DNA from: a virus | Length of the DNA stretch: 5,227 nt | Virus record (IMG/VR): IMGVR_UViG_3300045988_028249 | Location: 1-5,227 of that record | Reading direction: 5' to 3' (one strand) | Part shown: piece by piece, positions 1 through 5,227 of the stretch | Numbering within the stretch: the first letter of the stretch is position 1 | How the letters are laid out: each line of letters begins with the position of its first letter | The notes under the pieces: generated by a model | Seen by the model: the letters and a program-made list of their open reading frames with translations, nothing else | Told to the model about the DNA's origin: nothing | Databases searched by the model: none | Position numbers and translations under genes: made by a program

Positions 1-119
1 AGTTTATCGAAGACCGGCCTCCGATTGATCGTGTGGTTGCTGTGCAGTCTGAACCTCATTTCATTCTTGATGCTTGGTTTAAGTTGCGTTGCGTGCGTCC
101 GATGCCGGTGCGCTCTGTG
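1..119. repeat. Terminal redundancy: nt 1-119 are an exact copy of nt 5109-5227, so the window is a circular 5108-bp genome read past its origin
   Basis: Base-by-base comparison of the first 119 nt with the last 119 nt shows identity (agtttatcgaagaccggcct...cgctctgtg). Confidence 0.95.
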
Positions 120-143
120 CCTGGTCTTGTTGATCATTTCTAA
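1..143 (+). CDS. VP1: 3' end (C-terminal ~47 aa) of major capsid protein VP1, continuing from 3593..5227 across the circular junction; stop TAA at 141-143
   Basis: The frame of the 3593 ORF, carried through the duplicated junction, reads ...QFIEDRPPIDRVVAVQSEPHFILDAWFKLRCVRPMPVRSVPGLVDHF* and ends at TAA 141-143. Total ORF is 1659 nt = 552 aa. Confidence 0.85.
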   Translation, partial: FIEDRPPIDRVVAVQSEPHFILDAWFKLRCVRPMPVRSVPGLVDHF

Positions 144-147
144 GGAG
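142..147 (+). promoter_or_regulatory. Shine-Dalgarno AAGGAG for VP2, overlapping the VP1 stop codon
   Basis: taAGGAGatagcttATG; 7-nt spacing to ATG 155. Confidence 0.7.
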
Positions 148-154
148 ATAGCTT

Positions 155-757
155 ATGTCTGGTTGGGCTGCGCTTGCCAAAGTTGGCGGTGATTTAACGA
201 ACTCAGCGTTAGGTCTCTACGCTTCTTCTAAAGCTTGGCGTCGTCAGCGTGAAGCGGCTCAAAACGCTCATCAATGGGAAGTTGCTGATCTCCGGAAAGC
301 CGGTTTAAATCCGATTCTTTCGGCCACTGGTGGTTCCGGTGCTTCTGCCGGTTCTGCTTCGGTTCCTGCTGGTCTCGGTGTTGATCTTGGTGGTGCTATT
401 AGCACTGCTCAGAATGTGGAGAATTCCAAATATGCTAATCAGTTGAAGAAACAACAGGAAACTTTGGCCGACAAGCAAGGTCAGTTAGTTGATGAACAAA
501 GGAGTACCGAAAAGACTAAGCAACGCGCTAATTTGGAGCAAGGTGCTTTGTTTAGTGCTTTGGCTTCTGCCAAAGAGCTTGAGAACTTCATTCCGTCGTA
601 CTATATCGACGGCTTGCGTCGGAATCCCAAGGATCTTCAGCGCGCTCTTGACCAATATAAATCTAAGGTTGTCAAGGATTCTATTGGTGGCTCGCTTGGT
701 TCAATGAATGCTCTCGGCGCTCTTATTCTCAATTCTGCTAAGAGTTTTTTACAATGA
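155..757 (+). CDS. VP2: Minor capsid / DNA pilot protein VP2 (gokushovirus-type), 200 aa
   Basis: ATG ORF with a strong SD, sited directly after VP1 as in gokushoviruses. Gly/Ala/Ser-rich N-terminal half with a ...DLRKAGLNPIL... motif, which I recall as characteristic of gokushovirus VP2. Codon usage (T-ending codons) matches VP1 and VP4. Confidence 0.8.
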   Translation: MSGWAALAKVGGDLTNSALGLYASSKAWRRQREAAQNAHQWEVADLRKAGLNPILSATGGSGASAGSASVPAGLGVDLGGAISTAQNVENSKYANQLKKQQETLADKQGQLVDEQRSTEKTKQRANLEQGALFSALASAKELENFIPSYYIDGLRRNPKDLQRALDQYKSKVVKDSIGGSLGSMNALGALILNSAKSFLQ

Positions 758-822
758 AAATTCCTTCTGAATGGTGGTGTGTTCTTTTCCTTTTGGTCGT
801 TATAGGAGTTATGTGTTTATGA
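754..822 (+). CDS. Micro-ORF, 22 aa, MKIPSEWWCVLFLLVVIGVMCL: a single hydrophobic helix. Its start overlaps the VP2 stop (ATGA)
   Basis: ATG 754-756 overlaps the VP2 TGA 755-757. Weak SD-like AAGAG 9 nt upstream. 15 of 22 residues are hydrophobic. Confidence 0.3.
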   Translation: MKIPSEWWCVLFLLVVIGVMCL

Positions 823-899
823 ATAAATCCGCTTGGGTCGCTCTTCTCTGCAATATTGCGACTGTCATCGTTAATTTCTTTCAGTCCTACACTTTCTAA
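819..899 (+). CDS. Micro-ORF, 26 aa, MNKSAWVALLCNIATVIVNFFQSYTF: a single hydrophobic helix. Its start overlaps the stop of the previous micro-ORF (ATGA)
   Basis: ATG 819-821 overlaps TGA 820-822. AGGAG at 804-808 lies about 10 nt upstream. N-terminal Lys followed by a hydrophobic stretch of about 18 aa. Confidence 0.35.
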   Translation: MNKSAWVALLCNIATVIVNFFQSYTF

Positions 900-900
900 A

Positions 901-916
901 TGTTTCACGTGAAACA
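901..916. promoter_or_regulatory. Perfect 16-bp palindrome TGTTTCACGTGAAACA (CACGTG core), immediately upstream of the SD of the ORF8-like gene
   Basis: Direct read: tgtttcac / gtgaaaca are exact reverse complements. Located between the TAA at 897-899 and GGAGG at 921-925. Confidence 0.4.
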
Positions 917-930
917 AAATAGGAGGCTAT

Positions 931-1050
931 ATGTCTAAAAAGCGTTCTCGTATGTCCCGTCGCCGCTCGAAGAAGTTGTTTTCTAAAACGGCTCTGCGCA
1001 CGAAGAGTGTGAATACCCGCCCGCCCATGCGCGGAGGTTTCCGTCTCTGA
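931..1050 (+). CDS. Small Arg/Lys-rich protein (39 aa, MSKKRSRMSRRRSKKLFSKTALRTKSVNTRPPMRGGFRL), gokushovirus ORF8-like putative DNA-binding/packaging peptide
   Basis: GGAGG SD 5 nt upstream of the ATG. 15 of 39 residues are basic. The size, composition and C-terminal ...MRGG(F/I)RL resemble gokushovirus ORF8 proteins as I recall them. Confidence 0.6.
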   Translation: MSKKRSRMSRRRSKKLFSKTALRTKSVNTRPPMRGGFRL

Positions 1051-1234
1051 CTGCCTACATCCCTTTTATTGCGCGTAGGCGAAGCCTAAAGCCGCGCCCC
1101 TTGTCGCCAATTCGGAGTCCAATTGTGTTCCAAGGCGCGGCGTAACGCAGCATCTCCTACGTGTTTAATGGATGTACCGCGTAGGGCGCTCTAAGAAGAT
1201 GTCTCACCTAGCGCGCCCCTACTTTCAATACCTA

Positions 1235-1260
1235 TTACCCGCATCGCGGGTTTACTTTTT
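1235..1260 (+). terminator. Candidate rho-independent terminator: stem acccgc/gcgggt with loop atc, followed by TTTACTTTTT
   Basis: GC hairpin (1236-1241 / 1245-1250) followed by a T-rich run 1251-1260. It lies 185 nt downstream of the VP1-VP2-ORF8 gene block. Confidence 0.4.
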
Positions 1261-1408
1261 CCGTGGTAAGCCTCTAAAGAGGCAACTCCCCTTTCGAGCC
1301 AAAAGGGCGGCGTGCCGAAGGCCGCCGGTCGTTGGCGTAGAAAGGATGTCGGCGGTAGTGGCGGAGATCTGAGACCTAAGCCGAGACTGTGTAGGAACTG
1401 CGAGCGGT

Positions 1409-1471
1409 GTCGTAGCGTTACGAAGTCGCGTAGCTTGCGAAGCGAACGAGTAGCGCGTAGACATCGCGAAG
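1409..1471 (+). repeat. Three degenerate direct repeats (~17 bp; consensus approx. CGCGTAGC-TT-(A/G)CGAAG), iteron-like, 80-140 nt upstream of the Rep gene
   Basis: gtcgtagcgttacgaag (1409-1425), tcgcgtagcttgcgaag (1426-1442), gcgtagacatcgcgaag (1455-1471). A related CGCGTAG motif also occurs at 1073-1079 and 1179-1184. Confidence 0.4.
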
Positions 1472-1550
1472 CGTTCCGAAACAGGCTCGTGCGACGGTCG
1501 AAGGTCGCCGCCGCGACAAACCGCCGACCCCCACTACGGAGTGAGATCGT

Positions 1551-2558
1551 ATGACTTGCTACCACCCCATTACGATGTACCGCTTGCGAAGCGGTAAAAA
1601 TCCTGTTACCGGTGCGTGGCCTCTCACATCGTCTCCAAAGTTAGGTTATACGGATAAACCTGTGCAGGTTCCCTGTGGTCAGTGCATTGGCTGTCGTCTT
1701 GAGTATGCTCGCCAGTGGACAGACCGTTGTGAAAAAGAGTTGATGCACCCTTATCTGCCGCTGATTCCTGAACTTGAAAAGGTTCAGGCAGGTGCGAAGG
1801 TACAACAACTCGAGTACAGGAAAGAGAGTTGTTTTCTAACGCTGACTTATGACAATGAACATCTTCCGGACGATAAAGGACTTAATAAGTCAGATTTGCA
1901 AAAGTTTTGGAAACGTTTTCGAAAGGCCCATCCCCTGGTACGTATTCGCTATCTTGCTTGCGGTGAGTATGGCGACCAACTGGGTCGCCCTCACTATCAT
2001 GCTATTGTGTTTGGTTATTCTTTTGATGGAGTAGAACCCTGGTGCAAAAATGAACTCGGTCAATATACCTACGTCTGCAAGGAACTCTCGGAACTTTGGC
2101 CGCTTGGCCTTGCCACGGTGACTAATGATGTCTCCCGTGAGTTGATTGGTTATGTCGCCCGCTACGTCGTTAAGAAGGTCAACGGTGATATGTCGATCGC
2201 TCACTATACCGACCCCGAAACTGGCGTGATCCGCCAAAAGGAATTTCTCGTTATGTCCCGTCGTCCAGGTATCGGTGAAAATTGGATTCGTGAAAACGCA
2301 GCCGAAGTTGTGGCTCACGGTAACACCCTTCTGAGCAATGGCCACCTTGCGCCGTTGCCCAGGTACTTTGAGAATAAGGTTCTTCAGATTGCCGACGAAG
2401 CTACTACTAAGGAACTATTGACAAACAAGGAAAGACGTGCTATAGTGGCACGTAAGAAGGTTGAAGATAACACGCCTGATCGTCTTGGCGACCGTGAGGA
2501 AATCAAGCTCCGACGGGCTTCCCTTCTTTCCCGCAGGTTGGATTCTGCTCTTGCGTGA
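1551..2558 (+). CDS. VP4: Replication initiation protein VP4 (rolling-circle HUH endonuclease, phiX174 gpA-like), 335 aa
   Basis: Motifs read directly: CFLTLTYD (RCR motif 1). HYHAIVF (HUH, nt 1992-2000). GYVARYVVKK with two Tyr 4 residues apart (Y201, Y205; nt 2151-2165), matching the phiX174 A YVAKYVNKK active site. N-terminal CGQCIGC Cys cluster. GGAG SD 9 nt upstream. Confidence 0.95.
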   Translation: MTCYHPITMYRLRSGKNPVTGAWPLTSSPKLGYTDKPVQVPCGQCIGCRLEYARQWTDRCEKELMHPYLPLIPELEKVQAGAKVQQLEYRKESCFLTLTYDNEHLPDDKGLNKSDLQKFWKRFRKAHPLVRIRYLACGEYGDQLGRPHYHAIVFGYSFDGVEPWCKNELGQYTYVCKELSELWPLGLATVTNDVSRELIGYVARYVVKKVNGDMSIAHYTDPETGVIRQKEFLVMSRRPGIGENWIRENAAEVVAHGNTLLSNGHLAPLPRYFENKVLQIADEATTKELLTNKERRAIVARKKVEDNTPDRLGDREEIKLRRASLLSRRLDSALA

Positions 2559-2598
2559 ATTCGACGTTACTACTATTATGTTGAATGAGGTTTGAATC

Positions 2599-2877
2599 AT
2601 GATTCTCGTTTCTGTCTATGACAAAAAGGCTCAGACGTTTTCTCAGCCCTTTTGCGCGATCAACGAACAGGTTGCAATTCGTCAGTTTGGCGACGCGGTG
2701 CGCGACACTAATACGGCGATTTGTGCGCATCCTGAAGACTATCAGCTGTTCAACGTTGGTGTTTTTGATGAGTCCCACGGCGTTTGCATTCCTGCTGACC
2801 GTTGCACTGACGGTCTTCACCTTGCTCCCGTTCATCTCATTGATGCCATCTCCTTAGTGCCGCCCGTGCAGGCCTAG
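2599..2877 (+). CDS. VP5: VP5-like small non-structural protein (92 aa) of gokushoviruses
   Basis: Positioned directly after VP4. N-terminal ...VYDKKAQTFSQPFCAINEQVAIRQFGDAVRD...HPEDYQLFNVGVFDESHG resembles the conserved VP5/ORF5 pattern (F-x-V-x-D-x-K-A-x-x-F...PF...N-x-G-x-A-x-R-x-F...PED-x-L...G-x-FD) as I recall it. GAGG SD upstream. Confidence 0.7.
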   Translation: MILVSVYDKKAQTFSQPFCAINEQVAIRQFGDAVRDTNTAICAHPEDYQLFNVGVFDESHGVCIPADRCTDGLHLAPVHLIDAISLVPPVQA

Positions 2878-2915
2878 CCCTCTCGCCGGGCGGTTGGTCT
2901 TCTAGTCTTTTTCAA

Positions 2916-2937
2916 CCCGCCGCCCGGCGGGTTTTTT
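2916..2937 (+). terminator. Rho-independent terminator: cccgcc-gccc-ggcggg followed by TTTTTT
   Basis: Perfect 6-bp GC stem (2916-2921 / 2926-2931), 4-nt loop, T6 at 2932-2937. Lies between VP5 and VP3. Confidence 0.6.
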
Positions 2938-2963
2938 CAACATAATTTTTGGAGTTATGTTCA

Positions 2964-3449
2964 ATGTGTATGTTTCGTACCCGCTACGCGAAGGACGTTA
3001 AAGCGCCTTCCCACGGTATCGAGTTCGTACAGCCCTCTCAGGCTATCCAGTCGGAAAAGGAAGGTACGACGATTGATTACTACCTGCGTAAATACGCTTC
3101 TACTGGCATTCTTGGTGATCCTGAATCCGCGATGAACATGCAGTTTGGTGACTTCACGGATGCCCCTGATTTTGAGACTGCCCAAAACCGTGTCGTTCAG
3201 GCGTCGATGTATTTCGACAATTTGCCCGCGAAACTCCGCGAACGCTTCGGAAACGACGTTCGCGAAATGATGGCATTCCTCTCGAAGGAGGAAAACCATG
3301 AAGAAGCCGTCAAACTCGGTCTGCTTGAGGCTCTGCCTGAAGCTCCTACACCTTTACCCGAAGTCGAGCCCGTACACCCGATTACGGATGTTCAGAACCC
3401 TGCTAAGGAACCGTCTAGCGTTCCCGCCGAACCTAAACAGGAGGTTTAG
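2964..3449 (+). CDS. VP3: Internal scaffolding protein VP3 (161 aa from ATG 2964; the six-frame ORF extends to a TTG at 2949)
   Basis: Conserved core ...AMNMQFGDFTDAPDFETAQNRVVQASMYFDNLPAKLRERFGNDVREMMAFL..., typical of gokushovirus VP3 (QNR...LPA.LR.RFGND). Acidic/Pro-rich C-terminal tail. GGAG at 2951-2954 gives 9-nt spacing to ATG 2964. ATG 2970 is an alternative start. Confidence 0.85.
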   Translation: MCMFRTRYAKDVKAPSHGIEFVQPSQAIQSEKEGTTIDYYLRKYASTGILGDPESAMNMQFGDFTDAPDFETAQNRVVQASMYFDNLPAKLRERFGNDVREMMAFLSKEENHEEAVKLGLLEALPEAPTPLPEVEPVHPITDVQNPAKEPSSVPAEPKQEV

Positions 3450-3451
3450 AG

Positions 3452-3511
3452 ATGTTTCGCAAATCTCGCCGTCGTAACCGCCGCGGTCGCCGCGGCAAAA
3501 CCCGTCGCTAA
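3452..3511 (+). CDS. Tiny Arg-rich peptide (19 aa, MFRKSRRRNRRGRRGKTRR), a positional analogue of phiX174 J (immediately upstream of the major capsid gene)
   Basis: Strong SD AGGAGG (3439-3444) 7 nt upstream. Begins 2 nt after the VP3 stop. 12 of 19 residues are Arg/Lys. Located directly before VP1. Confidence 0.5.
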   Translation: MFRKSRRRNRRGRRGKTRR

Positions 3512-3530
3512 GACGGTTTTCCACCCCGTC

Positions 3531-3561
3531 CGCACAGTCTATTACTTGTTGTAACTGTGCG
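3531..3561 (+). promoter_or_regulatory. Intergenic hairpin (8-bp stem cgcacagt / actgtgcg, 15-nt loop) between the 19-aa ORF and VP1
   Basis: Exact inverted repeat 3531-3538 / 3554-3561, read directly. Confidence 0.3.
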
Positions 3562-3592
3562 CACTGACACCAAAACTTTTGGATGCAAAAAA

Positions 3593-5227
3593 ATGAGCAA
3601 AACTTCTGCCCGCCCTTTTGGAACTTCCAACTCCCTTTTCTCTCAGATTCCGCGTGCTGAGATTCAGCGCTCTGCTTTCGATCGTTCTCATGGTTATAAG
3701 ACTACGTTCAATGAAGGTCTGTTGATTCCCTTCTTTGTGGACGAAGTCCTTCCTGGAGATACTTTTTCGCTCTCTTGGGCGGCTATTTGCCGTCTCACGA
3801 CCCCGATTGTTCCTTTCATGGATTCGATCTATCTGAAAGCTTATTGGTTCTTCGTTCCTAATCGTTTGGTCTGGAATAATTGGCAGCGCTTTATGGGTGA
3901 ACAGGAAAATCCCACTGATTCGACCGATTTCCTCGTCCCTTCTTTTAATACTACTGGCTCTGGCGCTACTTATGGCACGCTCTGCGACTACTTCGGCATC
4001 CGCACGGGTGTTAAAGGTATTAAGAATATTAATGCGCTCCCCTTCCGCGCCTACTTTAAGATTTGGAATGACTGGTTCCGCGATGAAAACTTACAGGATT
4101 CTCAAGGCGAATGGAATCAGACAACGAACCCTCAGCATTACACTGATCCGATTGGCGATGCTTCGATTGATTACACCTTGACGATGCCTTTGCGTCGGAA
4201 TAAGTTTCACGACTATTTCACGAGTTCTCTGCCTTGGCCTCAGAAAGGCGACCCCGTACAGATTTCGCTCGGTTCGTCTGTTCCTTTGTCTATTTCTAAC
4301 ACTCTTGCTGTTACTGGTAATGGTTCGCCGACTTTTACTAGTCCTTATGGTATTTCTGCGGCTGATGCTGTTAAGGCTTCTTCTAATAAGCCTACTACTT
4401 TGTACTTTGCCTCCTCGGGTAATGTTGCATCTTGGTCGAATCCTGCTCTTACTCTTTCTGGGTCTATTACTGGCACAGCCGATCTTTCTCAGGCTCAGCC
4501 GATCACCATCAATGACTTGCGCCAGGCTTTTCAGATTCAGAAGTTGAAGGAACGTGACGCCCGTGGCGGTACTCGTTATACTGAAATTTTGCGTGCGCAC
4601 TTTGGTGTCGTATCCCCTGACGGTCGTCTTCAGCGTTCGGAATTTCTTGGTTCCTCGACCTCTCAGATTTATGTCTCCGAGATTGCTCAGACGTCTGCCT
4701 CTGACTCGACTACCCCACAAGGCAACTTGGCTGCCTATGCCGTCGGCCGTGACCGCAAATTCGGTTTTACGAAGTCCTTTGTGGAGCATGGCTTCATCAT
4801 CGGCCTCATCACGGCTACTACGGACTTGACCTATCAGCAAGGCGTCAACCGTATGTGGAACCGTCGTGACAAGTACGACTACTATTGGCCTGCCCTTGCT
4901 CATCTTGGTGAACAGGCAACTCTTAACAAAGAGATTTTTGCCCAAGGCACTGCTGACGATGACAAGGTGTTCGGTTATCAGGAACGTTGGGCTGAGTATC
5001 GTTATTATCCGTCGATGATTACCGGTAAGTTGCGCTCTGATGACGCTCAGACGCTTGACATGTGGCACTTGTCTCAGCGCTTCGAGAACCTGCCCACGTT
5101 GTCCAGTCAGTTTATCGAAGACCGGCCTCCGATTGATCGTGTGGTTGCTGTGCAGTCTGAACCTCATTTCATTCTTGATGCTTGGTTTAAGTTGCGTTGC
5201 GTGCGTCCGATGCCGGTGCGCTCTGTG
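3593..5227 (+). CDS. VP1: Major capsid protein VP1 (gokushovirus-type). This is the 5' 1635 nt; the ORF continues across the circular junction to nt 143 (552 aa in total)
   Basis: Translation MSKTSARPFGTSNSLFSQIPRAEIQRSAFDRSHGYKTTFNEGLLIPFFVDEVLPGDTFSLSW...TPIVPFMDSIYLKAYWFFVPNRLVWNNWQRFMGEQ...ALPFRAYFKIWNDWFRDENLQ... carries the hallmark N-terminal motifs of Microviridae major capsid proteins. The frame has no stop before the window end. The six-frame track omits it only because it runs off the window. Confidence 0.97.
   Translation, partial: MSKTSARPFGTSNSLFSQIPRAEIQRSAFDRSHGYKTTFNEGLLIPFFVDEVLPGDTFSLSWAAICRLTTPIVPFMDSIYLKAYWFFVPNRLVWNNWQRFMGEQENPTDSTDFLVPSFNTTGSGATYGTLCDYFGIRTGVKGIKNINALPFRAYFKIWNDWFRDENLQDSQGEWNQTTNPQHYTDPIGDASIDYTLTMPLRRNKFHDYFTSSLPWPQKGDPVQISLGSSVPLSISNTLAVTGNGSPTFTSPYGISAADAVKASSNKPTTLYFASSGNVASWSNPALTLSGSITGTADLSQAQPITINDLRQAFQIQKLKERDARGGTRYTEILRAHFGVVSPDGRLQRSEFLGSSTSQIYVSEIAQTSASDSTTPQGNLAAYAVGRDRKFGFTKSFVEHGFIIGLITATTDLTYQQGVNRMWNRRDKYDYYWPALAHLGEQATLNKEIFAQGTADDDKVFGYQERWAEYRYYPSMITGKLRSDDAQTLDMWHLSQRFENLPTLSSQFIEDRPPIDRVVAVQSEPHFILDAWFKLRCVRPMPVRSV
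5109..5227. repeat. Second copy of the terminal redundancy (equals nt 1-119)
   Basis: Exact identity with nt 1-119. Confidence 0.95.

Follow-up and report, generated by a model that had tools for sequence, protein, structure and literature searches.

Organization of the late block

The window (the whole analysed stretch of 5,227 nucleotides of IMG/VR record IMGVR_UViG_3300045988_028249) derives from a gut gokushovirus in which the late structural genes follow the order VP1-VP2-A-B-VP8, where A and B are genes of 22 and 26 codons, respectively. The DNA pilot protein VP2 is encoded at positions 155–757 on the plus strand and matches PHROG pilot-protein and minor-tail families with E-values down to 3e-27, in agreement with the name given to this gene in an earlier note on the same DNA. 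Gene A (ORF-22, MKIPSEWWCVLFLLVVIGVMCL; 754–822, plus strand) encodes a fast-evolving, hydrophobic single-pass micro-protein of sequence type 1, and gene B (ORF-26, MNKSAWVALLCNIATVIVNFFQSYTF; 819–899, plus strand) encodes a conserved amphipathic-helix micro-protein of the B1 family. As read from the sequence, the VP2 stop codon TGA (755–757) overlaps the ATG of gene A (754–756), and the stop codon of gene A (820–822) overlaps the ATG of gene B (819–821), which confirms the chain of two ATGA overlaps described in the note, together with its coordinates and translations. The AGGAG Shine-Dalgarno sequence that the note had placed about 10 nt upstream of the second ORF is also present (804–808, plus strand), within gene A and 10 nt before the ATG of gene B.

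A 31-nt spacer separates gene B from VP8 and contains a perfect palindrome, GTTTCACGTGAAAC (902–915), and the AGGAGG Shine-Dalgarno sequence of the VP8 gene, which can be read at 921–926 on the plus strand. The palindromic 14-mer GTTTCACGTGAAAC was found in 12 of 121 fetched loci, all of them from cassette-bearing lineages, at three different genomic positions. The block is closed by a VP8-like basic DNA-binding protein of 39 aa (931–1050, plus strand; phrog_10695, E = 9.6e-13), which shares the C-terminal MRGG(F/I)RL with EC6098 VP8. Downstream of VP8, a terminator-like hairpin with a T-run (1237–1261, plus strand), identified by consensus match only, is a possible end of the late transcript. 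An Rfam search of the window yielded nothing beyond a chance 20-bit match.

All large ORFs of the genome could be assigned (VP1, VP2, VP3, VP4, VP5, and VP8), and the coding-strand ORFs of at least 90 aa are exclusively VP1, VP2, VP3, VP4, or VP5. No peptidase, lysozyme domain, or endolysin was detected in the genome of 5,108 nt by the ORF list and by Pfam and PHROG searches. The window contains 76 ORFs of at least 20 aa, many of which are off-frame and equally hydrophobic; because the T-rich coding strand readily yields such ORFs, the occurrence of two hydrophobic micro-ORFs is not significant by itself. An antisense 59-aa ORF (738–917, minus strand) was rejected as a candidate, as the substitutions affect the first positions of its codons and its translation is not conserved.

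Gene B: purifying selection and the B1 family

Gene B is under strong purifying selection. Among seven clade-1 genomes, 14 of the 17 variable columns lie at the third codon position and none at the second (binomial P = 4.7e-5 for the third-position excess), and pN/pS is 0.047 in the gene B frame versus 1.8 and 2.8 in the other two frames. In clade 2 the ratio is 0.31 or 0.085, and the third-position bias is seen again in three other lineages. Homologues of gene B occur in clade 2, Dulem virus 149, MG945721, and pig-gut microviruses (58–60% VP1 identity), and are grouped here as the B1 family, defined by W-x-x-L-[LIV]..[VA]-[DET]-[TSV]-[IAV]-[VI]-x-[FWY]-F-[KQR], with W6, L9, and F21 near-invariant in the family alignment (A4). 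The B1 HMM matches all members at E-values of 1e-11 to 1e-16, as obtained with a model that includes these members. Gene B of the window can be aligned with the family, lies between VP2 (or A) and VP8, and evolves under purifying selection.

The earlier note had attributed a membrane-spanning stretch of about 18 hydrophobic residues to each peptide, whereas the hydrophobic stretch of gene A has only about 16 residues (W7–L22) and the description is not supported for gene B. Within the hydrophobic run of the latter, N12, T15, and N19 share one helical face, the hydrophobic moment (muH) is 0.41 (z 2.1), and the insertion energy is borderline, at about +1.2 kcal/mol on an approximate Hessa scale. 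Across the family, muH ranges from 0.41 to 0.57 (z 2–3), dGapp is +5.7 to +9.5 kcal/mol in members other than that of the window, for which muH of 0.46–0.55 was also obtained, and members are often charged, some acidic and some cationic, with net charges from −4 to +3. On these approximate measures, the B family appears to consist of amphipathic helices and not of classic transmembrane segments.

Several extensions of gene B or of its family were rejected. A 42-aa version of ORF-26 starting at ATG 771 has an extension that is not conserved, and two relatives (L001 and L085) start at the ATG of the 26-aa form. Gene callers tend to skip ORFs shorter than about 30 aa, and the finding that the 42-aa query matched a single protein (P0001) in a large protein database is consistent with this practice. 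Cationic B-position peptides termed B2 (MIDTIVKF..AIWEAFKAVKK) share position and amphipathic character with gene B of the window and nothing else (hhalign of A4 versus A5: probability 12.7% over 11 columns), and homology between acidic and cationic B-position peptides likewise received no hhalign support. When a degenerate B pattern was searched against the genome collection, the one true match was a contig labelled Sutterella; a further match (L096) was due to chance and lay inside an unrelated 271-aa gene of an Oscillospiraceae MAG.

Gene A: sequence types and constraint

Relatives for comparison were found via VP2, independently of the micro-ORFs, and none of the close relatives identified in this way lacks either ORF. 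Type 1 of gene A remains open in L084 and L097 (2 aa changes), whereas other relatives carry at this position type 2 (31 aa), type 3 (23 aa), or WHW-type peptides of 31–39 aa, every one of them open, single-pass, and hydrophobic, and usually with a Shine-Dalgarno sequence of its own. This sequence is strong before three of the four close-clade A forms (types 2 and 3 and clade 2) and weak before type 1 of the window. On an approximate Hessa scale, the best 17-residue window scores from about −0.7 kcal/mol (type 1) to −3.7 kcal/mol (type 2), with a Kyte-Doolittle (KD) mean of 2.4–3.0 and a low hydrophobic moment; the insertion energies of the A types are thus negative or near zero, and gene A can credibly be regarded as a membrane peptide with a single pass. 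There are at least three sequence types, three of them within one clade, and they track the C-terminal type of VP2, whose C-terminal half switches type jointly with gene A, even across clades.

Directly after VP2, peptides of the WHW-type A family defined here carry x-x-x-[ST]-x-W-H-W at the N-terminus, followed by a hydrophobic helix and then by a basic tail. The WHW motif is common to clade-1 type 2, clade 2, KT264806, and the Dulem virus, and it holds at 58% VP1 identity. Type 1 of the window shares only M1, S5, W7, L13, and V19 with type 2 and has no basic tail; it matches the WHW-type HMM at E 5e-8 (the model includes the window A), and position and composition agree. Types 1 and 3 may plausibly be homologous to the WHW type. 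A tblastn search of WHW-type A against GenBank phages returned chance matches only, and the exact ORF-22 DNA word had no match in IMG/VR.

It is highly improbable that both micro-ORFs are spurious products of a non-coding, hypervariable VP2-VP8 spacer. T-rich DNA readily yields hydrophobic ORFs, the A interval would be open by chance with a probability of 0.10–0.40 per lineage, and the pN/pS of gene A is about 0.5, scarcely different from other frames, with within-type changes mostly non-synonymous. For gene B, however, the codon-position pattern in four independent lineages excludes this reading. For gene A, the ORF spans the interval between VP2 and B in six of six sequence contexts (joint chance of openness ~4e-5), and the conserved WHW motif and the Shine-Dalgarno sequences also argue against it. 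Furthermore, A and B overlap by 37 nt in clade 2, where B third positions vary at 2 of 12 sites inside the overlap versus 11 of 17 outside (Fisher P = 0.013, one-sided); this freezing implies that the A frame is constrained too. With regard to the check suggested in the earlier note, conservation of the ORFs with synonymous-site constraint, both ORFs are open in close relatives and the substitution ratio of gene B shows the constraint, while gene A shows little purifying selection on its residues. Judged from comparative sequence data, A and B are genuine accessory micro-protein genes that carry coupling signals and belong to the late structural block.

Distribution across gokushoviruses and association with a prophage

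The cassette is lineage-specific. With HMMs for A and B, it was missing from 79 of 80 VP1-related IMG/VR genomes, and no transmembrane micro-ORF was found right after VP2 in those 79 genomes. VP8 lies directly after VP2, with no cassette between them, in KT264826 as well as in EC6098 and seven E. coli prophages. These absences rule out the cassette as a general gokushovirus feature, and the arrangement in EC6098 and the prophages means that the tractable E. coli model lacks it. A B-position micro-ORF is located immediately upstream of VP8 in all cassette-bearing genomes, often ATGA-coupled to VP8, and a B-position peptide occurs without A in at least nine GenBank genomes. In the GenBank records examined, the A and B ORFs are mostly unannotated. 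Neither Pfam nor PHROG contains a family that matches any A or B variant at E <= 0.01, the PDB holds no relative of A or B, and no homology to protein E or to any described lysis family was found in these three databases.

At a dif-like site in the Sutterella-labelled bacterial contig, a relative is integrated that retains intact A and B; this dif-like site is also present in the window. The host is therefore probably Gram-negative, as judged from this prophage copy, and the contig supplies a candidate host. A XerD-arm-like motif was not found in KT264806, Dulem virus 149, or MG945721, all of which carry A and/or B; as lineages without the dif-like motif also possess the cassette, a tie between the cassette and lysogeny was rejected.

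These observations bear on the idea that the cassette provides superinfection exclusion or carrier-state immunity, with a membrane peptide matched to its own VP2 type blocking DNA entry by relatives. The lineage is temperate, as indicated by the integrated relative and the shared site, and gokushovirus carriage gives superinfection immunity (PMC7062461). Moreover, the tracking of the VP2 C-terminal type by the A type would be expected of a pilot-protein-specific lock, and A diversifies quickly, in the manner of an arms race. However, EC6098 shows immunity without any A or B gene, the three genomes without the XerD-arm-like motif retain one or both genes, and the genes lie in the late structural block and not in a separately expressed unit. 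We regard an exclusion function as decidedly unlikely.

Possible roles in virion assembly and genome delivery

The joint variation of A with the pilot protein and the position of B before VP8 are also what would be expected if both peptides were cofactors of morphogenesis or genome delivery, with B as an amphipathic partner of VP8, the capsid, or the scaffold in packaging and A as a membrane anchor or cofactor of VP2 or, at the extreme, a C-terminal extension of VP2 produced by stop-codon readthrough or −1 frameshifting. In line with such roles, the B-position micro-ORF directly precedes VP8, is often coupled to it, and can occur without A, B members with a strongly acidic character (net −3 or −4) are numerous and adjoin the very basic VP8, and the types of A and of the VP2 C-terminus change together, even across clades. 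The A ORF of types 2 and 3 and of clade 2 directly follows the VP2 stop codon in the reading frame of VP2, and in the window a T_TTT_TTA heptamer (745–751) occurs in the VP2 frame, from which a −1 slip enters the A frame. Nevertheless, A has its own ATG, with the strong Shine-Dalgarno sequences noted above, and VP2 and A stand in no fixed frame relation to each other (ATGA, TAATG, or in-frame). In L084 and L097, the closest type-1 relatives, TTTTTCA replaces the heptamer, and a VP2-A fusion by −1 frameshifting was accordingly rejected as anything beyond a minor rival. The co-variation of A and VP2 is explicable by simple linkage, and the charge range of B from −4 to +3 argues against a simple charge-neutralizing partner of VP8. 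Additionally, the PDB offers a weak full-length match to the VP8-like protein in a solved structure (8DES chain E, 'Putative DNA binding protein', E = 0.45) but no B-like chain, and EC6098 has no B gene. Taken as a whole, cofactor roles for both peptides appear rather unlikely, although for the B family, most members of which are charged and which is tightly coupled to VP8, a role in packaging or assembly fits at least as well as one at the envelope.

A possible role at the host envelope

The explanation that we tentatively prefer, while giving it somewhat less than an even chance of being right in full, is that A and B are coupled late accessory genes, with A in the membrane and B an amphipathic helix, that act on the envelope of the host. 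Both would be translated through coupling to VP2 and to one another. A would be a fast-diversifying peptide that inserts once through the inner membrane of the host, bounded at its N-terminal side by a Trp-rich segment and ending, in most types, in a basic tail, and B would be a conserved amphipathic helix of 26–30 residues that binds either at a membrane interface or to another helix, for instance A. The two peptides may then act on the host envelope late in infection, in lysis or in its timing and efficiency, and may serve in this lineage as a functional stand-in for the missing phiX174 E-type gene. Such a role is plausible given that no other lysis gene is recognizable, that the operon is late, and that microvirus lysis genes are found at the same locus: in other microvirus families, lysis-associated accessory genes occupy the VP1-to-VP4 interval (PMC9239249). 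No lysis gene is known in gokushoviruses (PMC7062461), in keeping with the statement of the earlier note that they lack an identified equivalent of phiX174 E, and the fast, type-switching evolution of A resembles that of the non-conserved lysis genes of ssRNA phages (PMC7693330).

Against a lysis function, the cassette is dispensable for the gokushovirus life cycle, as seen from KT264826 and EC6098, and EC6098 lyses E. coli (PMC7062461). In a screen of ssRNA-phage micro-ORF candidates, 33 of 293 (about 11%) were toxic in E. coli, and 178 candidates with a predicted transmembrane domain had no effect (PMC7693330); because of this low proportion, a transmembrane micro-ORF is a weak predictor of lysis. 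A more specific form of the proposal appears unlikely, namely that A is a minimal lysis protein (22–39 aa) and B an amphipathic timer or antiholin-like regulator, or a second membrane-disrupting effector, in a coupled two-peptide cassette that arose in the 'non-coding' VP2-VP8 spacer and swaps types together with the C-terminus of the pilot protein.

The lysis gene may also lie elsewhere, for instance in an overprinted 61-aa hydrophobic ORF inside Rep (1849–2034), which would leave A and B as non-essential fitness modulators similar to phiX174 protein K. This ORF is open and exactly 61 aa long in all five clade-1 genomes compared, contains two hydrophobic stretches, and coincides at its 5′ end with the lowest synonymous variation of Rep (pS 0.09 at 1836–1895); phiX174 E is itself overprinted, and A and B are dispensable in related phages. 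The ORF, however, has a pN/pS of 0.86 and thus no sign of purifying selection, is lacking in clade 2, where A and B persist, has no Shine-Dalgarno sequence, and is hydrophobic in a genome whose T-rich off-frames are generically so. We consider this location of the lysis function improbable.

Gokushoviruses are the dominant microviruses of gut and aquatic viromes, and only some of their genomes carry a peptidase. In a whole group of gut gokushoviruses, the presumed VP2-VP8 spacer contains one or two micro-protein genes under selection, which gene callers tend to miss and which are missing from PHROGs, Pfam, and most of the GenBank records examined. If A is a lysis protein, it would be the first lysis effector identified in Gokushovirinae, and if either peptide is lytic, it would represent a new minimal "protein antibiotic" that points to a new target. 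If they are not lytic, A and B would still be unrecognized conserved components of a packaging or delivery module.

Comparison with known small phage and bacterial peptides

Within Bullavirinae, the single-gene lysis protein phiX174 E (a MraY inhibitor) is 91 aa long, is overprinted inside gene D, and requires host SlyD and a conserved proline. Like A, it is a small microvirus protein; its activity resides in one N-terminal transmembrane helix, whose approximate hydrophobicity is similar to that of gene A, and its expression from the late region is weak, in a genome that, as here, has no endolysin. In contrast, A has 22–39 aa, is not overprinted, shows no sequence similarity to E, and is accompanied by a second peptide. 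The phiX174 protein K is small, hydrophobic, and non-essential, and is said to raise burst size. It resembles A and B as a small dispensable accessory protein of a microvirus, the latter being missing from related viable phages, but it has 56 aa, overlaps genes A and C of phiX174, and shows no sequence similarity to either cassette peptide.

The single-gene lysis proteins (Sgls) of ssRNA phages, among them the de novo evolved ones of Chamakura et al. 2020 (PMC7693330), share with A their tiny size, usually one transmembrane domain, a preceding Shine-Dalgarno sequence, the lack of a sequence family, and a rapid turnover that makes them differ between close relatives. Another example, LysM, has 37 residues and inhibits MurJ (PMC12506998). 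The Sgls, however, are encoded by RNA phages, mostly by genes nested within others, and toxicity or lysis was demonstrated for each, whereas A and B, as candidates, are non-overlapping genes of an ssDNA phage; the window A, with 22 aa, falls below the 25-codon cut-off of the ssRNA-phage screen (PMC7693330).

Outside the lysis genes, type I toxins and Hol-Tox-like peptides match A in size and composition. These peptides (such as TisB, Hok, and Ibs) are single helices of 19–50 aa that damage the inner membrane; type I toxins, which antisense RNAs control, are chromosomal or plasmid-borne, whereas A and B lie in a phage structural operon. The filamentous-phage genes g7 and g9 encode translationally coupled, hydrophobic minor coat proteins of 32–33 aa. 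As in the A-B pair, overlapping start and stop codons chain very small hydrophobic proteins in an ssDNA phage; g7 and g9, however, are virion-tip proteins of a filamentous, membrane-extruded phage, whereas the capsids of microviruses are icosahedral and form in the cytoplasm.

Holin/antiholin (pinholin) pairs of tailed phages are comparable in that two adjacent small membrane-active proteins are co-translated. Known holins, by contrast, exceed the two peptides several-fold in size and have one to four transmembrane domains; A and B are flanked by VP2 and VP8, and the endolysin neighbour of a holin-endolysin cassette was not found in the genome. Nor is B an N-terminally extended isoform of A. 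The A peptides of clade 2 and type 2 nevertheless show a holin-like layout, with a transmembrane helix followed by a basic C-terminal tail.

Coding potential and relatives

The two micro-ORFs 3′ of VP2, gene A (ORF-22, 754-822) and gene B (ORF-26, 819-899), are arranged as the earlier note described, with the peptides, the ATGA overlaps at 754-757 and 819-822, and an AGGAG 10 nt upstream of the second ATG all readable from the sequence. Hydrophobicity by itself is no evidence for coding, because, on a T-rich coding strand, equally hydrophobic ORFs are common among the 76 of at least 20 aa in the window, including off-frame ones within VP1 and VP2; comparison with relatives was therefore needed to settle the question. 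No close DNA-level relative was found among GenBank phages. Relatives were fetched via VP2, which made the search independent of the micro-ORFs. IMG/VR provided one close genome, L001 (= L004), and metagenomes provided L084-L088 (clade 1, VP1 88-92% identical) along with L089, whose VP2 as query led to seven further genomes, L098-L104 (clade 2, VP1 about 59% identical). GenBank gut microviruses were reached by tblastn with VP2 and with a clade-2 gene B sequence, and a copy in a bacterial contig (L097) was found with a degenerate pattern for the ORF-26 C-terminus.

Genome organization

The circular genome comprises 5108 nt within the 5227 bases of the window (119-nt terminal redundancy, 1-119 = 5109-5227), is cut within the 3′ end of VP1, and carries every gene on the + strand. 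These genes include the major capsid protein VP1 (3593 wrapping to 143; Pfam Phage_F, 3e-179), the pilot protein VP2 (155-757; PHROG pilot and minor-tail families), genes A and B (identified by translation), the basic 39-aa VP8 (931-1050; phrog_10695, 9.6e-13), which also aligns weakly over its full length with PDB 8DES chain E ("Putative DNA binding protein"), VP4/Rep (1551-2558; REP_ORF2-G2P), and, by family profile matches, VP5 (2599-2877) and VP3 (about 2964-3449). A GC-rich spacer of 500 nt (1051-1550) separates VP8 from Rep.

The A+B cassette is part of a VP1-VP2-A-B-VP8 block and forms the GC minimum of the genome (0.38 vs 0.50 overall). No convincing promoter of its own was found in a promoter scan, the single candidate (a 9/12 match at 726-755) being no better than shuffled sequence, and a terminator-like hairpin lies 190 nt 3′ of VP8. 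In every lineage, VP2, A, B, and often VP8 are joined by start-stop arrangements (ATGA, TAATG, TAAATG, or a 37-nt overlap). Elsewhere, a strong GC hairpin with a T-run (cccgccgcccggcggg tttttt) directly 3′ of VP5 (2880-2940) looks like an intrinsic terminator; the sole Rfam match of the window, a sub-threshold 20-bit anti-hemB match, coincides with it and probably reflects nothing more than this hairpin.

Gene B

Judged by its codon-level variation, gene B is a real gene under strong constraint. Its product reads MNK[SP]AW[VI]ALLCNIATVIVNFFQSYTF in 7/7 clade-1 genomes, and the prophage copy has one change more. Variable columns in clade 1 fall at third (14/17), first (3/17), and second (0/17) codon positions (binomial P = 4.7e-5), pooled pN/pS is 0.047 in this frame but 1.8 and 2.8 in the alternative frames, and the antisense translation showed no conservation in the same comparison. 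That the micro-ORFs are spurious is highly improbable overall and, for gene B, essentially excluded. The clade-2 homologue at the same location has 30 aa (MALHENDWW[AT]LLVH..DT.V.FFK..), with pN/pS of 0.31 outside and 0.085 inside the overlap with gene A. Further homologues occur in Dulem virus 149, MG945721, and the pig-gut microviruses MG945727 (L112), MG945895 (L113), and MG945810 (L114); only the Dulem copy is annotated, as "hypothetical protein", among the homologues whose annotation was examined.

The earlier note had described two transmembrane helices, which fits the first peptide; the second is an amphipathic helix instead. The hydrophobic moment is high in all B peptides (0.41-0.57, z 2-3 vs shuffles; these values and the insertion energies are approximate). 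Members outside the window's clade carry mid-helix charges (D/E17, K/R24), and their approximate insertion energies are strongly positive. At about +1.2 kcal/mol on an approximate scale, the B peptide of the window is the most hydrophobic of the family; it has T15 and Q22 in place of these charged residues, and its polar residues N12, T15, N19, Q22, and S23 still lie along one helix face.

Gene A

The interval from the VP2 stop to the gene B start is always filled by one ORF, whose sequence varies by type: type 1 (window, L084, and prophage; 22 aa, 2 substitutions), type 2 (L001 and L085; 31 aa, MENISIWHWIILLGLGAIVFLIWSILKIFKK), type 3 (L086-L088; 23 aa, MTFGKFLFWFLLAYFICSVLGLI), and a WHW type (clade 2, KT264806, and Dulem virus 149; 31-39 aa) having the WHW motif in common with type 2. 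Four lines of evidence indicate that gene A, though fast-evolving, is a real gene. The ORF is open in 6/6 sequence contexts (four sequence types and two other WHW-type lineages), for which chance openness of 0.10-0.40 per context gives a product of about 4e-5, the contexts not being fully independent; the WHW motif is retained at 58-60% VP1 identity; types 2, 3, and clade 2 have AGGAGG, GGAGG, or AGGTGA ahead of the start codon; and in the 37-nt A/B overlap of clade 2, third positions of B vary in 2/12 cases inside vs 11/17 outside (Fisher one-sided P = 0.013), a near-freezing that is what dual coding predicts. Within-type changes are few and mostly non-synonymous yet conservative, and pN/pS is about 0.5 in clade 2, so individual residues appear little constrained. 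Conservation in relatives, which the earlier note proposed to check, holds for gene B with its synonymous pattern, and for gene A in the frame, always open, more than in the residues.

In A peptides, the predicted insertion energy of one stretch is negative or near zero and the hydrophobic moment is low (approximate values), a profile that fits a single-pass membrane helix; a basic tail at the C-terminus is additionally present in type 2, clade 2, KT264806, and Dulem virus. The type of gene A and that of the C-terminal half of VP2 switch in step, and the clade-2 VP2 C-terminus is type-2-like, paired with a WHW-type A. This co-variation could reflect a functional tie or mere linkage in one recombination module.

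A canonical -1 slippery heptamer (T_TTT_TTA, 745-751) lies in the VP2 frame three codons before the stop, where a -1 slip would append the ORF-22 peptide to VP2; L084 and L097, the nearest type-1 relatives, lack the heptamer and have TTTTTCA instead. Gene A of types 2, 3, and clade 2 is in the VP2 frame just past the stop, making readthrough VP2-A fusions formally possible.

Distribution and the slot between VP2 and VP8

Neither family, nor any transmembrane micro-ORF directly 3′ of VP2, was found in the other 79 gokushovirus genomes (49-56% VP1 identity). VP8 directly follows VP2 in KT264826 (the nearest GenBank VP1) and E. coli phage EC6098, and no insert could be accommodated in the matches of seven E. 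coli prophages. The A and B families have no entry in Pfam, PHROGs, or PDB, and a large protein database lacks them apart from one entry, P0001.

The slot also swaps cargo: in L104 of clade 2 (3572-3885), gene A is cut down to a hydrophobic 23 residues and an unrelated larger hydrophilic ORF (MAHIKVEFTQLQEAEKNF...), running off the locus, replaces gene B. Eight deposited gut gokushoviruses (L112-L119) have an unannotated amphipathic micro-ORF of 28-36 aa between VP2 and VP8, coupled by ATGA or GTGA overlaps and varying almost wholly at third codon positions; by sequence these fall into two or more families, of which one is acidic and another cationic. The cationic family, a single micro-ORF in five of them (MIDTIVKF..AIWEAFKAVKK.. 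and relatives; L115-L119 = MG945528, MG945711, MN379642, KT264829, KX513869), has a net charge of about +5, is antimicrobial-peptide-like, and shows third-position variation in 9/9 and 10/12 columns; profile comparison with the window's B family reached a probability of 12.7%, which does not establish homology. By these comparisons, the VP2-VP8 region is coding in the lineages studied, and A and B are accessory, modular micro-proteins, both evidently maintained by selection.

Possible functions

A and B, a membrane-spanning and an amphipathic micro-protein that are translationally coupled in the late block, may act on the host envelope, and an envelope or lysis role is our leading though tentative explanation, falling somewhat short of an even chance. 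Lysis or lysis control is suggested because the genome has no other recognisable lysis function; because gokushoviruses have no known lysis gene, a statement of the earlier note that agrees with the literature (PMC7062461); because the cassette sits in the VP1-to-VP4 interval, where other microvirus families have lysis accessory genes (PMC9239249); and because the fast evolution, type switching, and clade restriction of gene A mirror the Sgl genes of ssRNA phages (PMC7693330). Against it, Pfam, PHROG, and PDB searches found no homology to known lysis proteins, cassette-free relatives are viable and lytic, and few transmembrane micro-ORFs (about 11%) were positive in an Sgl screen (PMC7693330).

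Packaging or delivery would account just as well for the close association of B-type peptides with VP8 and A with VP2, and a role as assembly or delivery cofactors is unlikely yet worth considering; superinfection exclusion by the two peptides is quite improbable. It is similarly doubtful that the lysis gene lies elsewhere, with A and B as K-like modulators. One candidate is a 61-aa ORF overprinted in Rep (1849-2034, +; MTMNIFRTIKDLISQICKSFGNVFERPIPWYVFAILLAVSMATNWVALTIMLLCLVILLME), which has two hydrophobic stretches, is open and exactly 61 aa in 5/5 clade-1 genomes compared, and coincides at its 5′ end with minimal synonymous variation of Rep; however, its pN/pS of 0.86 indicates no purifying selection, it lacks a Shine-Dalgarno sequence, and clade 2 does not have it. 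This ORF may be an overprinted gene resembling E, or T-rich coding may have produced it incidentally.

The nearest functional analogues of the cassette are phiX174 E and ssRNA-phage Sgls such as the 37-aa LysM, a class in which membership of A and B cannot be claimed, since homology was tested and not found and lysis on expression is its defining feature. With the phiX174 K protein, type I toxin peptides, and the coupled g7 and g9 of filamentous phages, the resemblance is limited to size and architecture. The absence of an endolysin excludes a holin-endolysin cassette, Pfam and PHROG searches of the window genome having found no peptidase or endolysin. The cassette would putatively belong with small phage membrane-active accessory proteins, the new element being a two-gene, non-overprinted module in Gokushovirinae. 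This finding overturns nothing; it turns a supposed spacer into testable gene candidates for the question of gokushovirus lysis.

Integrated relative and other genomic elements

A 10,957-nt contig, UQUM01000054.1 (labelled 'uncultured Sutterella sp. UMGS655'), contains an integrated relative (L097) with A and B intact, in the order VP2-A-B-VP8-spacer-Rep, followed by xanthine/uracil permease, PhdYeFM, Fic, QueF, and others. Its phage part stops right after Rep, at ...ACTACTATTATGTTGAAT, and the bacterial part spans 8 kb at 55.5% GC. Identity with the window ends exactly past GACGTTACTACTATTATGTTGAAT (L097 2176-2210), whose last 11 nt are one base off the E. coli dif XerD arm. The same dif-like sequence lies in the window at about 2565-2592, in the gap from the VP4 stop (2558) to the start of VP5 (2599); another XerD-arm-like 11-mer occurs at 2955-2965, and both sites are present in clade 2. 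Given this integration and the shared sequence, the phage is probably temperate via XerCD with a Gram-negative host, which suggests a XerCD/dif-integrating temperate gokushovirus outside Enterobacteria, with Sutterella as the probable host.

The spacer (1051-1550) has 58% GC (genome 50%), occupies about 10% of a very compact genome, gives no Rfam match, and folds as ssDNA at -116 kcal/mol (z = -5.2). All clade-1 relatives keep its first ~180 nt, in which two pairs show compensatory changes; its 3′ ~300 nt are swapped for a different GC-rich sequence in L084 and L097, and a GC-rich spacer is likewise present at this position in clade 2. Possible roles include that of a complementary-strand origin or of some other structured element.

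A perfect palindrome, GTTTCACGTGAAAC (902-915), lies in an insert of 31 nt that separates gene B from VP8 and is missing from L001 and L084. This 14-mer recurs in 12/121 fetched loci, far above chance, in cassette-bearing lineages only and at three different places: before VP8 (clade 1), in the 3′ part of Rep (clade 2), and as the stem of a terminator-like hairpin after VP8 (KT264806 and MG945721). It may serve as a binding site for a protein or represent a mobile hairpin.

A further, very basic 19-aa micro-ORF, MFRKSRRRNRRGRRGKTRR (3452-3511), starts 3 nt past the VP3 stop with GGAGG upstream and is kept in L004, L084, L085, and L087, so that the genome may encode two J/VP8-like DNA-condensing peptides.

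Follow-up and report, generated by a model that had tools for sequence, protein, structure and literature searches.

The block at positions 1051-1550 of the gokushovirus genome analysed here folds into an extensive structure that is under selection and specific for the + strand. We suggest, with a probability of roughly 40%, that this block is a complementary-strand initiation signal that acts at the level of single-stranded DNA (ssDNA) and that also contains the terminator of the late operon and the leader of the Rep mRNA; the action as DNA and the priming are the parts of this reading that we infer. We favor a DNA-level origin because of the DNA-specific motif grammar of the block, the match to the phage G4 control, the alternation between two cassettes, referred to as B1 and B2, and the accessory distribution of the block among relatives.

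The window, i.e. the whole stretch of 5227 bases that was analysed, is one circular gokushovirus genome of 5108 nt, in which positions 1-119 repeat positions 5109-5227 as a 119-nt assembly overlap. All genes are encoded by the + strand, the one that Microviridae package. They comprise a VP2-like gene (155-757), an ORF of 42 aa (771-899), an ORF8-like gene for a basic protein of 39 aa (931-1050), which is called with the same size at the same position in relatives, the Rep (VP4) gene (1551-2558; PF23343), the VP5 gene (2599-2877), the VP3 gene (about 2964-3449) and the VP1 gene, which extends from 3594 across the circular junction. The block is exactly the gap from the end of the ORF8-like gene at 1050 to the start of Rep at 1551. 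Elsewhere in the genome, an Arg-rich ORF of 19 codons (MFRKSRRRNRRGRRGKTRR) is present at 3453-3511 between VP3 and VP1, in addition to the basic ORF8-like protein. The VP1 stretch at 4273-4478 has no alignment between the window and relatives that are 86-89% identical to it, and presumably corresponds to the hypervariable loop that VP1 typically has in gokushoviruses. The region at 2878-2940 after VP5 contains two GC-rich hairpins and a T-run, gives weak, sub-threshold Rfam matches to terminator-bearing sRNAs (anti-hemB, P9), and is probably a terminator or attenuator within the late operon.

A preliminary description of this DNA had depicted the block as a non-coding, hairpin-dense and compositionally foreign region. 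Its non-coding status is borne out by the gene calls and by the ORFs in the block, which are not gene-like. Of these ORFs (66-124 aa), three are broken in relatives by 1-nt indels and stops; two that are mostly open have variable sites distributed over the three codon positions as 13/13/11 and 11/13/11, i.e. with no third-position bias; and the block ORFs have no Pfam match below E = 0.06. The broken frames, the lack of a codon-position bias and the lack of a Pfam family match rule out a protein-coding gene. The GC content of the block is 58.0% compared to 48.8% in the rest of the genome; thus, the contrast is real, but the values of 60% and 45% given earlier overstate it. We ascribe the high GC content to the requirements of stable stems, and the known complementary-strand origin of G4 has the same contrast. 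The block contains 17 inverted-repeat pairs and has a minimum free energy of -237 kcal/mol compared to -182 ± 6.7 kcal/mol in dinucleotide shuffles, in agreement with the hairpin density claimed for it. The expectation that gokushovirus spacers are short also held true: among 75 related IMG/VR loci, the spacer upstream of Rep has a median length of 21 nt and none is longer than 400 nt. The block is absent from most relatives and really is exceptional for its group.

The block is composed of two modules. Based on the alignment, module A (1051-1226) is common to all members of the clade regardless of the version of module B that they carry. Judged from the helices of the consensus fold, it begins with an imperfect hairpin of 128 nt (1053-1180) followed by a second hairpin (1181-1222) with 15 pairs, none of which varies. 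Module B is present in the window as version B1 (1227-1550). Close to its start is the hairpin that had been described as terminator-like and that we find at 1237-1251 (ACCCGC-ATC-GCGGGT), followed by the T-run TTTACTTTTTC, such that the complete element covers 1237-1261. It is invariant in all B1 sequences and is the counterpart of the terminator located directly 3' of the ORF8-like gene in relatives with short spacers. The combination that characterizes an intrinsic terminator, a GC-rich hairpin and a T-run at the end of an operon, accounts for 25 nt of the block only. In the consensus fold, B1 is a closed domain made of a basal helix (helix 7; 1255-1267 paired with 1533-1545), two small hairpins (one at 1270-1283 and one at 1290-1345 that has a CC-GAA-GG triloop) and a long hairpin.

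The long, imperfect hairpin of about 60 bp (1348-1529; ~180 nt) is supported by covariation as well as by z-scores and consists of helices of 4-10 bp split by GNA/GNA or GA/GAA internal loops with C-G pairs closing. At its apex is a motif of 14 nt, CGTAGCTTGCGAAG (1429-1442), that includes the mini-hairpin sequence GCGAAGC. The Shine-Dalgarno sequence of Rep (GGAG, 1538-1541; start codon at 1551) is in the 3' strand of the basal helix. A 12-mer of the hairpin apex, GCTTGCGAAGCG (1433-1444), recurs at 1582-1593 in codons 11-14 of Rep, where it forms the hairpin TACCGCTTGCGAAGCGGTA; this copy is absent from B2-type phages.

To gather relatives, we used the Rep protein, the 107 members of its cluster and pattern scans. 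This gave seven different complete versions of the block (the window, L002, i.e. IMGVR_UViG_2663763167_000003, L007, L011, L013, L017 and L020) and a partial one (L004). The block is ~95% identical among these phages, with parts at 98-100%, while the genomes are 86-89% identical, and we conclude that the block is under stronger constraint than the surrounding genes. A second type of block, B2, is present in L015 (from a Sutterella MAG), L016 and, in part, L003. In these three, module A is kept at about 92%, while the region from ~1227 to the start of Rep is replaced by a largely unalignable sequence of ~350 nt. B2 opens with a terminator-like hairpin and has a long GC-rich hairpin with the same 14-nt apex motif, which is the only stretch common to B1 and B2. 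A covariance model of the B1 hairpin matches the B2 hairpin weakly (23.8 bits, E about 0.005), with the match centred on the apex motif, and finds nothing in the 75 other gokushovirus loci or in the sister clade. The Rep proteins of the B2 phages are 93-97% identical to that of the window, and B1 and B2 phages sit in the same host locus (L011 and L016, respectively).

A sister clade (L010 and L024-26; Rep 45% identical) has a block of 285 nt and 62% GC after its terminator, carrying CGTAGCGAAGCGAAGG. The terminator hairpin equivalent follows the ORF8-like gene in L008, L009, L010 and L024-26; in L008 and L009, the spacer is just 33-85 nt and holds the terminator only. In the sister-clade block, the direct repeat GCGCGTGCGCGTG occurs twice just upstream of Rep (about 1440-1475 in L025; also in L010, L024 and L026); it is strictly alternating in purines and pyrimidines and could be an iteron-like or Z-DNA-prone feature. 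For covariation, this clade offers three near-identical sequences, which are too few.

Compared to dinucleotide shuffles, as proposed in the preliminary description, the block folds far better than the controls. With RNA parameters, z is -8.2 on the + strand and -4.8 on the - strand; with DNA parameters, the values are -5.2 and -3.2, respectively. In module A, the RNA-fold z is -5.0 on the + strand and -4.0 on the - strand, and in module B1 it is -8.0 and -4.1, respectively. For the long hairpin at 1348-1529, the RNA z is -9.4 on the + strand and -3.7 on the - strand, and the DNA z is -4.5 and -1.9, respectively. The consensus fold of the seven sequences (RNAalifold) contains 156 pairs with standard pairs in 98.8% of the cells, and 13 of the 156 pairs have compensatory double changes. 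In control analyses, structures slid by 1-3 columns had 0-1 compensatory pairs, and none of 500 shuffles reached the observed values. In the long hairpin, the variable stem positions are all compensatory (8 pairs), with no one-sided change. The consensus fold also has 12 invariant G-U/G-T pairs, and its one-sided changes favor G-T over A-C at about 9:3. Reading the GUA/GAA internal loops as sarcin-ricin/loop E motifs was rejected, as relatives have UGA/GAA and GGA/GUA at these places. The compensatory changes reflect purifying selection on the fold, which is under selection and + strand specific. Thus, covariation, conservation above that of the flanking genes and strand-specific folding strongly support the earlier proposal that the block is a structured element rather than an ordinary spacer.

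The loops of this structure follow a distinct grammar. CGNAG occurs 16 times on the + strand of the block compared to 4.5 ± 1.9 times in dinucleotide shuffles (0/5000 reach 16), and the reverse complement CTNCG occurs three times on the same strand. This corresponds to a CGNAG density of 32 per kb in the block compared to 3.3 per kb outside it. Module A has five CGNAG with 0.9 expected (1/3000 shuffles), while in B2 the enrichment is borderline (p about 0.025) and in the block of the sister clade it is without significance (p about 0.09). The 33 GNA trinucleotides of the block are closed by C...G in 16 cases, by G...C in one, by A...T in two and by T...A in none, and the C-GNA-G motifs are retained in relatives with the middle N varying. 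GCGAAGC is present three times in the block and CCGAAGG once, and there is no GNRA or UNCG tetraloop among the predicted hairpin loops. According to a 2026 review, GCGNAGC and GCGNNAGC are extraordinarily stable DNA mini-hairpins that bind SSB poorly; they are found where primase starts in the complementary-strand origins of G4, St-1 and alpha3, as well as in ssiA of RSF1010 (CCGAAGG) and in N4 promoters (PMC13037366). How stable d(GNA) loops are is governed by their C-G closing pair (PMC3201870). We take the C-GNA-G motif, with its strict C...G closure, as one that stabilizes DNA and that points to a DNA-level role of the block.

In the model that we propose, host SSB would coat the circular ssDNA upon entry except at very stable hairpins, and modules A and B, with their array of hairpins rich in C-GNA-G, would stay folded. 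The folded array would then be a landing site for the host priming machinery, and the primer would enable conversion of the ssDNA to the double-stranded replicative form. B1 and B2 would be interchangeable origin cassettes. Non-homologous single-strand origins are found at equivalent places in phiX174 and G4 as well as in rolling-circle plasmids. The same DNA would hold the terminator of the late operon (1237-1261), and its transcribed form would be the leader of the Rep mRNA. A promoter scan gave no site in 1051-1550, and inspection by eye of both arms of the hairpin at 1348-1529 gave a TAGACA without a -10 partner. Because there is no -35/-10 pair in the stems of the block, an ssDNA promoter for RNA polymerase of the M13/ssoA/Frpo type is unlikely, and the priming enzyme would more likely be primase or PriA than RNA polymerase. 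Two short words, ACTACG at 1533-1538, which we take to be a pMV158-like nick motif, and TAGCGT at 1412-1417, presumably an ssoA CS-6-like sequence, are not used as evidence because each is a 6-mer expected by chance.

As in origins of this class, the block is non-coding, is on the strand that exists as ssDNA and has extensive strand-specific structure. As a control, we analysed the annotated complementary-strand origin spacer of G4. It is 136 nt long, has a GC content of 58% compared to 46% in the genome, and folds with z -4.9 on the + strand and -3.1 on the - strand; thus, the spacer shares the signature of the block while being about one quarter as long. The primase-dependent origins of G4, St-1, alpha3 and phiK (Microviridae, Bullavirinae) resemble the block in being intergenic, non-coding and on the packaged + strand, in having several stable hairpins with + strand-biased folding and an equally raised GC content, and in containing GCGN(N)AGC mini-hairpin motifs (PMC13037366). 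By contrast, the G4 spacer has three hairpins and is located between F and G, while the block has two modules, is located between the ORF8-like gene and Rep, has no sequence similarity to G4, and its priming is putative. Blastn against 50,697 phage records and 72,556 plasmids gave no similarity to the G4 origin or the RSB of ssoA, the generic GCGNAGC/CCGAAGG motif being all that is common. Size counts against the origin reading, the 500 nt of the block being 3-9 times the length of known phage origins of such a kind (55-140 nt).

Single-strand origins of rolling-circle plasmids are orientation-specific and highly structured, and they fall into several non-homologous classes that are shuffled as cassettes (PMC5703833, PMC4595007). 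Those of plasmids and ICEs (ssoA, ssoU, ssoT, ssoW, ssoL and sso1 of ICEBs1) are active only as ssDNA, form large imperfect structures, vary in position, and are accessory rather than essential (PMC5703833, PMC4595007); the exchange of classes matches the B1/B2 alternation. Unlike the block, they are about 160-300 nt long, mostly primed by RNA polymerase, have a conserved RSB and occur mainly in Gram-positive hosts, while no promoter-like hexamers were seen in the block. The F-plasmid Frpo is similar to the block in forming long imperfect hairpins over hundreds of nt, and it is reported to function only in the entering single strand (PMC11541004). However, Frpo has -35/-10 boxes in the stem and drives genes on the transferred strand, whereas these boxes are missing from the stem of the block, and transcription of the + strand would yield antisense RNA.

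Except for its clade, the block has no match in the databases searched. There was no match to Rfam covariance models in the block at E <= 10 or in B2 and the sister block at E <= 1, and ARAGORN found no tRNA or tmRNA in the window. B1, B2 and the sister block had no blastn match among GenBank phages (50,697 records), nor did B1 among 72,556 plasmids; among GenBank phages, nothing is closer to the genome than about 70% identity over a quarter of its length. In exact scans, a B1 20-mer and a module A 26-mer each match only one IMG/VR contig, and a B2 pattern has no match in IMG/VR. An exact 22-mer was found in none of 185,579 species genomes and in one metagenome contig, which is a related phage. 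A host repeat (REP/BIME) or MITE was rejected because no copies were found in ~60 kb of flanks or in the 22-mer scan, with the limited sampling that this implies. In the searchable literature on gokushovirus origins and Sutterella, there is no description of the block or of any gokushovirus complementary-strand origin.

Among the options listed in the preliminary description, a replication origin with secondary-structure signals is thus favored, and an ncRNA or leader is a live rival and the main one. In the latter scenario, module A and the terminator would be a structured 3' end of the late transcript (VP1-VP2-ORF8), and module B would be a leader that lowers Rep synthesis by hiding the Shine-Dalgarno sequence, with the basal helix perhaps being opened by a factor that binds the long hairpin. 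We consider this possible, if on balance doubtful. Because the packaged ssDNA and the mRNA share the + strand sequence, structure alone cannot tell which molecule matters, and every structural result fits an RNA element equally well. Several observations even lean toward RNA: folding is strongest with RNA parameters; the invariant G-U/G-T pairs and the G-T bias of the one-sided changes, i.e. tolerance of wobble-type changes, suit RNA at least equally; a terminator-like hairpin, which is a conserved feature of this junction in relatives, lies between the modules; and the only strong promoter-like site (2418-2446) would give a transcript that crosses the block to Rep. The helix at 1255-1267, which pairs with the GGAG at 1538-1541 in the consensus fold, looks like a translational device, and this argues against the origin reading. 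Its pairs never vary, however, and it is therefore without covariation support. Long mRNA leaders that occlude the ribosome-binding site are similar to the block in lying directly upstream of the gene and in having a basal helix over the Shine-Dalgarno sequence, but the block matches no known family, and its loop repertoire, with dominant C-GNA-G motifs and no GNRA or UNCG, is DNA-like. Moreover, a rod-like hairpin of 180 nt is unusual as a translational leader, and most relatives express Rep from a spacer of 21 nt. A DNA priming role and an RNA role are not mutually exclusive.

The position of the block immediately upstream of Rep also suggests a viral-strand (+) origin, in which a hairpin directly 5' of the Rep gene would present a motif for Rep to recognise and nick, an arrangement known from CRESS-DNA viruses and from many plasmids of the rolling-circle type. 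In line with this idea, the apex motif alone is kept between B1 and B2 in phages with closely similar Rep proteins, the sister clade with its divergent Rep has a related but different array (CGTAGCGAAGCGAAGG), and the near-invariant module A hairpin at 1181-1222 suggests sequence-specific recognition. We nevertheless regard this origin as distinctly improbable: relatives of close order have no hairpin upstream of Rep, no nick-site consensus was identified in the block, the known origin in Microviridae, that of phiX174, is inside gene A and is not a hairpin, and an origin acting on double-stranded DNA would not need + strand-specific folding. Even less probable, and in our view very unlikely, is that the block is captured passenger DNA, either a host REP/BIME-type repeat cluster or a non-autonomous IS200/IS605-type element. 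The GC-rich, hairpin-dense sequence with many GTAG and CGAAG words seen by eye would fit such an element, and ssDNA is the substrate of the relevant transposases. The proposal of acquired, compositionally foreign DNA was nevertheless not borne out: no copy or fragment was found in the about 60 kb of host flanks, which are a limited sample, in the phage and plasmid collections or in the 22-mer scan; every member of the clade carries the block, which exceeds the genes in conservation, and a comparable block is present in the sister clade; the fold is under purifying selection, as seen from the compensatory changes; and neither terminal inverted repeats nor duplicated target sequences were seen at the boundaries of B1 and B2. 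The suggestion of a packaging signal found no support, and we know of no packaging signal in Microviridae. Finally, the block could be neither a priming signal nor a simple leader but a large, rod-like nucleic acid structure of a new class in temperate gokushoviruses, e.g. a scaffold RNA or ssDNA decoy whose periodic G-A-rich loops and conserved apex would bind a protein of the host or the phage, or a lysogeny switch in a phage without a repressor; we consider this unlikely.

The phage is temperate and most likely uses the XerCD system of its host, outside the Enterobacteria, where this was first shown. A dif-like attP of 28 nt (ATTCGACGTTA-CTACTA-TTATGTTGAAT) is located at 2559-2586 right after the stop codon of Rep and is duplicated at the prophage ends, as seen at the junctions in L011 (5940-5990 and 11010-11050), L013, L015 and L016. 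The block is ruled out as the attachment site because the duplicated junction (11+6+11, 28 bp) maps to 2559-2586. The prophages are in Sutterella-like contigs, one of which is the MAG 'uncultured Sutterella sp. UMGS655', and are inserted between thiC and a xanthine/uracil permease gene; another site is in a host of 45% GC. Integration at a dif-like site is analogous to that of the XerCD-dependent enterobacterial gokushoviruses (PMC7062461). In L013, which represents a second host context, a gene for a tyrosine recombinase of 336 aa (4189-5199; Phage_integrase family) is located roughly 0.8 kb away from the end of the prophage and may encode the host Xer recombinase. The best sigma-70-like promoter (2418-2446; TTGACA, 17 nt, TATAGT, with TG) is within the 3' portion of the Rep gene, shortly before attP, and relatives retain it. 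Because integration would part this promoter from VP5-VP3-VP1-VP2-ORF8-Rep, it could silence the prophage without a repressor gene.

Gokushoviruses are among the commonest ssDNA phages of animal guts, and we know of no account of how they turn the incoming single strand into the replicative duplex. The block is a concrete, covariation-backed candidate for a signal in this step, and its natural variants, B1, B2 and the sister block, provide a ready-made set for swaps. Its motif grammar is unusual, with C-GNA-G loops at regular intervals along a hairpin of 180 nt. If a complementary-strand initiation signal is the right reading, the block would be a new and much larger version of a known kind of signal; if this reading is wrong, the block would be a structured RNA of a new type or something still more unusual. 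Should the structure act in RNA, it would represent a new structured family that controls the replication initiator of a temperate, repressor-less microvirus. If it acts in DNA, it would extend the mini-hairpin idea from single hairpins of the G4 type to a whole array.

Follow-up and report, generated by a model that had tools for sequence, protein, structure and literature searches.

Three degenerate repeats lie side by side just upstream of the Rep gene in a small phage genome. The question is whether they are binding sites for the initiator or parts of something else. The first-pass annotation took them for iteron-like elements, that is, for a candidate replication origin or a Rep autoregulatory site built of duplex Rep-binding units flanking a nick site. 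Among the ssDNA phages of gut and environmental viromes none are more abundant than the gokushoviruses. Our literature search found no published description of gokushovirus origins.

The window, by which we mean the whole stretch of 5227 bases that was analysed, consists of a circular genome of 5108 nt and a terminal redundancy of 119 nt, and every gene is on the + strand (Table 1). The phage is a gokushovirus, given its gene set (the Rep, ORF5, scaffold and capsid families in the table), and the Rep of the closest annotated phage is just 42% identical to its own. The small arginine-rich ORF, whose product of 39 aa is a candidate DNA-binding protein, has no Pfam match, but homologous small ORFs precede Rep in the relatives; its stop codon forms the 5' edge of the non-coding region in which the repeats are situated. 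The phage is temperate and integrates at a dif-like site between Rep and ORF5, since in a prophage relative, found on a contig binned to an uncultured Sutterella (L098), the homology stops directly after ...ACTACTATTATGTTGAAT (window positions 2569–2586) and bacterial genes (permease, Fic, CMD, aminotransferase) are found beyond the junction. Integration at dif-like sites is known for enterogokushoviruses (PMC7062461). We considered the structured region described below as the attachment site (attP) and rejected this, as the prophage junction is after Rep, at 2559–2586.

Re-reading of the sequence confirmed the three repeats. Their distance to Rep, annotated as 80–140 nt, is nearly right: the array ends 80 nt and starts 142 nt upstream of the ATG at 1551. 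The number of units stands as well, but they are better aligned as CGTAG-N4-6-CGAAG (14–16 nt) than as fixed 17-mers. The CGCGTAG motif does recur, with the positions corrected to 1072–1078, 1178–1184, 1427–1433 and 1454–1460. Its reverse copy CTACGCG is at 2984–2990 within VP3, as annotated, and a single such copy does not exceed the chance expectation. Tandem Repeats Finder made no call on the repeats at 1409–1471.

The annotation proposed comparing the motif counts with chance, and the excess is clear. In 2000 dinucleotide-preserving shuffles of the region 1051–1550, the four observed copies of CGCGTAG (0.20 expected) and the sixteen copies of CGNAG (4.5 expected) were never reached. GCGTAG occurs five times (0.53 expected), CGAAG six times (1.4 expected, P = 0.003), and GCGAAGC three times (0.17 expected, P = 0.0005). 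The complement CTNCG is found three times with 3.0 expected, hence the enrichment is strand-specific. Moreover, all copies of CGTAG in the genome fall within 1051–1550, and the reverse complement of GCGAAGC is absent from the whole genome. In the background, 1.27 Mb of sequence, the composite CGTAG-N0-8-CGAAG is as frequent as chance predicts. Conservation, also proposed as a check, was observed too: the motif cores are invariant in six relatives. Thus the repeats are non-random, conserved and adjoin Rep.

Table 1. Features of the window and of its non-coding region (positions in the window)
Feature	Position	Strand	Evidence or remark
VP2-like ORF	155–757	+	
Small Arg-rich ORF of 39 aa; candidate J/VP8-like DNA-binding protein	931–1050	+	ORF and gene call
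Domain 1, structured non-coding block: branched hairpin (about 1053–1179) and hairpin (about 1180–1221)	1051–1236	+	consensus fold
Mini-hairpin TAGGC-GAA-GCCTA containing GCGAAGC	1076–1088	+	covarying pair
Intrinsic-terminator-like hairpin ACCCGC-ATC-GCGGGT, then TTTACTTTTT	1237–1260	+	terminator scan
Hairpin with GCC-GAA-GGC tip	1290–1345	+	consensus fold, covariation
Long rod-like hairpin, about 180 nt	1348–1528	+	consensus ladder, covariation
Three repeats, upper part of the rod	1409–1471	+	consensus ladder
Repeat 1, gtcgtagcgttacgaag	1409–1425	+	sequence
Repeat 2, tcgcgtagcttgcgaag	1426–1442	+	sequence
Apical hairpin CGTAG-CTTG-CGAAG	1429–1442	+	invariant in all clade members
Spacer, cgaacgagtagc	1443–1454	+	sequence
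Repeat 3, gcgtagacatcgcgaag	1455–1471	+	sequence
Rep Shine-Dalgarno GGAG	1538–1541	+	9 nt before ATG at 1551
Rep/VP4 rolling-circle initiator	1551–2558	+	PF23343, E = 1.2e-20
dif-like attachment site ending ...ACTACTATTATGTTGAAT	2559–2586	+	between Rep and ORF5; prophage junction in L098
ORF5	2599–2877	+	PF20577
Chp2-type scaffold	2964–3449	+	PF09675
F-type capsid	from 3593, wraps round the junction	+	PF02305

Pairing and covariation in the non-coding region

Between the small ORF and Rep there is a stretch of 500 nt (1051–1550) without a credible gene. Its GC content is 0.57–0.61, as against about 0.48 in the surroundings. Coding potential was considered and rejected, as the internal ORFs have no Pfam match and are not conserved: the + strand ORF at 1312–1554 is broken by indels in two relatives (L004, L007) and lost in the genomes with the type-B module described below, and a − strand ORF persists in relatives with its tail in a different frame in the same two. 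A scan of the region with Rfam 15 covariance models yielded no matches even at E<=10, a scan of the non-coding regions of L006, L013 and L014 yielded none at E<=1, and none of 50,697 phage records matched the region in a blastn search set for distant similarity. Sub-threshold, terminator-like Rfam matches were seen outside the region, at 2850–2940.

The region folds far more stably than expected from its composition, with z-scores over 1041–1560 of −9.0 for the + strand as RNA, −5.4 for the + strand as DNA and −4.6 for the − strand as RNA. Relatives with Rep 87–93% identical were collected from IMG/VR, metagenomes and Logan assemblies (L001, L004, L005, L007, L008, L012). In L001 the region is 94% identical to that of the window, versus 83% for the capsid gene. 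A consensus fold of 159 pairs was built from five full-length copies. In it 98.1% of the cells are paired, compared to 33–45% when the partners are slid by one to three columns. Twelve pairs change on both sides and yet stay paired, while no pair does so in any slid control, and L012 contributes two further compensatory pairs, giving at least 14, although these counts come from only six to seven close type-A relatives, whose kinship makes them overstate independence. None of 500 shuffles reached the observed pairing and covariation values. Thus, this is non-coding DNA with extensive intrastrand pairing under selection.

The fold has two domains, divided by the terminator-like hairpin, which is invariant in the type-A relatives. 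Domain 1 is retained in genomes with either type of the downstream module, at about 90% identity up to position ~1226 in the two type-B genomes, L006 and L098. It contains the mini-hairpin at 1076–1088, which in relatives reads TAAGC-GAA-GCTTA or TAAGC-GATA-GCTTA (the latter of the GCGNNAGC class). The pair G1078-C1086 is replaced by A-T in five of seven sequences, and the mini-hairpin is paired in all seven, whereas in two of the seven the long-range pairing that the RNA model chooses instead is disrupted at two positions. In domain 2, the tip of the hairpin at 1290–1345 has lost one base pair in L004 and L007, so that GCC-GAA-GGC becomes GC-GAA-GC (GCCGAAGGC becomes GCGAAGC); the triloop is preserved because the deletion, of two nucleotides, is itself paired. 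Another pair of this hairpin (273-288 in the fold numbering) changes from AU to GC.

Domain 2 also contains the rod. Its helices of 4–9 bp are separated by purine-rich internal loops of the G.A type, namely A/G, GA/GA, TAA (TGA in relatives)/GAC, A/G, GTA/GAA, GA/GAA, GTA/GTA and GAA/GA. In the upper half the loops recur every 8–11 nt on each arm, that is, about every 10 nt. The rod is predicted to favour the + strand under the DNA and RNA energy models alike: its z-scores are −7.8 for the + strand and −3.7 for the − strand with RNA parameters, and −4.7 and −1.7, respectively, with DNA parameters. Seven covarying pairs of the consensus belong to the rod, and two more come from L012.

The repeats are the paired arms and the tip of this conserved, + strand-specific rod. 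Repeat 1 is the 5' arm and pairs with the spacer and repeat 3, which form the 3' arm, and repeat 2 is the tip. We also considered each 17-mer as a CGTAG/CGAAG hairpin of its own and rejected this as a general description, as only repeat 2 folds on itself. In the apical hairpin the pairs C-G, G.A, T-A, A.G and G-C close the CTTG loop, and the pairs flanking it covary (390-410 and 392-407 in the fold numbering). Five pairs covary within 1409–1471: T1410-A1461 changes to C-G, C1411-G1460 to T-A, A1420-T1451 to C-G, T1426-A1446 to C-G, and G1428-C1443 to A-T.

The same architecture explains the repeats. A symmetric C-GNA-G/C-GNA-G internal loop places one and the same pentamer on both arms of a helix, and this is why the arms read as direct repeats and why no excess of the reverse complement is seen. 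In every loop of the rod G and A are constant, while the middle base varies (in L004 and L007, GTA becomes GGA and GAA becomes GTA). This is the pattern known for GNA mini-hairpins: the loop G and A are fixed, N is free, and the closing pairs are maintained. Further, L007 and L008 have GCGATAGC in place of GCGAAGC, and the flanking pair covaries. The element contains no GNRA or UNCG tetraloops.

Module exchange and distribution

In L006 and L098, positions 1227–1550 are replaced by a block of about 350 nt that cannot be aligned by blastn (type B), while the Rep of these genomes is still about 92% identical to that of the window. The left breakpoint, at about 1227, lies within an A/T-rich stretch. 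The type-B block folds into a long hairpin whose loops include GTG/GTA and GAA/GGA and which has an identical CGTAGCTTGCGAAG near the tip; the apical hairpin is the same in both module types. The long hairpin is followed by three perfect tandem mini-hairpins, in which the two genomes, the whole of the type-B evidence, differ in the loops at the middle base only (GAA/GGA, GTA/GAA), and the stems covary. Structure is thus conserved above sequence, and comparison of the sequences suggests that modules A and B are interchangeable cassettes of one design.

At larger distances the element is mostly absent. L010, whose Rep is about 65% identical in the part that matches (residues 3–106, at the N terminus), L014, L015 and L016 (43–45%), and L009 (35%) have 3–125 nt between the small ORF and Rep, with at most one terminator hairpin. 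In the L013 clade (Rep 45% identical) a GC-rich block of about 285 nt occupies the same place and opens with a terminator hairpin. It holds a 35-nt hairpin of the same design (helix, GA/AA, helix, GTA/GAA, GC-GAA-GC), from which the CTTG tip loop, conserved in the clade of the window phage, is absent; the motif bias of this block, 6:0, is within the upper tail of the background. In L014, GCGAAG-rich hairpins occur in another gap, after ORF5, and do not adjoin Rep, hence the motif is not tied to Rep. A bias of CGNAG over CTNCG of at least 8 in 300 nt was seen only in the clade of the window phage, among about 125 microvirus and bacterial loci. We rejected the possibility that the element is a general gokushovirus feature: about 70 other genomes have gaps of at most 230 nt and no motif bias. 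No description of a periodic GNA/GNA-loop rod, of its size or of two interchangeable modules was found in the literature searched.

Candidate functions of the rod

The reading that we favour, with a probability of roughly 0.4, is that the rod is a single-strand-origin-like element of the viral (+) ssDNA. It would act in the single-stranded viral (+) DNA as a signal of the single-strand origin (SSO), ssi or primosome-assembly-site kind. After infection, the GNA-capped and GNA-looped hairpins, being very stable, would not readily be coated by SSB, and their fixed structure would be recognised by the host primase, the PriA primosome or RNA polymerase; this recognition would then start complementary-strand synthesis. 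The spacing of the purine loops, about 10 nt, may put them on one face of the rod, allowing for repeated protein contacts.

Several properties of the region are those of an SSO. The + strand, which is the packaged strand in the Microviridae, is the one singled out by the z-scores and by the motif bias (16 CGNAG, 3 CTNCG). The DNA is non-coding, paired and under selection, and it maintains structure over sequence in exchangeable cassettes; SSOs are likewise exchanged as cassettes. Known SSOs work in one orientation only, their structure counts for more than their sequence, and they measure 150–340 nt (PMC4595007). GCGNAGC and GCGNNAGC form extraordinarily stable DNA mini-hairpins (Tm 70–76 C) that are poorly bound by SSB, and such motifs are found at the complementary-strand priming sites of G4, St-1 and alpha3 and in ssiA of RSF1010; GNA triloops and two-base-pair GCGNAGC motifs give stable structures as DNA and weak ones as RNA (PMC13037366). 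The F–G intergenic region of phiX174, which harbours the hairpin recognised by the primosome (PMC9865509), contains GCCGAAGCGG and AGCGAAGCG. In other microvirus clades, hairpins with compensatory changes upstream of Rep were proposed to be sites of negative-strand initiation (PMC9865509).

On the other hand, some observations weigh against a single-strand origin. The element ends at the Rep ribosome-binding site, and at 180–500 nt it is larger than the sites of phiX174 or G4. It is not a general solution, since most of the surveyed gokushoviruses have no such region, though all of them need complementary-strand priming. Homology to characterised SSOs or primosome assembly sites does not extend beyond the generic mini-hairpin motif. 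Finally, the + strand z-score is the stronger one when calculated for RNA, and the structural results fit an RNA element equally well, because the + strand RNA has the same sequence.

The rod might accordingly be a structured leader of the Rep mRNA that hides the Shine-Dalgarno sequence and in this way restricts Rep translation or sets its timing, or a processing or stability element, for instance, a substrate of the RNase III type. The region is probably transcribed, since all genes are on this strand; the fold is strongest when computed for RNA (region, z = −9.0; rod, z = −7.8), and the element lies directly between the terminator-like hairpin and the Rep Shine-Dalgarno sequence. Further, a predicted closing helix, 1261–1267 with 1533–1539, includes the first two G of GGAG, and in type B a covarying base helix also abuts the Shine-Dalgarno sequence. 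However, the closing helices touching this sequence in type A are invariant, and hence have no covariation support. The tips are GNA triloops and GCGNAGC motifs, which fold stably as DNA but weakly as RNA (PMC13037366), rather than GNRA or UNCG loops; no Rfam family matches; the GCGAAG-rich hairpins of L014 are in a gap that does not adjoin Rep; and relatives with Rep 43–65% identical have no leader at all. We regard regulation at the RNA level, the main rival of the origin reading, as doubtful; if it does operate, this is an unusually large leader for a 5-kb phage.

Recognition by Rep, be it of the CGTAG/CGAAG units as duplex iterons, of a folded ssDNA hairpin by the HUH enzyme, or for Rep autoregulation, seems unlikely. 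The units do adjoin rep, and at least six copies in the same orientation are spaced by about 8–11 nt, roughly one helical turn; at least three same-orientation direct repeats near rep, as in iteron arrays, are present (three copies of CGTAG-N4-6-CGAAG at 1411–1471, + strand). HUH enzymes often recognise hairpins, examples being the IS200/IS605 TnpA and REP-associated transposases, and GTAG followed by a hairpin is the REP/RAYT signature. The A/T-rich left breakpoint of the module swap is what might be seen at a rolling-circle origin. However, selection acts on pairing between the units and not on their identity, and the motif drifts at its middle base among genomes whose Rep is about 92% identical. 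Iterons normally co-diverge with their Rep, but here the module was swapped with no matching change in Rep (about 92% in L006 and L098), and a CGTAG...CGAAG hairpin also accompanies a Rep that is 45% identical. Conservation of individual units changing with the Rep specificity was not observed in the relatives; instead, pairs are compensated, bases drift and the module is exchanged. No candidate nick site, that is, no conserved unpaired nick-like sequence, was found beside the repeats; the viral-strand origin of phiX174 is within gene A and has no iterons. Of the initial annotation, the cis-acting role in replication survives as the leading reading, while the iteron part does not, as independent duplex units are contradicted by the covariation that maintains pairing between the repeats.

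A different role of the folded strand, such as condensation or tethering to the capsid via the Arg-rich protein, a decoy for nucleases or defence systems, or an independent ncRNA, we consider very unlikely. The periodic purine loops, lying on one face, would suit repeated contacts with a protein, the Arg-rich ORF directly precedes the element's region, and domain 1 with the terminator resembles a structured 3' end, but nothing specifically supports such a role and Rfam provides no match; microviruses couple packaging to replication and are not known to require a packaging signal. The idea of functionless chance repeats in a GC-rich spacer, compatible with the silence of Tandem Repeats Finder and with the ease with which short motifs recur in GC-rich DNA, has a negligible probability, being refuted by the motif excess over dinucleotide-preserving shuffles, by the 94% identity of the region where capsid genes are 83% identical, and by compensatory changes at at least 14 pairs.

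The rod provides a bounded candidate, of about 180 nt, for the signal that converts gokushovirus ssDNA to the replicative duplex; its structure is defined, and both compensatory mutants and a module swap occur in nature. Its periodic GNA-loop architecture would add to the part that GCGNAGC mini-hairpins are known to play where ssDNA replication is initiated. More tentatively, and with less than even odds by a wide measure, the rod with its helical-turn-spaced (G-N-A)x(G-N-A) loops could be a new ssDNA recognition scaffold and the first identifiable complementary-strand origin of a gokushovirus, with the A and B cassettes adapting the phage to the replication machinery of its host and several copies of a host priming protein (or Rep) bound on one face. 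Whatever the function, symmetric G.A-type internal loops can mimic direct repeats next to rep, which matters for iteron annotation in ssDNA replicons.

Comparison with known origins

The iterons of CRESS-DNA viruses and rolling-circle plasmids resemble the rod in being short repeats of one orientation near rep, with a spacing of roughly one helical turn. They are, however, duplex sequence units matching their Rep, whereas the units of the rod pair together, covary, tolerate changes of the central base, and are retained where Rep has diverged or the module has been replaced.

The PriA (n') site of phiX174 and the primase origins of G4, St-1 and alpha3, all of the Bullavirinae, are, like the rod, non-coding strand-specific ssDNA hairpins of microviruses. 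These sites, roughly 50–140 nt in length, are known to start complementary-strand synthesis, as the rod would on the preferred reading. They are situated between the capsid and spike genes, while the rod is upstream of Rep. Periodic GNA/GNA internal loops are absent from them, and their sequences show no homology that could be aligned with the rod. The mini-hairpins are of the same class: GCCGAAGCGG and AGCGAAGCG in phiX174, GCGAAAGC in G4, and GCGTTAGC in St-1 and alpha3 (PMC13037366 for G4, St-1 and alpha3). The one string shared with the primosome-site region of phiX174, an identity of 15 nt (1587–1601), was rejected, since it is inside Rep and not conserved; likewise, a second copy of GCTTGCGAAGCG (1582–1593) is not a part of the element, as both fall in Rep codons 11–17 and the copy varies in relatives.

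The SSOs of plasmids and integrative elements are orientation-specific, cassette-like and often near rep, as is the rod, but were characterised mainly in Gram-positive replicons. The hallmarks of ssoA are RSB and CS-6 (TAGCGT/A) in the terminal loop; the rod does not display them, as its TAGCGT at 1413–1418 extends over a stem and an internal loop. A single 6-mer match of this kind could arise by chance. The ssoA, ssoU, ssoT and ssoW origins and sso1 of ICEBs1 are imperfect hairpins of 150–340 nt that are active only when single-stranded (PMC4595007).

The layout of the whole region finds a parallel in the Ff phages (M13/f1), a different virus family with no homology. There, too, a non-coding multi-hairpin block of about 500 nt lies directly before the gene of the rolling-circle initiator (gene II), begins with a terminator and includes the minus-strand origin among its several hairpins. 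The Ff block also carries the packaging signal and the plus origin, and its minus origin mimics a sigma-70 promoter, whereas neither such a promoter nor a mimic was detected in 1260–1550.

Finally, the hairpins of reekeekee- and roodoodoo-microviruses share with the rod an intergenic position just before Rep and compensatory substitutions (Olo Ndela et al. 2022, PMC9865509). Each of them is a single hairpin of 13–64 nt, while here we observe a 180-nt rod with periodic G.A-type loops within a multi-domain region of 500 nt that exists in two module types.

Two cassettes of the non-coding region

Of the non-coding region upstream of Rep, the two-thirds at the 3' side come as one of two cassettes, type A (the window and its close relatives) or type B (L006 and L098), in genomes that elsewhere are about 87–92% identical. 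The two cassettes cannot be aligned with each other. The breakpoints lie in an A/T-rich stretch (about 1227) on one side and at the Rep start codon on the other. These findings indicate that the module has been exchanged by recombination.

Within window positions 1229–1300, about 60–70 nucleotides are unchanged in all five type-A genomes, while the adjoining sequence is about 10% diverged. This stretch contains a terminator-like hairpin with a T-run and a further hairpin, GCCTC-TAAA-GAGGC. Such conservation points to selection acting on the primary sequence.

An ORF on the minus strand (1252–1464, 62–93 amino acids) is kept across the type-A relatives, its C-terminal part being frame-shifted in L004 and L007 relative to the others. 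Since all microvirus genes known so far are on the plus strand, this ORF most likely arises incidentally from the palindromic, GC-rich composition of the DNA here.

Relatives whose Rep is 45% identical have a long alternating-CG hairpin, e.g. CGCGTGCGCGCGCGCG-ATT-CGCGCGTGTGCGCGCG, next to GCGAAG repeats. Its location differs: in the L013 clade it precedes Rep, but in L014 it lies 3' of ORF5.

Coordinates of the features discussed
Feature	Window	Other genomes	Location
Type-A/type-B cassette	limits 1227 and 1550	L006 2648–3000; L098 832–1182	
dif-like site ACTACTATTATGTTGAAT	2559–2586	L098 2170–2215	between Rep stop codon and ORF5
Double hairpin with terminal T-run	2850–2940	L013 1452–1540; L006 4277–4358	between ORF5 and scaffold gene
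Very short Arg-rich ORF MFRKSRRRNRRGRRGKTRR, 19 aa	3452–3511		between scaffold and capsid genes
Alternating-CG hairpin and GCGAAG repeats		L013 about 4562–4791 plus 1–236; L014 1407–1445	

The dif-like site and the host

In its final 11 bases the dif-like site resembles E. coli dif, namely the XerD arm. In L098, a Sutterella-binned contig, phage homology stops exactly at this site and bacterial genes follow; the phage is therefore a gokushovirus with a temperate lifestyle whose host is a betaproteobacterium of the gut. Integration probably proceeds via XerC/XerD.

Features flanking the scaffold gene

The double hairpin upstream of the scaffold gene yields recurrent sub-threshold Rfam matches to the anti-hemB and P9 sRNAs (20–27 bits against gathering scores of 43–49.5). 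It is probably a mere intrinsic terminator, conserved in position. Downstream of the scaffold gene, the 19-aa ORF may encode a J-like DNA-condensing peptide, for which it is a candidate. The window has two small Arg-rich ORFs, this one and a 39-aa ORF at 931–1050.

Identity with phiX174

Rep codons 13–17 (window 1587–1601) include CGAAGCGGTAAAAAT, an exact 15-nucleotide match to positions 2313–2327 of phiX174, in the F–G intergenic region, where the primosome assembly site is situated. In both genomes a hairpin lies 3' of the match, in the window CGGTAA...TTACCG. Rep codons 14–18 show zero synonymous changes across nine relatives, but the CGA codon is variable. The identity with phiX174 thus probably reflects coincidence combined with coding constraint.

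What the first reader, a model, noticed from the sequence alone, without database searches (positions are those of the whole stretch)
3452..3511. Two separate tiny Arg-rich peptides in one microvirus genome (19 aa before VP1 and 39 aa after VP2)
Microviruses normally encode one small basic DNA-binding peptide (phiX174 J, gokushovirus ORF8) that accompanies the ssDNA into the procapsid. This genome has a 19-aa peptide, MFRKSRRRNRRGRRGKTRR, with a strong AGGAGG SD in the J-like position immediately upstream of VP1. It also has a 39-aa peptide, MSKKRSRMSRRRSKKLFSKTALRTKSVNTRPPMRGGFRL (931-1050), with GGAGG and an ORF8-like C-terminus. Either one is a duplicate or decoy, or the two divide the DNA-binding/packaging role.
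Basis: partly seen in the sequence, partly recalled or inferred. Interest (0 to 1): 0.55.

Follow-up and report, generated by a model that had tools for sequence, protein, structure and literature searches.

The report
Extra 19-residue polyarginine gene in gokushovirus
A clade of temperate gut microviruses, apparently hosted by Sutterella, carries the usual 39-residue DNA-binding peptide VP8 plus a conserved, unannotated 19-residue arginine-rich mini-gene between the scaffold and capsid genes, whose role (most likely binding the phage's nucleic acid) is untested.

Summary
The window is a circular gokushovirus genome of about 5108 nt. It holds a 19-aa ORF at 3452-3511 (MFRKSRRRNRRGRRGKTRR, AGGAGG 7 nt upstream) and a 39-aa ORF at 931-1050.

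The 39-aa peptide is the canonical VP8, the analogue of phiX174 J. It matches phrog_10695 end to end and aligns end to end with phiEC6098 VP8 (8DES_E).

The 19-aa ORF looks like a real gene that gene callers miss:
- It is intact in 19 of 19 clade loci (12 distinct DNA sequences, at least 11 samples, including prophages).
- The ATG always sits 2 nt after the VP3 stop, and the stop codon varies (TAA, TAG, TGA).
- One relative has an in-frame 18-aa version that keeps most of the charge.
- pN/pS is about 0.21 in its frame and at least 1.1 in the other + strand frames. VP1 synonymous divergence among the same genomes is about 0.5.

The ORF is confined to this clade. It is absent from every outgroup examined (VP1 63% identity or less). 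It shows no similarity to VP8 beyond composition, and it lacks VP8/J's C-terminal capsid anchor. So it is neither a duplicate nor a decoy.

My best guess is an unanchored polycationic nucleic-acid-binding peptide that helps package ssDNA. A cis-acting coupling or leader role and an RNA-binding regulator role remain open. Interest is moderate.

The parts
3439..3444 (+). Shine-Dalgarno AGGAGG for the micro-ORF, embedded in the last codons of VP3 (…K Q E V stop)
   Evidence: It reads AGGAGG in most clade members, GTGAGG in L081 and L092/L093, and AGAAGG in L099 (a Sutterella MAG prophage whose VP1 ORF is cut short). Spacing to the ATG is constant.
3452..3511 (+). Micro-ORF encoding the 19-aa polycation MFRKSRRRNRRGRRGKTRR. 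The ATG lies 2 nt after the VP3 stop codon.
   Evidence: Intact in 19 of 19 clade loci, with 12 distinct DNA sequences and 6 peptide variants. At least 7 synonymous and 3 non-synonymous changes, two of them K to R. pN/pS is 0.21-0.22, against at least 1.1 in the other + strand frames. Found in 1 of 500 shuffles.
3480..3496 (+). Palindrome inside the micro-ORF (GCCGCGG-TCG-CCGCGGC), made by a 9-nt tandem repeat CGCCGCGGT/CGCCGCGGC that encodes RRG-RRG
   Evidence: -14.3 kcal/mol. The RRRGRG variant keeps a shorter hairpin of -9.9 kcal/mol.
3497..3520 (+). Hairpin 1: A-tract, 5-bp stem CCGTC/GACGG, a pentaloop GCTAA that contains the micro-ORF stop codon, then TTTT. Shaped like a weak intrinsic terminator.
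   Evidence: pair 3505/3513 is U-A in 5 sequences and C-G in 5.: -10 to -14 kcal/mol in most members, but only -5.4 (z = 0.15) in L083. The terminator scan did not call it.
3528..3571 (+). Conserved gokushovirus stem-loop (stem 3528-3537 with 3555-3564, loop …ACTTGTTGTAA) followed by TGACACC. Probably the (+) strand origin nick site.
   Evidence: 9 of 10 stem pairs are invariant; the motif occurs in 61 of 103 loci, at different genome positions. The link to the phiX174 ori core CAACTTG^ATATTAATAAC is from my own knowledge and is an inference.
2964..3449 (+). VP3 internal scaffolding protein gene. Its stop codon is 2 nt before the micro-ORF start.
   Evidence: (PF09675 Chlamy_scaf, E 1.6e-29).
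3593..5227 (+). VP1 major capsid protein gene. It continues through the terminal overlap to 143 (552 aa in all).
   Evidence: PF02305, E 3e-179; P0021, 100% identity, 552 aa.
931..1050 (+). VP8 (ORF8), the 39-aa canonical DNA-binding peptide MSKKRSRMSRRRSKKLFSKTALRTKSVNTRPPMRGGFRL, with its SD at 921-926
   Evidence: phrog_10695, E 9.6e-13, full length. (end-to-end alignment with 8DES_E, phiEC6098 'Putative DNA binding protein'). (intact in all 13 clade loci that cover it). (the …RGG[FWIY]R[LIFM] C-terminus recurs in 82 gokushovirus loci).

Best explanation
The 60-nt ORF at 3452-3511 is a real gene specific to one clade of temperate gokushoviruses. These phages integrate at dif sites and are apparently hosted by Sutterella.

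Translation: the ORF is probably translated from the AGGAGG that sits inside the last VP3 codons, or by ribosomes re-initiating 2 nt after the VP3 stop. That would make the peptide in step with the scaffolding protein.

Product: an 18-19-residue peptide with about 12 positive charges, no acidic residues and no hydrophobic anchor.

Relation to VP8: the 39-aa ORF is the canonical VP8, the J analogue whose C-terminus docks in the capsid protein. The micro-peptide is an addition to VP8, not a copy of it.

Most likely role: a free, protamine-like counter-ion that binds the phage's single-stranded DNA (or its RNA) during replication-coupled packaging and supplements VP8.

What is shown: the ORF exists, it is conserved, its substitutions fit a coding sequence, its SD and stop-start layout are constant, it is confined to the clade, and it is unrelated to VP8.

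What is inferred: that it is translated, that it binds nucleic acid, and that it has any role in packaging or is present in virions.
For: - The ORF is intact in 19 of 19 clade loci from at least 11 independent samples. These include integrated prophages and give 12 distinct DNA sequences.
- The ATG is invariant and always 2 nt after the VP3 stop, although the spacer (AG, TC or CC) and the VP3 tail vary. The stop codon is TAA, TAG or TGA at the same position.
- L083 carries an in-frame 18-aa version. It lost one Arg codon, gained N9K, and keeps 11 K/R plus one His.
- Variable sites fall 7:2:1 at codon positions 3:2:1, and both position-2 changes are K to R.
- pN/pS is 0.21-0.22 in the ORF frame, against 1.1 and 9.5 in the other + strand frames.
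- The same genomes differ at about 50% of VP1 synonymous sites, so an unconstrained 57 nt would have decayed.
- Composition alone gives such an ORF in 1 of 500 shuffles.
- The most divergent member keeps the ORF while hairpin 1 weakens. This points to the peptide rather than that hairpin as the conserved feature.
- The layout mirrors phiX174, where a small basic peptide gene is followed by a weak terminator (TJ) and then the capsid gene (PMC11527146).
- Short basic peptides are the known packaging counter-ions of microviruses (PMC11281519; PMC7096446).
Against: - There is no direct evidence of translation or of the peptide in virions.
- The peptide lacks the hydrophobic or aromatic C-terminus that tethers J and VP8 to the capsid. 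Nothing known would hold it in the particle or fix its copy number.
- VP8 in this clade already has a typical charge for the genome length: +15 for about 5.1 kb, against 8-17 for 4.0-5.2 kb elsewhere, r = 0.2. There is no evident charge deficit to fill.
- Outgroups of similar size manage without it (L097, 5100 nt).
- Synonymous sites in the ORF are themselves less variable than in VP1 (pS 0.25 against 0.51). The ORF also contains a palindrome and overlaps a covarying hairpin. Nucleic-acid-level constraints therefore act on the same bases.
- The antisense frame that shares the wobble register gives the same pN/pS of 0.21. I reject it only for lack of an ATG and SD, and because microvirus genes all lie on one strand (my own knowledge).
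- All evidence comes from one shallow clade. VP1 identity runs 85-100%, then drops to 63% or less.
Confidence: 0.42

Rival explanations
1. Cis-acting coupling or leader ORF. The act of translating the ORF matters, not the peptide. Ribosomes leaving VP3 translate the micro-ORF and stop inside the loop of hairpin 1 (A-tract, stem, T-tract). This melts a weak terminator or RNA structure and so ties VP1/VP2 expression to VP3 translation. With 10 Arg codons in 19, it could even act as an arginine-sensing attenuator leader.
For: - The stop codon sits in the pentaloop of a hairpin flanked by AAAA and TTTT, and one stem pair covaries 5:5.
- That hairpin folds at -10 to -14 kcal/mol in most members.
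- The 2-nt stop-start spacing after VP3 is constant.
- A second hairpin lies inside the ORF.
- phiX174 has a weak terminator at the equivalent place (PMC11527146).
- Synonymous variation in the ORF is depressed.
Against: - Hairpin 1 is nearly lost in L083 (-5.4 kcal/mol, z = 0.15), while the ORF and its charge are kept.
- Replacements conserve charge along the whole peptide (K4R, K16R, N9K offsetting a lost Arg). A leader would need only a few key codons.
- The terminator scan did not call the hairpin, which has only four T.
- I found no alternative antiterminator pairing.
Confidence: 0.2
2. Trans-acting arginine-rich-motif (ARM) regulator. Like the RNA-binding segments of lambda/P22 N or BIV Tat, the peptide binds a specific hairpin. 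The candidate is hairpin 1, whose pentaloop can adopt a GNRA-like fold with one base flipped out. Binding would control termination, translation or mRNA stability, or mark the DNA next to the origin.
For: - The composition and length are typical of ARM peptides (my own knowledge).
- The adjacent hairpin has a 5-bp stem and a pentaloop of G-Y-U-R-A in most members. This is the size of a boxB hairpin.
- The peptide gene and the hairpin are inherited together across the clade.
Against: - The loop sequence is dictated by the Arg codon plus the stop codon, so the GNRA-like pattern may be a by-product.
- L082 has a tetraloop GCUA, and L083 has only a 3-bp stem.
- A 19-aa peptide has no domain for recruiting Nus factors or polymerase.
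- No binding data exist.
Confidence: 0.1
3. Non-coding structured DNA or RNA element. It could be part of the origin region, a complementary-strand priming site or a packaging signal. The open frame would then be incidental to CGN-rich palindromes.
For: - The ORF sits just upstream of the widely conserved origin-like stem-loop.
- It contains a CCGCGG palindrome.
- The flanking non-coding bases are at least as conserved as the ORF.
- Synonymous sites are constrained.
Against: - Substitutions follow a three-base period.
- The ATG, SD, frame and stop are kept in all 12 variants, including across an in-frame deletion.
- The first 28 nt of the ORF have no conserved structure yet still encode basic residues.
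- Outgroups keep the origin-like hairpin without this 80-nt segment.
Confidence: 0.1
4. Host-directed or lifestyle function of a real peptide, unrelated to packaging. Examples are binding host ribosomes, nucleoid or membranes, helping lysis, or modulating lysogeny in the prophage state.
For: - The peptide is confined to a temperate, dif-integrating clade.
- VP8 already provides normal packaging charge.
- The genome carries other clade-conserved micro-ORFs that may target the host.
Against: - There is no hydrophobic segment for membrane action.
- The position between scaffold and capsid genes, coupled to VP3, suggests late structural co-expression.
- No precedent was found in the papers read.
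Confidence: 0.1
5. The 19-aa ORF is a duplicate or degenerate copy of the N-terminal basic arm of VP8.
For: Both peptides are rich in R, K and S and share a short run, KSRRR against MSRRR.
Against: - The local DNA alignment score is 8, against a codon-shuffled mean of 9.5. The protein score is 28, against a shuffled mean of 28.7.
- The VP8 C-terminal motif is absent.
- Both ORFs are conserved under constraint.
- At this length, homology cannot be strictly excluded.
Confidence: 0.03

Closest known systems
Gokushovirus VP8 / ORF8 DNA-binding peptide (phiEC6098 VP8, PDB 8DES chain E; SpV4 VP8)
   Same: Both are tiny, highly basic, acid-free peptides encoded by a gokushovirus. VP8 is the established counter-ion that lines the capsid interior (PMC11281519). 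The window's own 39-aa ORF is a member of this family.
   Different: The 19-aa peptide is half the length. It lacks the …PMRGG[FWIY]R[LIFM] C-terminus that inserts into the VP1 hydrophobic pocket. It shows no similarity beyond composition. It sits at a different locus (after VP3, not after VP2) and is confined to one clade, whereas VP8 spans the subfamily.
J protein of phiX174, G4 and alpha3 (Bullavirinae)
   Same: It is a small basic peptide; J is 24-38 aa, from my own knowledge. Its gene lies directly before the major capsid gene and after a scaffolding gene, and a weak terminator-like hairpin follows it (TJ in phiX174, PMC11527146). The presumed role is neutralising ssDNA during packaging.
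   Different: There is no aromatic or hydrophobic C-terminal anchor and no sequence relationship. The genome already has a J analogue in VP8. The upstream scaffold gene is the internal VP3, not the external D. Presence in virions is unknown.
Arginine-rich RNA-binding motifs (lambda/P22 N, HIV/BIV Tat) and protamine-like polycations
   Same: It has about 60% Arg/Lys over about 19 residues with interspersed Gly, Ser and Thr, and it lies next to a small stem with a pentaloop.
   Different: It is a stand-alone peptide rather than a segment of a larger protein. No specific target has been shown. The comparison rests on composition only (my own knowledge).
Leader peptides of transcription attenuators (hisL, pheL, thrL)
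   Same: It is a very short ORF rich in one amino acid that ends at a hairpin followed by a T-run, upstream of a highly expressed gene.
   Different: I found no alternative antiterminator structure. Charge is conserved along the whole peptide, and the hairpin is not conserved in L083.

Membership tests
Gokushovirus VP8/ORF8 (phrog_10695), tested on the 39-aa ORF 931-1050 | Profile match over the full length of a peptide of about 36-43 aa | tested here: met
   phrog_10695 at E 9.6e-13, residues 3-39 against profile positions 2-39 of 39. The only PDB hit is 8DES_E (phiEC6098 'Putative DNA binding protein', 39 aa), aligned 1-39 to 1-39 at a weak E of 0.45.
Gokushovirus VP8/ORF8, tested on the 39-aa ORF 931-1050 | C-terminal …MRGG[FWIY]R[LIFM] capsid-docking motif behind a basic N-terminal arm | tested here: met
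   The ORF ends …PPMRGGFRL and has 15 K/R with no D/E. The same C-terminus appears in 82 gokushovirus loci. The docking role is taken from PMC11281519.
Gokushovirus VP8/ORF8, tested on the 19-aa ORF 3452-3511 | C-terminal …MRGGxR[LIFM] motif, length of about 36-43 aa, and sequence similarity to VP8 | tested here: not met
   The peptide ends …GKTRR and is 18-19 aa in all members. Alignment scores against VP8 are at or below shuffled controls. It is too short for the profile libraries.
Bullavirinae J protein, tested on the 19-aa ORF | Small basic peptide gene placed between a scaffolding gene and the major capsid gene and followed by a weak terminator | tested here: inconclusive
   The position between VP3 and VP1 and the basic composition are met. 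The hairpin with a T-run has one covarying pair, but the terminator scan did not call it and it is weak in L083. The upstream gene is the internal scaffold, not protein D.
Bullavirinae J protein, tested on the 19-aa ORF | Hydrophobic or aromatic C-terminus that binds the capsid protein cleft | tested here: not met
   The only hydrophobic residues are M1 and F2 at the N-terminus. The C-terminus is K-T-R-R.
Bullavirinae J protein / VP8 (function), tested on the 19-aa ORF | Present in mature virions (about 60 copies) and required for DNA packaging | not testable with these tools
   This needs virion mass spectrometry and a start-codon knockout in a resurrected phage.
Attenuator leader peptide, tested on the 19-aa ORF | Mutually exclusive terminator and antiterminator structures controlled by ribosome position | tested here: inconclusive
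   Two adjacent hairpins are predicted (3480-3496 and 3497-3520). I found no alternative pairing, and the terminator-like hairpin is not conserved in L083.
Protein-coding gene (general), tested on the 19-aa ORF | Conserved start, frame and stop with an excess of synonymous over non-synonymous change | tested here: met
   19 of 19 loci are intact. pN/pS is 0.21-0.22 against at least 1.1 in the other + strand frames. There are 7 synonymous changes against 3 non-synonymous. Caveats: the sample is small (57 nt, one clade), and the antisense frame with the same wobble register scores equally.

The most novel reading that the evidence does not exclude
The peptide would be the smallest functional gene product known to me in a microvirus. 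It would act as a sequence-selective arginine-rich motif that recognises the stem and pentaloop carrying its own stop codon, directly upstream of the origin-like hairpin, as RNA or as ssDNA. One possibility is that it autoregulates read-through into the capsid operon. Another is that it nucleates condensation of the nascent strand where rolling-circle synthesis and packaging begin. Either would be a second, mechanistically distinct DNA/RNA-handling peptide alongside the capsid-anchored VP8.
Probability: 0.1. Interest if true: 0.75.

Novelty: new variant of a known kind. Interest (0 to 1): 0.5.

Why it matters
Published accounts give microviruses a single small basic peptide (J or VP8) that escorts ssDNA into the procapsid and docks in the capsid by its C-terminus. 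A conserved second peptide that has the charge but not the anchor raises three possibilities. Charge neutralisation may be split between a tethered and a free component. Arginine-rich micro-peptides may do something else in ssDNA phages. Or translation of tiny ORFs may regulate capsid gene expression.

The case also shows that gene callers, with the usual cut-off of about 30 codons, miss real genes in 5-kb phage genomes. This clade has at least three further micro-ORFs.

The question can be tested. The phage exists as intact dif-flanked prophages, and a gokushovirus of this type has already been revived from a prophage sequence (PMC7062461).

Tried and rejected
1. Chance ORF in an Arg-codon-rich spacer: rejected (1 of 500 shuffles; conservation and three-base periodicity).
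2. Duplicate of VP8: no similarity above shuffled controls.
3. C-terminal extension of VP3 by read-through or frameshift. The ORF is in the -1 frame relative to VP3. An in-frame TAA at 3434-3436 leaves only 15 nt in which to shift, with no slippery site. The ATG is invariant while the spacer varies. Rejected.
4. Compensation for an unusually large genome or a weakly charged VP8. VP8 here has +15, at the high end, and charge correlates only weakly with genome length (r = 0.2). L097 is 5100 nt and has no micro-ORF. No support.
5. Wider distribution. There is no comparable ORF in 79 other IMG/VR gokushovirus loci, in four GenBank outgroups or in L103. A degenerate DNA pattern for MFRKSRR found only L001 plus chance hits in IMG/VR. 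The one intermediate VP3 relative (P0019/L115) ends 17 nt after VP3 and is uninformative.
6. Known RNA family: Rfam gave nothing in the region.
8. An 80-aa Arg-rich GTG ORF at 1312-1554 that ends in ATGA with VP4: rejected as coding, because indels in the clade are not multiples of three.
9. A 16-aa basic ORF in L015, L022 and L032 lies inside VP3 in another frame and is not an analogue.
10. SD-sequestering hairpin 3441-3447 with 3461-3467: only partly kept in relatives on inspection. Not pursued.

Full report
WHAT THE WINDOW IS. The 5227 bases are one circular gokushovirus genome with a 119-nt terminal overlap, so the unit length is about 5108 nt. All genes lie on the + strand:
- VP1 major capsid, 3593 through the overlap to 143 (PF02305, E 3e-179)
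- VP2, 155-757
- a 39-aa ORF, 931-1050
- a 500-nt GC-rich non-coding stretch, 1051-1550
- VP4 replication initiator, 1551-2558
- VP5, 2599-2877
- VP3 scaffold, 2964-3449 (PF09675)
- the 19-aa ORF, 3452-3511
GenBank phage records hold nothing closer than about 70% nucleotide identity over parts of VP1.

CHECK OF THE OBSERVATION. Both ORFs are exactly as described.
- The 19-aa ORF reads ATG TTT CGC AAA TCT CGC CGT CGT AAC CGC CGC GGT CGC CGC GGC AAA ACC CGT CGC TAA.
- AGGAGG at 3439-3444 lies 7 nt before the ATG, inside the last VP3 codons.
- The VP3 stop (TAG, 3447-3449) is 2 nt before the ATG.
- An in-frame TAA at 3434-3436 rules out a longer ORF.
- An ATG ORF of at least 15 aa with at least 55% K/R arose in only 1 of 500 dinucleotide-preserving shuffles.
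- The ORF is 81 nt upstream of VP1, not abutting it.

THE 39-AA ORF IS VP8.
- It matches phrog_10695 over its whole length (E 9.6e-13).
- Its only PDB hit is chain E of 8DES, the phiEC6098 'putative DNA binding protein', also 39 aa and aligned end to end.
- Its C-terminus …PMRGGFRL is the motif found in 82 of the gokushovirus loci I collected.
- Cryo-EM work shows that the VP8 C-terminus is buried in a hydrophobic pocket of VP1 while the basic arm faces the DNA. VP8 is regarded as the analogue of phiX174 J (PMC11281519; PMC7062461; PMC9239249).

IS THE 19-AA ORF REAL?
Relatives. IMG/VR held one close relative, L001 (VP1 90% identical), which has both ORFs. Protein searches with VP3 and VP1 revealed a discrete clade. 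VP3 identity runs 78-97% and VP1 identity 85-100%, followed by a gap down to 63% or less.

Conservation. I retrieved 19 clade loci from at least 11 independent samples, including integrated prophages.
- Every one carries the ORF intact, giving 12 distinct DNA sequences and 6 peptide variants.
- The ATG is invariant and always 2 nt after the VP3 stop, even where the spacer (AG, TC, CC) and the whole VP3 C-terminal tail differ.
- The stop is TAA, TAG or TGA at the same place.
- The most divergent member, L083 (VP3 78% identical), has an in-frame 18-codon version, MFRKSRRKRRHGRGKSRR. It lost one Arg codon, offset by N9K.

Substitution pattern.
- Among the 19-codon versions, variable sites fall 7:2:1 at codon positions 3:2:1. 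Both second-position changes are K to R.
- Summed over all pairs, pS is 0.25 and pN is 0.054, a ratio of 0.22.
- The first 80 codons of VP1 in the same genomes have pS 0.51. Non-synonymous sites of the micro-ORF are therefore about ten-fold less variable than VP1 synonymous sites in the same genomes.
- Read in the other two + strand frames, the same bases give ratios of 1.1 and 9.5.
- The antisense frame that shares the wobble register also gives 0.21. I discount it because it has no ATG or SD and because microvirus genes all lie on one strand (my own knowledge).

Conclusion. This is very probably a translated gene; I put that at about 0.8. Gene callers never report it.

DISTRIBUTION AND ORIGIN.
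- None of the 79 other IMG/VR gokushovirus loci (VP1 about 50% identical) has a comparable ORF.
- The nearest outgroups also lack one: four GenBank genomes and L103, at about 60% VP1 identity.
- In the two outgroups where the two features lie adjacent (L097, L098), about 10 nt separate the VP3 stop from a conserved stem-loop. In this clade an extra segment of about 80 nt, holding the micro-ORF and a small hairpin, sits between them.
- A degenerate DNA pattern for MFRKSRR found only L001 and chance hits in IMG/VR.
- The ORF shows no similarity to VP8 beyond composition.
- Its centre is a 9-nt tandem repeat, CGCCGCGGT/CGCCGCGGC, encoding RRG-RRG. The RRGRRG and RRRGRG variants look like repeat slippage.
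- VP8 is intact in all 13 clade loci that cover it. The two peptides therefore coexist, and neither replaces the other.

SURROUNDING STRUCTURE. Three hairpins follow one another.
- Hairpin A, 3480-3496, is the CCGCGG palindrome inside the ORF (-14.3 kcal/mol).
- Hairpin 1, 3497-3520, is AAAA, a stem CCGTC/GACGG, and TTTT. Its pentaloop GCTAA contains the stop codon. One stem pair is U-A in five sequences and C-G in five. It folds at -10 to -14 kcal/mol in most members but only -5.4 (z = 0.15) in L083. The terminator scan did not call it.
- Hairpin 2, 3528-3564 plus TGACACC, has the loop …ACTTGTTGTAA. It occurs in 61 of 103 gokushovirus loci at various genome positions. It resembles the phiX174 origin core CAACTTG^ATATTAATAAC (my own knowledge), so it is probably the (+) origin.
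- Rfam has nothing in this region.

MECHANISM.
Shown: a conserved, coding-like micro-ORF with an SD, set 2 nt after VP3, confined to the clade, unrelated to VP8, and highly cationic with charge-conserving replacements.

Inferred: translation coupled to VP3, and a free polycation that binds the phage's nucleic acid and assists packaging. The layout resembles phiX174's arrangement of J, the TJ terminator and gene F (PMC11527146). I give this reading 0.42.

Points against the packaging reading: there is no capsid anchor, and there is no charge deficit. VP8 here is +15 for 5.1 kb, which is normal.

Rivals:
- A cis-acting coupling or leader ORF that opens hairpin 1 (0.2). This is weakened by L083 keeping the peptide but not the hairpin.
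- An ARM-type RNA-binding regulator of the adjacent pentaloop hairpin (0.1).
- A purely structural DNA element (0.1).
- A host-directed role (0.1).
- A duplicate of VP8 (0.03).

COMPARISON AND NOVELTY.
- The 39-aa ORF is an ordinary VP8.
- The 19-aa ORF fails the defining C-terminal anchor test for both VP8 and J, so it is not a member of either family. It resembles them only in charge, size class and, for J, gene position.
- I found no paper describing a second basic micro-peptide in a gokushovirus. The searched library is incomplete, however.
- I class it as a new variant of a known kind. Interest is moderate, at 0.5. It is clade-restricted and its function is unproven, but it is cleanly conserved and can be tested.

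SIDE FINDINGS.
- The phage is temperate. Prophages L089, L100 and L099 (the last in an uncultured Sutterella MAG) sit between thiC and a xanthine/uracil permease gene. On the left they are flanked by a palindromic 28-bp dif site, and on the right by the phage's dif-like site, window 2559-2586. This matches XerCD-mediated integration as described for enterogokushoviruses (PMC7062461).
- The 500-nt non-coding region is strongly structured (z = -5.2).
- Two further hydrophobic micro-ORFs are conserved between VP2 and VP8.

Noticed in passing
window 2559-2586; L089, L100 and L099 prophage junctions: A 28-nt dif-like site, ATTCGACGTTACTACTATTATGTTGAAT, lies between VP4 and VP5. Integrated copies sit between thiC and a xanthine/uracil permease gene. 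On the left they are flanked by a palindromic dif, ATTCAACATAACTACTATTATGTTGAAT, and on the right by the phage site. One of these contigs is from an uncultured Sutterella MAG. This suggests a temperate, XerCD/dif-integrating gokushovirus outside the Enterobacteriaceae.
   Followed up: partly
window 3528-3571; also 61 of 103 loci: A conserved stem-loop with loop …ACTTG(A/T)TGTAA followed by (C/G)TGACACC recurs across gokushoviruses at different genome positions, often just before VP8. It resembles the phiX174 origin nick site and is probably the (+) strand origin. The papers I searched contained neither 'origin of replication' nor 'hairpin' for gokushoviruses.
   Followed up: partly
window 1051-1550: A 500-nt GC-rich non-coding region lies between VP8 and VP4. 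It is conserved in the clade, with indels that are not multiples of three and two alternative versions of its 3' half. As ssDNA it folds far better than shuffles (-116 kcal/mol, z = -5.2). It contains many GCGTAG/CGAAG repeats and has no Rfam match. Its function is unknown.
   Followed up: partly
window 819-899 and 754-822: A 26-aa hydrophobic micro-ORF, MNKSAWVALLCNIATVIVNFFQSYTF, is conserved in all 10 clade loci examined. It is preceded by a 22-31-aa ORF that looks like a single transmembrane segment and whose sequence is replaced between members (MKIPSEWWCVLFLLVVIGVMCL, MENISIWHWIILLGLGAIVFLIWSILKIFKK and others). These may be membrane or lysis peptides. Gene callers did not report them.
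   Followed up: partly
window 2916-2937: A canonical terminator-like hairpin, CCCGCC-GCCC-GGCGGG followed by TTTTTT, lies between VP5 and VP3. The simple scan did not list it. It falls within a sub-threshold Rfam hit to anti-hemB (E 0.28).
   Followed up: no
window 2418-2446: The best sigma-70-like promoter match in the genome (TTGACA, 17 nt, TG-TATAGT, 11 of 12) lies inside the 3' end of VP4, upstream of VP5 and VP3.
   Followed up: no
P0031 / L001 (IMGVR_UViG_2663763167_000003): In NCBI, a clade capsid protein (P0031, 90% identical to the window's VP1) on a 5152-nt contig is labelled 'Chlamydia trachomatis'. L001 is also 5152 nt and 90% identical in VP1, so it is probably the same contig. 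Given the Sutterella prophages, the label probably reflects contamination of a clinical-sample assembly rather than the true host.
   Followed up: no
L099 8628-9518: In the Sutterella MAG prophage the VP1 ORF stops after 296 aa, and the micro-ORF SD reads AGAAGG. This may be a decaying prophage or an assembly artefact. The micro-ORF itself is intact.
   Followed up: no
L094 about 4440-4477 (wraps to the contig start): A distant relative (VP3 39% identical) has no micro-ORF. Its VP1 begins with a basic arm, MAYKRKRTMAKRGKPR…. Positive charge may be placed differently in different gokushovirus lineages.
   Followed up: no
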